Assembly (NCBI GenBank): GCA_020833025.1
Contig: JAJHRB010000001.1
Location: forward strand, 12,277-76,276
Direction of reading: 5' to 3'
Origin: Thermoproteaceae archaeon
GTDB lineage: Archaea > Thermoproteota > Thermoprotei > Thermoproteales > Thermoproteaceae
DNA length: 64,000 nucleotides
Shown: positions 1 through 64,000 of the stretch, in pieces
Position numbering within the stretch: position 1 is the first letter of the stretch
Layout: each line of letters opens with the position of its first letter
Program-made: the position numbers and the translations under genes
Notes under the pieces: model-generated
Told to the model about the DNA's origin: nothing
The model's database searches: none
The model's input: the letters and a program-made list of their open reading frames with translations, nothing else

Positions 1-37
1 ATAAGATTAAGCTTTTTACCGCGCCGTACTGTACCTC

Positions 38-649
38 GTGCTTGTTGAGCTGTCATTTAAGTTCAGCAGCGCGAGTGAGGTCGAGAAATTCTTGTCATTT
101 CTCGAGAGACACGTGAGGAATGTTCGATATTCCGTGAGCGCGCGTCTGACGCACGTTTACGTCCAGCTGCAGGGAGAAGGCAAGGAGCTTCAGGACGCAG
201 TTGCGCTGGTGAAAATGCTCGCAGGTCTCGCGAGAGCTCGGCGCGCCGTTAGACGGGTGCCGCTGTTGGTACTGTTCAGAGACGCTGAGCTGGCAAGGCC
301 TGTGCCGCCGGACGCGATAGCCGACGCGCTGACGTTATCCGGCATTCCGTCGAGAGTGCGTGGCAGCTTCCTCGAGACAGAGGCAGACTACGAGAAGGTC
401 CTACAAGTGGCTGAGGAGCTTTCTAGGCTCTACAAGATCTCCGAGAGGTACCCGATAACGCCACACGCAAAGAGAATTGTCGTGGTGCACGCGTATGCTA
501 CAGGCAAGCCGGTCGACGCGTCAATAGAGGAGCTAGTAAGTGCCGGGTTGCTAAATCGCGGCGCGGCTATCAGCCTTAGATACCCCATTGAGGAGACAAA
601 GAGGCGCTTGCTCAGTGCTGCTAGCGTTAGGCAGGGGCGGTCGGCTTAG
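38..649 (+). CDS. DUF2067-like crenarchaeal conserved protein
   Basis: 203-aa ORF with native codon usage directly upstream of rpoL, the usual context of this family. Confidence 0.55.
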   Translation: MLVELSFKFSSASEVEKFLSFLERHVRNVRYSVSARLTHVYVQLQGEGKELQDAVALVKMLAGLARARRAVRRVPLLVLFRDAELARPVPPDAIADALTLSGIPSRVRGSFLETEADYEKVLQVAEELSRLYKISERYPITPHAKRIVVVHAYATGKPVDASIEELVSAGLLNRGAAISLRYPIEETKRRLLSAASVRQGRSA

Positions 650-676
650 TTTAAATACTGCCGCGTAGCCGCGTGC

Positions 677-970
677 GTGCTTCAGCTTGAAATACTGAAA
701 CTTGACGACAAGTACTTGGAAATCAAGGCCCGGGGAGACACGTACACTCTATTCCCGCCTATCGTAGAGTATCTGTCTCGCGACCCGGACGTGGAGTACG
801 TGCAGTTTGACGTTGACCACCCGCTACTCGAAAATGTACATTTTAAGGTAAAGGTTAGAAGCGGCAATCCCCTTAAGGCCGTGGAGAGGGCCGTGAGGGC
901 CATACTGCAGGATCTAGAGGAGCTCGAGAGAGGATTCCTCGCGGAGAGTCGCCAGGCCGGGAGCATGTAG
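677..970 (+). CDS. rpoL: DNA-directed RNA polymerase subunit L (Rpo11)
   Basis: GDTYTL...DHPL motif and 97-aa size; TATA-like TTTAAATA at 650-657. Confidence 0.9.
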   Translation: MLQLEILKLDDKYLEIKARGDTYTLFPPIVEYLSRDPDVEYVQFDVDHPLLENVHFKVKVRSGNPLKAVERAVRAILQDLEELERGFLAESRQAGSM

Positions 971-991
971 AGAGCCCCGGCCGCCGCCGTT

Positions 992-1660
992 ATGATGCGC
1001 CTAGTACTGGCAGAGGCCTCGCTCGAGCTCGTGCCGCCAGAAATACGGAGCCACCCAGCAATAATAGCCGATGCCAGGAGGCGGGGCAGGAGGCCGGAGG
1101 AGATGCTACTCGACCGGGCCCGGCACCATCCGGCAATGCTGGCACTTAAGGACTCTCTCAGGCGGGGGAGGCCGGACATAGTGCACCAGGCATTACTCGT
1201 GTTCCAGTATAGCCTCCTGAATAGGCGCGGGCTGGGCAGAGCATACGTCCACACGCGCGATGACTACGTTATCGTGATCCAGCCGGAAACGAGAATGCCC
1301 CGGAATTACAATAATTTCATTGCATTAATCGAGCAACTCTACGCCATTGGCAGGGTCCCGCCCCGAGGGAAGCCTCTCATCGAGCTTCAGAGAAAGGCCC
1401 TGCAGTCGCTGCTCAGAGAGCTCGGAAACCGCTGGATCGTGCTTCACGAGAATGGCGTGAAGGTGTCTCTGGCTGAAATTGGCAAAGCGCTTCTGAGCTC
1501 TGTCGTCGTGATCGGCGGCTTTCCGCACGGAGACTTCTTAAATAAGTGGGTCATCGAAGCGGCCGAAGCCGTGTACAGGCTAGGCGACGAGGTCATGGAT
1601 GCGGCGCAGGTGATCTGCAAGGCCGTCACTGCCGCAGAGACCGCCGCCGGCCTTCTCTAA
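992..1660 (+). CDS. nep1: 16S rRNA pseudouridine N1-methyltransferase Nep1/Emg1
   Basis: RGRPDIVHQALL, RMPRNYNNF and IGGFPHGDF SPOUT motifs. Confidence 0.92.
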   Translation: MMRLVLAEASLELVPPEIRSHPAIIADARRRGRRPEEMLLDRARHHPAMLALKDSLRRGRPDIVHQALLVFQYSLLNRRGLGRAYVHTRDDYVIVIQPETRMPRNYNNFIALIEQLYAIGRVPPRGKPLIELQRKALQSLLRELGNRWIVLHENGVKVSLAEIGKALLSSVVVIGGFPHGDFLNKWVIEAAEAVYRLGDEVMDAAQVICKAVTAAETAAGLL

Positions 1661-1668
1661 CACTAGCC

Positions 1669-2448
1669 ATGTCCGTGGAATTCCTGGTATATCTGAAGCG
1701 GAAGGGGCGCTGGCAAGAGCTAGCGAGATATGTGGAGCAGATCGGTGTGCCGTGCGTTCTCGACGTGAGCCATCTCGACACGTCGCGCTCGCCGATAACA
1801 ACTGCGGTGGAGATAGAAGATGCACTACTCGAGAGCAGAATTGACGCGCTGGCTCTGCCGAGAGTCGGCGTGAGCGAGCTCGACTGGTACATCATGCTGG
1901 CAGACGCACTTGGTACGACAAGGCTTGTAATACCACCTGCACCCACAATAGACGATATAGCTGCGGTGTATGACAGGGCTGTGGGACATGGTATGCACGT
2001 TAACTGGATTTACGGAATTCAGCCGCTTGCGAGCATAGACGACGTCGAGAGAGTGGCCCGCGAGGTGAGGCACACAGCGGCGAGAATAACGTACGACCCG
2101 GTCAAGGCGAGAGGCACGAAAGAGATTTACAAGACTATAGTAGCGCTGAGCGGGTACATAAGAGAAATATATATGTCGAACAGACGCGGAGGGCGCAGCC
2201 CGCGCCTCCCGCCATTTGACCCCTCAGGCAGGGTAAACTTTGCTGAGATTATGCAAATATTGCACTTGATAGGCTGGGAGGGCAAGCTTACCATTAGGCA
2301 AGCTCCTGCGTACTTCAGCGAGCTGGAGGTTCAAATTAAAATAGGCATGGAGGTTCTCGAGAGCACAAAAAGCTCCGGCGCCTCTAAAGTAGTGCGGAGA
2401 CGGGTGTCGGCGATACTCGCCGAGCTTATGTCTCGAGGAGCTCCCTAA
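1669..2448 (+). CDS. Sugar-phosphate isomerase/xylose-isomerase-like TIM-barrel protein, function unknown
   Basis: ATG 1669 follows the nep1 stop; C-terminal RLPPFDPSGRVNFAEIMQILHLIGWEGKLTI resembles the AP_endonuc_2 family tail. Confidence 0.5.
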   Translation: MSVEFLVYLKRKGRWQELARYVEQIGVPCVLDVSHLDTSRSPITTAVEIEDALLESRIDALALPRVGVSELDWYIMLADALGTTRLVIPPAPTIDDIAAVYDRAVGHGMHVNWIYGIQPLASIDDVERVAREVRHTAARITYDPVKARGTKEIYKTIVALSGYIREIYMSNRRGGRSPRLPPFDPSGRVNFAEIMQILHLIGWEGKLTIRQAPAYFSELEVQIKIGMEVLESTKSSGASKVVRRRVSAILAELMSRGAP

Positions 2449-2525
2449 GTCCACTTGAGCGCCGCGGCGGGCAGGCCCCGCGCGACTTGCACACATGTTC
2501 AGGACTCCGTGTCAGATCAGAGGTC

Positions 2526-2612
2526 CTATGTCAGAGATCCCGTGCCGGGGGGTCCTATGCGCAGGGGCACACACCCATTCATAGGACCTCTGGCACAGAA
2601 CCTCTGACATAG
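2526..2612. repeat. Long imperfect inverted repeat (~34-bp stem, 20-nt loop) upstream of the TnpB relic
   Basis: 2526-2559 CTATGTCAGAGATCCCGTGCCGGGGGGTCCTATG versus the reverse complement of 2580-2612 CTATGTCAGAGGTTCTGTGCCAGAGGTCCTATG. Confidence 0.85.
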
Positions 2613-2672
2613 CATTCTTGACGCAAGAATCTGGAAATCCGGTTTCCCGTTCAGGCCTGCCGCCGCAGTGAC

Positions 2673-3140
2673 ATGAAAGCATACAGAATGCTCGCGCTGC
2701 GCTACGACGTCCTAGAGCTGCCGCCCGAGGCGCAGCAGAATTCCCGCAGTTACTCAAGGTCCTGGCAGAGTTCCGAGCGCGGGCCTCCGAGCAGGCCGAA
2801 AATGGCGGCAGAACGCAACTGCCAGAGAGAGGGGCCCAGCCGAGGCGTCTCGCAGAGAAATTTTGTCCACGCGTACAACGCGCTGGAGCGACTGAGAGGG
2901 CGCGTCATAAGGCGCGGCAAGAGGGACTTATCGAGGGTCTCGCAGGCGGCACGGAGTGCCGTGCGTTGAGGCGAGGCTCTACAGCACGGTGTGCCCGAAA
3001 TGCGAGGCGAAAATGGTGGAGCTGCAGAACAAGCGAGCTGGGTGCATGAAATGCTGCCTCAAGACAAACCAAGAATGAAAGTGCCCATCATGTGGGCGGT
3101 GAAGAGATTTGGCGGGCTGCTCAAAACGGCTCAGGCCTAA
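2673..3140 (+). pseudogene. tnpB: IS200/IS605-family TnpB relic (frameshifted, large internal deletion)
   Basis: N-terminus MKAYRMLALRYDVLELPPE; shifted frame PQLLKVLAEFR; C-terminal HGVPCVEARLYSTVCPKCEAKMVELQNKRAGCMKC zinc ribbon and KVPIMWAVKRFGGLLK; most of the central/RuvC region is absent. Confidence 0.75.
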
Positions 3141-3320
3141 AACCACCTCTTTTTTCTTCGCCGTGCCGGATGCTTACTAGCCCGGCAGTTCTCGCAATCT
3201 CATGAAAGCACGGCCGAGAGAGCGCTCCCTGTCAGGCGTGGGGTCCCGCCCGGCAGCGCCGCCTAGCGAGCGGGGCTCCGGCCCCCGGAGTGCGGTAGGG
3301 GTTGAAAGGGGGCACGGACA
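3141..3320 (+). ncRNA. Putative TnpB right-end/omegaRNA-like structured region
   Basis: GC-rich self-complementary tract immediately 3' of the tnpB stop, ending GTTGAAAGGGGGCACGGAC; position matches TnpB reRNA loci. Confidence 0.45.
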
Positions 3321-3502
3321 CTACTACCCCGGCTGGCAGAATTGCGCTATCGCGAAGTTTGCTCTGTTTTCTTATCGCTACGCGACTGTTTTACATTTCC
3401 TAGCAAGGCTACTTGAAATTTAACAGAGCACATGTGAGAAGATGTAACTGAGTAAGTTAACAATGTACAAATTAATGGCCAAGTTTGACGAGAGGCTTGC
3501 AG

Positions 3503-3520
3503 TTAAAGTTAACTTTAAAT
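3503..3520 (+). promoter_or_regulatory. argG promoter: perfect 16-bp palindrome overlapping the TATA box
   Basis: TTAAAGTTAACTTTAA at 3503-3518; TTTAAAT at 3514-3520, about 24 nt upstream of ATG 3541. Confidence 0.65.
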
Positions 3521-3540
3521 TCATATTAACGAGAGCGAAC

Positions 3541-4757
3541 ATGGCGAGCAGCGCCTCGGGGCGAGCAGAATAGTACTTGCCTACTCGGGAGGTCTGGACA
3601 CCACGGTAGCAATAAAGTGGCTAAGGGAGAAGTTCAATGCAGAGGTTTATACTGTCACTGTTGACGTCGGGCAGGAGGAGGACTTTGCAGAGATTGAGGA
3701 GAGGGCATACAAGGCAGGCGCAGTGCAGCACTTCTACATAGATGCAAAGAGAGAATTCGCCGAGGAATACATATTTCGCTCTATTTTAATGAATGGAATG
3801 TATGAAGGGCTATACCCACTGGGGACCGCTCTGTCTAGGCCCCTAATAGCTAAGAGGGTTGTCGAGATAGCCAGAAGGGTCGGAGCAGACGCAGTGGCGC
3901 ACGGGTGCACCAGCAAGGGGAACGACCAGGTCAGGTTCGAGCTGACAATTAAGGCGCTCGCGCCTGACCTGAAAATCATAGCGCCGGCGAGAGTGTGGGG
4001 CATGACGCGCGCTGAGGAGCTTGAGTACGCCAAGCGTCACGGACTGCCTGTGAGCGCCGAGCACAGGAAATTCAGCATTGACGACAATCTTTGGTCGAGG
4101 TCAGTAGAGGGGGGCCCGCTGGACGACCCGGCCGCGGAGCCCTCGGAAGAGGTCTTCAAGTGGACGGTCGCGCCAGAGAAGGCGCCAGACAAACCGACGT
4201 ATCTGACGCTAGAATTTAGAGACGGGCTCCCAATTGCGATAAACGGCGAGAGAATGGACCCGCTCGCACTGGTGACCGCGCTTAACGGCATCGGCGGTGC
4301 AAACGGTATCGGCAGGATAGACCACATGGAGAGCAGGGTAGTGGGGCTTAAGAGCCGGGAGGTATACGAGGCGCCAGCAGCCGTGATACTGTACCACGCG
4401 CACAGAGACCTCGAGAAGCTCGTGCTCACGCCGCGCGAGCTGAGATTTAAGCACGGGATTCTTGACACCACGTGGTCGGACCTAGTGTATCAGGGCCTGT
4501 GGGTCGAGCCGCTGCGCGTGGCGCTTGAGAGGGCAGCAGAGGAGATGGAGCGGTGGGTGACCGGCACGGTGAGAGTAAAGCTCTACAAGGGCGCCCTCTG
4601 GATAGTGGGGAGGGAGTCGCCGTATAGTAGCTACAGCAGAGAGCTCGCCGACTACAATAGAGGGTGGTATCCGAGCGACGAGGAGGCCAGGGGATTCATT
4701 AAAATGTGGGGCCTCCACTCGCTGATCGCCATCAGGAGGCGCCGGCTGGCCGTCTAG
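3541..4757 (+). CDS. argG: Argininosuccinate synthase; start ATG out of frame, -1 shift needed near 3558-3561
   Basis: [13 protein letters not shown] from 3567, [22 protein letters not shown]. No ATG/GTG/TTG in frame before 3723; ATG 3541 reads [10 protein letters not shown]. Confidence 0.93.
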
Positions 4758-5011
4758 CCGGCGCGAAGAGGAAAGCACCAAAACTGGGCCGGGGAGGGAA
4801 AACAGGCGAGGTTTCAGTACCGCTGCCGGAGCGCAACTCGCGGCAACTGCCGCTAACACTCACGGCGATAATATAATGAGGGAATTGAGGGAGGGCGTTG
4901 CATGCCTCAAGAAGTCCGCGCGAAAGACGCCCCGGGCTTTCTGGCCCCGGAGGGCAGCGAGAGTGAGCGTGTCCTGCCACTCTCAAGCCTCGCTAGCTGT
5001 TTTAACTGTGG

Positions 5012-6229
5012 TCATGAGCGCGACCCCGAGCCCTCAAAGAAGTACAGCACAGCGGAAGGCCATGACTTTGCTACTGGTGACACGTCGTCCACGCACCCTC
5101 CCACTATCTTGAGCGCCGCGAGCGCCATTAGGCCAATTCTGTGATCGCCGTGTGAGGGCAACACGACGCCGCCTCTCCTGAGGGGCCCCCTCACGTGCAG
5201 TGTGCCGTCCTTGTACTCAGCATATGCGCCGAGCCTCCGCAGCACGTCGATGACAGAATTTATCCTGTCGCTCTCCTTAAACCGCAAGTGCTCCACCCCG
5301 CGGATTACTGAGAGGTCCTCTACCGTCGCGGCTGCCAGCGCCAGCGGCATGACTAAGTCAGTATTGTGCCTTAAATCTGCGTCAACTCCCCTGGCAAGCG
5401 CGCCGCTCACGCGCACGACGCCTCCTGCCTCGCTGATCCTGGCGCCCATTTTCTCCAGCGCCTCTAAGAGGGGCCTGTCGGTGCTGGCAACCGTGCACGC
5501 TATCTCCACGGTACCCCCAGTGGCGAGCGCCGCCACCGCGAGGAATGCTGCCAGGCTGAAGTCGCCAGGCACTTTAATGCTGCCGGGGCTTCTCAGCGTG
5601 CCGGAGACCTCCACGACGCTCCCCACGCTGACTCTCGCGCCAAAGGCCTTGAGAGCCTCGGCCGTCGCCTCGACAAAGCTCCAAGATCGCCTCTCGCCGA
5701 GGGGCTCCACGACTCCGCTTCCGCACAGCGCGGCGAGGTACATGAGGCCTGAGATGTATTGCGACGAGATGTCAGCCCTCACGCGCACGTGAAAGCTCTC
5801 GAGGCGCCTGCCCTCAACCACCACAAGGCCGGGCGCCCAGACGACTCTGGCAAGACCCCTCAAGGCGTCTACTAGCTCTCCGAGAGGTCTCTTTAGGAGA
5901 GTACCGCCGTATAGTATTGCAGTGATGCCTGGCACGCCTGTGTAAATGGCCGTGGACGCGCGCAGTACGAACCCGCTCTCCATGACGCTAAAGGCTCTGA
6001 GGCGCTCCGGCTCTCTCCTATCAATCATCACGCTGGCTCCCTCCAGTCTCACGCTCGCCAGCGGTTTTACTGCCCTCAACGCTGCGATCACGTCATCGCT
6101 CAGCTCGACCCCGTCAATTATAGTCTCCCCGTCAGCAAGCGCGGCGGCAAGGATAAAACGCTGGGAGTACGGCTTCGACGGCGGCGCCGGGAATCTACCC
6201 CCGAGAGTGCCTCGCTCAATGCAGAACAT
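5012..6229 (-). CDS. aroA: 3-phosphoshikimate 1-carboxyvinyltransferase (EPSP synthase)
   Basis: [24 protein letters not shown] and GDHRI motifs. Confidence 0.92.
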
Positions 6230-7247
6230 GAACTACGTAGGAGGTGGCCCTTGCAACATCCTCAGGCCTGACCCTCTCCAGCACCCACCTCCCCAGCCTG
6301 ACCACTAGCGGCATGTAGATGTACTCGCCGCGTCTCTTTTTGTCAAATTTTATCAGCGAGAGCGCGCCGGCAAGCTGCTCCCTCGACGCACGCGCCCGCG
6401 TTGGAAGCCCGAGCACCTCAAGCAGCGACCTCACGTCTGCAACAACGTCCTCGCGCAAGTAGCCCAGGTCGCGCGAGAGGTGGAGCTCTGCAACTATTCC
6501 GAGAGACACAGCCTCGCCGTGAAGGAGGCCCAGCACGCGCTCGAGAGCGTGTCCTACTGTGTGGCCTACATTCAGAACCTGCCTTATTCCCCTCTCCTCA
6601 AACTCGTCGATCTCAACCACTCTAGCCTTTATCTGAAGCGAGCGAAAAATTGCCGTCTCGAGCGCCCTCTCCTCCCGCCTCAGCAGCGCGTCCACGCCCT
6701 GCTTTATCCACGCGTAGAGCTCCTCGTCGAGCGCCACGCCATACTTCACCATTTCGGCAAACGCCGACCGGTACGCCCTATCGGGCAGCGTGTCTAGCCA
6801 TGACGTGTCGCAGAATATTAGCGAGGGCTGATAGAAGACGCCTATGAGGTTCTTGATGCTGCCGACATCGACCGCGCCCTTGCCTCCCAGTGCCGCGTCA
6901 ATCATAGCGAGAAGCGTCGTGGGAACGCTCACGAGTCTAAGTCCCCTCATGTAGGTCCCAGCCGCAAAGGTAGCGACGTCGAGCAGCGCGCCCCCGCCCA
7001 CGGCCACAAGGGCTGTTGACCTGTCGGCGCCTGCGCGCGCGAGAAATTCATATATCTTGAGCAGCGTGTCGAAACTCTTGACACCCTCGCCGCCCTTCAG
7101 TGCCAGCACGGGGACGCCGGGTATTGGCGGCCTGAGTCCCTCTTCGATTACCAGCACGGGTCTCTCTACCAGCTCTGAGTACGGGAGATCTCTCCCCACG
7201 ACGACCTCGGTCATCCCGCGGCTATGTCTGTAAGCGAACCGCTTCAT
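6216..7247 (-). CDS. aroB: 3-dehydroquinate synthase
   Basis: [43 protein letters not shown]. Confidence 0.95.
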
Positions 7248-8188
7248 CGCAGTCTCACGAGCTCCTCGGCCCTCGCCGCCACGCTCTCTGGCGTGAGGCC
7301 GAAGTGGTGGTAAAGATCGGCAGGGCTCTTTGCGCTCCTGCCATAGGACTTGAGGCCCATGATGGCGATTTTCGTCGGCCTTGTCTGGGACAGATACTCG
7401 GCGACGGCGGAGCCGAAGCCGCCGTGAACCATGTGCTCCTCGACCGTGACAATAGCGCCGGCTTTGGTCGCGTATTTCTCCACCGTGGAGTAGTCGAGGG
7501 GCTTAACAGTGGGGAAGTGCACTACGGCGGCCGATATTCCCCGGTCTTTTAGCAGCTGTGCTGCGTCAATGGCGCACGGCAGCATGATGCCAGTTGTAAA
7601 TATCGCAACATCGCTCCCCTCTCTGATAACATACGCCCTGCCCACCTCGAACTTGTCGTAGAGTGAACAGGTAACCGGGACGTGAAAATCCCTCCCGACC
7701 CTTATGTAGGCAGGCCCCCTTATTGCTGCCGATGCCATGACCGCCCTGTATACCTCGCACGAGTCCGCCGGGACTATTATGGTGAAATTAGGGAGAACTC
7801 TAAAGAGTGCGACGTCCTCCAGCGCTTGGTGTGACGGGCCGTCGTACGCGTCAGAAAATCCTGCGTGAGTCCCAACGAGCCTGACGGGAAGCGCGAGCCT
7901 GTCAACGGCGTTTCTGGCCTGCTCCCAGCCCCTTGCTAGGAACGCCGCGAACGTCACGGCGTACGGCATAAAGCCGGCCAGCGCTAAGCCGGCGGCGATC
8001 CCGACCAGCGCCTGCTCCGCAATGCCAACGTTGAAGTATCTCTCCGGGTGTCTCTCAGCGAAGAGCCTGGCCCTTGTGGGCTCCCCCGTATCTGCGACGA
8101 GCACGACAACATCCCCCCTTAAATCTCCGAGATCCGCCAGCGCGCGCCCCAGCGCCTCCCGGGGCGTTAGCTCTTCTAGCCCCGACAT
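7244..8188 (-). CDS. Transketolase, C-terminal subunit
   Basis: [34 protein letters not shown]. Confidence 0.93.
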
Positions 8189-9008
8189 GCTAGAGACTGT
8201 GCGTACTGCAGGGCCTCGTCTCTCGATAGTCTCTGCCGGGGAGTTCCCTCGATGCCCGGCACTCCCCTCCCCCTCGCAGTTCTGGCAATAATCACTGCGG
8301 GTCTTGTGCTGCTCTCGGCCCTTTCAAGCGCCGAGACTATCTGCTCGTGGTCGTGCCCGTCGGTCTCGAGTACTTCAAAGCCGAGCGCTCTGAGCCTGCC
8401 CGGCAGGTCCCCCTTGCGCAGTACCTCCTCAACGCGCCCGTCGAGCTGTATGCCGTTGTAGTCCACTATCGCGAGGAGATTAGTCAAGTTGTAGTGTGCC
8501 GCCGCGGCGAAGGACTCCCAGCTTAGCCCCTCGTCGAGCTCTCCGTCGCCAGTTATTAAGTACACGCGACCTCTGTTGCCCCTCAGCTTGAGGCCCAGGG
8601 AGAGGCCGACCGCCATGCTTATTCCCAGAGCCAGCGAACCTGAGTTGGGCACGTCGACAAACGGCGTGTCTGCCTCGGGGTGGTTCTGGAGGCGGCTGCC
8701 CAAGCTACCGGACTCCCTCAGCTCGTCGAGCGCTAGATAGCCCATTGCCGCGGCGAGCGCGTAAATCGCGTGCACCGCGTGACCCTTAGACAGCACTAGG
8801 TAATTCCTGTTGCCCACGCCATTTGCTAGATTGAACTTCACTCTGCCAGTGCCGTAGAGCGCTACCAGTATGTCGAGCACCGAGAGAGACGACCCGAGGT
8901 GCATCCCGGGGTCGTAGCTCGCCATTAGGAGCAGGTATAGTCTCGCCCTGCACGCCAGCTCTCTCAGCTGCTGAACCCCGACCTCTCTAGTGCTGAGTAC
9001 CCCTGCAT
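8176..9008 (-). CDS. Transketolase, N-terminal (TPP-binding) subunit; start ATG out of frame, -1 shift needed near 8979-8976
   Basis: HLGSSLS, LSKGHA, GDGELDEG. The frame stays open upstream of ATG 8925 through the first helix (QQLRELACRARLYLLLMA) with no canonical start; ATG 9008 reads MQGYSALERSGFSS*. Confidence 0.9.
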
Positions 9009-9027
9009 GGCCTGAAAGGGGGTCCGG

Positions 9028-9035
9028 TATTTAAG
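9028..9035 (-). promoter_or_regulatory. TATA box of the tkt-tkt-aroB-aroA operon
   Basis: CTTAAATA on the minus strand, about 23 nt upstream of ATG 9008. Confidence 0.6.
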
Positions 9036-9100
9036 TAATCAGCACGTGCGCGCCACGCGCGCGGGTTTTTGTCCTTATAAGCAGACTAGGTAGCGGCCGC

Positions 9101-10081
9101 GTGGAGCGCTTGTTGAGAAACGTCGTGGAGGTAGTGACGCCCGAGGAGTTCTCCAGGCTGGGAGGCGGCGTGGCGTACCTCGGCTTCGAGCCGACCTGGC
9201 CAATACACGTTGGGTGGCTCGTGTGGGCTTTCAAGCTCGCAGAGCTCAAGGAAGCCGGCTTCGACGTGGTGCTGCTCGTCGCGACGTGGCATGCGTGGAT
9301 AAATGACAAGGGGTCCGTGGAGGAGCTGAGGGAGCACGGCCGTAAAATAAAGTCATTTATCGAGAAAATTAGCAATTTCAAATATGTCAATAGCGACGAC
9401 ATTGTCAGCGACCCGAAGTACTGGGAGCTGGTGGTCAGGGTGGCGAAGGTGACCTCTCTGGCGAGAGTGAGGCGCGCGATACCAATAATGGGCAGGCAGG
9501 CCGAGGAGGTCATGCTCGACTTCTCGAAACTGCTGTACCCGGTCATGCAGGTCGCCGACATGCTCTACCTTGGTGTCGACGTGGCGGTAGGGGGGCTCGA
9601 CCAGCGTCGCGCTCACATGCTGGCAAGGGATGCGGCGGAGAGACTCGGCCTCAAGAAGCCGGTAGCCCTTCATGTGCCCGTGATCACCTCGCTCTCTGGC
9701 GTTGGGAGAATGGAGGGCATTCACGGAGAGCTTGACGAGATGTACGCAATGTACAAAATGAGCAAGTCGAGGCCGAGTAGCGCAATATTCGTCACGGACT
9801 CCGATGAGGAGATTCGCAAGAAGGTCTGGCTCGCGTACTGCCCGCCGAGGGAGACAAGGTTCAACCCTGTGTTTGAGATCGCAGCATACCTCCTCATCCC
9901 ATACGCCGGGCCTCTCGAGGCAGGCGGGCGCCGCTACGAGGACCCGCGCGCGCTTGAGGGAGACTACAGGAGCGGTGCCATCGATCCCAGGACTCTTAAG
10001 GAGGCCGTGGCGTCCGGCCTCATATCTTTATTCTCCAAGCTTAGGAGCTGCGCCGTTGGCAAGCCCGGCACAGCGGCATGA
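9101..10081 (+). CDS. tyrS: Tyrosine--tRNA ligase
   Basis: YLGFEPT, HVGW (HIGH-like), YPVMQVAD, GGLDQ, KMSKS. Confidence 0.93.
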   Translation: MERLLRNVVEVVTPEEFSRLGGGVAYLGFEPTWPIHVGWLVWAFKLAELKEAGFDVVLLVATWHAWINDKGSVEELREHGRKIKSFIEKISNFKYVNSDDIVSDPKYWELVVRVAKVTSLARVRRAIPIMGRQAEEVMLDFSKLLYPVMQVADMLYLGVDVAVGGLDQRRAHMLARDAAERLGLKKPVALHVPVITSLSGVGRMEGIHGELDEMYAMYKMSKSRPSSAIFVTDSDEEIRKKVWLAYCPPRETRFNPVFEIAAYLLIPYAGPLEAGGRRYEDPRALEGDYRSGAIDPRTLKEAVASGLISLFSKLRSCAVGKPGTAA

Positions 10082-10124
10082 TGCATTATAAGTTCAATAA
10101 TGGTGTGCTACAATTCGCCACGAA

Positions 10125-10769
10125 ATGTTTAGATGCCAATCTAACTGTGCACTCTGCTGCAGAGTCAGCCCCGTGACCGTGCTGCCGCACGAAGTTTACG
10201 TGCTCCAGAGGCACGCGAGCGAGCTCGGCGTTAGAGCAGTTTTCACGCCTGCGTACAGAATTGCCGAGCTCAAGTCGGGCATGAGAATTGCCTTGAGCTA
10301 CTTAATGCAGCTGGACGAGGAGGGAAAGTGTCCGTTCTTAATGGGCGTTAAGTGCGCAGTCCATGACCTCTACAAGCCGCTGACGTGCCGTGCATTCCCC
10401 TACCTGCCGAGAGTAATAAAGTACGAGTTACTACCTCACTTGAGGGAGATAAGAATCAACGTCAAGTTTGTGATGTCAACGCTGTGTCCTGTCGTCAGAA
10501 GGGACCTCACGCCAGCCGCTGCCGCCATGATGTCTGACGTGAGCGTTGCCGCGGAGTATGCGCCACACGAGGTCAGGGCGGCTGTAGAGACCCTCAGAGG
10601 CAGGTATCTCTACGTTAAAATGCTTAACGAGCTCTGGAAGCGGGAAGTTGTCGAGCTTGACGAGGAGGGCAAGTATCTGTTCTTCCCCATAGTTAACGGC
10701 TTTGTGTTCCTGCGGCGCTTTTATCCAGACCTAACGCTGGACAAGCTCGTGCGAGCCCTCAGCGAGTAG
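10125..10769 (+). CDS. YkgJ-family cysteine-cluster (Zn/Fe-S) protein
   Basis: CQSNCALCC...CPFL...CAVHDLYKPLTCRAFP pattern. Confidence 0.8.
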   Translation: MFRCQSNCALCCRVSPVTVLPHEVYVLQRHASELGVRAVFTPAYRIAELKSGMRIALSYLMQLDEEGKCPFLMGVKCAVHDLYKPLTCRAFPYLPRVIKYELLPHLREIRINVKFVMSTLCPVVRRDLTPAAAAMMSDVSVAAEYAPHEVRAAVETLRGRYLYVKMLNELWKREVVELDEEGKYLFFPIVNGFVFLRRFYPDLTLDKLVRALSE

Positions 10770-10808
10770 AGGGACTCTTCACCATTCCGGCCTCACGCGC
10801 CACATCAT
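10759..10808 (-). ncRNA. Candidate C/D-box guide sRNA
   Basis: Minus strand ATGATGT-ggcgcgtgaggc-CGGA-atg-GTGAAGA-gtccctctactcg-CTGA. Confidence 0.5.
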
Positions 10809-10959
10809 TGACGGGCCGCCGGCTCCAGCAATCTGTGCCGTGAGCGCGGCGCGGCTTTTTAAGAGCTCCAGCACTGAGCGCACTCCTGACCGCTATGCAG
10901 CGGCGCCTCAAGAGCCGGCGGAGTGCTGCCCTCGCCAGGCCCCGCGGCAGCCCGGAATC

Positions 10960-11215
10960 CCGCCGTTTGAGATTTGGCAGAGAGCTCTCGGGCTGCTGGC
11001 TTGTAATAGATATTCTAGGCGGGGCGATGAGCGGGCAGGGGCGTGGAGCTCATTGCGCGACTTGCCGTGCAGTACAAGTGCCGGTCGTCGCAGACGTGCC
11101 GGAGGGCTCTCAATGAGAGGGCCCGGGCGGAGCAATAGCCGCCCCGCCGTAAGGAGGTCTCAATCCGGCATGCTGGAGCTGCAGGGCAGGCAGCTCAGGG
11201 TGCCCTCGCCGAATA
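10960..11215 (+). pseudogene. Highly degraded second TnpB-like relic
   Basis: Colinear fragments FGRELSGCWLVID, IARLAVQYK / VPVVADVPEGS and MLELQGRQLR resemble Thermoproteales TnpB segments. Confidence 0.35.
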
Positions 11216-11230
11216 ACCGACCCGTTATAC

Positions 11231-11284
11231 TAATCCGGATTAATATAATCCGGCCGGGGGCGCTGCCCGGGAGGCGGCCGGATT
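11231..11284. terminator. Nested palindromes/hairpin just 3' of fbp
   Basis: CCGGATTA-ATA-TAATCCGG (11235-11253); AATCCGGCCG (11247-11256) pairs with CGGCCGGATT (11275-11284). Confidence 0.5.
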
Positions 11285-11293
11285 GAAATGGGC

Positions 11294-12469
11294 CTAGCTC
11301 GCGCCCCTTATTACCGCATCGACGTACTTCTTTCTCTCACTGTCGTATTCATCAGCAGCGTAGGGCTTTATCCTCGCTAGGATCTTCGGGAGGGCTGTGT
11401 ACTCCAGCTCCTCAGGCGGCAGCCTGTGCGGCTGGAACGGGCCCATGCGGCGTATGTAATCCGCTATCATTGCCGCCACGTGTCTCGTGTAATCAAAAGC
11501 AGGATCGTCAAACATGTCGACGGCTCCCTCTAGGTGGCCGTCGTGCAGCTGGAAGCCGAGGGCGCCTACCTTCGGCGGCCCGTCGAATCTCGTCATTTTT
11601 GGCCCTATGGCCATTCTCCTATCCGGGTCTATCAGCGCAAATCTTGCCGGCATTAACGGGCCTGCGTGGCTTCCGCGCATCCACCCGTGCACGAGGTGCG
11701 GGTGGGCGAACGCCTCTAGAATCTCGCCGACTGCCGGCAGTCCAGCCTGTGCCCTGGTTATCATGACCGGGTCGTCCTTGCCGACGTACCTGCCGGCTAT
11801 GAGTGAGAGTCTCTCGACGCTATTCACTGCCGCCACGAGCCCGTCCTTCCTGTAAACCCTCCTAATGATGTACCTGCCCGTAGTACCCACGAGACCGAGC
11901 AGCGCGTAGGACTCCTCGGGCGTCTTCAGCAAGTACACCTTGTGCTCCTTCACATCCAAGACCTCGAACACGAAACCGTCGTGCATCGCCGGGTCTATTA
12001 CAAGCCCAGCTGTGTTAAACGGGTCGGCGAATATCCGGTACAGCGGTAGGTTAAATGCGCCTGGCTCTGTCTTGTCGGCTGCAAAGGCAATTACGGGCTC
12101 ACTAGGTCTTTCCTCTATTTCCATCTCGGCGACTTGCGGCCCCAGGCCGCGTATGTTACCTGAGAAGGCATCTTTAAGAAGATCCTGGCCTGCGCCGTAC
12201 AGCTTGTACCTCTTGGCGACTTGCTCCGTGACCTCCTTAAACGTCTCCCACGCGAGTCCGTGAATCTCCGGGCTATCCTCGCCCTTTGTGTGCGTCATTA
12301 GCAGCGATATGTCGTCGCCGACGTTGAAGACGAAGTAATCAATTATGACCCCCCTCCTCTGCGCCTCCTTCAGCTTCGCGGCGGCGTACTCGAGCATTTT
12401 CGGGTGGACTTGCGCGTGCCCCGGAAACCCGCCGACGTCCGCCTTGATCAGCGACACCGTGACCTGCAT
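11294..12469 (-). CDS. fbp: Bifunctional fructose-1,6-bisphosphate aldolase/phosphatase
   Basis: KADVGGFPGH, HKLYGAGQDLL-like segment, YVGKDDPV, HGWMRGSH, RFDGPP. Confidence 0.96.
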   Translation of the reverse strand: MQVTVSLIKADVGGFPGHAQVHPKMLEYAAAKLKEAQRRGVIIDYFVFNVGDDISLLMTHTKGEDSPEIHGLAWETFKEVTEQVAKRYKLYGAGQDLLKDAFSGNIRGLGPQVAEMEIEERPSEPVIAFAADKTEPGAFNLPLYRIFADPFNTAGLVIDPAMHDGFVFEVLDVKEHKVYLLKTPEESYALLGLVGTTGRYIIRRVYRKDGLVAAVNSVERLSLIAGRYVGKDDPVMITRAQAGLPAVGEILEAFAHPHLVHGWMRGSHAGPLMPARFALIDPDRRMAIGPKMTRFDGPPKVGALGFQLHDGHLEGAVDMFDDPAFDYTRHVAAMIADYIRRMGPFQPHRLPPEELEYTALPKILARIKPYAADEYDSERKKYVDAVIRGAS

Positions 12470-12564
12470 GTGCGGTTGCGGGCCGGGTTAGAAATATTTT
12501 GCTATTTGCTATATGGGCCTGGAGAGCCGGCGGCGACATTTAAAGCTGCCGAGTCGCCGGCGGG

Positions 12565-13908
12565 GTGGGCCTTCGCATTTACAGCTTATGCACGGCGTAC
12601 AAGGACCTAACCGCGGGATCTCCCCGCGAGAGGGAGTTCCTCCAGCGCATCCTCACGCTTCTCGACACGCCGCGCCTCTGGTTTCACATATCGCCCGTTG
12701 AGGTGTTGTACTGGGAGGACGCAGGCGCCAGGCTTGAGGTCGGGGGCGAGGCCCTCGAGGGGCTCTCAATGCCGTACTCCAAACCGGCGTCGGTGGAGGG
12801 CAGGCTCGTCGCGCTGCGCGACAACGTGGAGGGCAATATCGTTGTAGAGAGACTGCCAGAGGACGTCGACGACGCCAAGTATATTGTCATAGAGGCAGCG
12901 CGCCGGGGCGCCGCCGCGGTGGTCTTTGCGGACGCGCCGCCGCGGAGGGTGGTCGTCACAGGCGAGCATGGCTTTAAGCTAGACGCTGCGCCGACGCCGA
13001 TTTCCGTCGCGTGCATAGAGGGCGCCGATAGATATCTCGGCAAGCGCGCCAGGCTGGACGTGATGACTAGGTCGAGGGTGACATACAGTTACAATCTCAT
13101 TGCATTTAATTCATTTGAGGACACACCAATGATATCTGCGCACTGGGACCACTGGCTCACGGGCGCCGCGGATAACTGCGCCGGCGTTGAGGCCGCAATC
13201 ACGGCGTTCATTGACCTCGTCTTAAGCGACGTGCCAATCGCACTGGGGCTCTTTACTGCAGAGGAGGGCGTGGCGCCGCATGTCCCGTCACTGTACTGGG
13301 CGTGGGGCTCGCTCAACTATCTCAGCAGGCGGGGGCCGACGCTTCTCGTGAACGTCGACGTTGTCGGCGTTGGGACCCCACGCATCTATGCCATGCCTTA
13401 CTTGCACCACGCGCTGAGAGACCTGGCCCCGGTCGAGAGCCCAATACCCTACTTTGACAGCGTGCACTACGAAATGTGGGGCATGCCGTCGCTGACGGTC
13501 TCCTCGCTGAGAGATGCATGGGGCATCTATCACAGCGCGCTGGACGTGCAAGCGTCTCTAGACAGCATTATTCTGTCCGCGGAGCTGGCAAAGCGCGCAG
13601 CTAGAATCGAGCCGCGAGCGCCGCAAGTGAGTCTCGAAAAATACGGCCTTGCCAGAGTCGACGAGCCGTATCTAGCCTGGTCGCTCGTGTATAATTACCT
13701 GGTACTGTTCGAGGACTTCGCACACTCTGAAATTGTTTACACGGACGTATTTCAATTTTTAAAGAGCAAGGGGGGGAGGTACCGTAGAGTGGACCTGCTC
13801 GGAGGCCCCACGCTATGCTTGAATAACTGCGAGAGCGCACTTGATACTTATAGAGAGCTTGCACTGCTTGCGCTCTCCCGCGGGGCCCGCGGCCCTCGCG
13901 CAGCTTAG
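12565..13908 (+). CDS. M28-family aminopeptidase with PA domain
   Basis: SAHWDH, GAADNCAG, FTAEE, VNVD and YHS Zn-ligand motifs. Confidence 0.8.
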   Translation: MGLRIYSLCTAYKDLTAGSPREREFLQRILTLLDTPRLWFHISPVEVLYWEDAGARLEVGGEALEGLSMPYSKPASVEGRLVALRDNVEGNIVVERLPEDVDDAKYIVIEAARRGAAAVVFADAPPRRVVVTGEHGFKLDAAPTPISVACIEGADRYLGKRARLDVMTRSRVTYSYNLIAFNSFEDTPMISAHWDHWLTGAADNCAGVEAAITAFIDLVLSDVPIALGLFTAEEGVAPHVPSLYWAWGSLNYLSRRGPTLLVNVDVVGVGTPRIYAMPYLHHALRDLAPVESPIPYFDSVHYEMWGMPSLTVSSLRDAWGIYHSALDVQASLDSIILSAELAKRAARIEPRAPQVSLEKYGLARVDEPYLAWSLVYNYLVLFEDFAHSEIVYTDVFQFLKSKGGRYRRVDLLGGPTLCLNNCESALDTYRELALLALSRGARGPRAA

Positions 13909-14387
13909 TGATTGAGCTCCTGCGGCCGCGCCTCGAGCACGCTCCTGAGGTAAGTTGACGACAGCCTGTTCCCGTACCCGTCTCGAACGGTTGATATCAC
14001 TACGATATCCAGCGGCCTCATGCCTTGTCTCGCCCTTGCGTCGTTAATCTCGAAGGCCCTCGGGGCTGTCTCGACACTGACAACAATGGCATCGATTTGG
14101 TTGTCTGTCGCGGCAGGCCCGTAGGGATCGTCGAGCTCCACGTACGCGGCCTTCCTCTCTGGCGCTATCAAGTCCATGAGACCTCTGACGCTCATGAGCC
14201 TGACGGTAAAGGGCCTAACCGCATATCGCTTTAAAGACGCCGCAAACCTGTCGCTCGTCACGCCGACCCACACTCTCTCGCCAACTAGCGCCGCGGTTGC
14301 CAGCAGCTTTATGTGCCCCGAGTGCAGTGTGTCAAAGGTGCCGCCGACTGCCACACAGCGGAACCTCAGTCTCATGCGCGTTCTAGG
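13905..14387 (-). CDS. coaD: Phosphopantetheine adenylyltransferase (start approximate)
   Basis: VGGTFDTLHSGH, GVTSD, IVVSVET, LSST. Confidence 0.88.
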   Translation of the reverse strand, partial: PRTRMRLRFRCVAVGGTFDTLHSGHIKLLATAALVGERVWVGVTSDRFAASLKRYAVRPFTVRLMSVRGLMDLIAPERKAAYVELDDPYGPAATDNQIDAIVVSVETAPRAFEINDARARQGMRPLDIVVISTVRDGYGNRLSSTYLRSVLEARPQELNH

Positions 14388-14450
14388 CATGTGGCATAAA
14401 AGCTCGCCCCCAGCTGCCAATCTCAAATAATATCTTGCGAACACTCCCGC

Positions 14451-15095
14451 GTGAACACGCGCGCGCTAGAGAGACTCCTCTCCGAGAGCCCGCGCGCGCT
14501 CGATGCCAGGTACCGGCCCAGGGAGGTCATCTGCGAGCCGGTGCGCGCCCCGTTTGCAGTGCGTCTCGACGGCGTGAGCTTCGGCAAGAGGCTAAGAGAC
14601 TTCGAGGCTCCCCGGAGTGCGTTCGTGCACGCCGCGCTTGTCGGCGCGGCGAGAGCTCTTGCCTCGACTTATGGCGCTGAGATTGTTCACGTGGTGAGCG
14701 ACGAGATAAACCTCGTGTTTCTCGCATCGGCGCCCTACGGCGGCAGAGCGGCTAAGGTCGTGAGCGTCCTCGCCGCGCACGCGTCAGCCGAGCTAACGGC
14801 AAAACTCGGCAGGCCTCTGTACTTCGATGGGAGGGCCCTCATGCTGGATGATGCTTGCGATGCTGCCAAGTATCTCATTTACCGGGCTAGAGTGGGGCTG
14901 AATAACTATGTAGTGAAGCTAGCCAGAATGTCCGGTCTCGTAAGCTCGCGCACTCCCAGGCTGGCAGAGCTGCTGGGCAGAGTGAAAATAGAGCGCGAGG
15001 ACTTGGCCTGGGGCACGTTCATAGTTAAGGAGAGCGGGTATAGAGAGCATACCGATATTTGCGCCTTGGTGGCCCGTTTCTGCGGCTCATGCTAG
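14451..15095 (+). CDS. thg1: tRNA(His) guanylyltransferase Thg1-like protein
   Basis: VRLDGVSF, SDEINL and FDGR motifs. Confidence 0.85.
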   Translation: MNTRALERLLSESPRALDARYRPREVICEPVRAPFAVRLDGVSFGKRLRDFEAPRSAFVHAALVGAARALASTYGAEIVHVVSDEINLVFLASAPYGGRAAKVVSVLAAHASAELTAKLGRPLYFDGRALMLDDACDAAKYLIYRARVGLNNYVVKLARMSGLVSSRTPRLAELLGRVKIEREDLAWGTFIVKESGYREHTDICALVARFCGSC

Positions 15096-15145
15096 GGTGC
15101 AGCTCAGCACGCCAGCGCGCCTTCTGCTCGGCTGGGATTGAGGTA

Positions 15146-16657
15146 TTACCTAAATTTCTCTTCGAGGTACCGCACTAGATACTCGGCGTTGTACGCCTCG
15201 CCGAAGCTACGCGCGAGAAGCTCCTTCGGCGCGTAAATGCTGCCCCACTTATGCACTTTCTCGCGTAGATACTCCCACAGCTGAGCGAAATTCCCTGACA
15301 TCACAAGCTCCCCGACCCTTCCGTGTTTGTAGTATATCATTGCCGCGATGGCATTGCCTAGGGTGTACGTGGGAAAGTAGCCGATGAGGCCGTTTGCCCA
15401 GTGAATGTCCTGCAGCACGCCCTCAGCGTCATTTCTCGGCCTAATGCCCAGGAGCCTCTCCATTTCATAATTCCAGAGCTCTGGAAGTTGCGAGACCTTT
15501 ATCTCGCCTGCCACCAGCATGCTTTCCAGCTTGTACCTCAGTAATACATGCAAGTTATAGGTCACCTCGTCGGACTCAACTCTGATGGGGTATGGCCTCA
15601 CGGTATTGAAGTAATAAAATACGTCCTCTTCGGCGTAATCCGACATGAAGGGCAGGCACTCCCGCAGAACAGGCATTATAAGGGAGGCGAACTCGCGGCT
15701 CCTACCAACGAAATTCTCGACGAATCTTGACTGGCTCTCATGAAGCCCGAGAGAGTTAGGAGTCCCGACAGGCGTCATGAGCAAGGACTCATCAATGCCT
15801 AGACTGTAGAGCGCGTGGCCGTACTCATGAAGCGCTGAGAACAGCGTTTCTTTGAAGTTAACATCTCTATATCTCACGGTAATTCTTACATCGTAGCGCT
15901 GGGTGATTTCAATGCTAAAGGGGTGTGGCGACGTGTCTACTCTGAGCCTGTCCTTAGGGAGGCCGAGCATCTCGAGGGTCTTTACTACCAGCGCCTCTAT
16001 CCTCTGCCTCTTGCACGGGACTCTCTCAAGCGGATGGCTTCTCGGCCAGCCCAGCGCCTCGAGCCTCCTCAGCAGCCCTTTAATGACGGGCTCCAGCGTG
16101 GAGAAAATCTGCTCGATGTCTCTGCGCGTGAGCCCCTCCTCGTACAAATCGAGTAGCGCGTCGTAGGGGTGCTCCTCGTAGCCGAGCCTCTCCGCGATAA
16201 CTCTCGAGAGCTCGACTATTCTCTCTAGATGTGGCGCTAAGATTTCAAATCTTGATCTCTCCCTCGCCGCTCTCCACGCTACAGACGCCTCTGATGTTAC
16301 TTTATTAAATTCTCTTATTACATCGGGAGGCACTCTCTGGAAATATTTTAATTCTCTACTTAGCACTCTTATAATTCCTCTTTCGATATCTGTCAAGTCC
16401 TTTTCCTCCTTGGCGCGCTCGACGAGACGCACGAGCTTCTCGTCAAGCATAATCCGCTGGATTAACTGCGCTATCTCTGCCCGCGCGATTGCGCGTCCCA
16501 CGATCCCCTCACGCGGCATGTACGTCTCGAGGTCCCACTGCATTAGTGCCAGCGCGTGCTCCAGCGCCCAGATCGCTCGGTAGTGCTCGAGTATCTGCCT
16601 TACAGTCTCCGACCTTATGGCGGTGCTCTCTCGCCGCGGGGATGGCGCCGAAGTCAC
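15146..16657 (-). CDS. Carboxypeptidase M32 (start uncertain)
   Basis: PHPF, HEYGH, LHESQS, IRVESDE, DIHW, YFPTY. Confidence 0.95.
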   Translation of the reverse strand: MTSAPSPRRESTAIRSETVRQILEHYRAIWALEHALALMQWDLETYMPREGIVGRAIARAEIAQLIQRIMLDEKLVRLVERAKEEKDLTDIERGIIRVLSRELKYFQRVPPDVIREFNKVTSEASVAWRAARERSRFEILAPHLERIVELSRVIAERLGYEEHPYDALLDLYEEGLTRRDIEQIFSTLEPVIKGLLRRLEALGWPRSHPLERVPCKRQRIEALVVKTLEMLGLPKDRLRVDTSPHPFSIEITQRYDVRITVRYRDVNFKETLFSALHEYGHALYSLGIDESLLMTPVGTPNSLGLHESQSRFVENFVGRSREFASLIMPVLRECLPFMSDYAEEDVFYYFNTVRPYPIRVESDEVTYNLHVLLRYKLESMLVAGEIKVSQLPELWNYEMERLLGIRPRNDAEGVLQDIHWANGLIGYFPTYTLGNAIAAMIYYKHGRVGELVMSGNFAQLWEYLREKVHKWGSIYAPKELLARSFGEAYNAEYLVRYLEEKFR

Positions 16658-16924
16658 GCCCTCCCGGCCTTGAGCCCTCCGAGGAGAGCCCTGACACTCG
16701 TGCCGCCAGTCAGCAGCCCTATCGCACCGCTGAGGACTGCTCCGGTGCCTGCCGGCATTTCAATCCTGGCCCGCAATTTCTCCCGCGTGCCCGGCCCGAG
16801 CTTAGTGACCTTGAGGCGTCCCTTACTAGTCACGCCAGTAGGTTAATGATACAAAAAGAGCAGGACGGAGGCCGGCACAGCCGGCTCACGCAGCATCCTG
16901 CCGCGCACGTGCGGCTCAACTCGG

Positions 16925-19051
16925 CTAGTGGGGACGGCTTGAGAGCAGCTGGCGCGCCTGCTCGACTATAGACTCGGCGAGTCTCTCGCCGAATCCGGGC
17001 AGGGATGCTATCTCGCGCGGGGATGCGGCCGCGACGTCCCTCAGCGTCCTGTAGCCAAAGTTGTGCAGCACTCTGGCCCTGACCCTGCCGATGCCTGCAA
17101 GCGACGTGACGAGCTCCAGCAACTCCTCTCTGACGCCGTACTTGACCCGCAGCGTCACGGTCCTGAGCCCGCGCTCGTGCTCCCTAAGGCCGAGCATTCC
17201 GGCGAGTCTCGACGCAGCGCCTCCCAGCCACTCAAAGAGGTCTATGTAAACGCGCAGGTCTCCCGGCGCGACGTCAAACTCCCTGAATATCTCATCCTCG
17301 TCCCCCTCCTCAATCCACGCCATCAGCATTGCAGCAGCTCTCACTACGTCCTCGAACTCCTCACCCGGCCAGGCCCCAAGCGCCGAGGCTATCTCCTCGG
17401 CTATTCTCTCATCTGCGGCGCCGCGCCTCACTCTGGGAAAGTCGGGCGCCGTGAGTACTATGTAGAGGTACGCCGGAGTGCTAGGCCTCTTGAGCGACCT
17501 AATCATGTTGATGTACCCGGCCGCGACCTCTGGATCCAGATAAAGCCTCGCGACGTGCCTCCCGAGCTCTGTTGCGTAGATCCTGCCCCCCTCGCGCCTT
17601 ATGAAGCCCCACTTCTCCAGGCTCTCCACCGCTCTCGTTATCTCTGCCTTGAGCAGTGCGCGCCTGCCCCGCAATTTAAGCTGGTGAAAGCCGAGCGTGT
17701 TCGAGAAGAACGCGACAAGGTCCTCGACAAGCCCGGCATACCCCCCGCCCACTGCTCCCAGCACGTGCGACCTCAAGCACGGCTCGCTGAGTATGTGCGA
17801 TTTCACGGGCTCCACGCCTCCCCTCACGTACCTCACCATGAGGTACTCGAGCTCCCTCCTGCTCCTCGCCACTATTACCGCCTCGCCGTAGGGATCGAGC
17901 CCGGGCCTCCCAGCGCGCCCCGCCATCTGCTTGTACTCGAGAACTGGTATCTCCTCGCGCCCGACCGCGGGATCGTACCTCTCGTGGCTGGCCACCACGA
18001 CTCTACGCGCCGGCAGATTAACGCCGGCCGCCAGCGTTGTGGTGGCCACTACAACCTTTATGACTCCACGCCTGAAGCCCTCCTCTACGAGTCTCCTGAC
18101 CTCAAGCTCCAGCCCAGCGTTGTGGAAGGCGACGCCCCTCCTGATGACCTCGGCGAGCTCCCTGCCTATAATCTTGCTGGACGACGCGCGCGCCACTTCC
18201 CCGGCGAGTCTGTGCGCCTCCGCAGCGTCGACGAGCCTAGAGGGGTGAGACGCGATGGCGCTTGCTATCGCTCTGGCCAGCCGCACGGTTGATGGCCTGC
18301 TGTTCGTGAACACCAGCGCCTGCCCGCCGCCGAGCACGGCATCAAGCGCGAGGGCGACCTCAGCCTCGCCGCTCACGGCAACCCGCAGCCTTGTCCCGTC
18401 GGCGAAGACTATCTCGCCGTTGTGGTAAACGCCCTCTCTGAGGGGCACGGGCCTCCAGCTGGACGTCACGAGTGCCGCGCCCAGCCACTCTGCGACCTCG
18501 CCGGCATTTCCCACCGTGGCGCTCAGCCCGACGAACTGCGCGCGGAGTCTTAGGTGCTTCAGCTTTGCGACTATCGACTCCAGCACCGGCCCGCGCTTCG
18601 GGTCCCCGAGGTAGTGAACCTCATCGATTATCACCGCGCCGACCGAGCCGAGCCAGCCTGGCCTCTGCCTAAGCACGCTGTCGAGCTTTTCGTACGTCAT
18701 TACAATCACTTCATACTCATCCAGCTTTCTGTCCTCGAAGCCGAAGTCCCCCGTGGACACACCAACGCGCGCGAGTCCGCCGTAGTGAGAGAAGTGGACA
18801 AGCTTCTCGTACGCGAGAGCCTTGAGAGGCACCGCATAAATAGCCATTCCGCCCTCCAGCGCCGTCTTCACAGCCACTATCTCGGCAAGCAGCGACTTCC
18901 CTGACGCTGTCGCCGTGCACAGCACTATGCTCCTCCCGTTGAGAATTCCGGCCTTGACGGCCTCCTCCTGGGGCGGGAACAGCTTTCTAACGCCTCTCTG
19001 CCTTAGCGCGTCTACAAGCCTGGCGTCAAGCGGTAACTCCGAGACCTCCAT
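16925..19051 (-). CDS. hel308: Ski2-like helicase Hel308/Hjm
   Basis: TASGKS, DEVH, GLSAT, QMAGRAGRP, C-terminal HhH. Confidence 0.93.
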   Translation of the reverse strand: MEVSELPLDARLVDALRQRGVRKLFPPQEEAVKAGILNGRSIVLCTATASGKSLLAEIVAVKTALEGGMAIYAVPLKALAYEKLVHFSHYGGLARVGVSTGDFGFEDRKLDEYEVIVMTYEKLDSVLRQRPGWLGSVGAVIIDEVHYLGDPKRGPVLESIVAKLKHLRLRAQFVGLSATVGNAGEVAEWLGAALVTSSWRPVPLREGVYHNGEIVFADGTRLRVAVSGEAEVALALDAVLGGGQALVFTNSRPSTVRLARAIASAIASHPSRLVDAAEAHRLAGEVARASSSKIIGRELAEVIRRGVAFHNAGLELEVRRLVEEGFRRGVIKVVVATTTLAAGVNLPARRVVVASHERYDPAVGREEIPVLEYKQMAGRAGRPGLDPYGEAVIVARSRRELEYLMVRYVRGGVEPVKSHILSEPCLRSHVLGAVGGGYAGLVEDLVAFFSNTLGFHQLKLRGRRALLKAEITRAVESLEKWGFIRREGGRIYATELGRHVARLYLDPEVAAGYINMIRSLKRPSTPAYLYIVLTAPDFPRVRRGAADERIAEEIASALGAWPGEEFEDVVRAAAMLMAWIEEGDEDEIFREFDVAPGDLRVYIDLFEWLGGAASRLAGMLGLREHERGLRTVTLRVKYGVREELLELVTSLAGIGRVRARVLHNFGYRTLRDVAAASPREIASLPGFGERLAESIVEQARQLLSSRPH

Positions 19052-19077
19052 GCCCGCAGCCGGCAGACCCGGCGGGA

Positions 19078-19545
19078 TTACTCAATGATGAGGTCTGGCG
19101 TTGCGTACCACGCGAGGGCCCACCTGCCCTCAGCCCCCCTCACGAGAGCCACAACGCCCGAGTACCTGAACTTTATAATCTCCCTGGAGGGATCCCCGAG
19201 GAGCAAGAGCGAGGCCAGTCTGGAGAGGTGCGGCAGGTGCCCAACCAGCATCACGTCATCGAGAGTGGAGAGCCTCGACGCCCATATGCCTGGATCGTCA
19301 CTAGGCCCCAGCCCCGTCTCCTCTCTCGCGCTGCACCTGAGATGCCTAGCAAAGATCTCGGCTGTTTGTCTGGCCCTGGCCCTCCCGCTGTGCACTATCT
19401 CGCGCACTCTAATGCCAGCACGCGCGAGGAACCTCGCTACTCTCTCGGTCTCGGCAGCGCCCTCTGGCGTCAGTCTCCTTTCCGGGTCCTCAGCCTCACT
19501 GTAGGCCTTGCCGTGCTGTGCCAGTAGTATCACAGACTCTCGCAC
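19078..19545 (-). CDS. sixA: SixA-like phosphohistidine phosphatase
   Basis: LAQHG..., RRLTPEG, HSGRARARQTA, LVGHLPHL. Confidence 0.8.
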   Translation of the reverse strand: MRESVILLAQHGKAYSEAEDPERRLTPEGAAETERVARFLARAGIRVREIVHSGRARARQTAEIFARHLRCSAREETGLGPSDDPGIWASRLSTLDDVMLVGHLPHLSRLASLLLLGDPSREIIKFRYSGVVALVRGAEGRWALAWYATPDLIIE

Positions 19546-19628
19546 GGGCGCATTTTAAGGCTTTGCCAAGCCTGCCGCAACTGACAGTTGAAAGAATTGC
19601 AGCTATATTAGCGCTTGCATCGAGGGGC

Positions 19629-20345
19629 GTGAGGAGAAGGAGGCTCGGGCAGCACTTCCTCCGCGACAGATCGGTCGCGGAGTATATAGTGAGCCTGGTG
19701 CCGCCCGGCCTTGATGTCATAGAAATCGGGCCGGGCAGGGGGGCCCTGACGCTTCCCCTCGCGCGCAAGTCAAGGACTGTGTATGCGATAGAGGTCGACA
19801 GGAGGCTCGCAGAGACCCTCAGGATGCTCGCGCCGCAGAACGTCGTGGTGATAGAGGGAGACGCGCTTGAGGTCGAGTGGCCCCGGGCGGATTTCGCGAC
19901 TTCTAACGTGCCATACTCCATAACGTCGCCGCTCCTGCTGAAGCTCGCAAGGCACAGGCTCCCGGCCGTGCTCACGGTCCAGCGCGAGGTGGCCGAGCGC
20001 CTCGCGGCGGGGCCCGGCGATGAGAACTACGGGAGGCTCACAGTGGCTGTTAGGTGCCATTATGATGTCGAGATTCTGCGAATTCTGCCGCCGTGGGTCT
20101 TCGAGCCGCCCCCGAAGGTTTACTCCGCCGTGATCAGGCTCATGCCAAGAGAGCCGTGCGTTGACGACTTTGACGGCTTTCAGAGCTTTACGGCGTGGCT
20201 CTTCTCGGCCAGGCGGAAGACGCTGAGGAGGCTGGGTCTCGCAGAATCAGAGAGAAGGGTGCATCAGCTCTCCTTGCGGGAGATCGCCGAGCTCTATGAG
20301 TCCGTGACGCGCGCGGCCGCGCCAGGGCGGCGGGGGGCGGCATAG
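19629..20345 (+). CDS. ksgA: 16S rRNA adenine dimethyltransferase KsgA/Dim1
   Basis: LGQHFL, EIGPGRGALT, NVPYSIT, PPPKVYS; probable GTG start at 19629. Confidence 0.93.
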   Translation: MRRRRLGQHFLRDRSVAEYIVSLVPPGLDVIEIGPGRGALTLPLARKSRTVYAIEVDRRLAETLRMLAPQNVVVIEGDALEVEWPRADFATSNVPYSITSPLLLKLARHRLPAVLTVQREVAERLAAGPGDENYGRLTVAVRCHYDVEILRILPPWVFEPPPKVYSAVIRLMPREPCVDDFDGFQSFTAWLFSARRKTLRRLGLAESERRVHQLSLREIAELYESVTRAAAPGRRGAA

Positions 20346-20357
20346 TGCGGCGCGGGC

Positions 20358-21221
20358 GTGCCGCTGCTAAAGCTCGTGTTCCTTGGCACCGGCGGCGCGG
20401 TTCCGAGGCCCGGGAGTGCGCTGCCAGCGATATACCTAGAGGACTGGCTCGGCAATAGAGTGCTGCTTGACGCAGGCGAGGGCGCTCAGTACAGGCTGCT
20501 GGAGGCTGGCGTGTCCCCCGCCTCGCTGACTCTCATCGCGGTGACCCACATGCACGAGGATCACGTGCTCGGCCTCCCTGGCACTCTGGCCACAGCGTCA
20601 CTTTTCGGCGGCAGGCCGGTCGTGCTCGCGCCGAGATCTGCCCACGACGTGCTCAGGGGGCTTGGAGTCGAGGTGATGGAGCGATATGAGTCGCGCCGCT
20701 TCCGGGTCTCGTGCGTTCGGACGTGCCACACCATTGATGCATGCGGTTGGCTCCTTGAGTGGGATGCCGGCATTAAGTTCAGCCGCGATAAGATAGCGGA
20801 GCTCCCAAGGTGGGCCGTGGCGGCGCTGGCCAGGGGCGAGGCCGTCGAGGTGGGAGGCAGGGTCATAAGGCAGGATGACGTGGTGGAGGGCCGCCAGAGG
20901 AGGTTCAAGCGCCTCCTGTACACTGGAGACACGGCCCCATGTCCGGAGGTGTGGAGCGCCGTCGGGGAGGTCGATGTGTTAATACACGAGGCGGCGTTCG
21001 CAGATGACGTGAGCCCGCGGAAGGCGCACAGAGAGGGGCACTCGACAATAGTCGACGCGGTAGAGGCCGCGAGGGCGCTCAGGGCCAGAGTGCTCGTGGT
21101 TACGCACGTAAGCGCGAGATATCCGGACAAGAGTAGACATAAAGCACTTGCCAGGGTGGTCAGGCCGCCGCCTTACGTCTACGTGCCTGACGACATGGAC
21201 GCGCTCCTCATATCTCTCTGA
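20358..21221 (+). CDS. rnz: Ribonuclease Z
   Basis: FLGTGG, THMHEDH, YTGDT, HEA, GHST, THVSARY. Confidence 0.92.
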   Translation: MPLLKLVFLGTGGAVPRPGSALPAIYLEDWLGNRVLLDAGEGAQYRLLEAGVSPASLTLIAVTHMHEDHVLGLPGTLATASLFGGRPVVLAPRSAHDVLRGLGVEVMERYESRRFRVSCVRTCHTIDACGWLLEWDAGIKFSRDKIAELPRWAVAALARGEAVEVGGRVIRQDDVVEGRQRRFKRLLYTGDTAPCPEVWSAVGEVDVLIHEAAFADDVSPRKAHREGHSTIVDAVEAARALRARVLVVTHVSARYPDKSRHKALARVVRPPPYVYVPDDMDALLISL

Positions 21222-21223
21222 AC

Positions 21224-21976
21224 TCACACTCTGACTGCCACGTAAATTACCGTCGTGGAGAGGGGCGCCAGGCACTTCAGCACGTCAAACTTCTCAAAGA
21301 ACTTCAGCCTGAAGCCCCTTTGCAGGAGTCTCGACGGGAGGGGCGGGAGCAAGTACACGGGCCTTGCCTCGACGAGCTTAAAACCGGCCCGTCTCATTGA
21401 CGATACCACATGAAAGTATGAGTAGTAAGTGAACGGCACCTCTCTGCCGGAGAACTCCCACACTCCCCTGACGGCACCTCTGATGAGTGCCGCGAGCAGC
21501 TTACGCACTCCCTGGTATATCGCGTACTCGAAGAACATGTCGAGACACACCGCATTGTCGATATCAGCAATGAACACGCCGCCGCGCTTAAGCACGCAAG
21601 CAGCGGAAGTAAACGCGGCATCTGTGTCGGGCAGGTGGTTGTAGACGCTGCCAAGCGCCACCACCGCATCAAAGCTCTCGCACTTGAAGGGCAGCGACGC
21701 GGCGTCTCCTTGTATTCTCTCATCACACGGCTTGCACCTCTTCAGCGACGCGCATGATATATCAAGCGACGTGACGTGGGCGCCCCTGCGCCTCAGGTAG
21801 ATGCTCCAGAACCCAGTCCCCGCCCCGACGTCAAGGACGCGCGTCCGCGGCTTTATATATGCATCCAGCACGTTGCCAATCTTCATGTACAGCGTCCTGT
21901 AGTACTCCGAGCCGAGATACAAGCTCTCGTAAAACAGCGCTATCGAGTCGTAATACTCCGCTACCCTATTCCTCAC
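21224..21976 (-). CDS. Class I SAM-dependent methyltransferase
   Basis: VLDVGAGTG motif I; FDAVV; LKRGG. Confidence 0.85.
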   Translation of the reverse strand: MRNRVAEYYDSIALFYESLYLGSEYYRTLYMKIGNVLDAYIKPRTRVLDVGAGTGFWSIYLRRRGAHVTSLDISCASLKRCKPCDERIQGDAASLPFKCESFDAVVALGSVYNHLPDTDAAFTSAACVLKRGGVFIADIDNAVCLDMFFEYAIYQGVRKLLAALIRGAVRGVWEFSGREVPFTYYSYFHVVSSMRRAGFKLVEARPVYLLPPLPSRLLQRGFRLKFFEKFDVLKCLAPLSTTVIYVAVRV

Positions 21977-21978
21977 CG

Positions 21979-23556
21979 TTATCTCGGCTCGATCTTGAAG
22001 TCTACGGAAAACTTCTTCCTGAGCTTCTCGAGCTTTGCCGCGCTGCGCGAGAGAACTATATTAAGGTACTCCTCAGGCACTCTTATAACTACAAGCCCGT
22101 CGCGCTCCTCGATCCGTATTTCATGTGGCGGCACGTAGCGCTTCAGTGTAGATATCACCATGGAACGAATCTTTCTCGACAGCGCCCCTAGCTCGGCCCT
22201 CCCCACTGGCACAATGAACGTCTCCTCGCCGAAAACGTAGATTTCATACTCCACCTCGTCGCTCAGGAAGTCCTTGACTAGTATTACCGGCCTCGCGAGA
22301 TCCTCCTCCCTCATGCCGGCGGGCACCTTAACAACCATTGACAGCGCATACACCTTCCTAACCTCTCCCTCCCTCATGAAGATCACTGTGTCAATTATTG
22401 ACGGTATCATGCCCAGCTCTACTCTCGTGATGAAGCGCTGGATGGCATCAATGGGCGACGTTGCGTGGACAACGCCGACCATGCCTATGCCCGCGAGTCT
22501 CAAGTCGACATAGAGTTGAAAGTCAGTATCATTTCTCATCTCATCGAATATTGTATAGTCGGGGCGCGAGAGCAGCAAGATGTCGTGTATCTCCTCAGGG
22601 GAGGCTGCGCTCTTGGACAGCTGGGTTATCGCGGGGCTCAGGACCATGTCTCTCGGCGATTCTATTGTCTTCACTATTTTGCCCTTGCTCAAGTAGAACT
22701 CCGCCAGAGCCTGGGCAAACGTCGTCTTGCCCGCGCCCGGCGCGCCTGCAATTAGTATACCCTCGGCGCTCTTCTCGAGACGCTCTATCACCTTGACATT
22801 GAGACCGTAGTCCTCAATCCTCCTCTTGAGTATTGGCCTCGTCGCCGTTATTTCGAGCCTCTCCGACACTGGCGGGAACGTCACAACAATTCTATACTCC
22901 TTGTGCTGTAATATCAGCGAGTGCGGCCTCCTTATTTCAATCCTCGTCCTGGATTCCGGTCTCGACGCCTCGGAGATCAGCTCCCGAGCTATCTCCTCGA
23001 GCTGTCTCCGCGTGACCGGCTCTTGGGACAGCTGCACGAGATGCCAGCTGCCTGGCCTGCCGATCTTCCCCATTGGCGGGAGACCCTCCTTGAGGTGGAC
23101 TGACATGACGTCTGCGTTAAAGAACTTCTCGATTGTCAGCACGTCGCGCGGCCTCCCTAAGTACAGCACCTCAATGCCCTGAGCCAGCGCTGCGTCTCTG
23201 GCAAGCTCGTCGCTCGTGACGTAAGTGCAGTTGTTCTCTCTTGCGAACTGCCTCGCGCGGGACTCGATGTCGGGAAGCTCCGGGCGCCCCCGCGCCTGCA
23301 CGACCTCAACCCTCACGAAGTCCGAGAGCCCGAGCTTCTCGATCGCGCTGCGCAGCTCTCTCAACTCCTCCACGGCAATCAGGCCGATGCCGTCGCCCTG
23401 CCTAGCGAGCGAGACGAAGTGCTCGACCATCTCGGACAGGAGGAACACCGTGCCCCGTATCACGCCGCCGACAACTGCATCCTTGAGGCTCCCGTCGAGT
23501 ATCGCGGAGCTGCCAGCCACATATTTGCTCACCGGCCTCTTACGGCGCGAAGGCAT
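21979..23556 (-). CDS. PINc/VapC-family ATPase (PINA-like; PIN + ATPase + KH)
   Basis: N-terminal PIN-like domain, GAPGAGKTT, FDEMR, VHAT, C-terminal KH-like region. Confidence 0.88.
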   Translation of the reverse strand: MPSRRKRPVSKYVAGSSAILDGSLKDAVVGGVIRGTVFLLSEMVEHFVSLARQGDGIGLIAVEELRELRSAIEKLGLSDFVRVEVVQARGRPELPDIESRARQFARENNCTYVTSDELARDAALAQGIEVLYLGRPRDVLTIEKFFNADVMSVHLKEGLPPMGKIGRPGSWHLVQLSQEPVTRRQLEEIARELISEASRPESRTRIEIRRPHSLILQHKEYRIVVTFPPVSERLEITATRPILKRRIEDYGLNVKVIERLEKSAEGILIAGAPGAGKTTFAQALAEFYLSKGKIVKTIESPRDMVLSPAITQLSKSAASPEEIHDILLLSRPDYTIFDEMRNDTDFQLYVDLRLAGIGMVGVVHATSPIDAIQRFITRVELGMIPSIIDTVIFMREGEVRKVYALSMVVKVPAGMREEDLARPVILVKDFLSDEVEYEIYVFGEETFIVPVGRAELGALSRKIRSMVISTLKRYVPPHEIRIEERDGLVVIRVPEEYLNIVLSRSAAKLEKLRKKFSVDFKIEPR

Positions 23557-23784
23557 TAAAAATCCTCAGCACCGCGTGCTCCCCTTCAGCTCCCGGCAGC
23601 CTGGGGCAGGGCCTCGGCTTGCCCAGCGCGTTAGCACGTACTGACGCGGCCCCGCGCCATTACTGGCGCGCTCGGGGCTTTGGCTGGTGGCACCCTCACT
23701 AGGCGGCGCCCGCCAGTGCCTCCGGCGACAGACTGACCGGGAGGGTTGCCGGCTGCGGTTTTTTCACTATTCCCTCCGCGCCGG

Positions 23785-24567
23785 TTAGACGCCAGCGCAC
23801 TTCATCAGTTTCGCTACGTGGAGCAGCAGCCTGGAAACCTTAACGGCCGTAATGTCCGAGACGTCATTGAGCGGTGAGAATTCCACAATATCAACGGCAA
23901 TGGGCTTAAGGCTCAGTACTAAATCCGCGACTAGGCTCTCGAGCACCGAGTAGCTAATTCCGCCGGCCTCGGGCACACCAACTCCAGGGGCCTGTGAGGG
24001 GTCAAGAACGTCCACGTCAATGCTTACATAGACTCTACCAGATGCTGTAGATACGGCGTCGGCAATGGCGTCGCGGCCGAAATTGCTGCCCTCCACGACA
24101 AAAAACCCAGCGCCGTTAGCGTACGTGTACTCCTCGTCGCCATAGGCTCTGACGCCCACGACGATGGCGTAAAACCCCAGTCTCTCGTGAGCCCTCCGGA
24201 GAAACGTCGCGTGCGATAGCTTCTGGCCTGGCGGCCACTCGTCCCGCAGGTCGAAGTGCGCGTCCACGTGGACGTAGGTGTCGGGCCTTAGAGCCTCCAG
24301 CGCCGCGAGCGTTACTGTATGCTCGCCGCCGAGCATGATAAACGGCGTGCCTACTCCCTCGACGAACCGCTTCAGCCTTGCCAGGTTCTCCTCCACCGCG
24401 CCGCGCAGCAGGTTAACGTCTCCCATGTCGCACAGCAGCCTCTCGGCGCTTCCGAGCAGCGTTGTCGGCTCAATGTACGGCATCACAAACCGCACTCTCT
24501 GGGGCGCAAATCTCGTGCCAGGCCTGAAGCTGACAGTGTCCTCCATGGGGGCTCCAAAGAGTTTCAC
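23785..24567 (-). CDS. Agmatinase/ureohydrolase family protein
   Basis: GGEHT, DAHFD, SIDVDVLDP and PEAGG motifs; probable GTG start at 24567. Confidence 0.88.
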   Translation of the reverse strand: MKLFGAPMEDTVSFRPGTRFAPQRVRFVMPYIEPTTLLGSAERLLCDMGDVNLLRGAVEENLARLKRFVEGVGTPFIMLGGEHTVTLAALEALRPDTYVHVDAHFDLRDEWPPGQKLSHATFLRRAHERLGFYAIVVGVRAYGDEEYTYANGAGFFVVEGSNFGRDAIADAVSTASGRVYVSIDVDVLDPSQAPGVGVPEAGGISYSVLESLVADLVLSLKPIAVDIVEFSPLNDVSDITAVKVSRLLLHVAKLMKCAGV

Positions 24568-24577
24568 CTCCTGGTCC

Positions 24578-25483
24578 CTACATGTGCGCATGTATACATT
24601 GTTTCTCTGCACGTTTGCGCGCTTTGCGCTTGGGAATTATCTTTATGTCGACGTGTACTACTAGTGGGTGGAGTTTCATGACGCTCCTGATAATCCTAGA
24701 CCTCAGTACGTGCAGCTGGCCCACCGTCATCTCGGGGCTCACCGCGATGAGGGCATACACCACGAGAAAGCTGCCGGCCCTTCTAATCTTTAGATTAAGC
24801 GGCTTGCCGATGCTCAGTAGCTTTTCGCGTATCTTTCCCTCCAGTGCCGGATCTCTGTACAACACGCCCAGAATCCCGTAAGTGGCATCTCTGCTAAGCC
24901 TTGCGAACTCATACAGCACGTAGCAGTACGCTGCAATCACCGCGATCATCTCGGCTGCGAAGAGCTTGAAGAAGTTGCTCGCGCAGACCGCCGCGGCGAA
25001 GCCGGCCGACAGGATGGTGTCGACCTTTGCGTGGAGGGCGTCTGCCTTGAGCACGGTGAGCTTTAGCGTTTGGTAGTTCCGGCGCTCCCACACATACATA
25101 GCATATGTCAGCGCGGCGCCGGCGAGAAAGAGCGGGGCAGCCCACAGCGGCGTTGGCGTGCCCTCCAGCCTAGTGGACGTGACGAGCATGTAGGTGTAAA
25201 AGCCCAGCACTGCAAGCACCGAGAGCAGCGTCACTAAGCTCTCAAGGCGGTAGACTTCCCACGGGAATGAGCGGCCCCGCCTCGACGCGTAGTACAGCCC
25301 GAAGCCGGAGACATAGGCAATCGCGGCGTCCATGAAGCCGTGAAGCGCATCGCCAATTATGAGCAGGCTCTCGTACATGACGCCGAGCACCAGCTCAATA
25401 AGTGTGTACGCTAGCGAGATGGTGCCCATTATGAAGAGATAGAGAGACGCTATCCACAGTCTGATGTGCGGTCTCACACTCAA
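24578..25483 (-). CDS. Cation diffusion facilitator (CDF) transporter
   Basis: Multiple TM helices, DALHGFMD and ADALHAKVD metal-site motifs, C-terminal dimerisation domain. Confidence 0.85.
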   Translation of the reverse strand: MSVRPHIRLWIASLYLFIMGTISLAYTLIELVLGVMYESLLIIGDALHGFMDAAIAYVSGFGLYYASRRGRSFPWEVYRLESLVTLLSVLAVLGFYTYMLVTSTRLEGTPTPLWAAPLFLAGAALTYAMYVWERRNYQTLKLTVLKADALHAKVDTILSAGFAAAVCASNFFKLFAAEMIAVIAAYCYVLYEFARLSRDATYGILGVLYRDPALEGKIREKLLSIGKPLNLKIRRAGSFLVVYALIAVSPEMTVGQLHVLRSRIIRSVMKLHPLVVHVDIKIIPKRKARKRAEKQCIHAHM

Positions 25484-25614
25484 AGTTTACAATACAATGT
25501 TAATAAGCAGGATCCCGCGATGGCAGCCGGCCACTGCCGCGCGGCTCTGGCGCGTGCCTGGCCCCGCGAGACTACCTTGAAGCACATCTTAAATACGGCG
25601 CGACATGCAAACTA

Positions 25615-27372
25615 ATGCGCCGCGCCGAGCTGCTCGATGACATAATAAAGCGCCGCTTGATTTACTGGCCGTCGTTTGAGATTTACGGCGGGGTTGGCGG
25701 TTTTTACGACTACGGCCCTCTCGGAGCTCAGCTCAGGCGTAATATAATTGAGAAGTGGAGGAGCGTATTCATTCTGCCATATCAGGATACCATAGTTGAA
25801 ATTGAAACTCCCATCATAATGCCGGAGCCCGTCTTTAGGGCGTCAGGGCACCTGGATCACTTTACGGATTACGTTATAACGTGCACTAAGTGCGGCAGAA
25901 AGTACCGGGCAGATCACTTAGTGGAGGAGGAGCTTGCAAAGCGCAGACTCAAGGTCTCGGCCGAGGGCCTCCCGCCTGAATCTCTCCAGCAGCTGGTCGA
26001 TGAATACAAAATTTCATGCCCGGCGTGCGGGGGCGCGCTAAACGGCGTCGAGACGTTCAACTTGCTCTTCAGGACAACGGTGGGGCCCTATAGCAACAGC
26101 ACTGGCTACTTGAGACCAGAAACGGCTCAGGGAATTTTCGTGGCCTTCCCGCGAGTAGTGGAGTACATGAGGCGCAGGCTTCCGTTCGGGGTTGCCCAGA
26201 TCGGGAGAGTCGCCAGGAACGAAATCTCGCCGAGAGGGGGTCTTATCAGGCTTCGGGAGTTCACGCAGATGGAAATAGAGCTCTTTTTCGACCCGCTGAG
26301 CCCCAAGTGCCCGTACTTCGCTGAGGTGGAGAATATCGAGGTGCCCGTGGTCCCCGAGGAGCTCGTCGCTAAGGGCCAGAGCGAGCCGCTGCTTCTAACT
26401 GCGCGCGAGATAGTAGAGAGGAATTACGCCAGCGAGTGGATGGCGTTCTTCATGGCGCTCTCGGTGAAGTTCCTCAGAGGGCTCGGCGTGCCGCTCGAGA
26501 GGCAGAAGTTCGTAGGCAAGCTTCCGCACGAGAGGGCCCACTACTCCTCCAAGTCTTACGATCAGGTAGTGCTGACGGAGCGCTTCGGCTGGATAGAGGT
26601 GTCCGGGCACGCGTACCGCGCTGATTATGACCTGTCGCGGCACAGCAAGTACAGCGGCTACGAGATATATCTAGAGAGGAGGCTCCCAGAGCCCAGAGAG
26701 GTTGAGGTCGCCAGAGTGTATCCCAATCCGGCCGCGATAAGGGAAAGGTATGGCGAGAGAATCGGCGAGGTTATAAAGGCAATTAAGGAGGGCGGGGATG
26801 TTATCGCCAGCGCGTTCAGGAGTGAGGCGGACAGGGTTAGCCTCGGCCCCTACGTGATAACCAGAGACATGGTGTTCATAAAGGTTGAGAGAAAGAGAGT
26901 GGAGTTCGAGAAGTTCGTGCCTCACGTGGTCGAGCCGTCTTTCGGTCTCGACAGAGTCCTTTACGTAACGCTGGAATTAGCCGTGGCGGAGGAGGGGGGC
27001 AGAGTTTACCTCAAGCTCCCGCCGGATATAGCACCCGTTAATGCATGCATTCTGCCCATTGTGAGACGCGCCGAGTATGTCGAAATAGGCAGCAGGTTAA
27101 TGAGGGAGCTCGCGCGGGAGGGCTTTATAGTACTTTACGACGACGAGGGGACAATAGGCAGCAGGTATGCAAGCTGCGACGAAATAGGGACGCCTGCAGC
27201 AATAACAATCGACGAGCGGACGCTTGTAGACGGCACAGTTACGGTCAGGGACCGCGACACAAGGAGGCAAGTGAGAGTGCGCATCAGCGACGTGGCCAAG
27301 TTCGTTGAGCTCGTAAGGCGGGGAGTTGGATTTGACAGCGCGGCAAAAGCGCTCGGCGCCGCGCCAGCATAG
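25615..27372 (+). CDS. glyS: Glycine--tRNA ligase (archaeal/eukaryotic type)
   Basis: YDYGPLG, LRPETAQGIF, RNEISPR, REFTQME, EPSFGLDR. Confidence 0.96.
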   Translation: MRRAELLDDIIKRRLIYWPSFEIYGGVGGFYDYGPLGAQLRRNIIEKWRSVFILPYQDTIVEIETPIIMPEPVFRASGHLDHFTDYVITCTKCGRKYRADHLVEEELAKRRLKVSAEGLPPESLQQLVDEYKISCPACGGALNGVETFNLLFRTTVGPYSNSTGYLRPETAQGIFVAFPRVVEYMRRRLPFGVAQIGRVARNEISPRGGLIRLREFTQMEIELFFDPLSPKCPYFAEVENIEVPVVPEELVAKGQSEPLLLTAREIVERNYASEWMAFFMALSVKFLRGLGVPLERQKFVGKLPHERAHYSSKSYDQVVLTERFGWIEVSGHAYRADYDLSRHSKYSGYEIYLERRLPEPREVEVARVYPNPAAIRERYGERIGEVIKAIKEGGDVIASAFRSEADRVSLGPYVITRDMVFIKVERKRVEFEKFVPHVVEPSFGLDRVLYVTLELAVAEEGGRVYLKLPPDIAPVNACILPIVRRAEYVEIGSRLMRELAREGFIVLYDDEGTIGSRYASCDEIGTPAAITIDERTLVDGTVTVRDRDTRRQVRVRISDVAKFVELVRRGVGFDSAAKALGAAPA

Positions 27373-27469
27373 TGGCGGTCTCGCGCGCCGGCGGGCGGCC
27401 CGGGCAGCAGGGGCGCACTCCCAAGACTCCCGCAGTTCGGTTTTTAAGAGCGGGCGTTCAGGAATTTCA

Positions 27470-27820
27470 ATGAGCGGAGCGGAGGTAGAGAGGGGGAGGA
27501 GACTGCTAGTGCCGTCATTCCTAACTCCGCAGCAAGAGCGAAAAGAGCCGAGGCGCGGCGAGCGGAGAGTGAGAGCCAGGGGAATCGAGGGAATTGACAG
27601 AGGGTTTGTGAGGATATCTGCCGAGCTCCACGAGGCTCTCGAGAGGCCCGCCGAAATTGAGATTGTCGTGCCAGGAGGCTCGACGCATACTAGGCGCGAG
27701 GCGTTCAAAGTAGTGGTAGATAGCAAGGTGCCGAGCAGCGAGATTCATATGAGCCGAGACGACATGCGAGCGCTAGGAGTTGCCGACAATACCGTCGTGA
27801 CCGTCAGGAGGAAGCTATGA
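27470..27820 (+). CDS. Conserved hypothetical protein (possible double-psi-barrel-like fold)
   Basis: ATG after TTTTTAAG promoter; ATGA overlap with endA. Confidence 0.6.
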
Positions 27821-28368
27821 TCGGCGTGCTGAGGGGTCTGGCCGTAATTGTTGATAATGTAGAGTACGCTAGGAAGTTATACAAAGAGGGCTTTTACGGT
27901 AGATTTCTGGGCTACGATAAGATAAAGCTAGAGGATATAGATAAAATAAATACGCCGCTCATACTGTCTCTCTTCGAGGCGGTGTACTTAGCAGAAGGGG
28001 AAAGGCTAAAGGTTTTATCCGAAGACGGCATGGAAATACCACCAGAGAAGCTTATGCAAATAGGAAGGGAGAGAATTAAGGACTTCGAGGAGAAGTACAA
28101 AGTGTACAAGCACTTTCGCGACTTGGGCTATATTGTGAAAAGCGGCCTCAAATTCGGCGCGATGTTCTCCGTCTACGAGCGGGGGCCGGGTATTGATCAT
28201 GCGCCTCTAGTCGTTGTATTCCTAGAGCCAGACAGGGGGATTTCCGCAATAGACATAACGCGAGGGGGTAGATTGAGTCACAGCGTGAGAAAGACGTTCA
28301 CGCTGGCAACAGTTCTGAAACAAACAGGGGAAATAGTTCTGCTCGGCTTTACGTGGGCCAAGCTCTGA
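27817..28368 (+). CDS. endA: tRNA-intron endonuclease, catalytic subunit
   Basis: GFYGRFLG crenarchaeal loop, [24 protein letters not shown]. Confidence 0.92.
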
Positions 28369-28508
28369 CCCCCTAGGGGCGCTTGGGCAATGCGTACATA
28401 ATGCAGCGCGCCATCGCTCTGCACCCCCTCATGGAGTGGCCGCGAGCTCCTGCACAGAAGGGCGGGGCTTAAATATAGTGCCCTGAAGGGCAGGACCGTC
28501 GCGATGCG

Positions 28509-28904
28509 CTAATCGATCTTTACCTCTGCCGTCTCGCTGTATTCGCCGGCCTTTGCCACTGTAACTTGCAAAACGCCGTCCCTGTACACAGCCTTCGCGC
28601 TGTCTATTCTCAGTCTGAAGGGGAGCTCTACCCTTCTCGACACCGCGAAATTCGAGATTCTCTCCTGTCTGAGCGGCTTTGCCTGAGAGTCACGCTGGGG
28701 CGGCGATGCGGCAATCTCCACGGCTCGCTCGTAAACCCTCACCTTAATGCTCTCCTTTTTAAAGCCTGGCATGTCAATGTATATAGTCACGCCGTCTCCC
28801 GTGTCGTAAATATCGACATCAGGCATCCTCTCCGCCGTGCCGGCTTGCAGGCTGTAAAGCGCCTTCATTCCCTCCTCGAGTCTCTTCAGCACGTCCATGC
28901 GCAC
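28509..28904 (-). CDS. Hsp20/alpha-crystallin small heat-shock protein
   Basis: DMPGFKKE, KAVYRDGVLQV. Confidence 0.88.
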   Translation of the reverse strand: MRMDVLKRLEEGMKALYSLQAGTAERMPDVDIYDTGDGVTIYIDMPGFKKESIKVRVYERAVEIAASPPQRDSQAKPLRQERISNFAVSRRVELPFRLRIDSAKAVYRDGVLQVTVAKAGEYSETAEVKID

Positions 28905-28981
28905 ATGCAGTGGCTGTGCTTATAATACCAAGGCACGGCTTCAGCAAAGGGCTAAAAACGCTCCACGCCCCGGTGTTGCTG

Positions 28982-29206
28982 CTAGGAGTATTTTGGCTCG
29001 ACGGTGCCTATAATCTTGCCGTGGGCGTTTATGGGAAACGAGCGGCCGCACTTAAGACAGCTTATCGTGAAGCCCATGCTATACCAGCTCTCGCCTATTT
29101 CGGTCTCAAATTTGTATTTACAGTGCGGGCACGTCACGAGCACTTTGAGCGTCCTCTCGAGCGTGCCCCCCGAGTATTCCCAATCCTCTGGAAATCCCTC
29201 GGCCAT
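28982..29206 (-). CDS. Small zinc-ribbon protein
   Basis: CPHC...CLKC pair in 74 aa; TATA upstream. Confidence 0.7.
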   Translation of the reverse strand: MAEGFPEDWEYSGGTLERTLKVLVTCPHCKYKFETEIGESWYSMGFTISCLKCGRSFPINAHGKIIGTVEPKYS

Positions 29207-29287
29207 GAGAGGTGGCGCCGGAGTCTCATATAAATATGTACCCGCGGGATTTGGGTAAATTTATATGCCGCGCCGGCCCTTGATAGC

Positions 29288-29629
29288 ATGCCTACAATCA
29301 GGGGAGTTGTGGTATCTAAGCAGCTAGTTTACGACCCCACAGGGACTAGGTATATCAAAATCGACATTATGGAGGAGAGAGAGATCCCGGGCCCCATTGC
29401 CACATTCCCGGCCCACGACGAGCGCGCAACGCACTTGGCGCGTGAGGTTGTGCCGATACTCACGCAGATTATCAAATCGTTGCCATTCGGCGGCGGCAAG
29501 ATTCCAGTGCCTAGGCTGACTGCGTGGCTCACCGACGAGGAGGCCGAGGTGCTTGGCGACATCGATGTGGGAGACACGGTCGTCATAAGCATTGAGGGCG
29601 GCGAGGTGAGAGTAAGGCGAGAGGGCTAG
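29288..29629 (+). CDS. Arcadin-1
   Basis: First gene of the crenactin cluster; size and sequence fit arcadin-1. Confidence 0.75.
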
Positions 29630-29665
29630 CCAGTGTGCCTGCCGGCGTGTACTAAAGTTATTTAG

Positions 29666-31620
<1,955 letters not shown>

Positions 31621-31866
31621 GAGCTGCGCGCCCAGCGCGCAAGGACCTTCTACCGGACCTCCTGCAGCAGCATATTAATGGACGTCAAAATATATACTCT
31701 GCGACAAGCCCCGTGCTTGTGAATACAATAATCGAGGAGCTCAGGAAGGTCTTCGGAAGCGGCGACGAGGGAAGGCTTGCAGAGCGGCTGATCTTGGCAT
31801 ACAAGGACGGCGGCACGCGCGCTGTGAGGCTCGTGCTTCACGAATATCTCAAGACACTCGGCGTCA

Positions 31867-34245
31867 ATGTGGAGAGTAGAGAGAATTGAGATTGAGAACT
31901 TCAGGTCCTACAGAGGGAGGCATGTAATCCTGTCTGGCGATGTGAACATACTCTGGGGGCGCGTTGGCGCGGGCAAGACGAGCGTGCTCTACGCAATCGA
32001 GTACGCGCTCTTCGGCAGACAGCTCGAAGTGAAAGAGAGAGTTGCAAGGCTTGTGGACTTGATACACAGCGGCGCCGATGAGATGAGAATTGCGCTCACG
32101 CTGCGCAGCGGCAGCAGCACGCTCTGCATAGAGAGGCAGCTCGCGCGCGGCGGCGAGAAATTAATCGTGAGGCACGGCGGCGAGGAGCTGAGGGGGGGCG
32201 AGGCCGAGAGCAGGCTGCTGGAACTCATCGGCGCCGATGAAGACGTATACGAGAGGCTCGTCTACATATCTCACAGGACTCTGGAGGATTTCATTTACGG
32301 CACTGCGCGCAAGCGGTCCACCTCTGTCGACAGACTTTTCGGTATAGACATAGTGGACGGTGTTGTCAGGGTTATAGCCGCGTTCGAGCGGGCCCTGATA
32401 GAGCGCGCTGAAAATCTCAGGAGGCGGCTGTCGGCCTACGAGAAGTACAAGGAGGTAATAAGGAAGTATGGCGGCTACGCCGGTGCGGTCTCCAGGCTTA
32501 GCGAGCTTGATAAGGAGATCGCGGCCCTAAGGGAGAGGGAGCGCGAGCTCACAGTGATGCTGGACGAGCTGGCGCAGAGGCGGTCTGCGCACCTGTCAAG
32601 GCTCAAGGAGAGCGAGAGCATTCTCGTTGAGTACTACAAGGCGAAGTCAGAGCTAGAGGCCCTCGAGGCGGTCACTGGAGGCGAGGACGCGACTGCATCG
32701 ACGTTTGAGAAAATCAGAGAGGCCATTAAGGAGGCTGTCGAAGAGTACGAGCACGCGCTCGGCCGCGAGCTCCTGGACAAGCTCACCAAGTCTCAGGATC
32801 TCGAGGCCCTATCGGCTGCGATGATGGAGGCGCACGACGCGCTCGCCAGACTGCTGAGAGACATGGAGGCACAGGTGTTGGAACTTCGAAAATTCCACGA
32901 GCAGTACGCAGCGAAGGCGAGGAGGCTCGAGAGCGAGATTGCGGACATGGAGGCAAGGCTGAGAAGGCTGGAGAGGGGCCACCAGCGGTTTAGGGAGCTG
33001 CAGAAGCAGTACGGACAGCTCGAGTCGGCAAAGGCTGCTCTGTTGGAGTGCAAGAGGAGATTCGAGGAGCTAGAGAGAGGCCTTGCGCTCTTCTCGGCGC
33101 TAAGGACGATCGCTCATTACATCACAGAGACAGGGCTGGAGAGGTGCCCGGTGTGCGGCTCGGCGCTTAGCAAAGACGCCATTGAGGCGCTCGCCAAGAG
33201 CGTAGACGAAAAATTCGGAGGCATGATACGCGAGGCGGAGAGATACAAGGAGAGGGCGAGGGAGCTAGAGAGGGCTATCGAGGAGATGGAAGCGCTAAAT
33301 GCCGAAGTTCTGGAATACCTATCTGTGCGGTCGAGACTTGAGGAGCTGAGAGCGGAGAGAGACGAAACAGTCAGGAGGGCAGTGCAGGCCGAGAAGGCGC
33401 TGCGAGAGCTTGAGAGAAAGGGAGAGAGGCTGAAGATGCTCCTCTCCAGAATTGACAAGCGGGCGCTCCTCGACGCGGTCGCGAGATACAGCAGGGCGGC
33501 TAGAATTAGAGAGCTGCGCAGGAGGCTTAGAGAGCTTGAGGACGCGTTGAGGCGCGCCGGTCTAACGGGCGAGGCAATTGAAATCGACATGAGGTGGAGA
33601 GAGGCCATTGAGAGCCTAGAGAGAGTGACAAGCCGTCTGGCAGAGCTCTACAGAGAGAGAGCCCTTCTGGAGGATGTGACAAAAAGTGTTGGCGGAGAGG
33701 CGGAGGAGCTGAGGAAAGAGCTCGATGCGGCGCTCTACGCGTACAGCAAGCTGGAGGATATAAAGTCCAAGCTCATGCTTGTTAAGCTCCGCGCGCGGGA
33801 GAGACTCCTCGAGGCTGCGAAAAGCAAGCTGAATGAGGTGTTCCTGTCGCTCTATAGATACGGCGACATAGTCAAGGTCGGCGCCGACCTCGAGGGCAGG
33901 AGGGGGTATTATGACTTTCACGCAATAGCGCCAAACGGCGAGCGGTACGGAATCGCGAAGCTTAGCGACGGGCAGAGGCTCTCCATCGCGCTCGCACTAG
34001 CGCTGGCGCTTAGATTTATTTCGAATGTGCAGCTGGGCTTTTTAATATTTGACGACCCAATACCGTACATTGATGTCAATATACGCAAGGCATTTATTGA
34101 GCTAGTGAGGGGCCTTGCAGAGCAATATCAAGTATTCGTGGCAACGCAGTCTGAAGAGCTGGCGCGAGCACTGAGGGCCATCATGCCGCGCTCGAAATTA
34201 TTCGCAGTGGTAAAGAACGGCAGCTCAGAAGTGAGAGAGGAATAA
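31867..34245 (+). CDS. SMC/Rad50-like ABC ATPase (arcadin-4 position)
   Basis: GRVGAGKTS, long coiled coils, central CPVC hook, LSDGQ signature, FLIFDDP. Confidence 0.85.
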   Translation: MWRVERIEIENFRSYRGRHVILSGDVNILWGRVGAGKTSVLYAIEYALFGRQLEVKERVARLVDLIHSGADEMRIALTLRSGSSTLCIERQLARGGEKLIVRHGGEELRGGEAESRLLELIGADEDVYERLVYISHRTLEDFIYGTARKRSTSVDRLFGIDIVDGVVRVIAAFERALIERAENLRRRLSAYEKYKEVIRKYGGYAGAVSRLSELDKEIAALRERERELTVMLDELAQRRSAHLSRLKESESILVEYYKAKSELEALEAVTGGEDATASTFEKIREAIKEAVEEYEHALGRELLDKLTKSQDLEALSAAMMEAHDALARLLRDMEAQVLELRKFHEQYAAKARRLESEIADMEARLRRLERGHQRFRELQKQYGQLESAKAALLECKRRFEELERGLALFSALRTIAHYITETGLERCPVCGSALSKDAIEALAKSVDEKFGGMIREAERYKERARELERAIEEMEALNAEVLEYLSVRSRLEELRAERDETVRRAVQAEKALRELERKGERLKMLLSRIDKRALLDAVARYSRAARIRELRRRLRELEDALRRAGLTGEAIEIDMRWREAIESLERVTSRLAELYRERALLEDVTKSVGGEAEELRKELDAALYAYSKLEDIKSKLMLVKLRARERLLEAAKSKLNEVFLSLYRYGDIVKVGADLEGRRGYYDFHAIAPNGERYGIAKLSDGQRLSIALALALALRFISNVQLGFLIFDDPIPYIDVNIRKAFIELVRGLAEQYQVFVATQSEELARALRAIMPRSKLFAVVKNGSSEVREE

Positions 34246-34253
34246 CCCGCGTC

Positions 34254-34304
34254 TCAGTCCCTGACCCCCTCCTCATGCCACTCAGACTGGTAAGTTCTCG
34301 TCAC
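34254..34304 (-). ncRNA. C/D-box guide sRNA
   Basis: Minus strand GTGACGA-gaacttaccagt-CTGA-gtggc-ATGAGGA-gggggtcaggga-CTGA; 12-nt guides, canonical spacing. Confidence 0.8.
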
Positions 34305-34436
34305 TAGCGCTGCCGGAGGGTGCCCGCATAAGTTTAAAACTAATGCAGGGGCACGACGGGGGCGAGGCCAGGCTGAGCGGAAAGCACTCAGTCCTACAAC
34401 TAAGAAGTATATATACCTCGCGCGTGTCTTTCTCAC

Positions 34437-35435
34437 ATGACGTCCAAGAAGAAGAAACAGGAGGCAGAGGCGGCAGCGCAGGTTGCCGTGCAGGCGAGCC
34501 CAGAGCTAGATGTAGAGGAGCTAGAGGGCGTGGGGAGAGTCACCGGCGCGAGACTCAAGGAGAGAGGTTACTATACTGTGCACGACGTGGCGTTTGCATC
34601 AGTTAAAGAGCTTGCAGAGATCTTGGGGAACGAGGAGCGCGCGCAGCAGATCATTAACGCGGCCCGGAAAATGCTGGGCCTCAACGCATTCATAACAGCG
34701 CTTGAGGTGTACGATAGGAGGAAGAAGGTAAGGCGGATATCGACTGGCATAAAGGCTCTCGACGAGCTGCTAGGCGGCGGCATAGAGACAAAGGCCGTGA
34801 CAGAAATTGCCGGCGAGTTCGGCTCCGGGAAGACACAGCTATGCCACCAGCTAGCGGTGATGGTGCAGCTGCCCGAGGACAGGGGCGGGCTCAACGCCAA
34901 GGCAATTTACATCGACACAGAAAACACGTTCAGGCCGGAGCGAATAGTTCAGATAGCCAAGGCTAGAGGACTGGATCCAGATGAGGCACTGCGCAACATA
35001 CTCTACGCGAGAGCCTACAGCTCTGATCACCAGATGCTGCTGGTCGAGCAGGCAAAGTCCATGGTCAAGAGGCAGGGCGCGTCACTCCTAATTGTGGACT
35101 GCGTCATAGCGCACTTTAGAGCCGAGTACCCGGGCAGGGAGAATCTTGCAGAGAGACAGCAGAAGCTGAATAAACATGTCGCGGACCTGCTCAGAATAGC
35201 TGACGCGTACGACGTCGCCGTCGTGATAACAAACCAGGTCATGGCACAGCCTGATGTGTTCTTCGGCAACCCGCTGAGACCGGCGGGCGGCAATATTCTG
35301 GCTCACGGCGCGACGTACCGCATATGGCTCAGGAAGTCCAAGGAGAACATCAGGATAGCAAAGATTTTCGACAGCCCCTACCACCCAGAAGGAGAGGTCT
35401 CCTTCAGGATCACCGAGGAGGGCCTTGTCGATTAG
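34437..35435 (+). CDS. radA: DNA repair and recombination protein RadA
   Basis: N-terminal Hh[29 protein letters not shown]. Confidence 0.97.
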
Positions 35436-36037
35436 GTGTTCCGACCGCCGTGCATTAACAACAGCCAGTTGTACGCCGGCAGGAATTTAAAATTTGTCGT
35501 GACAAAGTCCCAGAACTTGCGGTAGATCTCGGCCGCTGGGTGCGACGATATTAACGCAAGCAGTCTAGCTGCCTCCGAGAAGCGGCCTGCAATAGCTAGA
35601 CTCGCTGACACGTCAACGGCGAGAGTCCTCACGAGAGTGAGGGGGAGAGTCTCGCCCTCGATTATCTGGGCACGCGCGCGCTCGACTACGAGCTCCGGGC
35701 TCGCTCTCGCGACTATCGAGTCGACAAGGCGCTTGAGCATGGCAAGCGAGAGCTCGTAGGCGAGCTCGTCGGCCTTCACGCCGCTCGGCACGGCCCAGAC
35801 TTCTATTAACTCCGGCTCCGTCACCGCGCGGGCGGTTGCAGCCTCTCTCATTATTGCGTAGTCGTTGGGCGGTAGTGACACCTTGAGTATTATCATGTCG
35901 CCAATTTCTAGCTTTGTCCGGTCAGCGCCCACTATCACAACATCAATAGGCGCTGGCCCGACGAGCTCTATACTTCTTTCAATTCTCTTTAGGGTCTCCT
36001 CTCTCACTTCGGCGGTAATAATGAAGTCGGCACTCAT
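35432..36037 (-). CDS. Hypothetical protein
   Basis: 201-aa ORF with native codon usage filling the gap. Confidence 0.6.
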
Positions 36038-36090
36038 GACTTCACCTGACCTCCTGAGGTTAATGTTTTATATGCGAAATAAAGGGCCGC

Positions 36091-37701
36091 GTGGGCGCGC
36101 CAAAATTTGACGTGATTATCACGACAGATCGCTCCATGATGTCGAACTACCACCACAAGGAGTTTCTCGGGTTTGGCACAACAGGGCCCGTGTTCGTAGA
36201 GCTGCCGCTCGGGCTCTCGGAAGTATTTCACTCCTTTCTGTTTGCCCCTAAGGTGAAGACCGACAGGTGGGGGAGGCCTCTTGAGGCGCCGTACGGGATG
36301 AGAAAAATCGAGGCAAAACTGCTAGATGCCGGCATCAACGCGGCAGTGATAGACCCCAGCCACGTCCACAAGCACATACCGCGCGCTAAGGTGCTCATGT
36401 TGAGCCACCACGACTACTTCGGTCTTAACCCTCCAAGCAGCACTTGGGGCGTGATTCTCAATAGAGAGCCGATGAATGCCATGTTCTTCAGGAGGTTCAT
36501 GGAGAGAATCGCGCCGCTGGTTAAGAGAGCCAAGGCGGAGAACGGGCTCAGAGTGATAGCCGGGGGGCCGGCAGCGTGGCAATGGCTTTACTTCCCCGAG
36601 CTTATAGAGAGGTGGGGCGTAGATACAATATTCGACGGCGAGGGCGAGAGACACATCGTGTCGCTTGTGAAAATGGCACTGGAGGGGGAGCCGCTCCCGA
36701 AGTACTTGTACGTCGGCGCCGACGAAGCCCCCAGCCTCTCTGAAATCTCGACGATTAAGTACCCGAGCATAAACGGGCTCGTAGAGATAGGCAGAGGCTG
36801 CCCCAGACGCTGCGCGTTCTGCCCCGTGACATTACGCCCCCTACGATGGTACCCGCTTAGCAAAATTGAGGAGGAGATTAAAGTGAACGTACAGGCAGGG
36901 GTCGTAGACGGCATACTGCATGCGGAGGACGTGCCTCTCTACGGCTCCAGCGGCATCGTGCTGGACCCCGAGAAAGTAATAGCTCTGCATAAGCTGGCCA
37001 AACGTTACTACCGCAGGGTAGGGTGGAGCCACACGGCGCTGGCCACGGTGTACCACGGAGAGAAGAAGATGGGGCGTCTCTTCACAAAGCTGGCTGAGAT
37101 CCTGCTTGACGAGGATCAAGAGTGGTGGGGGGCCCAGGTGGGCCTTGAGACTGGGTCTGTGCGCCTGATTAAGAGGTTCATGCCGGGGAAGGTAGCGCCG
37201 TACCGGATCGAGCAGTGGAGGGAGATAGTCGTGGAGGCTGCTGCTATAATGCACGAAATCAGGCTGATACCCGCGCTTACAATAATAGTAGGGCTGCCAG
37301 AGGAGCGGCCGGAGGATGTCATTGAGACCATCGAGCTGGTGGAGCAGCTCAGGCCGTACAGGAGCTTAATCGTGCCGCTCTTCTACGTGCCCATGAGCCA
37401 CGTTACGAGCGGGAAGACCGGGTGGCTTGACAGGCTGAACCTGTACCCAGAGCACCTCGACCTGTTAAAGCTCGTCGCGAGACACTCGATACACTGGGCC
37501 CGGGATATAGTTAACAGGTTTTACCTGCGGGGGATGCGCTACGCTCTTGTGAGATTTTTAATAAATTATTTCATTAACTATGTCGAGAGGAAGTTGAATG
37601 AGATAGAAGATGTCGTGGAGAGCTACAAGGAGAGGCTAAAGCAGTTCAGAGAATCCGCTAGGAGAGAGATCCTACTGTTTTCGGACATTAAGTGCCGTTA
37701 A
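36091..37701 (+). CDS. B12-binding-domain radical SAM protein
   Basis: GRGCPRRCAFC (CxxxCxxC); IAGGP upstream. Confidence 0.88.
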   Translation: MGAPKFDVIITTDRSMMSNYHHKEFLGFGTTGPVFVELPLGLSEVFHSFLFAPKVKTDRWGRPLEAPYGMRKIEAKLLDAGINAAVIDPSHVHKHIPRAKVLMLSHHDYFGLNPPSSTWGVILNREPMNAMFFRRFMERIAPLVKRAKAENGLRVIAGGPAAWQWLYFPELIERWGVDTIFDGEGERHIVSLVKMALEGEPLPKYLYVGADEAPSLSEISTIKYPSINGLVEIGRGCPRRCAFCPVTLRPLRWYPLSKIEEEIKVNVQAGVVDGILHAEDVPLYGSSGIVLDPEKVIALHKLAKRYYRRVGWSHTALATVYHGEKKMGRLFTKLAEILLDEDQEWWGAQVGLETGSVRLIKRFMPGKVAPYRIEQWREIVVEAAAIMHEIRLIPALTIIVGLPEERPEDVIETIELVEQLRPYRSLIVPLFYVPMSHVTSGKTGWLDRLNLYPEHLDLLKLVARHSIHWARDIVNRFYLRGMRYALVRFLINYFINYVERKLNEIEDVVESYKERLKQFRESARREILLFSDIKCR

Positions 37702-38164
37702 GTGCAAAGCCTAGAAGCCTGCCGCGCAGCGAGCCCCTCACGTCGACAAGCGAGCCCGCGCGAGCGAAACCCAGCACTGCAGCCAAAATGCAAGCTGTGC
37801 CGCACTGCACGCAGCACGAAAGCGGGACTTCCTTGTCGCACTCAACCTCGCCGTGCTTGCAAACAAGCTCCTCGATGAGCTTCCAGGCCTTCCTCAATAG
37901 ACTCTCGCGCGGGACTTGAAGCTCGAGCGCTAGAGATGTTGTAATACCGTAAATGTCAGTAATGTAGAGTATCGACTTGACGCCGAGGCGCGAGGCGAGC
38001 GACGACATACACGGCAGAGTCCTCCTCTCCAGCCTGCCGCCGCAAAGCCGGTATATTTCCTTAAACCGCTTTAGCGCTTCGGCGTCTGCCTCGACATACG
38101 CTAACAGCCCGCTTCTCCAGTCAACAAGCGCGACTCCCCTGCACGCATATCCGTCAGCGTGCAC
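37688..38164 (-). CDS. Hypothetical Cys-rich protein
   Basis: 158-aa ORF with several Cys residues; divergent TATA near 38167. Confidence 0.55.
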   Translation of the reverse strand: MHADGYACRGVALVDWRSGLLAYVEADAEALKRFKEIYRLCGGRLERRTLPCMSSLASRLGVKSILYITDIYGITTSLALELQVPRESLLRKAWKLIEELVCKHGEVECDKEVPLSCCVQCGTACILAAVLGFARAGSLVDVRGSLRGRLLGFALNGT

Positions 38165-38252
38165 GATTTATATGTTGCCGCAGGGCTTAAGCGGCGTGGC
38201 GACGGTGTGTCTCGCGTGCGCAGAGCACGAATATGCCAGACCGTCGGCCGCG

Positions 38253-38505
38253 GTGCGGTGCACTATCTGCGGGGCCGAGGTCGGCTGGAGGAATGTGATA
38301 TCCCATTACGTGGAACACGGCAAGAGGGACGGGGATGGCGTCGCGTGCACTATATGCAATGAGCGAGTAAGCCCGGCGATTACAGGCAGCACGTGAGGGG
38401 GCACTTTGTGGTGAGGCGCGAGTCTTACTACACGCGCGGCGTCTGCGGGAGAAGCTTTATTGTTGTCAAATCGCTTATTGTGCGCAAATGAGATCGCACG
38501 AATGA
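38253..38505 (+). pseudogene. Triple C2H2 zinc-finger protein gene with two apparent 1-nt deletions
   Basis: CTIC..HYVEH; CTIC then, in the -1 frame, DYRQHVRGH; third finger RGVCGRSF...; a further shift gives MRSHE* whose TGA overlaps the carS ATG (ATGA 38502-38505). Confidence 0.6.
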
Positions 38506-38999
38506 TAGACATAGTCGGCTTCCTGCTTCTCATTTGGCCCCCTTATGTTGCCAACGGCTCTGCCGTTCTGGCCAGCAAGCTTAAGTGGCGCCACCCCGTG
38601 GACTTTGGCAGGACGCTTCCAGACGGTAGGCGGGTTTTTGGAGACGGCAAGACTTACGAGGGGCTCCTGATCGGGATCTCTGCCGGCACGCTGGTGGGCT
38701 ACCTGCCTAACATTGCATGCCCGCGTCTAGCGCTTCATGATGCCTTAATTCTGTCGGCGGCGGCAATGCTGGGAGACCTGCTCGGCGCCTTCATAAAGCG
38801 CCGCCTCTGCATGCCCCGGGGGTACCCCGCTGTTCCCCTCGACCAGCTCGACTTCATACTCACGTCGCTGCTGGTGTACAGCATATACGCCGACGTGCCA
38901 CTGGAGTTCATAGCCGCAGCAGCAGTAATAACGCCGCTCATGCACCGCGCAACCAACCGCATAGCACATCTAGTGGGACTGAAGGGCGAGCCGTGGTAG
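38502..38999 (+). CDS. carS: CDP-archaeol synthase (DUF46)
   Basis: PPYVANG, VFGDGKTYEG, LGDLLGAFIKRR, PLDQLD. Confidence 0.92.
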   Translation: MIDIVGFLLLIWPPYVANGSAVLASKLKWRHPVDFGRTLPDGRRVFGDGKTYEGLLIGISAGTLVGYLPNIACPRLALHDALILSAAAMLGDLLGAFIKRRLCMPRGYPAVPLDQLDFILTSLLVYSIYADVPLEFIAAAAVITPLMHRATNRIAHLVGLKGEPW

Positions 39000-39037
39000 G
39001 GACTGAATATTTTAATAGTGCCGCCATGCACTAATCC

Positions 39038-39328
39038 ATGTACATTGTTATCGGCGACAGGCTAACGGTGGCGCTATTCAAGTTAATGGGGTTTGAGGGC
39101 ACTGTCATGGAGGATCCGAAGGAGGCGCTCGCGTTCATGGCCAAGGGAATCGAAACTTATGATATTATCTTCATTGCGTCCAAAGTCGCAAAGCCAATAC
39201 GGAGGGAACTCGACGACATCAGACTCAAGAACCCGCGCAAGTTTATAGTGGAGATCCCGAGCGTAGAGGAGAGCATCGAGCGCGAGGTTAACTACCTCTG
39301 GCTCGTCAGACAGGTTCTCGGCGGCTGA
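39038..39328 (+). CDS. atpF: A/V-type ATP synthase subunit F
   Basis: VIGDRLTVALFKLMG N-terminus; IVEIPS. Confidence 0.8.
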   Translation: MYIVIGDRLTVALFKLMGFEGTVMEDPKEALAFMAKGIETYDIIFIASKVAKPIRRELDDIRLKNPRKFIVEIPSVEESIEREVNYLWLVRQVLGG

Positions 39329-39359
39329 ACTCTTTTTAAGTGGGCAGATAGCACCCTTC

Positions 39360-39935
39360 ATGTCCTCGCTCTTTGCGAGCCTGGTGAGCAGCAAAATAAA
39401 CGAGCTCGAGGAGTTGAAGAAAAACATTCCAGTCGAGATCGAGACGAGACTCAAGCGGGAGGCCCACGCAGTGTTGTCGAAATTCTCTGAGAAAATTTCA
39501 AGCGTAGAGAGCGAGGTCGCTCTCGAGCGAGAGCGCTTGCTTTTCGAGGCGTTAATCCGGTCGAGAGAGGTAGTTGCGGAGACGTACGAACAGATGCTCA
39601 GAGACTTAATAGAGGCTGTGTACAGCGAGATAGACAAGCTTAGGGGGTCGGAGAGGTACGCGAGACTGCTAGCGAGACTTCTTGAAAGCTCGCTCAAGTA
39701 CGTACAGTCGAGGGACGTCGTGATATATGTCTCGCCGAGGGACAGAGGTGTTGTGGAGGCCGTTGCGAGAAACATGGGCATTACCGGCATCGTAGCCGAG
39801 AGGGACATCAGGGGCGGCATCATAGTTGCCTCTAAAGACGGCTCGATCATGGTCGACTACTCAATTGAAACGCTCCTCTCAAACATGATGGAAGACTTAA
39901 AACATCTAGTATACGCGGAGGTACATGAGCGGTAG
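39360..39935 (+). CDS. atpE: A/V-type ATP synthase subunit E
   Basis: Coiled N-terminus; IRGGIIVASKDGSIMVDYSIET. Confidence 0.8.
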   Translation: MSSLFASLVSSKINELEELKKNIPVEIETRLKREAHAVLSKFSEKISSVESEVALERERLLFEALIRSREVVAETYEQMLRDLIEAVYSEIDKLRGSERYARLLARLLESSLKYVQSRDVVIYVSPRDRGVVEAVARNMGITGIVAERDIRGGIIVASKDGSIMVDYSIETLLSNMMEDLKHLVYAEVHER

Positions 39936-41730
39936 TGGAGTCGGCAAGATAGAATACATCTCTGGCCCCGTCATCAAAGCAGACCTTCCCGGCGCTAAGC
40001 TTTACGAGCTCGTCTTCGTCGGCGAGCTTAAGCTGTTCGGCGAGGTTGTCAGAATACAGGGAGACAAAGTATTCGTTCAGGTCTACGAGGACACCACCGG
40101 TCTCAGGCCGGGCGAGCCGGTCATAAGGACCGGCGAGCCGCTCAGCGCGTGGCTCGGGCCGACGATAATGGGCAAGATTTACGACGGGGTGCAGAGGCCT
40201 CTCAAGTTCATCGAGGAGATATTCAAGAGGCCGTTCGTGGCACGAGGCATAGGGTATGACAAGGCGCCGCCGCTCGACTTGAACGCAGAGTTCGAGTTCA
40301 TGCCAGACGTGAAGCCGGGCGAGGAGGTCTGGCCAGGCGACATCCTGGGCCACGTCAAGGAGACAGAGCTGACCACACACTACGTAATGTACCCGCCGCT
40401 GCCGGGCAACACGCCAGGCGTTGTCGAGTGGATTGCCGAGGGCAAGCATAGGGTTGACGACGTCATAGCCAGGGTCAGAACAAAGCACGGAGTGGTGGAG
40501 GTCAAGATGTGGCACAAGTGGCCCGTTAGAAAGCCGAGGCCCTTCAGGGAGAAGCTCCCGCCGACGGAGCCTCTAATTACAGGCCAGCGGGTCATTGAAA
40601 CCATGTTCCCGGTAGCCAGGGGAGGCACTGCCTCGGTTCCCGGCCCCTTCGGCACCGGCAAGACGGTTCTTCTCAGGGCGCTGTTCCTGTTCGCGCAGGC
40701 CAGGATAATCGTGCCAGTGCTCTGCGGCGAGCGCGGCAACGAGGCTGCCGACGCGCTGCACACGCTGCTGAAGCTTAAGGACGTCGCGACCGGCAGATCG
40801 CTCCTGGAGAGGACTATAATTATCGTCAACACGTCTAACATGCCCGTGGCCGCGAGGGAGGCGTCAGTCTACATGGGCGTAACGATTGCCGAGTACTTCA
40901 GAGATCAGGGCTACGACGTTCTCCTGACGGCGGACTCGACGTCGCGCTGGGCCGAGGCCATGAGGGAGGTCGCGCTGCGTATAGGCGAGATGCCGTCAGA
41001 GGAGGGCTTCCCGGCTTACCTGCCGACCAGGATTGCCGAGTTCTACGAGCGCGCCGGCCGCGTGAGGGTTCTAGGCAAGAAAGAGCGCGTCGGCTCCGTC
41101 ACGATATGCGCCTCCGTAAGCCCGCCCGGCGGCGACTTCACAGAGCCGGTCACGTCGCACACCCTCAGGTTCGTGGGCACGTTCTGGCCGCTGTCCGCGA
41201 AGCTCGCCTACGCGAGGCACTACCCCGCAATAGACTGGCTCCTCGCGTTCTCGCGCTACGTCGACACGGTCGAGGTGTGGTGGTCCGCGAACGTATCGCC
41301 GGAGTGGAAGAAAATACGGGACGAGTTCCAGTCTCTGCTGGTCAAGGAGGCCGAGCTCGCAGAGATCGTCAGGATCCTCGGCACAGAGGCGCTGAGCGAG
41401 TACGAGAAGCACATAATGAACGCTGCCTATCTGATCAGGGAGGGCTTCCTGAAGCAGGACGCATACAACCCAGTAGACACGCCGTGTTCGCCCCTCAAGA
41501 ACTTCCTACTCGCCAAGGCTATCCACACGTTCTACGAGGAGGGCTTGAAGGCCGTTGAAGCCGGAGTTCCGGCGTCGGTGCTCAGAGAGCTCGAGACCGT
41601 TAAGCGCTTGCCGAGGCTCAGAATGGAGGTGACCAACGAGGCAGCCAAGGAGGAGATAACGAAATTCATCGAGAAGATGGTCGAGGAGATCCGGGCCGCG
41701 GTGGCCAAATACGCTGGCAGGAAGGTATAG
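39925..41730 (+). CDS. atpA: A/V-type ATP synthase subunit A
   Basis: GPFGTGKT, CGERGNE, DSTSRWAEA, PSEEGFPAYL. Confidence 0.96.
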   Translation: MSGSGVGKIEYISGPVIKADLPGAKLYELVFVGELKLFGEVVRIQGDKVFVQVYEDTTGLRPGEPVIRTGEPLSAWLGPTIMGKIYDGVQRPLKFIEEIFKRPFVARGIGYDKAPPLDLNAEFEFMPDVKPGEEVWPGDILGHVKETELTTHYVMYPPLPGNTPGVVEWIAEGKHRVDDVIARVRTKHGVVEVKMWHKWPVRKPRPFREKLPPTEPLITGQRVIETMFPVARGGTASVPGPFGTGKTVLLRALFLFAQARIIVPVLCGERGNEAADALHTLLKLKDVATGRSLLERTIIIVNTSNMPVAAREASVYMGVTIAEYFRDQGYDVLLTADSTSRWAEAMREVALRIGEMPSEEGFPAYLPTRIAEFYERAGRVRVLGKKERVGSVTICASVSPPGGDFTEPVTSHTLRFVGTFWPLSAKLAYARHYPAIDWLLAFSRYVDTVEVWWSANVSPEWKKIRDEFQSLLVKEAELAEIVRILGTEALSEYEKHIMNAAYLIREGFLKQDAYNPVDTPCSPLKNFLLAKAIHTFYEEGLKAVEAGVPASVLRELETVKRLPRLRMEVTNEAAKEEITKFIEKMVEEIRAAVAKYAGRKV

Positions 41731-41783
41731 GCCAGCCGGCTCCAGCAGATTTTTTATAAACTAAGCTGGAGATCTCTTTCTCT

Positions 41784-42011
41784 GTGGGCAGAATAGTCAT
41801 TGGCGTTAAGGACGTTTCTGTCATACCCAGAGAGCAGGCAAAGGAGCTCCTCAAGAAGCTGAGACTGAAGCCGTGGCAACTCCCCTGGATCAGAGCCAGC
41901 GACCCCCTTGTTAAGTATGCCGGCGCGAGGCCCGGAGATATACTGAAAATAGTCGAGGAGTTCCCGACGGCCGAGGAGGTAGTGTGTTACCGCCTCGTCG
42001 TGCCGGGATAG
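41784..42011 (+). CDS. rpoH: RNA polymerase subunit H (Rpo5)
   Basis: QLPWIRASDP, GARPGDILKI, YRLVV. Confidence 0.9.
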   Translation: MGRIVIGVKDVSVIPREQAKELLKKLRLKPWQLPWIRASDPLVKYAGARPGDILKIVEEFPTAEEVVCYRLVVPG

Positions 42012-42017
42012 GCAGCC

Positions 42018-45000
42018 ATGCCAGAGCTCTCTCTACTCCCGGTAATCAAGAGCTCGCGAGAGGAGGAGTTCCCGACTAGTGACGACAGGTGGGCCCTAGT
42101 CGAGAGGTTGATTAAAGACCGGGGCCTCGTATATCACCAGATAAAGTCATTCAACGATTTTCTTGAAAGGAAGCTGCATAAAATAATAGAGGAGTTCAAG
42201 GTTATTGAGACAGAGATAAAGGGGCTCAGAATAATCCTTGAGAGAATTGAAGTAGAGTGGCCCAGAATAAAGGAGAGCGACGGCTCCGAGTCGCTCATAT
42301 TCCCGATGGAGGCAAGGCTTCGCAACGCGACTTACGCCGCGCCGATGAAACTTGTTGCAACTCTATATGTTGACGACGAGCCCTATATCACTGACAAGTT
42401 CTACATTGGTGATCTGCCAATAATGGTTAAGTCTAAGAGGTGTAACTTGACGAGACTCAAGCCAGAGGAGTACGTTAAGAAATTTGAGGACCCAGAAGAC
42501 TTTGGCGGCTACTTCATAATTAACGGCAGCGAGCGAGTGGTAATATCTCAAGAGGACCTGGTTACGGACAGGCCGATTTATGATGAGGGTGACAGGCCAT
42601 CTGTTAAGTACATCGCAAAGGTTGCCTCGACAGGCATAGGCTACAGGAGCACGGTAACAGTAGAACTGCACAGAGACGGCATTATTTACGTCATACTGTC
42701 AGCAATACCCGTGAGAATTCCGTTCCCGATCTACATGAAGGCCTTGGGCCTTGCGACAGACGAGGAAATAGTCAGAGCGGTGTCGGACGACCCCGAGATA
42801 CAAAAGGAGCTCCTGCCGTCTCTAGTGATCGCGAGCCAGCTGGCCGCGACCCAGGAGGACGCGCTGGACTACATAGGCGGCAAGGTTGCCGTGGGGCAGC
42901 CCAGGCCCGTGAGAGTTGAGAGGGCCCTTCAGATGCTGGATAAATACTTCCTGCCGCATCTGGGCACGACGGCGACAGACGAGAAAAAGCAACAGGAGAT
43001 CCGGCTGAGGAAGGCCCTCATGCTCGGGCAGATAGTCAAGGGGCTTGTGGAGCTGCAGCTCGGCAGGAGAAAACCTGATGACAAGGACCATGTGGCAAAT
43101 AAGAGGGTGAGGCTCGTTGGCGACTTGATAGCGCAGCTCTTCAGGACAGTATTCAAGCAGTTCTTGCAAGAGCTAAGGAGCCAGCTTGAGAAGTACTACG
43201 CCAGAGGGAGGATACCGCACCTGCAGACAATAGCAAGACCGGACATCATAACCGAGAGAATAAGGCAGGCGCTGGCCACCGGGAACTGGGTCGGCGGCAA
43301 GACCGGCGTCTCGCAGCTGCTCGACAGGACTGACTACCTCTCGACGCTTAGTTATCTCAGGCGGGTGGTCTCGTCGCTGTCCAGAGCCCAGCCGCACTTT
43401 GAGGCGCGCGACCTCCACCCGACGCAGTGGGGCAGGCTGTGTGCCGTCGAGACTCCCGAGGGCCAGAACGTGGGCCTAGTGAAGAACCTGGCCTTGCTGG
43501 CTGAGGTGACGGGCGGAATTGACGAGGAGGAGGTAGAGCAGTTACTGTACAGCCTCAAGGTCGTGCCAATACTGAGGGCGAGAGAGAAGGGCGTGCGCGG
43601 CGCCGAGGTGTACCTCAACGGGAGGTTGATAGGCATTCACACAAATCCCGAGGAGCTTGTGAATACAGTGCGGAGCCTCAGAAGGCAGGGGAAGATAAGC
43701 TACGAGATCAATATCGCCTACCTTAACAACGCGGTGTGCGTGAACTGTGATGGAGGGCGCCTCAGGAGGCCTCTTCTCGTCGTTGAGAGTGGAAAGCTCA
43801 AGCTGACGGAGGAGGTAGTCGAGAGAGTGAGACGCGGCGAGCTCAGCTGGGACGACCTAGTAAAGATGGGCGTTATTGAGTATCTCGACGCGGACGAGGA
43901 GGAGAACGCGAGAATAGCAGTAGACCCCCGCGGAGATCTTAGCGGCTACACGCACGTAGAGATAATACCGTCTGCTATACTCGGCGCCGTGGCGTCAATC
44001 ATACCGTACCTAGAGCACAACCAGTCGCCGCGCAATCAGTACGAGGCGGCCATGGCAAAGCAGTCGCTGGGCCTGCCGCAGCTTAACTTCCTCTACAAGC
44101 TCGACCCGAGAGGCCACATGCTCTACTACCCGGAGAGGCCTATAGTCACCACGCGCGGGCTGGAGCTTATTGGCCTCTCAAGAAGGCCGGCGGGCCAGAA
44201 CGCTGTGGTGGCGCTTCTAGCCCTTGCCGGCTACGGCATGGAGGATGCCGTTATCCTGAACAGGGCAGCTGTTGAGCGCGGCATGATGCGCTCCGTGTTC
44301 TACAGGACCTACGAGACCGAGGAGCAGAAGTATCCGGGCGGCGAGGAGGACAGAATAGAAATACCTGATAGCTCTGTCAAGGGCTACAGAGGGCCCGAGG
44401 CATACAGCCACCTAGACGAGGACGGAATTGCACCGCCCGAGGTTTATGTGAGCAGCGGCGAGGTGATTATAGGCAAGACGTCGCCGCCGAGATTCTACAC
44501 GACGCTTGAGGCCGAGCGCATCATAAAGGAGAGGCGGGACTCGTCCGTCGCCGTGAGGCGCGGCGAGAGAGGCATTGTCGACAAGGTCGTCATAACTGAG
44601 TCGCAGGAGGGCAACAGACTTGTGAAGGTGAGACTGAGGGAGCTTAGAATTCCCGAACTGGGGGACAAGTTTGCATCACGCCACGGGCAGAAGGGCGTTG
44701 CCGGAATGCTGCTGAGGCACGAAGACATGCCGTTCACTGAGAGCGGCACAGTGCCTGACATCATAGTGAACCCACACGCACTGCCGTCGCGCATGACGGT
44801 TGGCCAGCTTCTGGAGAGCATGGCGGGGAAGGTCGGCGCCCTGATGGGCGCGCTTGTTGACGCGACGCCGTTTGAGGGCATTAAGGAGGACGAGCTGAGA
44901 AGGCTCCTGCTGAAGCTCGGCTACAGATGGGACGGGAAGGAGGTCATGTATAGCGGCATGACCGGCGAGAAACTCGTTGCCGATGTGTTCATAGGCATTG

Positions 45001-45401
45001 TGTACTACCAGAAGCTGCACCACATGGTTGCTGATAAGATTCACGCAAGGGCGAGGGGGCCCGTGCAGATCCTCACTAGACAGCCGACTGAGGGGCGCTC
45101 GCGCGAGGGCGGGCTTAGACTCGGCGAGATGGAAAGGGACGTCTTCATAGCGCATGGAGCCTCTGCGCTGCTTTACGAGAGGCTCGTGGAGTCCAGCGAC
45201 AAGTACGCGATGTACGTTTGCGAGCTCTGCGGGCTTCCCGCTTATCTGGACGCGAGGATCAATAGGCCGAGGTGTCCCATTCACGGCGATGCGGGTCAGT
45301 TCGCCAGAGTTATAGTGCCCTATGCATTCAAGCTCTTGCTGCAGGAGCTCATTGCGCTTGGCATATATCCCAGGCTGGAATTAACGGAAGTACTGGAGTA
45401 G
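42018..45401 (+). CDS. rpoB: RNA polymerase subunit B (Rpo2, unsplit)
   Basis: FIINGSERV, ETPEGQNVGL, GDKFASRHGQKG, RLGEMERD. Confidence 0.98.
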   Translation: MPELSLLPVIKSSREEEFPTSDDRWALVERLIKDRGLVYHQIKSFNDFLERKLHKIIEEFKVIETEIKGLRIILERIEVEWPRIKESDGSESLIFPMEARLRNATYAAPMKLVATLYVDDEPYITDKFYIGDLPIMVKSKRCNLTRLKPEEYVKKFEDPEDFGGYFIINGSERVVISQEDLVTDRPIYDEGDRPSVKYIAKVASTGIGYRSTVTVELHRDGIIYVILSAIPVRIPFPIYMKALGLATDEEIVRAVSDDPEIQKELLPSLVIASQLAATQEDALDYIGGKVAVGQPRPVRVERALQMLDKYFLPHLGTTATDEKKQQEIRLRKALMLGQIVKGLVELQLGRRKPDDKDHVANKRVRLVGDLIAQLFRTVFKQFLQELRSQLEKYYARGRIPHLQTIARPDIITERIRQALATGNWVGGKTGVSQLLDRTDYLSTLSYLRRVVSSLSRAQPHFEARDLHPTQWGRLCAVETPEGQNVGLVKNLALLAEVTGGIDEEEVEQLLYSLKVVPILRAREKGVRGAEVYLNGRLIGIHTNPEELVNTVRSLRRQGKISYEINIAYLNNAVCVNCDGGRLRRPLLVVESGKLKLTEEVVERVRRGELSWDDLVKMGVIEYLDADEEENARIAVDPRGDLSGYTHVEIIPSAILGAVASIIPYLEHNQSPRNQYEAAMAKQSLGLPQLNFLYKLDPRGHMLYYPERPIVTTRGLELIGLSRRPAGQNAVVALLALAGYGMEDAVILNRAAVERGMMRSVFYRTYETEEQKYPGGEEDRIEIPDSSVKGYRGPEAYSHLDEDGIAPPEVYVSSGEVIIGKTSPPRFYTTLEAERIIKERRDSSVAVRRGERGIVDKVVITESQEGNRLVKVRLRELRIPELGDKFASRHGQKGVAGMLLRHEDMPFTESGTVPDIIVNPHALPSRMTVGQLLESMAGKVGALMGALVDATPFEGIKEDELRRLLLKLGYRWDGKEVMYSGMTGEKLVADVFIGIVYYQKLHHMVADKIHARARGPVQILTRQPTEGRSREGGLRLGEMERDVFIAHGASALLYERLVESSDKYAMYVCELCGLPAYLDARINRPRCPIHGDAGQFARVIVPYAFKLLLQELIALGIYPRLELTEVLE

Positions 45402-45513
45402 AAGGCAGTATGTCGCTAAATTCCAGCCGGCGGCCCTCGCGTACCGGGAGGGCGCCCAAAAAGGGCTGGGGGGTCGTTCTGCTAGAGGCTTTTTATACTG
45501 ATGCGCAAAGAGA

Positions 45514-48180
45514 TTGGTGTCGCTCGCTGAGAGCGTAGAGACAGTGCCACTCAAAGCCATCAAGTCAGCTAAATTCGGGCTGCTCAGCCCAGAGATAGTG
45601 AGAAAATACGCAATCATGGAAATTACGACATCAGAGGTCTACGACGAGGGAGGCCTGCCCGTGAGGGGTGGTATTACTGACAGAAGGCTCGGCGTTGCCG
45701 AACCCGGGGCGCGCTGCGAGACGTGCGGGCACGCTTACGACACGTGTCCCGGACACTTCGGTTATATAGAGCTTGTCAAGCCCGTAATTCACGTCGGGTT
45801 TGCCCGCATGATTTATGACATACTCAGGGCCACGTGCCCAAACTGCGGGCGCATAATGTTGAGAAATGACGAGATAAAGCGATACAGAGAGAGGCTAGCT
45901 AGGCTCAGGCAGAGGTGGAGGCTCCTTGCACTCAACCTCCACGAGAAAATACGCAAGAAGGCCTCCGAGAGAGCAGTATGCCCGCACTGCGGGCATAAGA
46001 AGAATAAGATGAAGTTCGAGCGACCGTACTACTTTTACGAGGAGACAGAGGGCGGCGCGCTAGTAAAGCTAGATCCAGAGACTCTGAGAGAGAGACTCGC
46101 CAAAGTCCCCGGGGAGGACCTAGAGCTGCTGGGCATAGACCCGGCAGTCGCCAGGCCCGAGTGGGCAATACTGCGGCTGCTGCCAGTCCCGCCGCCGCAC
46201 GTGAGACCATCAATACAGCTTGAAAGTGGCGTGAGGTCAGAGGATGACTTGACGCACAAGCTCGTGGACATTATACGGATGAATGAGAAGCTGAAAATGG
46301 CGATAGAAACTGGCGCTCCTACGAACGTCATTGAGAGCCTGTGGGACCTGCTGCAGTATCACGTCGCGACGTACTTTGACAACGAGCTGCCCGGCGTACC
46401 CGTGGCTAAGCATCGCAGCGGGAGGCCCCTAAAGGGCCTGGCGCAGAGACTTAAGGGCAAGGAGGGGAGGTTCCGCGGCTCGCTCTCCGGCAAGCGCGTG
46501 AACTTCTCGGCCCGCACCGTAATAAGCCCGGACCCGAACATCAGCATAAATGAGGTGGGCGTGCCCTACGAGATTGCAAAGATTGTGACCGTGCCCGAGA
46601 GGGTGACCGAGTGGAATATTGACTTTCTGCGGGAGCTCGTGATTAGGGGGCCTGACGTGTGGCCAGGCGCCAATTACGTGATAACACCAGAGGGGAGGAG
46701 AATTGACTTGAGATACGTGAAGGACAGGAAGGCGCTTGCCGAGCGGCTGGCACCCGGCTGGGTCGTTGAGAGACACCTGATAGACGGGGACGTCGTGCTC
46801 TTCAACAGGCAGCCAAGTCTCCATAGGGTGTCAATGATGGGACACATTGTCAAGGTGCTGCCCGGCAGGACTTTCAGGCTTCACCTGTCAGTATGCCCGC
46901 CTTACAATGCTGACTTTGACGGGGACGAGATGAATCTCCACGCCCCTCAGACTGAAGAGGCAAGGGCGGAGGCGAGGACGCTCATGCTGGTGGAGAAGCA
47001 GATAATAACCCCGCGCTACGGCGGCTCCATAATCGGGGCGAGGCAGGACTACATCATAGGTGCCTACCTGCTGTCGCATAAGAGCACGTTTATCACAAAG
47101 AGGGAGCTGGCATATCTCCTAGGCGCCGGGATGTCAGCAGAGGACCCGCCTGAGCCGGCAATATTGCACCCTGTAGAGCTGTGGACGGGCAAACAAGTTA
47201 TCTCTCACTTCCTCCCGAGGGACTTAACTTGGGTGCAGCCCACGGCGTTTAAGAGCAAGTGTCAAGACGCGTTCAGGTGCGACAGGGACGAGTGGATTAT
47301 TGTAATTAATGGCGAGCTCGTTAAGGGAGTTCTTGACAAGAAGTCCATCGGCGCGGAGCAGATCGGCTCCCTATGGCACAGAATCGCAAGGGACTACTCA
47401 CCAGAGGTTGCGAGGCGGTGGCTCGACTCGTCGCTGCGGGTGTTTTTGAGGTTCCTGGACTTGCACGGCTTCTCTCTCGGAATGGACTCGCTGCACTTGC
47501 CGCGGGAGGCGTATGAGGAGATAGATAGAATTGTAAAGAGCGGCATTGAGAAGGCCTACGAGCTGCTGAACGACTACAGGAGTGGGCGTCTTGAGGCGAT
47601 GCCCGGCCTCACGGTTCACGAGACATTCGAGAATAGAATTGCCGAAATTCTCTCGAAGGTGCGCGAGGAGGCCGCCTACGTCGTGGAGAGGTACCTCGCG
47701 AAGAACTCGGAGGGCTACCTAATGGCCAAGACTGGGGCCCGGGGCAGTATCATAAATATCGTGCAAATGGTCGCAGTTCTGGGCCAGCAGACTATTAGAG
47801 GCGAGCGCATCAGGCGGGGCTTCAGGACACGCACGCTGCCGCACTTTCCCGCTGACGACATAGGCCCGCACGCCGGCGGCTTCGTGCAAGGCGCCTTCAA
47901 GTTTGGGCTCTCGCCGATTGAGTATTTCTTCCACGCAGCTGCAGGCAGAGACGGCCTCATTGACACGGCAGTGCGCACGGCCCAGTCTGGCTACATGCAG
48001 AGGCGCCTAATAAACGCGCTGCAAGATATCTACGTGGCGTACGACGGCACGGTGAGATTCGGCGGCACGCTGCTATTGCAGCCACTCTATGGCGGGGATG
48101 GAGTTGACGTCAGCCGCTCTGACCACGGTAAGATTATTGACATGGGCGTGTTAAGGCTGGCCGCGAGGGTCGGGACATGA
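45514..48180 (+). CDS. rpoA1: RNA polymerase subunit A' (Rpo1N)
   Basis: YNADFDGDEMN, GKRVNFSAR, GYMQRRL. Confidence 0.98.
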   Translation: MVSLAESVETVPLKAIKSAKFGLLSPEIVRKYAIMEITTSEVYDEGGLPVRGGITDRRLGVAEPGARCETCGHAYDTCPGHFGYIELVKPVIHVGFARMIYDILRATCPNCGRIMLRNDEIKRYRERLARLRQRWRLLALNLHEKIRKKASERAVCPHCGHKKNKMKFERPYYFYEETEGGALVKLDPETLRERLAKVPGEDLELLGIDPAVARPEWAILRLLPVPPPHVRPSIQLESGVRSEDDLTHKLVDIIRMNEKLKMAIETGAPTNVIESLWDLLQYHVATYFDNELPGVPVAKHRSGRPLKGLAQRLKGKEGRFRGSLSGKRVNFSARTVISPDPNISINEVGVPYEIAKIVTVPERVTEWNIDFLRELVIRGPDVWPGANYVITPEGRRIDLRYVKDRKALAERLAPGWVVERHLIDGDVVLFNRQPSLHRVSMMGHIVKVLPGRTFRLHLSVCPPYNADFDGDEMNLHAPQTEEARAEARTLMLVEKQIITPRYGGSIIGARQDYIIGAYLLSHKSTFITKRELAYLLGAGMSAEDPPEPAILHPVELWTGKQVISHFLPRDLTWVQPTAFKSKCQDAFRCDRDEWIIVINGELVKGVLDKKSIGAEQIGSLWHRIARDYSPEVARRWLDSSLRVFLRFLDLHGFSLGMDSLHLPREAYEEIDRIVKSGIEKAYELLNDYRSGRLEAMPGLTVHETFENRIAEILSKVREEAAYVVERYLAKNSEGYLMAKTGARGSIINIVQMVAVLGQQTIRGERIRRGFRTRTLPHFPADDIGPHAGGFVQGAFKFGLSPIEYFFHAAAGRDGLIDTAVRTAQSGYMQRRLINALQDIYVAYDGTVRFGGTLLLQPLYGGDGVDVSRSDHGKIIDMGVLRLAARVGT

Positions 48181-49316
48181 TGTCGAGACAGGAGCTGCTG
48201 GCTAAGCTCTTGAACTTACTGCCGAAGCCGCTCTACAGGGAGCTCGAGAGCGCAATACGCGACCTAAGCGATGAGAAAGCGCTGCAGCTTGTGTACCGCG
48301 TTCTAAAGTCCTACATCTCGTCGCTCATAGATCCCGGCGAGGCCATCGGAATAGTCACGGCGCAGTCAATCGGAGAGCCCAGCACGCAGATGGTCCTCCG
48401 GTCTTTCCACTACGCGGGTCTCAAGGAGTTCTCGATGGCCAAGGGCCTGCCGAGAATGGTAGAGATCGTCGACGCCAGGAGGGCGCCCTCGATACCGCTG
48501 ATGTACGTCTACCTCAAGCCGCCGCACAACAAGAGTAGAGATGCGGCGGAGTCTGTCGCGAAAAAGATACAGCAAGTGACTGTGAATGCCGTCGCGAGGG
48601 AGGTAGACGTCGATTACCTAGCAGGCACTATTACCATAACACTGGACTCAGAGCAATTGAAATACCGCGGCTTGAGCGTAGAAGACGTCAGAAGGGCCGT
48701 GAGCAAGATTCGGGGGAGAGACTTGAGCGTGGCGGTGCAAGATTGCAGTATCACGATAATGCTGAACACGCCGGATATACTGAAGCTCAGAAAGGTTCGC
48801 GACAAGGTTCTTAACACAAGAATCTCAGGCATAAGGGGAGTAAAGAAGGTCGTGATACAGTATGACTCGACAAATAATGAGTGGTTCATAATCACGGAGG
48901 GCACGAATCTTGAGGCAGTGCTGCAGCTTGAGGAAGTCGACAAGACCAGAACTTACAGTAACAACCTGCACGAGGTTGAGGAGGTTCTGGGCATCGAGGC
49001 CGCGAAGGCACTAATTGCGAGAGAGATAAAGCGCGTCCTCGACGAGCAGGGGCTTGACGTCGATATTAGGCACATGTACCTGGTGGCTGATGCAATGACG
49101 TGGTCAGGCAGGGTGAGGCCCATCGGGCGCCACGGCGTCGTGAGGGCCAAGGAGTCGCCGCTCGCGCGCGCTGCGTTTGAGGTAACCGTCAAGACACTGC
49201 TCGAGGCAGCAATGAGGGGAGAGCCCGAGCACTTCAAGGGCGTCGTGGAGAGCATAATAGCGGGGAAGTACACACCCATAGGCACCGGCATGGTGCGCCT
49301 GCTGATGCAGCTATAA
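48177..49316 (+). CDS. rpoA2: RNA polymerase subunit A'' (Rpo1C)
   Basis: GEAIGIVTAQSIGEPSTQM, ARAAFE. Confidence 0.97.
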   Translation: MMSRQELLAKLLNLLPKPLYRELESAIRDLSDEKALQLVYRVLKSYISSLIDPGEAIGIVTAQSIGEPSTQMVLRSFHYAGLKEFSMAKGLPRMVEIVDARRAPSIPLMYVYLKPPHNKSRDAAESVAKKIQQVTVNAVAREVDVDYLAGTITITLDSEQLKYRGLSVEDVRRAVSKIRGRDLSVAVQDCSITIMLNTPDILKLRKVRDKVLNTRISGIRGVKKVVIQYDSTNNEWFIITEGTNLEAVLQLEEVDKTRTYSNNLHEVEEVLGIEAAKALIAREIKRVLDEQGLDVDIRHMYLVADAMTWSGRVRPIGRHGVVRAKESPLARAAFEVTVKTLLEAAMRGEPEHFKGVVESIIAGKYTPIGTGMVRLLMQL

Positions 49317-49347
49317 CTTTAATTAGGGGCGCGAAAACTTGCGTGCT

Positions 49348-49656
49348 ATGATTGACATAGGCAGGGAGCTCCAGGTCGCAATGTCGACAGGCAGGGTGGC
49401 AATAGGATTTAAGGAGGCGAAAAAGGCGCTCTTGACCGGCTCCCCGAAGCTTGTGATAATAGCTGCAAACGCTCCCAAGTGGGCGCGCGACGACATCGAG
49501 CACTACGCCAGGCTCGCCGGGGTTCCTGTGTTTATCTTCCCGGGCTCCAGCATTGAGCTCGGCGCCGCCGCGAAGAGGCCGCACAAGATAATGGCCATGG
49601 CAGTTATGGACCCAGGGCAGAGCGAGATCCTAAAGCTGGTTGAGCGTCATGCCTGA
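49348..49656 (+). CDS. rpl30e: 50S ribosomal protein L30e
   Basis: [25 protein letters not shown]. Confidence 0.92.
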
Positions 49657-50083
49657 GATAAGGCTAACCGAGGAGGAGATCCGATTCGCAACGCTCTTCG
49701 AGAGCGTAACTGGCGTGACGCCGCTCGACGTCATTCTCGACAGCGAGTACTCCAGGGTCATTTACGTGGTGCCAAAAAACCAGGCCGCGATGGCCGTGGG
49801 GCGCGGCGGCTCTAATGTAAAGCTTCTCAGGCAGGTTATTGGGAGGGACGTGGAGGTGGTGGAGACCGGGGACACGCCGGAGGAGCTCATCAAGAACAGC
49901 CTCTACCCCGCGAGAGTTATCATGGTGAAAGTCGTCAAGGCGCCGTCCGGCACGAAGACTGCTATTGCGACAGTGGCTTCTGGGGACAAGGGCATAGCCA
50001 TAGGCAGGAACGGGCGCAACATAGCAAGGGCGCGCCTGCTGGCAAAACGATACTATGACATTGACAAGATAGTGCTCACGTGA
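49649..50083 (+). CDS. nusA: Transcription elongation factor NusA-like (KH)
   Basis: AVGRGGSNV and [11 protein letters not shown] motifs. Confidence 0.92.
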
Positions 50084-50125
50084 GCGCCTGTGCTAAGGCT
50101 TTTATACGCTGGGAGCGGCACTGCC

Positions 50126-50569
50126 GTGCCCGGCAAGAAGTCGCCTAGCGGTTTGTTTGCGGGCGGCAGGATCAAGAGGAAGAGACAGAAATTCAGATGG
50201 AGCGATATAAACTACAAGCGGAGGATGCTCGGCCTTGTCGAGAAATACGACCCGCTGGAGGGCGCGCCGATGGCGCGGGGCATTGTGCTCGAGAAGGTAG
50301 GCGTCGAGGCGAGGAAGCCAAACGCCGCCGTTAGGAAGTGCGTTAGGGTTCAGCTGGTTAAGAATGGCAAGGTGGTCACGGCCTTCGTGCCGCTTGACGG
50401 CAGTCTGAATTACATCAATGAGCACGACGAGGTGATAATTGAGCGCATAGGCGGGCCTGAGGGGAGGTCGCTCGGCGACATTCCCGGCGTGAGATTCAAA
50501 GTGACTAAAGTGAATGGAATTTCTCTCTACGCGATCTGGAGGGGCAAAAAGCAGAAACCCACCAGGTAG
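50126..50569 (+). CDS. rps12: 30S ribosomal protein S12
   Basis: [31 protein letters not shown]. Confidence 0.97.
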
Positions 50570-50584
50570 GGGTCGCTCGCAGTA

Positions 50585-51370
50585 ATGCCGGCGGTCAAAG
50601 TCGTAGAGAAGACTCCCCTGTTCTTGAAGGCAATAGTGGACGGCGTTAGCCCATCGCTCGTTAACGCGCTCAGAAGGGTCATCATCGCAGAGCTTCCTGC
50701 ACTCGCAATAGACACTGTGATCGTGATAACAAACACCTCGGCCATGTATGACGAAATGCTGGCACACAGACTCGCGCTAATTCCGCTGACAACGCCGCTT
50801 CACGCGCTCCCGTCAATTGAGGACTGCGAGACGGGAGTAGTGGACCCCTCTGAGTGCACTGTCAGACTGACGCTAAACGTCACAGCTAGCGATGACGTGA
50901 TGGTCTACTCCGGGCACTTAGTCTCCGACAGGCCGGACGTGGCCCCGGTCTACAAGGAGGTTCCCATTGTGAAGCTCGTCAAGGGGCAAAGCATAGTGCT
51001 AGAGGCCTACGCAAGGCTCGGGCGAGCGAGAGATCACGCAAAGTGGCAAGCAGCCCTTGCGAGTTACTACTACTACCCAAGAGTTGTAATCAAGGACGAT
51101 AGGTGCAGGGAAATTTGCAAGGATATATGCAAGAACCTCGAAGACCCGCTGGAGTGCACATTCAACAGGGCGTGGGCGTGCAAAGATATATGCGGCGACG
51201 GGCTGGTAGTCGAGTGGGACAAGTACAAGTATGTCTTCTGGATTGAGTCATTCGGAAACTACGACATTGATACAGTATTGAGAGAGACGTTTAGTATCAT
51301 CAAGAAAAAGATGTCCAGATTTCTGGAGACTTTAATGCAGAGGGCGGCGGACTACTCTCAGGGCAAGTGA
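50585..51370 (+). CDS. rpoD: RNA polymerase subunit D (Rpo3)
   Basis: NALRRVII, DEMLAHRLALIP, HAKWQ. Confidence 0.95.
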   Translation: MPAVKVVEKTPLFLKAIVDGVSPSLVNALRRVIIAELPALAIDTVIVITNTSAMYDEMLAHRLALIPLTTPLHALPSIEDCETGVVDPSECTVRLTLNVTASDDVMVYSGHLVSDRPDVAPVYKEVPIVKLVKGQSIVLEAYARLGRARDHAKWQAALASYYYYPRVVIKDDRCREICKDICKNLEDPLECTFNRAWACKDICGDGLVVEWDKYKYVFWIESFGNYDIDTVLRETFSIIKKKMSRFLETLMQRAADYSQGK

Positions 51371-51411
51371 GAGGCACCTAAGCCTTTAAAGCATGCCCAG
51401 AGCCGGCAGGC

Positions 51412-51786
51412 ATGCCGCCCAATCCAACCGGCCCCACCAACAGGCAGCTGAGGATGCTGACTAGATTCCTGCGGAAGGCAGCGGCACTAAACTCTGCTAG
51501 AATCTGGAGCGCCGTTGCTGATCTGCTCGAGAGACCCGGCAGGCGGAGAGTTGTGGTCAACGTCGGCAAGCTTGAGAAGCTATCTTATGTCAAAGATGGC
51601 GACAGTGTTGTAATACCAGGCAAGCTTCTGGGCGGGGGTGTGCTTAGGAAGAGAGTTACCGTCGCGGCGTACAAGGTCTCGAAGAGCGCTGTACAGAAGG
51701 TTCTCGAGGCGGGCGGCGAGGTGCTGACAATTCCGGAGGTAATCCGCAGGAGCCCGAAGGGCAGCGGCGTCAAGATAGTCATATGA
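51412..51786 (+). CDS. rpl18e: 50S ribosomal protein L18e
   Basis: VNVGKL, VIPGKLLGGG. Confidence 0.93.
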   Translation: MPPNPTGPTNRQLRMLTRFLRKAAALNSARIWSAVADLLERPGRRRVVVNVGKLEKLSYVKDGDSVVIPGKLLGGGVLRKRVTVAAYKVSKSAVQKVLEAGGEVLTIPEVIRRSPKGSGVKIVI

Positions 51787-52400
51787 GTGCCGCGACGGCA
51801 AGCGCGCAGGCGCCGAGCGTGACAAGAGTACCTCTGGACATCTCGCAGCTGCCCGAGAGAGGCGAGATAGTAATAGACGGCGCGGGGCATGTGGCGGGGA
51901 GGCTTGCGACTTACATCGTCAGGGTATTGCTAAGCAAGCCAGAGCTCTGGGTTTACGTGATAAACGCAGAGAAAATAGTAATAACGGGATGCAGCAGAGT
52001 GGTAACCCTCTGGTTCGCGAGGAAGATAAGTGAGTGGCGCACTCACTACAACCCGGAGAAGGCGGGGCCTAAGATTCCAAGAAGGCCGGACCGCGTCTTC
52101 AAGAGAATTGTAAGAGGGATGCTCCCCAGGAAGCAGTGGAGGGGGCTCTGGGCCCTCAAGAGACTTAGAGTATACATGTCAGTGCCGCTCGCACTCATGC
52201 AGCGGAGGCGCCTTGTGATTTACGAGATTCCCGAGGCTAAGCTAAGAGCTAAGCCCATGCTGAAGTACACCACCCTCGAGGAGGTGTGGCGGCTGCTCGA
52301 GCCGCTGGCGTGGGAGAGGTGGAGGCGCGCGAGAGAGTTGTGGGAGCGCAAGACCGCCCAGCTGCTGGCGAGTAAGACCGGCGCCCCGGGCTCGCAGTGA
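51783..52400 (+). CDS. rpl13: 50S ribosomal protein L13
   Basis: GHVAGRLA, NAEKIVITG, RPDRVFKRIVRGMLP. Confidence 0.93.
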   Translation: MSAATASAQAPSVTRVPLDISQLPERGEIVIDGAGHVAGRLATYIVRVLLSKPELWVYVINAEKIVITGCSRVVTLWFARKISEWRTHYNPEKAGPKIPRRPDRVFKRIVRGMLPRKQWRGLWALKRLRVYMSVPLALMQRRRLVIYEIPEAKLRAKPMLKYTTLEEVWRLLEPLAWERWRRARELWERKTAQLLASKTGAPGSQ

Positions 52401-52444
52401 GCCTGCAGGTAAGTTTTTAACAGCGCTCGTCACTCGCCTGAGCG

Positions 52445-52885
52445 ATGAGCCTGCGCGTCCTAGGAGTCGAGGTGCTACGAGAGGCGCCCAGAGTTGTAGT
52501 GTCGGTGGGCAAGAAGAAGACGGCAATTGCAAAAGCAGTCATCAGAGCGGGGGTGGGGCGCGTCAGGATTAACAGATACCCGCTCGAGCTGTGGCCCGTT
52601 GAGGTAGCCCGGCTCAAGATGATAGAGCCGCTAATCCTGGCCGGGGAGCTCGCGAGAAAGGTTGACATAGACATTGAAGTGTCGGGCGGCGGCTTCATGG
52701 GCCAGGCAACCGCCGTGAGAATAGCAATTGCAAGGGGTCTCGTTGCATACTTCCAGAGCCAGGAACTAGAGGAGCTTTATGAGAAGTACGACCCCTATGT
52801 GCTTAGGGGAGACCCGCGGCGCGCGGAGCCCAAGAAGCCCGGTCTCAAGCACGCCAGAAGCAAAAGACAGAAGGCGTACAGATGA
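52445..52885 (+). CDS. rps9: 30S ribosomal protein S9
   Basis: [26 protein letters not shown]. Confidence 0.96.
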
Positions 52886-53082
52886 TAATCCCGGTCCGGT
52901 GTTTCACTTGCGGCAGGCCACTCGGGCACCTTTATGCTGTCTTTAAACAGCGCGTACTGGCGGGTGAGAGCCCGGGTAACGTGCTCGACAGCCTGGGACT
53001 CACGAGATATTGCTGCAGGCGGACGCTAATGGCACACGTTGAGTGGATCGACGACGTCTTAGCGTACGAGAGACGGGAGTAG
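52882..53082 (+). CDS. rpoN: RNA polymerase subunit N (Rpo10)
   Basis: [11 protein letters not shown]...RYCCRR. Confidence 0.97.
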
Positions 53083-53135
53083 GGCCCGCGGCGCAGTCCC
53101 TGAGCTCTTTGGGCCTCGCCAGGGGGCTGCTGCGA

Positions 53136-53158
53136 CCGCGCGAGACCGTCTCGCGCGG
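53136..53158. terminator. Perfect 11-bp inverted repeat between rpoN and Sm
   Basis: CCGCGCGAGAC-C-GTCTCGCGCGG. Confidence 0.5.
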
Positions 53159-53230
53159 CAGGCTCAGCGCCGCCGGCCGGGCAGCGGGGCGGGAGAGCAA
53201 CTTTATATTGGCTCCGGCTCTCGTCGTAAC

Positions 53231-53491
53231 ATGTCGAGGACGGCGCAGCAGATTAGAATGCCGTCTCCAATAAAGTCACTCGTGAAGATGCTGAATAAGG
53301 AAGTCGTGGCGAGACTCAAGGGCGGTGTCGCTGTTAAAGGAGTACTGACGGCCTACGATAACTGCATGAATCTCGTGCTTGACGACGCAACGGAGCTTGG
53401 CGAGACAGGAGAACCGGTGGCGCGCCACGGCAGAATAGTGATCCGAGGGTCTCAAGTCGTCTATATTTCATCGCTTGACGCCACAGCATGA
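53231..53491 (+). CDS. Sm/LSm-like protein (start 53231 or 53258)
   Basis: Sm1 GVLTAYDNCMNLVLDDA; Sm2 IVIRGSQV. Confidence 0.92.
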   Translation: MSRTAQQIRMPSPIKSLVKMLNKEVVARLKGGVAVKGVLTAYDNCMNLVLDDATELGETGEPVARHGRIVIRGSQVVYISSLDATA

Positions 53492-54693
53492 TCATTGTCA
53501 GCAGGCTAGAGGCCGTACCAACGGTAAAAAAACAAGTTGAGGTGGTGGAGCGGAAGGGGCAGGGCCACCCCGATTACATCGCCGATGGGATTTCCGAGTA
53601 TGCCAGCCGGTATCTCTCGATGTATTACCTCAAGCAGTTTGGGGTCATTCTGCATCACAACATCGACAAGACGTTAATTGTCGGCGGGCAGTCAGCTCCG
53701 CGCTTTGGCGGTGGCGAGATCCTCCGGCCAATTTACATACTGATGTCAGGCAGGGCCACGTACGAAGTAAGGACAAAGGAGGGCACCGTGAAAGTGCCCA
53801 TAGGGCCTATTGTAATCAAGGCCGCCAGAGACTGGATAAAGCAGTACTTCAGATTCCTCGATCCTGACGTGCATGTGGTGATCGATTACAGGATAGGGCA
53901 GGGGTCTGCAGATCTCGTGGGCATATACGAGCTAGGCATGGGCAGGGTGCCCTTGGCAAATGACACATCCGTTGGCGTTGGCTTCGCGCCTCTGACGCCG
54001 CTGGAGGAACTCGTCTACAAGACGGAGCGGGTGCTCAACTCGCGAGACTTCAAGGCGAGGTTCCCAGAGGTCGGAGAGGACGTTAAAGTCATGGGCATGC
54101 GCGTGGGGAGGGACGTGAAGCTAATAGTGGCTGCTGCAATGATAAGCCACCTCGTCAAGGACAGAGACCACTACCTGTCGGTGAAGGAGGGGGTGAAGCG
54201 CGCAGTCGAGGACCTCGCGTCAAAAATAGCGCCAGACTACAACGTCAGCGTGACCGTAAACGCGGCGGACAGGCCGGAGCACGGGATATTCTACCTAACA
54301 GTCACAGGCACGTCGGCTGAGCACGGCGATGACGGCATGACCGGCAGGGGCAATAGGGCTAACGGACTGATAACGCCGACGAGGTACATGTCGCTAGAGG
54401 CCGCCGCAGGGAAGAATCCTGTCAGCCACGTCGGCAAGATCTACAACGCGCTGGCCCAGAGGATTGCAAGCAGGGTGTACCAGCAGGTGAAAGACGCGCA
54501 CGAGGTATATGTAAAGATAGTCTCACAGATAGGGAGGCCGATAAGCGAGCCCGAGCTCCTCAGCGTAGAGATAGTAGGTGGCGAGCTCACTAGCGACACC
54601 AAGAGAGAGGCCGAGGCCATTGCGGCTGAGGAGCTGGGTAGGATTACGCAGCTCACCGAGAGCTTATTGCGGGGGGAGATTTCCGTGTTCTGA
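53488..54693 (+). CDS. mat: S-adenosylmethionine synthetase (archaeal type)
   Basis: [33 protein letters not shown]. Confidence 0.96.
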
Positions 54694-54696
54694 CTC

Positions 54697-56463
54697 TCAG
54701 CCGCCCAGAAGACCTCTCCTGTACTCCTCAATCACCCTCCTCAGGTCAACGACACGCTCCCCGCTCCCCACCCGCTTCTTCAGAACTTCCGTCAGCTCTC
54801 TGACGGCATGTGCGTCCACGACGTAAAACTCGCCGAGTTGGAGCCGCGCGACCTGCCGCAGGGGAACGCCTGACACTCCCCGAGCCACGGCCTCCTCGAT
54901 GGTCTCTACATTCTTGCAGATTGAGCCGTAAGGCTCGCTCCCGTTACAATTAACAAGTTCCGACGCGTGAATTATGCGGTATTTAGTGCCGTAGTTGATA
55001 AGAATTTCGATCAGCGCCCTCTTGAGGCGCTCTATCTCTGCATCTCTCTCGCTCAGTGCGCGTGCCAGCGACTCCGCCCGCATTTGCAGCTCCCTGTACT
55101 TTACGTCGCGCCACCTCTCGTCCTCGAGGAGTCTCCGCAATTGCGCGTACTCTGCGCGCAGAGCGTCTAGCTCTTTGCGCAGCTGCTGGTTCTCGTACTC
55201 CAGCGCCCTGACGCGCGATAGAAGGCCCTCGTCAGCCGCGGCACGCGGCCTCTCAACGGTGACGCGCACAATGCGCACCTCCCGGCTCTCGCGCCTCTTA
55301 ATCGCCTCGGAGACAGCTTGCGCCACTGAGAGCCCGCGGACTATGAGAGCCTTGGCGTACTCAAGCTCGCCTGGCTCAAGCACGCTCCCGAACTCTCTCT
55401 CCAGGCGCTCGAACTTCTGCCTGTGCTCCTGATACGCCCTGTACGCTGCGGCGAGCGCGTCGCGCTCGTGCGACGTTCTCACTTGAACGCCCAGCCTCTC
55501 TACTAGCCGCGCCTTCTCCTCCGTTGTCAAGTCTCGCGATGGCGTGTAGAGCGCCGCCCCGCACATGGCAGCGAGCTTCCTCACGAATTCAGGCGCCTCG
55601 CTGACGTCGGTCGCGATCATTACCGGAATGCCCCACTGGTGCACGTACCTTATAATGTCGCCGCGGGAGAGGCCCCTGCGAGCGACAGTGTCGAGAACCT
55701 CGCCGCTGAGAGTAAGCACGGCGATACCTGTAACAGCGCCGGGGTCCACCCCAACTATTAAATGGCACTCGCGGACTGGGCCCCTGCTGCCTCTGGCCGG
55801 CGTCGAGTAAATAACGGCTGAGACGTCAATGCTCCGCATTGGTCTCACGTACCTTCTCACGACCTCCTTGCCTGCATAAACGACGAACTTGGCTGAAGTG
55901 ATCTCGCCGGACTCCTTGCGGATGAAGAGGTCGTAGTCAAGCCCCGCGCTCTTCAGCTTTGCCTCTATCCTCGCCGCTATCGATCTTATCCTGTGGCTGA
56001 CGTTCCTCACGAAGCGATTGTGACTCATACCGCCCGCCGCGGGCGATATTTTCCTGTACACCAGGATCACGGTCTCCTCCTCGAACAGCCTGACGGCAGT
56101 GCCGGCACCGCGCGCGGCGAGCGCGGCCAGATACTCTGCGGTCTCAGGCGGCTCAAGGCGGCTCCGGAACACGCCGAAGTGCTCGCCCACCAGCTCCTCA
56201 AGGCGCCTGTAGCCGCGTTCGTCTCTCGTCACCTCGACGACTGACACGTCGTAGGGAAGGCGGGCCAGCGCCCCTAGTATTGCCCTGCCGCTCGCTAGCA
56301 GCTCGCTCATGCTGTCTACCGCAATGACCTTGACCCTGTATCTCTTGAGGAGCCGCAGAATCGCGCGCGCGTCAGAGACGCCCCGCTCGACTACAGTACC
56401 ATTGTCCAGAACGGCGTAGGCGAAGGAGCCGCCCGGCGCGGCGTCGAGACCCAGTATTGCCAT
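54697..56463 (-). CDS. DUF460-domain protein (RNase H-like + coiled coil)
   Basis: ILGLD..., IVGVDPG, HERDALAAA, C-terminal coiled coil. Confidence 0.82.
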   Translation of the reverse strand: MAILGLDAAPGGSFAYAVLDNGTVVERGVSDARAILRLLKRYRVKVIAVDSMSELLASGRAILGALARLPYDVSVVEVTRDERGYRRLEELVGEHFGVFRSRLEPPETAEYLAALAARGAGTAVRLFEEETVILVYRKISPAAGGMSHNRFVRNVSHRIRSIAARIEAKLKSAGLDYDLFIRKESGEITSAKFVVYAGKEVVRRYVRPMRSIDVSAVIYSTPARGSRGPVRECHLIVGVDPGAVTGIAVLTLSGEVLDTVARRGLSRGDIIRYVHQWGIPVMIATDVSEAPEFVRKLAAMCGAALYTPSRDLTTEEKARLVERLGVQVRTSHERDALAAAYRAYQEHRQKFERLEREFGSVLEPGELEYAKALIVRGLSVAQAVSEAIKRRESREVRIVRVTVERPRAAADEGLLSRVRALEYENQQLRKELDALRAEYAQLRRLLEDERWRDVKYRELQMRAESLARALSERDAEIERLKRALIEILINYGTKYRIIHASELVNCNGSEPYGSICKNVETIEEAVARGVSGVPLRQVARLQLGEFYVVDAHAVRELTEVLKKRVGSGERVVDLRRVIEEYRRGLLGG

Positions 56464-57392
56464 TAAACGCCCCGCCTGAAGAGGTACTTGTTCATTTCCG
56501 CAATGAAGTCTCTGGCAGCGCTGCCGCCCTCCTCTGCCGCCCTCATAACCTCACTCACGGGCAGCTCAACGCCTCTCTTCCTGAAGTAGCTCGCGATGTT
56601 ATTGATGTCGCGCAGCAGAAGCCCTGCCGCGTTCTGGTGCCACACAGGCACCCACTGGGGCCAGTCAATGACGTAGCCGCGCTCGCCGACAATGACATTG
56701 TACGGGGACAGGTCTCCGTGTATTATGCCGGCGCGAAGCGCCGCCAGGAGGGTTGTCACAATGTCGTCGGCTATTCTCTTAAAGTCGCCGTCCGCCAGGC
56801 GGTGCAGCTCAACGCCGTTAATATATGACATGACAACGACATGCCTATTGTACGCGAGCGGCTCTGGCACGATCCCGCCCGCGTCGAAAATCTTCCTGAG
56901 AGCAAAGTACTCTGCAAGCGCAGAGAGTCTCGTCTCGTAAACCTGCTTTAGGTGCCTGAATTTGCGCACTCTGGACCTGAACGCCTTATCGTACCGGAAC
57001 GCCGACGCGCCGCCTCTGTAAAACTTCAGGGCAACTTTGAAGCCGGACGGCATCTCGCCGGCGTAGACGGCGGCCTCCTTGCCGACGCCAATGGGCGTTG
57101 GCGAGACTCTGACCACTCTCTGTCTGGCGCGCAGCGTGTGAAGAGCAAGAACGTCGTAGCCCGCCGCAGTGATCCTCCAGCCCAAATAGGCAGAGTGGCT
57201 CCGTCTCAGCAGCCCCAGAGCGTGCATCCTCCTAATGCTCTGCGCCACCTCCTCCCTCCTGCACCTACTCCACCTCTCAATCAGCTCCTGCGGCACGTAC
57301 TCGTAGTACTTGTGGCCCGCCTCGATCACTCTGAGAGTCCTAAGGTCCCTCTTTGTCAGCTTGCCGTAGGCCTCGACGACGTTTACAATCAC
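56463..57392 (-). CDS. rio2: RIO2-type Ser/Thr kinase
   Basis: N-terminal winged helix, GVGKEA, IIHGDLSPYN, IDWPQ. Confidence 0.9.
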   Translation of the reverse strand: MIVNVVEAYGKLTKRDLRTLRVIEAGHKYYEYVPQELIERWSRCRREEVAQSIRRMHALGLLRRSHSAYLGWRITAAGYDVLALHTLRARQRVVRVSPTPIGVGKEAAVYAGEMPSGFKVALKFYRGGASAFRYDKAFRSRVRKFRHLKQVYETRLSALAEYFALRKIFDAGGIVPEPLAYNRHVVVMSYINGVELHRLADGDFKRIADDIVTTLLAALRAGIIHGDLSPYNVIVGERGYVIDWPQWVPVWHQNAAGLLLRDINNIASYFRKRGVELPVSEVMRAAEEGGSAARDFIAEMNKYLFRRGV

Positions 57393-57426
57393 TATGCACT
57401 AAAACGGCAGCACGGACTTAAACGTT

Positions 57427-57846
57427 ATGAGGAGAGTAGTAACGCTAATTTCAAGAGAGCAGGCCGTGACCGGCCACAGGTTCCGCGTGGTCGCGGTCCC
57501 CGCAGAGTGCAGGGCGTGCAAGCTTTACTCCGTGTGCATGGGCAGGCTGGCGCCAGGTCTCACGTACAGGATAGTCAGTGTGAGGCAGTCAATGGGCCAG
57601 AGGTGCAGGATCTCCGGCAGCGAGATGGTTCCCGTTGTCGTCGAGCCGTGCCCGCTCGTCGGGCTTGTCCCGGCTCACAAGGCGCTCGAGGGGGTTATTG
57701 TCACGTTTGAGGGGGAGTGTGCAGGGTGCGAAGGGTGCCCCCTCGACGTGGTGAAGCCGGGCGCGAAGATAAAGATTCTCAAGCTGCTCGGGAGGGTTGA
57801 GTGCCGCGGGAGGCCCTTTGCCGTTGTTGAATTTTACGTCTTATGA
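57427..57846 (+). CDS. UPF0179 family protein
   Basis: VTLI..., CRACKLYSVC Cys pattern. Confidence 0.8.
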   Translation: MRRVVTLISREQAVTGHRFRVVAVPAECRACKLYSVCMGRLAPGLTYRIVSVRQSMGQRCRISGSEMVPVVVEPCPLVGLVPAHKALEGVIVTFEGECAGCEGCPLDVVKPGAKIKILKLLGRVECRGRPFAVVEFYVL

Positions 57847-58054
57847 GCGCCCTCACCCTGAGGATTAAGTAGTGCAGCGGCCTCTCAAGACCCCTCTCCC
57901 TGGCCTCCTTGACTGTATCCCTCAGCGCGGCCTTCGCCTCCTCAACCCTGCCCTCTCGGGCCAGCCTCTCTGCCTCCCTCAGGCGCACGATCAATCTTGC
58001 CGCGGCTTCTGCCAGCTCTCCGGCCTCGGCCACGCGGCCATCGCCGCAGCGCAT
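57779..58054 (-). CDS. Small helical hypothetical protein
   Basis: Native-looking Glu/Arg/Ala-rich helical ORF with TTAA promoter upstream; 3' end overlaps UPF0179. Confidence 0.5.
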   Translation of the reverse strand: MRCGDGRVAEAGELAEAAARLIVRLREAERLAREGRVEEAKAALRDTVKEARERGLERPLHYLILRVRALIRRKIQQRQRASRGTQPSRAA

Positions 58055-58253
58055 TTTAAGCTTTTAACCCCGCCAGCGCCTTCGCGGCGTGCGCGGGCTC
58101 TACAGAGGCATTGACATGCCCGGAGGTCTCTGGCACGCCTGCGGACCCGCAGACGGCCTCAGAGGGCGCCCAGCAGCGACTGGGCGGCCCGCCGCCGCGC
58201 TGACAAGGCGCGAGCGCCGGAAGGGGACCAAAGAATGCTGAAGGCGCTAGGCA

Positions 58254-58934
58254 ATGGATAGGGCTGCCGTTTACATCAGGAACCTTGAGGGCGCGCTGAA
58301 TACCCTGGTGCTCAAGGACAGAGCGTGCAAGCACGTCGTGGACCTCGTGCGCGCGTACCTCAAGGATTCCAAGTACTACTACTCAGTCGGTGACATTGAG
58401 ACCGCAATAGCTACCGCGTCTTACGCGGAGGGACTGCTGGACGCCCTGAGATTAATAGGCGCCGCGAGCTTTGAGTGGAGGAGGCCCAGCGAGATAAAGA
58501 ACGTGAGATCAGTCATGGTCGCCGGGACGTTTGAGATACTGCACCCCGGCCATCTCGCCTACCTCAGAGAGGCATGGAAGCTGGGCTACGTCACTGCAGT
58601 CGTGTCGTCGGACGAGAACGCGGCGAGGTTCAAGGGGCGTAAAATTGCAATCCCGCAGAGCCAGAGGGCAGAGGTCCTCTCCTCGGTTTACTACGTCCAC
58701 CGCGTCGTCATGGGGGGGCCGGGCAATATATTCGATGTGCTGGAGTTAGTGAGGCCTGACGTGATCCTCCTCGGGCCTGACCAGAGGGTCTCTGAGGACG
58801 AGGTCAGGAGGGAGGCCAGAGAGCGCGGGCTCGAGGTAGAGGTCATCCGCATGCGCGAGATTAAGAACTGCGGGCTCTGCAGCACGACTAAGGTTATCGA
58901 GAAGATACTGGCTGAGTTTTCAGGATGCCGCTGA
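58254..58934 (+). CDS. DUF357 + cytidylyltransferase (FAD synthase RibL-like) fusion
   Basis: N-terminal YLKDSKYY...[12 protein letters not shown] (DUF357); C-terminal [22 protein letters not shown]. Confidence 0.8.
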
Positions 58935-59578
58935 ACCTGGAGGCCGCCAGAAGGGTGCAGGAGGCGCTGGCCTTGCGCGTCAGAGCCGTACCGCTCGCGC
59001 GTGTCAGCACAGTCGCGGGTCTCGATGTCGCCTACCGGGACGGCCTAGCGTTTAGTGCCGCCGTCGTTGTTGAGATTCCGGGCACGCGCGTGGTGGAGAC
59101 GGCCCATTCAATAAGCAAGTGCGCCGTTCCCTATGTGCCGACCTTCCTGGCGTTCAGGGAGTTGACGCCGATGCTGCGGGCCTACATGAAGCTGAGGCAG
59201 AAGCCGGACGTGCTGCTGGTCGACGGCCACGGCATTGCCCACCCCCGGAGGCTTGGGATAGCGTCGCACATAGGTGTCGTCCTCAACAAGCCGGCAATTG
59301 GGGTCGCGAAGTCGAGACTCTACGGCGTTGAGTCCGGGAGCGCCGTCCTGGACCCGTTGACGGGCGAGATAATTGCCAGGATCGTGACGTGCGGCGGGCG
59401 GAGGAGGTATGTCTCAATAGGCTCGGGGGTCGCGCTCGATGACGCCGTGAGGCTCGTCGAGATGCTCTGCGTCGGGGGAGACGTCCTCCCGCTGAGGCTG
59501 GCACACGACGCGGCGAGCAGGCTCAAGAGGGCGAGGCCTGCGGCATTTGACCAGTGGGGGGAGGCCGTCGCGTGGTAA
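58925..59578 (+). CDS. nfi: Endonuclease V
   Basis: [41 protein letters not shown]. Confidence 0.95.
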
Positions 59579-60259
59579 GCGGGTAAGCGGGGCCTCCCGC
59601 GCCTCCCTACAGAGAGCAGCCACGGGGCATTCGAAGCACGCAGGCCGCCTAGCGCTGCACACCTTCCTGGCGAGGTCCAGCAGGCCGAAGTTGTACTCGC
59701 GGGAGCCTCCCGGCGGCACGAGACTTCTCGCGAGCTCGACGAACTCCGGGTCCAGGTACGGCCTGGAGCTGCGCGGCCTGACGCCGAGGGCCCTCCACAG
59801 CACCCTCACTGCGTTGGTGTCCAGAAGCGGCTCCCTCGCGCCGAGTACTGCAACCAGGACCTCCCGGGCCGTGTAGTCGCCGACGCCGGTGAGCCTCACG
59901 AGCTCTCCGAGGCTGAGCGGGACCCAGCCGCCGTGCCTTGCGAGAAGCTCAGCTGCGAGCCTCTTCAGCTGCCTCGCCCTGACTCTCTCCATGCCGAGAG
60001 GCCGCAGCGCGCGCTCTACCTCCTTGACGGGAGCGGCCGCGAGCTCGCGCGGCGAGGGCCACCTCCTCAAGAACTCGCCGTACACTCCCAGCACCTGCCT
60101 GGCGGTGGTCCTCCTCAACAGCACGCCGGCGACGAGCACAGCCCAGGGATCGCGCGTGACCCTCCACGGCAGGTTCCTATCGCCGCGCTCGCGGTACCAC
60201 TCGACCACTGCGAGCGAGAACTGCCGCGCGCCGCCCACGGCCGCCCCGCCGCAGTGCAT
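59414..60259 (-). CDS. HhH-GPD [4Fe-4S] T/U:G mismatch glycosylase (Mig/TDG type)
   Basis: LPWR, LLRRTT (Mig-type), GVGDYT HhH, DTN, C-x6-C-x2-C-x5-C; 3' end overlaps nfi. Confidence 0.85.
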
Positions 60260-60280
60260 TTAGAGAATTCCGGCGCGGCT

Positions 60281-60333
60281 TCGGCACTCGGCAAAGTCCT
60301 CACCGGTCAGGCGACCCCGGACTCTCTCCTCAC
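60281..60333 (-). ncRNA. C/D-box guide sRNA
   Basis: Minus strand GTGAGGA-gagagtccggggtcgc-CTGA-ccg-GTGAGGA-ctttgccgagtg-CCGA. Confidence 0.75.
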
Positions 60334-60593
60334 CCGCCCGCACGACGAGAGCCCCCTAAATAGCTCTTGCAGGCACTCCAGTAGTGTTCCGGCCGCCGGG
60401 GCGACCCGCGCGCTGCGCCCCGGGGGGCTTCTGAGGCAAGCCACGGCACTGCGCGCGGAAAGGAGCCGGGGCCGAGTCCGCCGGCGGAGGGCTCAAGAAT
60501 GGTGACCCGGCCCCGCGTTAAAGCCCTGCTGGATATGATATCTAAGTATTGTATTGTAAAGCAAATATTTTTACGCCTGGAGAAGGCCCTCTT

Positions 60594-61004
60594 GTGGCTG
60601 ACGTCTCCACCATCGCCTACGACGCGCTTAAGGCTGCGGCGGAGCACGCGCTGAAGAAAATTAGGGAGGGCAAGAGGCTGTCCGCCGAGGAAATCCTCGT
60701 CCTTTACCTTGGCACGATTGTAAGTGACATCAGGGAGATCAGAGCAGAAATAGGCAGAACGAACCAGCGCGTAGACGACCTGGCAAAGTCCCTGTCCGCG
60801 CGGATAGACGAGACGAACAGACGCATCGACGAGATCGCGAAGAGCCTCTCGGCGAGGATAGACGAGCTTGCAAGGAGGATAGATGTCGTTCAGGCCGCCC
60901 TTCTGGGGAGGATAGACGAGCTTGCAAGGAGAGTAGATGTCGTCCAGACAACCCTTCTGGAGATGCAGAAACTAATGGTGGAACTGGTCAAAAGGAGCGG
61001 CTAG
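60594..61004 (+). CDS. paREP15-like coiled-coil repeat protein
   Basis: KIREGKRLSAEEILVLYLGTIV head followed by four 18-aa units; probable GTG start at 60594. Confidence 0.7.
   Translation: MADVSTIAYDALKAAAEHALKKIREGKRLSAEEILVLYLGTIVSDIREIRAEIGRTNQRVDDLAKSLSARIDETNRRIDEIAKSLSARIDELARRIDVVQAALLGRIDELARRVDVVQTTLLEMQKLMVELVKRSG
60855..60962 (+). repeat. 54-bp tandem duplication inside the paREP15-like gene
   Basis: AGGATAGACGAGCTTGCAAGGAG...CCCTTCTGG at 60855 and 60909. Confidence 0.85.
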
Positions 61005-61673
61005 ACTTGACAAATTAAAGGCTGGCGGTCTCGCCTATGCATCGTCAGCCTCTACGCTTGGGTTCGCGCACATCGTGGCAAAAATTTAGCCAAGCCCGGA
61101 AAGGGCGCGGTGGCCGTCGGGAGATCCGGAGAGGCTCGGGCTTTGCGGCAGACAGCCGACGGAGGGTTGGCGCCAGGCCTTAAGGGGGGCCGCGCGATCA
61201 CGTAAATTTAGGCCCGTTGTGACAGCGCCCAATGCCGTTGTCGAGGCGCGGTTCCGCGCGGCTCCTGGCGGTTCTGGGATTGACGGCCTAGGCGGCATCG
61301 TGCACGGATGCACGGGCGGCATTCAACTGAGTGCGCACCGCGACGTTTACGGTTACATTCCGTTAATGACAGGTACGTAATTCTGGGGATTTGAAAGAGG
61401 GATGTAAGGCGCGTCGAGACCCTAATTGACGCCGGGAGGGTGAGCGGAGGCCCCTGCTGTCGCTGTACAACGAGACGGAAGAGACTCTGCGCGTAATTGT
61501 GCCATAGGCAGCTCCTCCACGTGCCGTTCCAACTCAGACTCCCGGTGGTTCACCTGCCGTTGCCGGTAGCGTATGATGCAGCGCCTCCCTGCCCGCGCAG
61601 GGGTCGTTCATGAGGGCGCGGACGGTTCTCCGCGCCCCTCAATGCTCAGAAAGCCGCCGAAGAGGGCTGTTGC

Positions 61674-62243
61674 TCACCTTAAGCTCTCCTGTCCTTGTCC
61701 CCGTTCCTGCCCTCCCTCACGAGATGTTTGTACATACCTCCGCCCCCGCAGCGTTAAGAGGCCTATTACTGTGCTCACAGTAATCGCGGCGCCAACGGCC
61801 GCCCACAATAGTGCCTGCCCTTCCGCCCGCTGGAGGGGCAGCTGGGCAGCCCGCGAGGCCGGCGCGGGGGTCGTCACGACGATCTCCTCGAACTGCGAGT
61901 TGCCTGAGTCGTCGTCTATCCTGGCGGCCACTCTGAGCGTCGCGTTCCGCCCCGCTCTCAGCGCTATCACCGCGAGAGTCACGTTCTGCGCGCCGGGCCT
62001 CACCTCGTCGTTGAGGTCCACGGCCTTTATCACGCCGCCGTTCCACTCGCTCAGCCTGGCCCACGGCGGGAAGTTGACATACACAACCTCCCCGCCTGTG
62101 ATGTTTATGGTGTAGCCAGCCAGCCCCTCCGGCGCCTTGTCGAGAACAAGCGTTACGTTGAGAAACTCGCCGCTTTGCACAACATGCGCCGTCAAGGCCG
62201 AGAAAGCTGCTACGGCAGTCAACAGGAGGAGGAGAGGCTTCAT
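61674..62243 (-). CDS. Membrane-anchored single-cohesin protein
   Basis: Signal peptide MKPLLLLLTAVAAFSALTA; cohesin-like LVLDKAPEGLAGY...KAVDLNDEVRPGAQNVTLA...IDDDSG; C-terminal TM helix followed by RGRR. Confidence 0.7.
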   Translation of the reverse strand: MKPLLLLLTAVAAFSALTAHVVQSGEFLNVTLVLDKAPEGLAGYTINITGGEVVYVNFPPWARLSEWNGGVIKAVDLNDEVRPGAQNVTLAVIALRAGRNATLRVAARIDDDSGNSQFEEIVVTTPAPASRAAQLPLQRAEGQALLWAAVGAAITVSTVIGLLTLRGRRYVQTSREGGQERGQGQESLR

Positions 62244-62256
62244 GAACGCGCTACAT

Positions 62257-64000
62257 TCACGGCACTTTTCTAAACAACGTCACGATGTCATCGTAGTCCA
62301 GCCGGCCGTTCCTGTTGAAGTCGTACAGCCGCCAGCACTCCCGCACCGCCGGGTCTTCAAAGTGCCTGAACAGCCTGACGACGTCGTCGTAGTCAAGCCT
62401 GCCGTTCCCGTTCAAATCCTCGTAAAGCCCATCGCCGTCTAGATCCCTAGGCACAACCCCGCCGACCGGCTTCGGGCAGCCCGGCACGTAAATCGCGCCG
62501 GGCCTGACGACAACGGGGATGGGGTGCCCGCCGTCGTCGTCAAGAGTCTCGTTGAAAACTGTGGCAACGGCAATGCCGGACGTCAGAGCCCTGACGGCTA
62601 TCTCGGCGAGGACGACATTCCGCGCGCCGGGCCTGACGGCATCGCTCAAGTCAACCGCCTTGAGCTCGACGGTGTAGTTGTCGACGCGACGCCAGTCGCT
62701 CAGCCTGGCCCAGTCGGGGAAGCTCACGCCCTCAATCCTGATGTCGGCAACCGTGCACTGGAGCGAGGCCTGCCGGCAGCAAGCCGTTATGTTCGACAGC
62801 AGCGCAATCGGGCGCGTTGTGAACCACAGCGAGTAGCCAGAGAGGCCGCCGGGCGCCCTGTCAAGGACGATCTTAACAACGCCGGTGCCGCCCACGGGAA
62901 TTGTCGCGTTCGTGACGTAAACTATGCTTACAACTCTGGGCACTGGCTTGACTGTGAAGCAAGCCCTCCCCACCTCCTCTCCAGGCAAGGCCTGCAAGCC
63001 CAGGAGGAAGTTTAGCGTCACGCAATATGTGCCAGGCGTGCCTGGCGCCGTGAGGCCAAAGCTCCTTGCAATTACCTTGTGCGCCTCTATCGGCCCGTCC
63101 CACAGCCTCGCGATCTCGCCGCCGTTCCAGCCGTAGACCACCAGGCTGGCCGTGCACGCAGCACAGCACCTCGCGAGCACGAACTCGGCGTACCCGCCGA
63201 CAGCACCGCCTGGAGCTACCTCCGCCCTGTCCAGTCTGAACTCGCGGACGTAGACGCATCTCTCGGGCCTCAGCTCGACGTCAATTGACGCGCTGCCCGA
63301 GACGTAGATGCTTCTCTCACCGCTGTACCTTATCCTCATGCCTGACACGTCATATTCGGCCTCAGCCCTGACGGTATAGCGCCCCTCCTCGAGCTCGAAC
63401 AGGGCAGCGCCGGAGGAGTTCGCATGGGCGCACCTGCTGTCAACGCATATGCGGGCGCCGGCTGCCGCCGAGCCGTCAGCGTGCACGGCCCTGATCACGA
63501 CGTGATAGACAGGTCTGCCGACTCTAACGGTCCTCTCCGCGGAGTCGCTCCCCTCCTCCGAGCTGTACTCCACGCGCATCGTGTAAGTGCCGTCTCTCAG
63601 CAGCGTCACGGGGCCGACGTCAACGCGCAGGGTGTTACACGCCGTGACGCCTACAGCGCCTACATCCAGCTCCTTGGAGACCGAGTAGACCTCCCTTCCC
63701 CCGTAGTAGATCCCCGCCCTGAGGGCGCCTTTACCCCCTGGCGAGTCGATGTAAACCGATAAGTGCGCCGTCCTCTCGCCGATCCAGTCCACCCGGACCT
63801 CGCGGATTCTAGGCGGCATTAACGCCAGAATGCAGTACTGGCCGAAGCCGTAGATGTCAATGGACTGCACCCACCGCGCCGTGCCCTGCCACAGGGGCAC
63901 GCCGACCGCCGTGAAGTTTCCTGCCAGTGTCTTCCTGGCTGATATGTGCGTCACCTGGCCCGGCATGACGCTGCCCCAGCCATATGCACAGTCCCAGGAC
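62257..64000 (-). CDS. Large secreted/surface protein with Ig-like domains, cohesin and C-terminal dockerin (5' partial, open to the window edge)
   Basis: Frame open past ATG 63966 to the edge; cohesin IVLDRAPGGLSGY...KAVDLSDAVRPGARNVVLA...LDDDGG; dockerin DLDGDGLYEDLNGNGRLDYDDVV...YDFNRNGRLDYDDIV. Confidence 0.75.
   Translation of the reverse strand, partial: SWDCAYGWGSVMPGQVTHISARKTLAGNFTAVGVPLWQGTARWVQSIDIYGFGQYCILALMPPRIREVRVDWIGERTAHLSVYIDSPGGKGALRAGIYYGGREVYSVSKELDVGAVGVTACNTLRVDVGPVTLLRDGTYTMRVEYSSEEGSDSAERTVRVGRPVYHVVIRAVHADGSAAAGARICVDSRCAHANSSGAALFELEEGRYTVRAEAEYDVSGMRIRYSGERSIYVSGSASIDVELRPERCVYVREFRLDRAEVAPGGAVGGYAEFVLARCCAACTASLVVYGWNGGEIARLWDGPIEAHKVIARSFGLTAPGTPGTYCVTLNFLLGLQALPGEEVGRACFTVKPVPRVVSIVYVTNATIPVGGTGVVKIVLDRAPGGLSGYSLWFTTRPIALLSNITACCRQASLQCTVADIRIEGVSFPDWARLSDWRRVDNYTVELKAVDLSDAVRPGARNVVLAEIAVRALTSGIAVATVFNETLDDDGGHPIPVVVRPGAIYVPGCPKPVGGVVPRDLDGDGLYEDLNGNGRLDYDDVVRLFRHFEDPAVRECWRLYDFNRNGRLDYDDIVTLFRKVP

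Follow-up and report, generated by a model that had tools for sequence, protein, structure and literature searches.

Hungry-codon −1 frameshifting is known from E. coli, where it has been described as slippage of a single tRNA in the P site (Gallant and Lindsley 1992; PMC8211752, PMC5009743). This one-tRNA slippage is independent of 3′ stimulators (PMC8211752), and a review leaves open whether it is put to any use in nature (PMC5009743). The only programmed −1 frameshift (−1 PRF) reported in Archaea as of 2021 is that of fucA1 in Saccharolobus solfataricus (PMC8211752). Here, we analyze the head of the argininosuccinate synthase gene (argG) of a Pyrobaculum genome from a hot-spring archaeon, which looks, on the evidence of its layout, like an undescribed way of sensing amino-acid shortage. 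A full-text search and reviews, a coverage outside which most subscription journals lie, returned no literature on Pyrobaculum, argG or amino-acid-sensing frameshift leaders.

The argG gene is divided between two reading frames. The window, by which we mean the whole stretch of 64,000 nucleotides that was analyzed, represents contig C61 of a MAG of the genus Pyrobaculum (G000; 126 contigs, 1.56 Mb, 63% GC). On its forward strand, a TATA-like box with a putative promoter function, TTTAAATT (3514 to 3521, with TTTAAA at 3514 to 3519), stands 27 nt before the ATG of a ten-codon leader ORF in the zero frame (3541 to 3573; ATG GCG AGC AGC GCC TCG GGG CGA GCA GAA TAG). Within the leader lies the slip site G GGG (3558 to 3561), which ends in the P-site codon GGG (3559 to 3561). 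Directly 3′ of it is CGA (Arg; 3562 to 3564), the candidate sensor codon in the A site, and at the leader stop TAG (3571 to 3573) unshifted ribosomes would terminate. The argG body continues in the −1 frame (GCG AGC AGA ATA GTA ...; 3561 to 4757, with its stop at 4755 to 4757) and encodes the ATP-binding motif AYSGGLDT at 3579 to 3602. The ArgG frame, whose codons begin at positions divisible by 3, is open from a TAA (3516 to 3518) that falls inside the TATA-like box, and from this TAA it contains no ATG, GTG or TTG until GTG 3723, which is 40 codons past the AYSGGLDT motif. An earlier note on this DNA had claimed precisely this arrangement, with a leader at ATG 3541 and a −1 ArgG frame devoid of a canonical start before the motif, and we confirm it base for base. 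The note had further proposed that tRNA-Gly re-pairs from GGG to GGG on G3558 to G3560; the sequence permits this, and the site is invariant in relatives.

The ORF from 3561 encodes a full-length argininosuccinate synthase. It scores 556 bits with NF001770 and 506 bits with TIGR00032, well above the respective curated cut-offs of 334 and 268 bits, residues 2 to 393 align to positions 5 to 397 of the NF001770 profile, and the N-terminal ATP-binding motif is present, which places the protein in the ArgG family. It is 74 to 80% identical to Pyrobaculum argG. Sequence comparison indicates that the ORF is full length and under purifying selection. The trans-frame product is predicted to begin MASSASG, with the N-terminal peptide MASSASGASR.

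The two-frame layout is conserved among related Archaea. We obtained the argG sequences of 30 related genomes. Apart from G000, the 5′ end of argG is complete in 16 Pyrobaculum genomes, closed genomes of one contig among them, and each of these 16 has a leader-frame ATG and then [T/A]CG GGG CGA; a leader ATG with NCG GGG CGA also occurs in four Thermoproteus-type contigs. In three Caldivirga genomes, argG reads ATG GAT AAC CTG GGA CGA. The out-of-frame ATG and slip site, the conservation of which the earlier note had named as a check, are thus retained in 17 Pyrobaculum genomes, the four Thermoproteus-type contigs and the three Caldivirga genomes, at synonymous positions. An in-frame canonical start in relatives, which would have spoken against the note, is absent from 16 of 17 Pyrobaculum genomes (G000 counted). 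The exception is G002, which has a different upstream context and an in-frame ATG 7 nt upstream of its leader-frame ATG AAA TCG GGG CGA. We dropped the treatment of G002 as a plain exception, as the leader-frame ATG is present there too and at the better TATA spacing. The in-frame ATA 3570, which the note had considered as another possible start, is not conserved as one; relatives show ATA, GTA, ATT or ATC at this codon.

More distant relatives differ in the form of the gene head. Single genomes of two other genera (g2 and g7) have an argG with an ordinary in-frame ATG start. Two g6 genomes carry the leader ATG GAT AAT CTG GAA CGA CGT TGA, and Vulcanisaeta argG, also without a canonical start, has TTA AAC CGG in place of G GGG. 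The leader stop lies anywhere from 2 to 11 codons after GGG in relatives, so it is not a fixed reinitiation site.

The frame relation is found in three upstream contexts, namely an overlap with lysW, the own promoter of argG in G000, and the own promoter of argG in Thermoproteus. In 15 Pyrobaculum genomes, several of them closed, argG lies 3′ of the carrier-protein gene lysW (Pfam Zn_ribbon_LysW) and in the same frame, and the two overlap as ...GAC TAT GGC GAG TAA ATC GGG GCG AGY AAR... In these genomes, the lysW stop closes the enzyme frame two codons before GGG, and no ATG, GTG or TTG follows. The sole ATG is made by TAT-GGC of lysW in the +1 frame, and reads ATG GCG AGT AAA TCG GGG CGA GCA AGA TAG. 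The Thermoproteus-type contigs have their own TATA at −27/−28 and ATG CCY TCG GGG CGA, after which the leaders end in AGA AGA TAG, AGA TAA or GTA GAA TAA. In G000, lysW is now about 9.5 kb from argG and its product ends EDFGE. The ATGGCGAG stretch of the G000 leader matches the lysW-stop overlap of the relatives, which suggests that it is a relic of the lysW 3′ end. The leader is 3 nt longer than the overlap leaders, with the extra bases before TCG GGG. As ATGGCGAG is kept together with these three bases, a rearrangement appears to have swapped lysW for a promoter while the ATG and the frame relation were maintained.

We propose that argG is expressed through a programmed −1 frameshift that doubles as an arginine sensor, in which tRNA-Gly in the P site slips while CGA awaits Arg-tRNA. 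On the sequence evidence, we regard this as probable. The mRNA would start at or next to ATG 3541 and would be leaderless, with the TATA-like box at −27. The ribosome would read MASSAS-G and come to hold peptidyl-tRNA-Gly on GGG 3559 to 3561, with CGA, which would be read by its own isoacceptor tRNA-Arg(UCG), in the A site. When charged Arg-tRNA is plentiful, CGA would be decoded, the leader frame kept, and translation ended at TAG 3571 without making ArgG. When charged Arg-tRNA is scarce, the A site would stay empty and tRNA-Gly could slip one base back onto G3558 to G3560. GCG would then enter the A site, and translation would run on into ArgG. A point against the proposal is that in the lysW-overlap genomes the ATG is internal to the operon mRNA and not leaderless, so initiation there would have to rely on coupling.

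Features of the site fit slippage of one tRNA. Re-pairing of the P-site tRNA in the −1 frame is perfect (GGG to GGG), as in hungry-codon slippage. The site G GGG CGA is not an X XXY YYZ heptamer, since after the shift tRNA-Arg would face GCG. Only the P-site tRNA can therefore re-pair, which sets the site apart from canonical −1 PRF heptamers. RNAalifold on 16 sequences gave no conserved downstream structure (−6 kcal/mol, with no compensatory pairs), and the downstream fold of the window is weaker than that of shuffled sequences (z = +1.5). The lack of such a structure, together with re-pairing confined to the P site, fits one-tRNA slippage with an empty A site.

No other Arg codon is used as seldom in this genome as CGA (2.7 per 1000 codons; 3% of Arg codons), and the bodies of argG, with 35 Arg codons, and carA, with 34, do without it. 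With aragorn, we found one tRNA-Arg(TCG) gene and a gene for tRNA-Gly(CCC), in a tRNA inventory of the MAG that is incomplete at 18 genes even with introns allowed. Against the proposal, sensor codons elsewhere are not all rare: CTC has a share of 40% among Leu codons, and ACG makes up 49% of those for Thr. Ordinary long ORFs of this genome also contain NNG GGG in frame at as many as 1414 sites, with an observed/expected ratio of 0.88 and thus only a weak avoidance of in-frame G GGG, which indicates that the tetranucleotide alone is not a strong shifter. Judging from these counts, shift efficiency must depend on the waiting time at the A site or on a rare codon, and perhaps on closeness to the 5′ end.

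Genes of other amino-acid pathways share the layout. We scanned the MAG for a leader made up of an ATG, NNG GGG and a stop, together with a long ORF in the −1 frame. This ORF had to score highest for coding among the six frames and to lack a canonical start upstream. Initial scans without the coding-score and start-codon filters did not discriminate, because a genome of 63% GC contains many long spurious ORFs. The filtered scan for G and the −1 direction returned 25 matches; in 17 of these, no start lay in frame within 10 codons. Seven controls, which combined other homopolymers and the +1 direction, gave between 0 and 4 matches each. All matches whose leader ATG stands, by eye, at TATA spacing are amino-acid genes in which the A-site codon specifies the gene's own end product. 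By eye, the distance from TATA to ATG is about 27 to 30 nt on the frameshift-leader genes here and on Thermoproteus argG. All slip sites fall within the first ten or so codons. Matches that we rejected as false comprise the C100 permease, L044, L045 (aCPSF-like) and several 3′ ends of upstream genes.

In about 15 leaderless amino-acid genes of this genome, identified with NCBIfam and Pfam, the codon next to G-GGG specifies the end product of the gene in question. This codon is CTC (Leu) in leuA (2-isopropylmalate synthase) and ilvB (acetolactate synthase), ATC (Ile) in cimA (citramalate synthase) and ileS (isoleucyl-tRNA synthetase), AAA (Lys) in the homocitrate synthase gene, ACG (Thr) in thrC (threonine synthase) and TTT (Phe) in pheA (prephenate dehydratase). 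The tkt gene of the aromatic operon (transketolase N) has both TAC and TTC (Tyr and Phe), carA and argG have CGA (Arg), and trpE and two trpB-like genes (trpB and trpB2) have TGG (Trp). For the ten unambiguous genes, the product of the chance probabilities expected from amino-acid usage is 1.4e-12, a calculation that leaves out Trp and Cys cases as ambiguous because GGG TGG and GGG TGT create an in-frame GTG. A lysX-like gene, with CCA and then CGG, shows no simple fit to the cognate-codon rule. In most relatives, ileS has an in-frame ATG 7 nt upstream, as does argG of G002, so some genes may have a second route to expression.

The pattern recurs in other genomes. In carA, the other head gene of the Arg pathway, TATA, 27 nt and ATG NNN NNG GGG CGA follow one another in 18 of 18 Pyrobaculum genomes, in most of which a TAA closes the enzyme frame directly 5′ of GGG. 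Caldivirga carA reads ATG ATG GGA CGA GCA TGA and overlaps an in-frame ATG. In the closed Pyrobaculum genomes G012 and G007, cimA reads ATG CCG GGG ATT ATG TAG, in which Ile has another, synonymous codon and the E-site codon differs too, while leuA has GGG CTC and trpD and trpB have GGG TGG. The ilvB leader of both genomes has three serial sites, followed by GTA (Val), CTT/CTC (Leu) and ATT (Ile), and these amino acids are the three products of the ilvB pathway. The pattern search in these two genomes was barely above its control (71 matches vs 56 in G012) and was used for candidate picking only; candidates found to be false were an internal homocitrate synthase site, an aldehyde ferredoxin oxidoreductase and long zero-frame ORFs.

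It is this agreement between codon and pathway that lends strong indirect support to the earlier note's idea of a hungry Arg codon, by which arginine starvation would switch on ArgG. The frameshift might instead be constitutive, with a fixed and perhaps low ratio setting ArgG output without any response to arginine, and with CGA merely slowing decoding. The architecture and its conservation demand recoding and are silent on regulation, and a rare A-site codon would raise slippage even without starvation. Nevertheless, a fixed ratio leaves unexplained the match between A-site codon and end product on about 15 genes, the serial Val, Leu and Ile sites of ilvB, and the use on other genes of codons as common as CTC and ACG. 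Thus, we consider a constitutive shift unlikely, and a shift that responds to arginine is the reading we prefer.

Sequence variation around the slip site indicates where the enzyme frame is entered. In an alignment of 16 argG 5′ sequences (A1), all 16 agree at the third positions of xTC, GGG and GCG in the enzyme frame, while all other four-fold sites in the next 27 codons vary. The codons just 3′ of the site, Ser (AGC/AGT) and Lys (AAG/AAA), vary synonymously in the enzyme frame, whereas the AGC/AGT change is non-synonymous (Ala/Val) in the leader frame. This suggests that the enzyme frame is already being translated at these codons. With the lysW stop closing the same frame two codons before GGG, entry into the enzyme frame would have to occur within xTC GGG GCG. 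The Tyr codon that creates the leader ATG is TAT in 15 of 15 lysW-overlap genomes, and TAT accounts for 15% of Tyr codons in G000. The lysW Tyr codon is TAC in three distinct contigs of the Thermoproteus type, in which a promoter and an ATG belong to argG itself (contigs L076 and L077 of this type are nearly identical in sequence). As judged from these alignments, the leader ATG is under selection.

These observations also bear on a reading that needs no frameshift, in which ArgG starts at a non-canonical codon of the enzyme frame (ATC, ATA, CTC or CTG) and the short ORF is a regulatory uORF or incidental. Existing annotation follows this reading, as NCBI gives the argG genes of relatives ATC, ATA or CTG starts, and database ArgG proteins begin MGASK.. 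(ATC), MGRIAL.. or MNRVV.. (ATA) or MAYSGG.. (CTG). Termination-reinitiation after lysW might tolerate non-AUG codons, and in the two g6 genomes an in-frame TTG shares bases with the leader stop (TTGA). However, no codon of the enzyme frame is conserved as a near-cognate start, and on this ground non-canonical initiation fails. The codon before GGG varies (ATC, GTC, AAC, CTC), x in xTC being A, G or C, with AAC in one genome and ATC as the only near-cognate start among these codons, and the later candidate is ATA, GTA, ATT or ATC. Furthermore, a leaderless mRNA needs a start codon at its 5′ end, and the codon found there is the out-of-frame ATG. Likewise, selection for TAT and a 3-nt indel that preserves the frame argue for use of this ATG, and leaders of one to three codons, as in cimA and ileS, leave no room for a second ribosome. 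A non-canonical start is therefore improbable, more so than a constitutive shift.

An event at the level of RNA, such as RNA polymerase slippage adding one G to the G4 run in some transcripts, is very improbable. The homopolymer does sit exactly where one extra base would fuse the frames, and some sites on other genes fall within the first 10 nt of the transcript. Yet four bases are far below known slippage tracts (PMC5009743), the G run of argG lies 18 nt from the start, and RNA polymerase would be blind to the identity of the following codon, which agrees with the product of the pathway. That G5 was turned into G4 in assembly or sequencing, or that argG is dead, is conceivable in a MAG of 126 contigs but has a negligible probability. 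G4 and the frame relation are shared by 16 other genomes, including several closed ones, and by 4 Thermoproteus-type contigs, G GGG CGA is invariant in every related Pyrobaculum genome, and the gene is full length and selected.

The pattern across genes points to a mechanism that extends beyond argG. We lean towards the view that the Thermoproteales (Pyrobaculum, Thermoproteus and Caldivirga) have a regulon-wide amino-acid control based on a −1 slip of tRNA-Gly at gene heads. Only through the slip would ribosomes reach the head gene of almost every amino-acid pathway and one or more genes for aminoacyl-tRNA synthetases (ileS). Slippage would take place on G GGG, or on G GGA, at a distance of a few codons from a leaderless start, and the A-site codon would name the amino acid that is sensed. 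Serial sites would act as OR gates, for Val, Leu and Ile on ilvB and for Tyr and Phe on tkt. Junction peptides predicted for the trans-frame products are short in the argG of relatives (SGASK), and MPGDYVEVLDTTLR is predicted for cimA of G012 and G007.

If the proposed mechanism is true, hungry-codon frameshifting, seen for 30 years as a starvation error, serves as a designed sensor. It would also be the first described amino-acid-specific translational control in Archaea, working without RNA structure or a protein regulator. Control of this kind would suit growth near 100 °C, where attenuator hairpins would melt. Across all Pyrobaculum and Thermoproteus genomes, present annotation would then be giving these genes invented ATC, ATA or CTG starts or truncating them. 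With a length of only about 10 nt, the site could act as a minimal amino-acid-responsive switch.

The proposed mechanism shares features with several known systems. As in the hungry-codon shift of E. coli, the P-site tRNA could re-pair perfectly one base back, and no 3′ stimulator is involved. The E. coli shift is an error in starved laboratory strains or reporters, with no known physiological use, whereas the argG site is conserved, lies at the head of the gene and appears to be the sole route to the enzyme. The argG shift resembles that of fucA1 in being an archaeal −1 frameshift that would join two ORFs into one enzyme; however, fucA1 has an A AAA AAT heptamer in mid-gene and a proposed downstream structure, and no sensing of a metabolite or an amino acid is reported for it (PMC8211752). 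Yeast Ty1 (CUU AGG C) likewise relies on P-site slippage driven by a rare Arg codon with a scarce tRNA, although there the shift is +1, the element is a retrotransposon, and the outcome is a set ratio instead of pathway feedback.

The release factor 2 gene, prfB, is the closest parallel in architecture. Both genes have a short zero-frame ORF, followed by a shift into the functional frame that is obligatory in prfB and apparently so in argG, and this arrangement is conserved in each. In prfB, the A-site codon is read by the factor whose supply the gene product controls, so that the frequency of shifting reflects this supply, and our proposal for argG parallels this. prfB shifts by +1 at a stop codon, which a protein factor reads, while argG would shift by −1 at a sense codon. 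Furthermore, prfB uses an internal Shine-Dalgarno stimulator, whereas the argG mRNA is putatively leaderless or has a variable upstream sequence, and prfB is one gene where here a set of pathway genes is found.

In function, the regulon-wide control would be an archaeal counterpart of attenuation and T-box control, built on the maintenance of the reading frame. Attenuation at trpL, hisL, leuL, thrL, pheL and ilvL also combines a very short leader ORF with end-product codons, and ribosome speed decides expression there, as it would on these archaeal genes. Leaders for more than one amino acid are common to attenuation (ilv) and to these archaeal genes. Attenuation works through alternative RNA hairpins and transcription termination, and its enzyme gene has its own start. 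The argG leader, by contrast, overlaps its gene, shows no conserved hairpin and leaves the enzyme without a start of its own, and the same ribosome that reads the leader would continue into the enzyme.

Slip-site leaders, in which an out-of-frame ATG is followed by G GGG and a codon for the pathway's own amino acid, also precede genes other than argG. The carA gene of the source genome (L033, G000:C46:11305-12446; relatives L047-L063) begins with such a leader. Its pattern, ATG NNN NNG GGG CGA at leaderless spacing, is found in all 18 of 18 Pyrobaculum genomes. The carA genes of two genomes, G016 and one from another genus (g2), carry an additional in-frame ATG immediately 3' of the slip site.

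The sequence around the argG leader in the window retains traces of lysW. Read in the enzyme frame, positions 3531-3566 give E-H-G-E-Q-R-L-G-A, which is similar to the lysW C-terminus and junction of relatives, E-D-Y-G-E-stop-I-G-A. Judging from this resemblance, the stretch is a relic, and lysW formerly lay ahead of argG in G000. Today lysW occupies minus-strand positions G000:C61:5981-6163, and its product ends in EDFGE.

Public annotation of Pyrobaculum and Thermoproteus ArgG (database proteins P0002-P0016; loci L076, L077, and L156) assigns invented starts, with ATC, ATA or CTG taken as Met, or alternatively truncates the protein to 341-367 residues. Other genes with a slip-site leader are likely to be misannotated in these ways as well.

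An aminoacyl-tRNA synthetase gene has a comparable 5' end. The leader of the G000 isoleucyl-tRNA synthetase (L034, G000:C50:15659-18750, minus strand) reads ATG GGG ATC TGA, and an in-frame start is absent across 50 codons. From these two features, it seems likely that this synthetase is gated by a codon for its own amino acid. In most of the relatives (among L079-L094), the 5' end is ATG NNN NAT GGG GAT, which provides both a leader, ATG GGG ATT/ATC, and an in-frame ATG 7 nt upstream. The amino acid encoded by the NAT codon differs (H/N/Y/D), while the AT is retained.

Some leaders contain serial slip sites. In two closed Pyrobaculum genomes, the minus-strand ilvB leaders (L149 in G012 and L154 in G007) have three G GGG sites. 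The codons behind these sites are, in order, GTA (Val), CTT or CTC (Leu), and ATT (Ile). Such an arrangement resembles an OR gate with one input for each branched-chain amino acid. The G000 ilvB leader has CCG GGA GTA and TCG GGG CTC. A genome scan also found a transketolase-N leader on the minus strand of the window (about 8964-9008), ATG CAG GGG TAC ... TCG GGG TTC ... TGA, with Tyr and Phe codons behind two slip sites. A candidate leader with two Ser codons (CCG GGG AGT and ACG GGG AGC), its zero frame open for 62 codons, precedes an ORF with no Pfam match (L142, G012:C1:1941275-1942020).

Other genera show variant arrangements. Vulcanisaeta-type argG genes (L021, L022, L024, and L027) likewise lack a canonical in-frame start; their conserved element is TTA AAC CGG rather than G GGG, within a GTG-initiated out-of-frame ORF. 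Here A AAC may serve as an alternative slip site ahead of the Arg codon CGG. The argG genes of another genus, g6 (L026 and L029), have a short leader, ATG GAT AAT CTG GAA CGA CGT TGA, whose stop overlaps an in-frame TTG. Caldivirga carA (L068, L069, and L071) has ATG ATG GGA CGA GCA TGA, with the leader stop overlapping the in-frame ATG. Because leader stops overlap in-frame starts in both cases, these short Arg-codon leaders suggest that the same control exists in a related form based on termination and reinitiation.

Follow-up and report, generated by a model that had tools for sequence, protein, structure and literature searches.

Candidate amino-acid-sensing −1 frameshift leaders at the head of biosynthetic operons in Thermoproteaceae

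Introduction

Why should two amino-acid biosynthesis units of a hot-spring archaeon – argG and the aro operon – each begin with a short open reading frame (ORF) that ends in a stop codon, while the enzyme itself lies one base back, in the −1 frame? The question arose from a window of 64,000 nucleotides (the whole stretch of DNA that was analysed), for which it had been proposed that TCG GGG followed by a codon for the pathway's own end product forms an amino-acid-sensing programmed −1 frameshift site. Both sites were re-read, and the promoter-positioned ATG, the short leader, TCG GGG, the cognate codon and the enzyme in the −1 frame are all there as described.

As far as we are aware, little is understood of how Crenarchaeota match the making of amino acids to their supply, and we know of neither attenuation nor T-boxes in this group; nor do we know of a demonstration of 'hungry-codon' −1 slippage in archaea. 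The original prediction was aware of no archaeal description of such leaders, and we too found no publication describing them. The comparison of sequences set out below makes it probable that they are amino-acid-sensing −1 frameshift leaders, in which hungry-codon slippage in the ribosomal P site would serve as a natural sensor and as a functional analogue of attenuation.

Two leaders in the window

The features of both loci are collected in Table 1.

Table 1. Positions in the window of the argG and aro leaders, their promoters and the genes that follow
Feature	Position	Strand	Remark
TATA-like box TTTAAAT, argG promoter	3514..3520	+	27 nt 5′ of leader ATG
argG leader ORF, 0 frame	3541..3573	+	10 residues, then stop
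argG slip cassette TCG GGG CGA	3556..3564	+	E-site Ser, slippery Gly, Arg sensor codon
Argininosuccinate synthase body, −1 frame	3558..4757	+	GGG 3558-60, GCG 3561-63 and onward
TATA-like box TTAAATA, aro operon promoter	9028..9034	-	26 nt 5′ of leader ATG
aro operon leader ORF, 0 frame	8964..9008	-	encodes MQGYSALERSGFSS, then stop
Slip cassette 1, CAG GGG TAC	8997..9005	-	Tyr sensor codon
Slip cassette 2, TCG GGG TTC	8973..8981	-	Phe sensor codon
Transketolase N-terminal subunit, −1 frame	8176..9003	-	frame open from 9030, first ATG 8925
Transketolase C-terminal subunit	7244-8188	-	
AroB	6216-7247	-	
AroA	5012-6229	-	

In the argG leader, the ATG at 3541 is followed by GCG AGC AGC GCC, by TCG (3556-58), GGG (3559-61) and CGA (3562-64), and by GCA GAA and TAG (3571-73), the G4 run occupying 3558-3561. 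The −1 frame is open from 3519, yet its first ATG, GTG or TTG is the GTG at 3723, about 47 codons 3′ of the AYSGGLD motif of ArgG. The trans-frame product is predicted to begin with MASSASG, followed by 13 residues past the junction.

The aro leader runs from its ATG (9008-9006) through CAG GGG TAC and on to AGG, TCG (8981-79), GGG (8978-76), TTC (8975-73), AGC AGC and TGA (8966-64); upstream of it, the GGTTAAATA box at the promoter is conserved among relatives. The Phe codon originally named as the sensor of this leader is present, and a second site, reading Tyr, has to be added to it (cassette 1 in Table 1). The transketolase profile NF004559 matches from residue 16 of the gene-frame translation, encoded at about 8985. 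As the stops and starts of the operon's genes overlap (5012..8188), translational coupling between them is likely. The Leu codons of the leader change synonymously in the 0 frame (TTG, TTA, CTA, CTG), which indicates that this frame is read.

Further leaders in the same genome

A genome-wide scan for short ORFs that have a TATA box, contain G_GGN and are paired with a coding ORF in the −1 frame, with the gene families of the matches confirmed with NCBIfam, shows that this architecture is repeated on at least 14 operons, argG and aro included. The sensor codon is ACG (Thr) in thrC, ATC (Ile) in cimA, CTC (Leu) in leuA, AAA (Lys) in the homocitrate synthase gene, CGA (Arg) in carA and TGG (Trp) in trpE, trpD, two trpB2 genes and trpS; ilvB has two sensors, GTA (Val) and CTC (Leu), and Pro is the sensor in a 221-aa gene which in Pyrobaculum aerophilum stands first in the LysW operon. 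At each Trp site, GGG TGG also yields a GTG in the gene frame, a possible ordinary start. The expectation that other biosynthetic genes would share the motif was thus borne out by at least 12 further leaders with a matching codon, but not for His, Met or Ser, for which – as for Cys – the scan of this genome returned no such leader; hisG has a normal internal start.

A control scan for the +1 frame gave 2 TATA-linked matches, as against 11. Under a null based on amino-acid frequencies, the chance of all 15 cognate sites of this genome arising together is about 2e-20, or 5e-11 with the Trp sites left out. The leaders are 5–25 codons long, have a single cognate codon for each end product and lie 26–29 nt (TATA to ATG) from their promoter boxes in all cases, the same spacing as at the ordinary leaderless start of TyrRS. 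Some sensor codons are rare among their synonyms – CGA at 3% (Arg), AAA at 17% (Lys) and GTA at 11% (Val) – and others (CTC, ACG, TTC, TAC) are common; sensors are thus not uniformly rare, which counts against the proposal.

Conservation across Pyrobaculum

Orthologues of eight genes were compared in 14–17 other genomes of Pyrobaculum, including several complete ones. G_GGG and the cognate codon are retained in every orthologue, while the flanking leader codons, the leader length and the stop position all vary; the predicted agreement between pathway and the codon after GGG therefore extends across orthologues, although the counts, coming from related genomes of a single genus, do not represent independent events. 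The sensor is CGA in argG (16/16, as N[N]G GGG CGA) and carA (17/17), CTC in leuA (16/16), ATT in cimA (14/14) and AAA in the homocitrate synthase gene (16/16). Leaders for several products carry several sites: Thr in thrC (16/16) with Ile too in 12; Val and Leu in ilvB (15/15 each) with Ile too in 6; and Tyr in the aro operon (15/15) with, at the position of cassette 2, TCG GGG TGG (Trp, 13/15) and then GAG GGG TTT (Phe, 12/15). The resulting combinations are Thr+Ile, Val+Leu+Ile, Tyr+Trp+Phe and, in the LysW operon, Pro+Lys+Arg.

The putative slip codon is GGG at 182 of the 186 sites; of the remaining four, three read G_GGA and one G_GGT. The codon before it always ends in G. TCG, which the original motif placed before GGG, is frequent there (104/186 sites) but not obligatory, and the strong bias towards it at the E site, for which the proposal does not account, counts against it; the two codons and a stop that closed the motif proved coincidental and are not conserved.

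Most gene frames contain no ATG, GTG or TTG from the upstream stop to the conserved domain, and conserved, essential N-terminal parts – AYSGGLD of ArgG, transketolase profile positions 12 onward – precede any canonical in-frame start. In many carA genes a gene-frame TAA stands right before GGG, so that the frame opens at the slip codon itself and in-frame initiation upstream is impossible. The P. oguniense argG has one additional in-frame ATG, which counts against the frameshift reading.

RNA ends, RNA sequence and RNA structure

RNA-seq contigs from two P. aerophilum runs have ends consistent with leaderless transcripts: one ends exactly at the homocitrate synthase leader ATG and another begins 2 nt into that of leuA, with no contig coverage of either promoter, although contigs cannot prove a transcription start. 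Both leader RNAs carry G4 and no extra G, and the same contigs detect a 1-nt difference in leuB, which served as a positive control.

No conserved structure downstream of the sites was found with RNAalifold in five gene families (−0.6 to −6.5 kcal/mol at 37 °C), nor, in the same five, the hairpin or pseudoknot 5–9 nt downstream that stimulates canonical −1 programmed frameshifting (PRF); single-sequence folding gave z-scores of 0 to −0.7. Such a lack of downstream structure is what slippage of the hungry type, confined to the P site, leads one to expect. Terminator and antiterminator hairpins between leader and first gene were likewise not found; with leader and gene overlapping, no spacer separates the two.

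Proposed mechanism

The mRNA would start at the leader ATG or a few bases from it and thus be leaderless, whereas some relatives have a leader ATG that overlaps the preceding gene's stop codon instead. After 2–15 codons, the ribosome would hold tRNA-Gly on GGG in the P site, always with a G ahead of it, and face an A-site codon for the amino acid that the operon itself serves to make. With the aminoacyl-tRNA plentiful, decoding would continue in the 0 frame and terminate a few codons on, yielding no enzyme. With the aminoacyl-tRNA scarce, the A site would stay empty and peptidyl-tRNA-Gly could re-pair one base back on G_GG, entering the −1 frame that encodes the enzyme, and overlapping stops and starts would then carry ribosomes into the remaining genes of the operon. 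We infer that the slip occurs, that it goes by −1 and not +2, and that it depends on charged tRNA and rises under starvation.

Alternative explanations

Could the leaders instead be upstream ORFs (uORFs) that involve no frameshift, their cognate codons acting by stalling as in attenuation and the enzyme arising by reinitiation or from a non-canonical or near-cognate start in the gene frame? Several observations fit this account, which we nevertheless consider unlikely. The Trp leaders contain a gene-frame GTG; argG of a further genus (g6) has a uORF, MDNLERR, whose stop overlaps a gene-frame TTG; thrC of the other family has its own ATG within a leaderless uORF with Thr codons; and public annotation pipelines give these genes ATN starts. 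These annotated starts, however, lie in or beside the TATA box, 5′ of where the RNA contigs begin, and a uORF offers no reason for G_GGG ahead of the sensor codons. The dearth of canonical starts before the conserved domains and the carA frames closed by TAA up to GGG also speak against it, and reinitiation would truncate the enzyme, because leader stops often fall inside conserved protein segments. A frameshift that is real but constitutive, setting a fixed low expression with no sensing of amino acids, is less likely still: basal slippage is possible on G_GGG alone and several sensors are common codons, but each leader has, after GGG, a codon that fits its pathway, this codon stays cognate in all orthologues while its neighbours drift, and operons for several products carry one site for each.

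That the frame is corrected in RNA, by polymerase slipping on the G run or by editing that adds one G and brings part of the mRNA into frame, appears highly improbable. The site is a homopolymer run, and a minor RNA species could escape assembled contigs; against this, both P. aerophilum leader RNAs have G4 in contigs that reveal a 1-nt indel elsewhere, the known cases of slippage require longer runs, usually of A or T (see also PMC5009743), and a G5 would put the cognate codon out of frame and leave its conservation unexplained. Sequencing or assembly errors, or decaying pseudogenes, come last, with a probability close to nil, even though the source genome, assembled from a metagenome, is a draft in 126 contigs and the breaks fall in G runs. 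This reading was rejected: independent assemblies (ENA ERZ27247216, two JGI metagenomes and three Logan runs) show G4 and not a single differing base in either leader, that of argG being found in three and that of aro in four others, so that sequencing errors are not the cause. Complete genomes of many species have this break too, and an in-frame G5, looked for in sister species, independent assemblies and the P. aerophilum RNA contigs, gave way to G4 throughout. The long genes of the window are also unbroken despite their G runs, as had been pointed out (eleven intact ORFs totalling 22.3 kb, 128 runs of G4+/C4+, zero frame breaks), and the enzyme bodies are about 75–85% identical to their orthologues and free of stops.

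Implications

We therefore favour, as the probable state of affairs in Thermoproteaceae (Pyrobaculum), a regulon-wide translational sensor in which at least 14 biosynthetic operons, along with one gene for a tRNA synthetase, would each be gated by a −1 slip set by the charged tRNA of their own product – an archaeal counterpart of attenuation and T-boxes that uses no RNA structure and would suit leaderless mRNAs at 90–100 °C. If true, this would be a new regulatory principle, with the reading frame as the switch and charged tRNA as the ligand, and the first natural use of hungry codons, a 2016 review of recoding having known of no natural example that gives functional trans-frame proteins (PMC5009743). 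For these genes, the public Pyrobaculum and Thermoproteus proteins either reach into the TATA box or are cut short; their real N-termini would be trans-frame, and annotations miss the leaders. Tiny leaders (about 15–45 nt) devoid of RNA structure, each specific for one amino acid, might also serve as sensors in engineered systems.

Comparison with known systems

One of the closest parallels is the leftward (−1) frameshifting at hungry codons in Escherichia coli (Gallant and Lindsley 1992, as cited in PMC8211752 and PMC5009743), in which a single P-site tRNA slips back on X_XXY while the A site awaits a scarce aminoacyl-tRNA, with no need for a downstream stimulator. The leaders likewise have a P-site codon able to re-pair one base back; in E. 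coli, however, the shift is known only as a starvation-induced error in test genes, whereas in the leaders at least 14 enzymes or operons would depend on it as their conserved, obligatory means of expression. With canonical −1 PRF the leaders share an overlap of two ORFs in which the second lies in the −1 frame, and a shift site conserved among relatives. Their sites read N_NNG_GGG_XXX instead of the tandem-slippage heptanucleotide X_XXY_YYZ, and no re-pairing in the −1 frame is open to the A-site codons (CGA, AAA, CTC, ATT, ACA, GTA, TGG, TTY, TAY), which leaves only G_GGG slippery. The only −1 PRF reported in Archaea, that of Saccharolobus solfataricus fucA1 (PMC1616953, PMC8211752), likewise concerns a cellular gene that needs the shift for its expression, but proceeds by tandem slippage on an A_AAA_AAT heptamer, with no known link to amino-acid supply, whereas the leaders offer only the tetranucleotide G_GGG.

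Bacterial attenuation (thrL, ilvL, leuL, pheL, trpL) also places a short leader ORF with codons for the end products at the head of the operon, and the amino-acid combinations match those of bacterial leader peptides (Thr+Ile, Val+Leu+Ile, aromatics). There, ribosome speed at the cognate codons reports charged-tRNA supply, and by analogy the same idea may apply here. The original argument that leaderless mRNAs leave little room for classical attenuation is plausible. Attenuation works through alternative hairpins and transcription termination; in the archaeal leaders, a search for conserved hairpins gave none, recoding itself would be the output, leader and gene overlap in different frames, and each amino acid has a single codon where bacteria have codon runs. 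The leaderless polycysteine uORF attenuators of mycobacteria (bioRxiv 10.1101/834739) are similar in that leaderless short ORFs head operons and sense an amino acid through cognate codons, but they involve no frameshift and their downstream genes have their own starts. Finally, the +1 shifts of prfB (RF2) and antizyme (PMC5009743) share with the proposed mechanism a slow A-site step, re-pairing in the P site, a shift required for the protein and negative feedback on the sensed molecule. They take place at a stop codon with the help of stimulators – an internal Shine–Dalgarno sequence, or polyamines and a pseudoknot – and in one gene each, whereas here the shift would be −1 and would serve a whole set of operons, with a different amino acid sensed by each.

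Leaders of argG and the aro operon

The window derives from a Pyrobaculum draft genome in 126 contigs, and reading its sequence bore out both leader sites of the original prediction, at 3541 on the plus strand (argG) and at 9008 on the minus strand (aro operon). In each, a short 0-frame ORF with a slippery G_GGG followed by a sensor codon – cognate to the end product of the gene's own pathway – precedes an enzyme encoded in the -1 frame (see table). The argininosuccinate synthase frame lies at -1 relative to the argG leader and is open from 3519, but its first ATG, GTG or TTG comes at 3723, some 47 codons past the AYSGGLD nucleotide-binding motif. At -1 relative to the aro leader lies the N-terminal transketolase subunit. 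Position 8925 holds the first ATG of this frame, the transketolase profile match starts about 20 residues before it, and the C-terminal subunit, AroB and AroA follow 3' with overlapping stops and starts. The aro leader had been predicted to sense Phe, and TCG GGG TTC is indeed present, but it is the second of two G_GGG sites, the first being CAG GGG TAC, with Tyr. The proposed fixed spacing of two further codons and a stop did not hold: tails vary from 1 to ~20 codons across leaders.

Leaders across the same genome

The whole draft was scanned for four features combined: a TATA box 16–38 nt ahead of an ATG or GTG, a short ORF that contains G_GGN, and a -1 ORF that spans 100 codons or more and lacks a start codon itself. 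This gave 24 sites, with far fewer promoter-linked hits in a +1-frame control. A coding-potential filter, together with family searches, yielded the leaders in the table. As the original prediction anticipated, other biosynthetic genes of this genome share the motif and a cognate codon, namely leuA, cimA, ilvB, carA, thrC, the trp genes and that for homocitrate synthase. Every promoter-context 'TCG GGG' in the genome scan belongs to an amino-acid gene and is followed by the cognate codon, and the joint probability of 15 cognate matches, with amino-acid frequencies as the null, is ~2e-20 (5e-11 without Trp). With the TATA filter dropped, a scan of all 17,790 GGGG runs proved too noisy for adding leaders inside operons.

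Putative frameshift leaders in the draft genome (G000, contigs C..; loci L..) and their sensor codons in Pyrobaculum orthologues
Feature	Position	Strand	Sequence or site	Sensor	Orthologues (genomes)
argG TATA-like box	3514-3520	+	27 nt upstream of ATG 3541
argG leader ORF	starts ATG 3541	+	ATG GCG AGC AGC GCC TCG GGG CGA GCA GAA TAG (11 codons including stop)	Arg	CGA 16/16
aro TATA-like box	9034-9028	-	26 nt upstream of ATG 9008
aro leader ORF	starts ATG 9008	-	ATG CAG GGG TAC TCA GCA CTA GAG AGG TCG GGG TTC AGC AGC TGA	Tyr, Phe	Tyr 15/15; Trp 13; Phe 12
leuA-type isopropylmalate synthase			TCG GGG CTC	Leu	CTC 16/16
Citramalate synthase (cimA)			TCG GGG ATC	Ile	ATT 14/14
Acetolactate synthase (ilvB)			CCG GGA GTA + TCG GGG CTC	Val, Leu	Val and Leu 15/15; Ile too in 6
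Homocitrate synthase			GCG GGG AAA	Lys	AAA 16/16
carA			TTG GGG CGA	Arg	CGA 17/17
thrC			TCG GGG ACG	Thr	Thr 16/16; Ile too in 12
trpE, trpD, two trpB-like genes			TCG GGG TGG	Trp
Tryptophanyl-tRNA synthetase (enzyme in -1 frame)	C31:775-1937 (G000; L280)	-	ATG GGG TGG	Trp
221-aa gene adjoining thrC (divergent from it)	C61:8065-8735 (G000), ~3.5 kb before window start; also L063:266-936	-	CAG GGG CCA	Pro

An aminoacyl-tRNA synthetase may be under the same control, that for Trp, whose leader region also has a gene-frame GTG; TyrRS, encoded in the window at 9101-10081, starts in the ordinary leaderless way at a GTG. For the 221-aa gene, the leader is ATG AAT CAG GGG CCA CGG in this draft, and 11 of 12 other Pyrobaculum genomes have CTG GGG CCA GAG GGG AAA GTG GGG CGA, with Pro, Lys and Arg in a row. 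The P. aerophilum copy is the first gene of the LysW-pathway operon, followed by ArgC/LysY, LysZ, LysW and argG; NCBIfam and Pfam profile searches with the protein gave no match.

Two further loci of the draft were noted. A TATA box and then GTG GGG TCG, probably by chance, precede a nitrate/sulfonate-type ABC-transporter permease (C34:4102-5489, minus strand; L066), with the gene at -1 and gene-frame starts 7-8 codons further on. Upstream of a SerA-like dehydrogenase (C116, ~7082-7105, plus strand) lies a leaderless uORF, ATG TTG CTG TCC CCC CCG TTT TAA (MLLSPPF), which has no G_GGG site and whose stop overlaps the gene's ATG (TAATG).

Conservation in Pyrobaculum

Orthologues of nine genes were collected from 30 relatives and their 5' ends read; the tally covers eight genes, and the Pyrobaculum set includes several complete chromosomes. 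All orthologues of these eight genes in other Pyrobaculum genomes have the leader ATG, G_GGG and a cognate codon, so that the codon after GGG tracks the pathway, as proposed. The codon before GGG and those past the sensor codon differ between orthologues, as do the length of the leader and the position of its stop, which places selection on 'G GGG + cognate codon'. Many carA genes have a gene-frame TAA directly before GGG, which pins the shift to the GGG codon and leaves no room for in-frame initiation further upstream. The ATG of the argG leader overlaps the lysW stop in most Pyrobaculum; the proposed device would therefore work inside an operon too.

RNA contigs of P. aerophilum

Contigs of two transcriptome runs were aligned to a 7-kb stretch of the P. 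aerophilum chromosome, on which promoter regions have no contig coverage. Two hot-spring metatranscriptome runs (X10 and X11) contributed no sequence to the P. aerophilum locus. The end of one contig coincides with the A of the homocitrate-synthase leader ATG and another starts 2 nt into that of leuA, so the contigs, which cannot prove a transcription start, fit leaderless transcripts. Both RNAs carry G4, which argues against RNA-level correction, rare variants being beyond what contigs can exclude. Compared with the reference chromosome, both contig sets have an extra G in leuB (GAG^GCT; L254:6132; G012:C1 ~1173631) that puts LeuB back in frame (MPYKILVIPGDGIGPEVVEAAL...). A sequencing error in the reference or a difference between strains, rather than a slip site, is the probable cause; detected by the same contigs, the extra G serves as a positive control for indel detection.

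Mechanism and alternative explanations

A search for conserved RNA structure downstream of the sites found none, and the A-site codons are unable to re-pair at -1; the sites are therefore not a case of canonical tandem slippage. P-site-only 'hungry' slippage does fit the pattern: tRNA-Gly on GGG would re-pair onto G_GG while the A site awaits its cognate aminoacyl-tRNA. With the amino acid plentiful, translation would terminate in the 0 frame and yield no enzyme; with the amino acid scarce, the -1 frame would be read and the enzyme made. Rare sensor codons as part of the mechanism are partly supported by codon usage: CGA, AAA and GTA are rare, the others not. Quadruplet decoding by a sufD-like tRNA-Gly was rejected, as it would shift to +1 and the genes lie at -1. 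ARAGORN found 11 tRNAs in the draft.

Other readings of the frame breaks fare less well. Sequencing error is contradicted by leaders identical in independent assemblies (aro in four others, argG in three), and 128 G4+/C4+ runs in 11 long ORFs of the window show no frame break, in line with the earlier argument against generic homopolymer error. Transcriptional slippage, which would mend the frame in the RNA, is contradicted by the G4 of the P. aerophilum contigs. A uORF with reinitiation, or a non-canonical start, cannot account for three features: a G_GGG that does not vary, gene frames devoid of a start, and the TAA of carA. The ATN starts of public annotation fall in the TATA box. A constitutive frameshift, in turn, leaves the match of codon to pathway unexplained. 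The interpretation as amino-acid-sensing -1 frameshift leaders is supported, on evidence that is computational throughout.

Beyond Pyrobaculum

In the sister genus g2, leaders are found on ilvB, leuA, carA and the homocitrate synthase gene. The other family is mostly without them: one genus keeps CTG GGA CGA on argG, and others deviate differently.

Several loci show other arrangements. In genus g6 (L025, L028), a leaderless uORF stands before argG, ATG GAT AAT CTG GAA CGA CGT TGA (MDNLERR), whose stop overlaps a gene-frame TTG (TTGA); here the Arg sensor may take a form that relies on reinitiation. The homologous argG leader in genus g3 is MDNLG-R, with CTG GGA CGA, and the gene frame there lacks a start. 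Conserved carA 5' ends of genus g5, in the other family (L275-L277), read ATGATTCGG; carA itself lies at +1 relative to that ATG, and its own frame has no start. For argG, this genus has GTG .. TTA/ATA AAC CGG, with the gene at -1. This may reflect a different slip chemistry with Arg CGG as sensor. The other family's thrC (L087-L091) has its own ATG inside a leaderless uORF, ATG GAA ACC CAG ACA TG., which contains Thr codons and no slippery site.

Annotation and relation to known systems

Public databases systematically place the starts of these genes wrongly. Pyrobaculum citramalate synthases in NCBI/UniRef (P0004, P0011, P0013 and others) begin MPLFLYSYAG.. or MPRILYSHAG.., N-termini that result from translating TATA box and promoter in the gene frame, with an ATN codon taken as the start; further records are shortened to MLDTTLRDG or MRDGAQG, and none of the public Pyrobaculum CimA proteins listed has the trans-frame N-terminus.

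For Archaea, a 2021 review lists only one -1 frameshift, in fucA1 (Saccharolobus solfataricus; PMC1616953, PMC8211752), and the 2016 recoding review says of hungry-codon frameshifting in general, where it gives functional products, that 'no examples are known' (PMC5009743). Full-text literature searches found no description of this leader system, which we class, from computational evidence, as a new, regulon-scale form of regulatory frameshifting. It combines the logic of attenuation with the chemistry of hungry-codon slippage, and control of tryptophanyl-tRNA synthetase by such a leader would be reminiscent of T-box logic.

Follow-up and report, generated by a model that had tools for sequence, protein, structure and literature searches.

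Putative frameshifting leaders for sensing amino-acid shortage in Thermoproteaceae: the transketolase-shikimate operon and operons of similar design

The window studied here (the whole stretch of 64,000 nucleotides that was analysed), from a hot-spring archaeon, contains an operon, tktN-tktC-aroB-aroA, whose first gene can apparently be entered only by a frameshift from a short leader ORF. Conserved in the family and found again, with matching codons, at other amino-acid genes, this layout suggests that a shortage of amino acids is sensed in a way not described before. The operon is quite probably gated by a -1 slip of the Gly-tRNA in the P site at a "hungry" codon; leaderless initiation, the slip, its dependence on aminoacyl-tRNA and the coupling of the downstream genes are all predicted. 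As judged from comparative analysis, the leader is one member of a genome-wide set in Thermoproteaceae in which G_GGG is followed by a codon cognate to the pathway. Probably, Pyrobaculum and Thermoproteus have a genome-wide translational regulon, with each amino-acid pathway switched on by a 5' hungry-codon -1 frameshift on leaderless mRNAs, with modified slip sites (G_GGA, G_GAA) in the sister family and with the tkt-aro operon as a modular OR gate for Tyr, Phe and, in most species, Trp. To our knowledge, the sensing of amino-acid supply in Crenarchaeota is largely unexplained, bacterial attenuators and T-boxes being absent from them. Most Crenarchaeota mRNAs have no 5' leader that could host such devices.

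The Leader ORF and the tkt-aro Operon

The original prediction placed a leader ORF at ATG 9008, downstream of a TATA box, and the codons read from the sequence are those that it gave: ATG CAG GGG TAC TCA GCA CTA GAG AGG TCG GGG TTC AGC AGC TGA. The first T of the box, TTAAATA, lies 26 nt before the A of this ATG; the spacing implies a leaderless mRNA, on which translation would begin directly at the leader, and a box of the TTAAATA/TTTAAA type occurs at equal spacing at the 25 orthologous tkt loci. The run GGGG 8979-8976 followed by the Phe codon TTC was likewise found where it had been claimed; besides this slip site at Phe, the leader has another unit of the same make at its Tyr codon, which had been overlooked (Table 1). 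Both slip sequences (9003-9000 and 8979-8976) read G_GGG, at which the P-site codon can re-pair fully in the -1 frame. GGG makes up 27% of Gly codons, yet the Gly codon of the sensor units is always GGG, and the genome has a gene for tRNA-Gly(CCC), recovered by ARAGORN in the intron mode (without this mode just 11 tRNAs, and no tRNA-Gly(CCC), were reported). The A-site tRNA-Tyr or tRNA-Phe cannot re-pair on GTA or GTT in G_GGG_TAC and G_GGG_TTC, so neither site is a tandem slippery heptamer. Downstream RNA structure is not conserved among 23 distinct tkt leaders (RNAalifold consensus of -1.06 kcal/mol), and the leader of the window folds with z = +0.56 versus shuffles; this lack of conserved structure is what one-tRNA hungry-codon slippage would predict. 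Transcriptional slippage on the G4 run was rejected by reasoning, the run being too short and the codon specificity being left unexplained.

The enzyme frame, which is -1 relative to the leader, is open from TAA 9033-9031 and contains no ATG, GTG or TTG from there until ATG 8925, as had been stated. The latter codon falls within the conserved first helix of TktN, and initiation at it would remove 17 helix residues. By either route the predicted product has 277 aa, in which MQG is followed by VLSTREVGVQQL... after a slip at Tyr, or MQGYSALERSG by VQQL... after a slip at Phe. It matches the Pfam family Transketolase_N (PF00456, 3.1e-34) and the solved split-chain transketolase PDB 6YAK (3.8e-50, alignment from residue 19); with 6YAK and with other transketolases the homology begins at Val19, encoded by GTT 8976-8974, which is the first -1 codon past the Phe unit. 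The frame is intact over 275 codons, and tktN is present in a single copy in the genome. Judging by its Transketolase_N thiamine-diphosphate domain and by the pyrimidine-binding and C-terminal domains of the next gene, the product should be assigned to the N-terminal subunits of split transketolases. The order tkt-tkt-aroB-aroA, with overlapping genes, was borne out by the Pfam matches and by the junctions: tktC, starting at ATG 8188, shares 13 nt with the end of tktN, the aroB start and the tktC stop share an ATGA, and aroA overlaps the end of aroB by 14 nt.

Table 1. Features of the tkt-aro locus (positions in the window)
Feature	Position	Strand	Description
TATA box	9028..9034	-	TTAAATA, promoter of the tkt-aro operon; read directly
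Leader ORF (frame 0)	8964..9008	-	MQGYSALERSGFSS; ATG 9008-9006, stop TGA 8966-8964; sequence read
Sensor unit 1	8997..9003	-	G_GGG_TAC: G 9003, slip codon GGG 9002-9000, Tyr codon 8999-8997
Sensor unit 2	8973..8979	-	G_GGG_TTC: G 8979, slip codon GGG 8978-8976, Phe codon 8975-8973
tktN	8176..9003	-	Predicted split transketolase N-terminal subunit, -1 frame from either slip site, stop TAG 8178-8176
tktC	7244..8188	-	Transketolase C-terminal subunit; Pfam Transket_pyr PF02779 and Transketolase_C PF02780
aroB	6216..7247	-	3-Dehydroquinate synthase; Pfam DHQ_synthase and DHQS_C
aroA	5012..6229	-	EPSP synthase, last gene of the operon; Pfam EPSP_synthase, 4.7e-56
argG	3541-4757	+	Convergent to aroA

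Conservation of the Leader in the Family

The comparison covered 25 Pyrobaculum and Thermoproteus genomes, that is, all evaluable genomes of the same family, ten of which are single-contig. An ortholog comparison had been named in the original prediction as a check, and the -1 relation between the leader and the enzyme proved to be present in all 25. With at least 12 further operons of this genome arranged in this manner, the layout is not a product of chance. Every one of the 64 units in these tkt leaders consists of NNG_GGG followed by a Tyr, Trp or Phe codon, and only two aromatic codons without G_GGG were found, both downstream of all units. At 25 of 25 loci the -1 frame has no stop from the first unit onward (in one genome the enzyme-frame stop immediately adjoins the first slip codon), and insertions or deletions that separate the leaders ahead of this unit come in multiples of three. 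The Tyr unit is present in all the genomes of the set and the Phe unit in 17 of them. Tyr, Trp and Phe are invariant in the leader frame, in contrast to the enzyme-frame residue that overlaps them (L, R, F, S, Y or H at the Tyr unit). Most Pyrobaculum have the order Y-W-F, one Thermoproteus has Y-F-W, others have Y-W or Y-F, and the Y unit stands alone in a metagenome lineage (contig L057). The comparison indicates that the units come, go and change their order as whole modules, and that the leader would be a two-input sensor (Tyr, Phe) in the window and a three-input one (Tyr, Trp, Phe) in most relatives.

The stretch from the units to the helix contains no canonical enzyme-frame start in the window, in two other Pyrobaculum species and in the L057 lineage. 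An in-frame GTG exists in 22 of the 25 relatives as an automatic by-product of G_GGG_TGG, and it is this GTG that annotation pipelines take as the start of transketolase-N. In species having it, initiation at GTG could supply part or all of the enzyme. The homologue P0025 on contig L057, whose N-terminus seemed to be in frame, was considered as an ancestral unshifted form and rejected, its called GTG lying within the TATA box; the real layout there is ATG...TCG GGG TAC...TGA, another Tyr unit. Retention of GGGGT merely as Gly-Val of the enzyme was also rejected: the residue after Val varies, the aromatic residue of the leader is invariant, and in-frame outgroups have no Gly-Val repeats. In the sister family, with a fused transketolase, an aromatic leader ORF ends with a TGG-stop overlapping the canonical ATG of the enzyme, which indicates that an aromatic leader is compatible with initiation or reinitiation of the ordinary kind.

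Leaders of the Same Design in the Genome

The genome was scanned for ORFs of the tkt-leader design. Two scans without a promoter criterion were nonspecific (85 units for -1/GGGG versus 84 for -1/CCCC), after which a feature of the tkt leader, an A/T box located 15-40 nt upstream of the ATG, was made an additional requirement; at no stage were leaders chosen by whether their sensor codon agreed with the pathway. With the A/T-box criterion 17 leaders were retrieved, of which 12 have, directly past G_GGG, a codon for an amino acid made by the pathway downstream: Leu for ilvB and leuA, Lys for homocitrate synthase, Ile for citramalate synthase, Thr for thrC, Arg for argG and carA, Cys for a CysK/M-like gene, Trp for trpD, trpE and trpB2, and Tyr with Phe for tkt. 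The joint probability of these matches by chance is about 3e-17, and the three paralogous synthases differ in their sensor codons (Leu, Lys, Ile), each codon matching its own pathway. Control scans (+1 frame, CCCC) gave 15 ORFs and no comparable enrichment of matching codons. The remaining five leaders were not placed as matched sensors: four (L031, L040, L043, L045) precede no family match and one (L032) precedes a weak glutamate-synthase-like match. This genome-wide agreement between codon and product supports the amino-acid-sensing reading advanced in the original prediction; the frameshift and its response to Phe or Tyr are predicted.

Apart from TktN, the matched enzymes (11 in all) align with their family profiles from 2-15 residues past the slip site, except for the weak CysK/M-like match, which begins 69 residues past it. 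Measured from the leader ATG, the first canonical start of the 12 enzymes lies 8-230 nt downstream (at least 53 nt in eight of them) or slightly upstream. As to genes beyond these 12, the Phe unit of pheA is kept in five of five relatives, with homology starting at the slip-site Gly, and a Trp unit was seen at trpS in this genome. Trp units of trpE were found in the two relatives where this gene heads a transcript; trpE in three Pyrobaculum genomes and trpD in the sister family lie inside operons, which makes them uninformative. In this genome no leader of the G_GGG design was found at DAHP synthase, tyrA or chorismate synthase. Ordinary long ORFs show no avoidance of G_GGG in frame (observed/expected ratio of 0.90, 1956 cases), which means that the motif alone cannot be very slippery; extra context (nearness to the 5' end, or a preceding UCG, CAG or GAG codon) or true starvation must be needed for the slip.

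Proposed Mechanism and Alternative Explanations

The operon should supply erythrose-4-phosphate and two steps of the shikimate pathway. We suppose that its leaderless mRNA begins at ATG 9008 and that ribosomes start in the frame that ends after 14 codons. When charged Tyr-tRNA and Phe-tRNA are plentiful, the A site would be filled fast, frame 0 would be kept until TGA 8966-8964, and no enzyme would be made. When either of them is scarce, the ribosome would wait with peptidyl-tRNA-Gly(CCC) on GGG and an empty A site, and the waiting tRNA could re-pair one base back on G_GG with a perfect match. The new A-site codon would be that of Val (GTA or GTT), translation would proceed in the -1 frame into transketolase-N, and the overlapping stop/start junctions would hand the ribosomes on to tktC, aroB and aroA. 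The leader would thus act as an OR gate for aromatic amino-acid shortage.

The same ORF might instead be a stalling uORF that senses aromatic amino acids, the enzyme being initiated separately and no frameshift occurring, be it at the GTG of GGGGTGG in most species, at a non-canonical codon (CTG/GTT) or ATG 8925 in the window, or by reinitiation past the stop of the leader. We regard this as unlikely, though it has several facts on its side: the in-frame GTG of 22 relatives is used by database annotation, the sister-family enzyme ATG overlaps the last Trp codon and the stop of the leader in the manner of classic reinitiation, and leaderless short ORFs with cognate codons are reported to control downstream genes in mycobacteria without frameshifting (bioRxiv 10.1101/834739). 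However, separate initiation leaves unexplained both the G_GGG before every sensor codon (64 of 64 tkt units and the other matched operons) and the conserved Tyr unit upstream of the GTG. It would also have to do without a canonical start before the conserved helix in the window, the two other species and L057, and for eight of the 12 enzymes homology starts at the slip site, although no start codon stands within 53-230 nt of the ATG of the leader. Moreover, stalling on a leaderless uORF is expected to lower, not to raise, reinitiation under starvation. Considerably less probable is a -1 frameshift that is real but constitutive, being either fixed-efficiency recoding or a slippage-corrected ancestral indel, and that aromatic aminoacyl-tRNA does not modulate. 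G_GGG is indeed a perfect one-tRNA slip site whatever codon comes next, and E. coli pheL is a documented case of frameshifting that is incidental and not put to use (PMC3082878); but the next codon is aromatic in 64 of 64 tkt units, it matches the pathway in 12 operons, the three paralogous synthases included, and the units have been duplicated and reshuffled with the G_GGG-plus-aromatic rule kept.

Even more improbable, in our opinion, is the reading of GGGG and its codon by a non-ribosomal agent, such as a T-box-like uncharged tRNA, an RNA G-quadruplex or a DNA- or RNA-binding regulator. A short repeated G-rich element beside a pathway-specific triplet would suit such an agent, and GGGGU resembles, by eye, a Shine-Dalgarno core. 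Against it stand the RNAalifold and folding values given above, the presence of just two G4 runs in the window leader, and the strict phase (GGG in frame with the promoter-positioned ATG, the enzyme at -1, indels in multiples of three), which would have no role. As for an artefact, that is, a one-base sequencing or assembly error in the G run or a decaying pseudogene, its probability is negligible: the assembly is indeed a draft of 126 contigs, and errors are frequent in homopolymer runs, but the frame relation is common to 25 independent genomes, the single-contig ones among them, and an intact tktN that is the sole copy in the genome heads an intact operon.

Significance and Annotation

Our literature search found no paper describing frameshift leaders of the G_GGG-plus-cognate-codon type. 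If hungry-codon slippage does gate these operons, ribosomal frameshifting would be a general and programmable metabolite sensor, and such slippage would turn from a translation error into a regulatory principle. The number of programmed -1 frameshifts in Archaea would rise from one to dozens per genome. The element would be modular, G_GGG plus any codon, with its input set by a single triplet, and would be an archaeal counterpart of bacterial attenuation. Public annotations of such genes would be wrong at the 5' end: transketolase-N is annotated either from the GTG or from an internal ATG, losing part of the first helix (forms of 246-249 aa), and the first genes of some amino-acid operons appear as pseudogenes or truncated.

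Comparison with Known Systems

Canonical programmed -1 frameshifting (an X_XXY_YYZ heptamer with a pseudoknot or hairpin) was rejected for the tkt leader, which has no heptamer and no conserved structure 5-9 nt downstream. The programmed -1 frameshift of Saccharolobus solfataricus fucA1, described as the only one reported in Archaea (PMC8211752), is similar in being archaeal, in its direction and in joining two ORFs into one enzyme; it differs in using a classic slippery heptamer in the middle of the gene and in not being tied to amino-acid sensing, whereas the sites of the tkt leader are at codons 3-11 of a predicted leaderless mRNA. Also comparable are bacterial prfB (release factor 2) and eukaryotic antizyme, where a short ORF0 ends soon past the shift, the full-length product needs the shift, and the efficiency of shifting reports the supply of the A-site decoding factor, which results in negative feedback (PMC5009743). 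The tkt leader has the outlines of such an autoregulatory ORF0, as its stop falls two codons past the Phe codon and homology runs from the first -1 codon. In prfB and antizyme, however, the shift is +1, occurs at a stop codon and is stimulated by a Shine-Dalgarno sequence (prfB) or by polyamines and a pseudoknot (antizyme), while the shift needed here is -1 at sense codons, not of the prfB type, and the device would be reused with different codons across many operons.

Bacterial attenuation (trpL, pheL, hisL; PMC3082878, PMC1262725) offers another likeness, since there too the leader codons are those for the pathway product and ribosome speed sets expression. The pathway logic would also be attenuation-like, with the common aromatic steps sensing several products, pheA sensing Phe and the trp genes Trp; the 14-codon tkt leader itself holds Tyr and Phe codons, and in most relatives Tyr, Trp and Phe codons. 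In contrast to attenuators, the tkt leaders contain no terminator or antiterminator hairpins, and tktN has no separate canonical start before the helix. Single cognate codons take the place of runs, the leader and the structural gene occupy overlapping stretches in different frames, and the output of the leader would be a change of frame rather than transcription read-through. In mycobacteria, leaderless short polycysteine ORFs attenuate the downstream genes of operons (bioRxiv 10.1101/834739); there the mRNA likewise starts with a tiny ORF whose cognate codons control biosynthetic genes translationally, the differences being that the system is bacterial, employs runs of Cys codons and, as described there, works without a frameshift.

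The slip proposed here is of the kind known as leftward (-1) hungry-codon frameshifting in E. coli (Gallant and Lindsley 1992; PMC8211752, PMC5009743). It is known as a starvation-induced error in test constructs and not as a natural switch, whereas in the archaeon the motif heads biosynthetic operons, the codon matches the product of the pathway and the shifted frame is productive.

Leader and operon in the window

On the minus strand of the window, 26 nt past a TTAAATA box and with nothing resembling a ribosome-binding site in between, an ATG (9008-9006) opens a short ORF, which begins with CAG GGG TAC, continues with TCA GCA CTA GAG AGG and closes with TCG GGG TTC AGC AGC TGA (8966-8964); its translation is MQGYSALERSGFSS-stop. 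Relative to this ATG, the long reading frame behind it is shifted by -1; this frame is open from TAA 9033-9031, and ATG 8925 is the first ATG, GTG or TTG that it contains. It encodes the N-terminal subunit of a split transketolase, TktN, and heads an operon whose genes overlap by 13 nt (tktN/tktC), by ATGA (tktC/aroB) and by 14 nt (aroB/aroA). The short ORF downstream of a TATA box, the -1 transketolase frame lacking a canonical start upstream of 8925, and the overlapping tkt-tkt-aroB-aroA order were all part of the original prediction, and the sequence, the frames of the window and the Pfam identities with the junctions agree with it in these respects. It had also proposed a single slip site at GGG TTC: this Phe unit (a G_GGG slip codon followed by a sensor codon in the A site) stands, and a second unit of the identical type, at a Tyr codon, had been missed.

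Features discussed, with positions in the window unless a contig of the source draft genome is named
Feature	Position	Strand	Basis or remark
tktN, transketolase N-terminal subunit	8176-89xx	minus	Pfam
tktC, transketolase C-terminal subunit	7244-8188	minus	Pfam
aroB, 3-dehydroquinate synthase	6216-7247	minus	Pfam
aroA, EPSP synthase	5012-6229	minus	Pfam
TTAAATA box	9034-9028	minus	
Unit CAG_GGG_TAC (Tyr)	9005-8997	minus	read from sequence
Unit TCG_GGG_TTC (Phe)	8981-8973	minus	read from sequence
TCG_GGG at the tktC start	8176-8188	minus	
argG	3541-4757	plus	
tyrS, tyrosyl-tRNA synthetase	9101-10081	plus	NCBIfam tyrS, 4.5e-112
pheA, prephenate dehydratase (L075)	C19:32834-33733	plus	
trpS, tryptophanyl-tRNA synthetase (L073)	C31:775-1935	minus	
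L031, ORF of leader design	C24:13558-14394	plus	
L043, ORF of leader design	C8:6447-6899	plus	
L045, ORF of leader design	C90:2977-3819	minus	
L040, ORF of leader design	C61:8065-8727	minus	

Several neighboring features deserve mention. tktC opens with ATG TCG GGG CTA, so that TCG_GGG occurs in the true tktC frame just where this gene overlaps the tktN stop (TAG 8178-8176), probably by coincidence. Relatives show no conservation of the TktN C-terminus. Converging on aroA is argG, whose own leader carries TCG_GGG_CGA (Arg), CGA accounting for 2% of the Arg codons of the source genome. tyrS is divergent from the operon and shares with it a promoter region of about 90 nt; it has its own TTATAA box and a GTG start at 9101, and no frameshift leader.

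The beginning of tktN and its annotated starts

A stop-to-stop translation of tktN aligns from residue 19 with 6YAK, the N-terminal component of a split-chain transketolase (E = 3.8e-50), and full-length transketolases of solved structure likewise align from this residue, a valine whose codon, GTT 8976-8974, comes first in the -1 frame past the Phe unit. A start at ATG 8925 (residue 36) would cut 17 residues from the conserved first helix, and the genome has no second copy of tktN. In the window, in two other species and in a metagenome lineage neither GTG nor another canonical start precedes the helix. As for most relatives, a GTG is present in the enzyme frame because the Trp unit, G_GGG_TGG, necessarily creates it, and this GTG could supply basal expression. 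Public annotation places the protein start at the GTG inside GGGGTGG (267-268 aa forms) or, where it is unavailable, at an internal ATG, which truncates the first helix (246-249 aa forms), and one record uses a GTG that lies within the TATA box (280 aa). Such inconsistent starts of Thermoproteaceae transketolase-N are seen in records P0002, P0004, P0005, P0014, P0015, and P0025. The last of these, taken as a homologue with an in-frame N-terminus, is a gene-calling artefact, its contig showing ATG ... TCG GGG TAC ... TGA, a leader with one Tyr unit.

Conservation of the leader

Judged by the names of homologous proteins, the source organism belongs to Pyrobaculum. Orthologous loci were compared in 17 other Pyrobaculum species, eight species of the neighboring genus (Thermoproteus, judged likewise), two members of a third genus in the family, and outgroups; the counts below cover the 25 evaluable genomes of the two main genera. 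In all of them a leader ATG lies 26-32 nt past a TTAAATA-like box and opens an ORF of 12-20 codons, +1 to the enzyme frame, so that the comparison of orthologs, named in the original prediction as a check, returned the -1 relation of leader to enzyme throughout. Every leader contains NNG_GGG followed by Tyr, plus NNG_GGG followed by Trp and/or Phe, 64 units altogether (25 Tyr, 22 Trp, and 17 Phe). Only two aromatic codons lack G_GGG, both past the last unit, and the sole G_GGG without an aromatic codon after it is the first half of a G7 run, itself followed by TTT. The slip Gly codon is always GGG, versus 27% of Gly codons in the source genome. Between the ATG and the first unit, insertions and deletions come in multiples of three, and in 25/25 the enzyme frame has no stop from the first unit onward; in one genome its upstream stop abuts the first slip codon. 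The leader-frame aromatic residue is invariant, while the enzyme-frame residue overlapping it has six, three, and three identities in the three types of unit. The arrangement of the units is modular: it is Tyr-Trp-Phe in most Pyrobaculum, Tyr-Trp in three, and Tyr-Phe in the window organism and two others; in Thermoproteus it is mostly Tyr-Trp, with Tyr-Phe-Trp in one.

In the third genus and in one outgroup genus, tktN has ordinary in-frame ATG starts. In the former (L020, L028) the gene directly follows an intron-containing tRNA gene and begins MYILSRIMWAV.., with no leader. In the sister family of the order (L050-L056), the 5' end of a fused transketolase gene is overlapped by a +1 short ORF in the leaderless position, rich in Tyr, Phe, and Trp (MEFGTHVEYLEW, MEYQDFQW, MEYREFQW, MQLEYL, each then stop). 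Most aromatic codons of these ORFs are preceded by G_GAA instead of G_GGG, and the enzyme ATG overlaps the last TGG-stop of the leader; a canonical start can therefore coexist with an aromatic leader, and weaker slip, termination-reinitiation, or both may operate. Two argG leaders of this family read ATG GAT AAC CTG GGA CGA.. (G_GGA_CGA, L079, enzyme lacking a canonical start) and ATG GAT AAT CTG GAA CGA CGT TGA (G_GAA_CGA, L080, with a TTG overlapping the leader stop); argG of genus g7 has a plain in-frame ATG. From the tkt and argG leaders of the sister family it follows that the aromatic leader predates the G_GGG unit, and that slip-type codons G_GNN recur.

Leaders of other genes

The pheA gene of the source genome opens with ATG CCG GGG TTT; its promoter stands out less clearly, and a TTG is located 41 nt downstream. 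The TATA box of pheA is well placed in five relatives (L091-L095), whose pheA leaders begin MEGF.., MQGF.. or MDCEGF.. and contain G_GGG_TTY; in each of the five, homology sets in at the slip-site Gly. The trpE leaders of two Thermoproteus genomes read MSSGW.. and MASGW-stop. As trpS of the source genome opens with ATG_GGG_TGG (leader MGWALPGRD.., in the +1 frame), the device is also found on a tRNA synthetase gene, beyond biosynthetic genes. Thus, Tyr, Phe, and Trp would all be read by the common pathway, and each branch would read what it makes itself, the same logic that is known from bacterial aromatic regulation.

The whole draft genome was scanned for an ATG that is preceded by an A/T box at a distance of 15-40 nt and opens a short ORF with an in-frame G_GGG_NNN, the -1 frame being open for at least 120 codons and its upstream stop lying no more than 60 codons away. 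Scans that did not ask for the promoter lacked specificity; with this requirement, 17 ORFs were retrieved, versus 0-13 for other tetramers or the +1 frame. Twelve of the 17 are first enzymes of amino-acid pathways (NCBIfam), and in 12/12 the codon after G_GGG encodes a product of the enzyme's own pathway: Leu CTC for acetolactate synthase (ilvB) and isopropylmalate synthase (leuA), Lys AAA for homocitrate synthase, Ile ATC for citramalate synthase, Thr ACG for threonine synthase (thrC), Arg CGA for argininosuccinate synthase (argG) and the carbamoyl-phosphate synthase small subunit (carA), Cys TGT for a CysK/M-like enzyme, Trp TGG for trpD, trpE, and trpB2, and Tyr TAC and Phe TTC for tktN. 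Isopropylmalate, homocitrate, and citramalate synthases are paralogues and have three different matching codons. Under the genome's amino-acid frequencies, 12 matches would arise together by chance with a probability of about 3e-17, or 4e-9 under a deliberately generous binomial (p = 0.1 per case); comparable enrichment was absent from 15 control ORFs (+1/GGGG, -1/CCCC).

For the 11 enzymes besides TktN, the profile alignment starts 2-15 residues past the slip site, except for the weak CysK/M-like match (residue 69). The first canonical start lies from 4 nt upstream to 230 nt downstream of the leader ATG, and in 8/12 at least 53 nt downstream. Four more ORFs of leader design (L031, L043, L045, and L040, with Phe, Ile, Ile, and Pro codons) matched no Pfam or NCBIfam family and may be further members or false positives.

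Proposed mechanism

In long ORFs of the source genome in-frame G_GGG is barely under-represented (1956 cases, observed/expected 0.90); the motif is therefore tolerated inside ordinary genes and must by itself be only weakly slippery. Location among the opening codons of a leaderless mRNA, or a preceding UCG, CAG or GAG codon, may be an added determinant. A conserved downstream RNA structure is absent (RNAalifold -1.06 kcal/mol; z = +0.56 for the window leader), and a tRNA-Gly(CCC) gene is present in the source genome. The tkt-aro mRNA would be leaderless, as the majority of mRNAs in Pyrobaculum reportedly are. When a hungry Tyr or Phe codon leaves the A site empty, the Gly-tRNA that sits on GGG in the P site would re-pair on G_GG, one base back; the slipped ribosome would read GTA or GTT (Val) and go on into tktN, giving a 277-residue protein via either route. 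Ribosomes that do not slip would terminate at the leader TGA, and tktC, aroB, and aroA would be fed through termination-reinitiation at the overlaps.

Judging by the conserved layout and the codon-pathway match, the sensing frameshift proposed originally gains support and would be widened to a multi-input, genome-wide device. That the leader is an aromatic amino-acid sensor of some kind seems very likely; that it acts by frameshifting is probable.

Comparison with known systems

According to a 2021 review, fucA1 is the only -1 programmed frameshift reported in Archaea (PMC8211752). Neither Pyrobaculum nor Thermoproteus nor transketolase is mentioned in the 2016 Atkins review or the GeneTack survey, and our full-text literature searches found no description of such leaders; with its several inputs, the tkt leader would belong to an apparently undescribed class of frameshift leaders that sense amino acids. 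It has neither the heptamer nor the structure that define canonical -1 programmed frameshifting, and neither the terminator/antiterminator nor the separate start that define attenuators. At the same time, it resembles E. coli hungry-codon leftward frameshifting in mechanics, bacterial leader-peptide attenuation in physiology, and prfB and antizyme in circuit, with a short ORF0 in which the shift reports the supply of the decoder.
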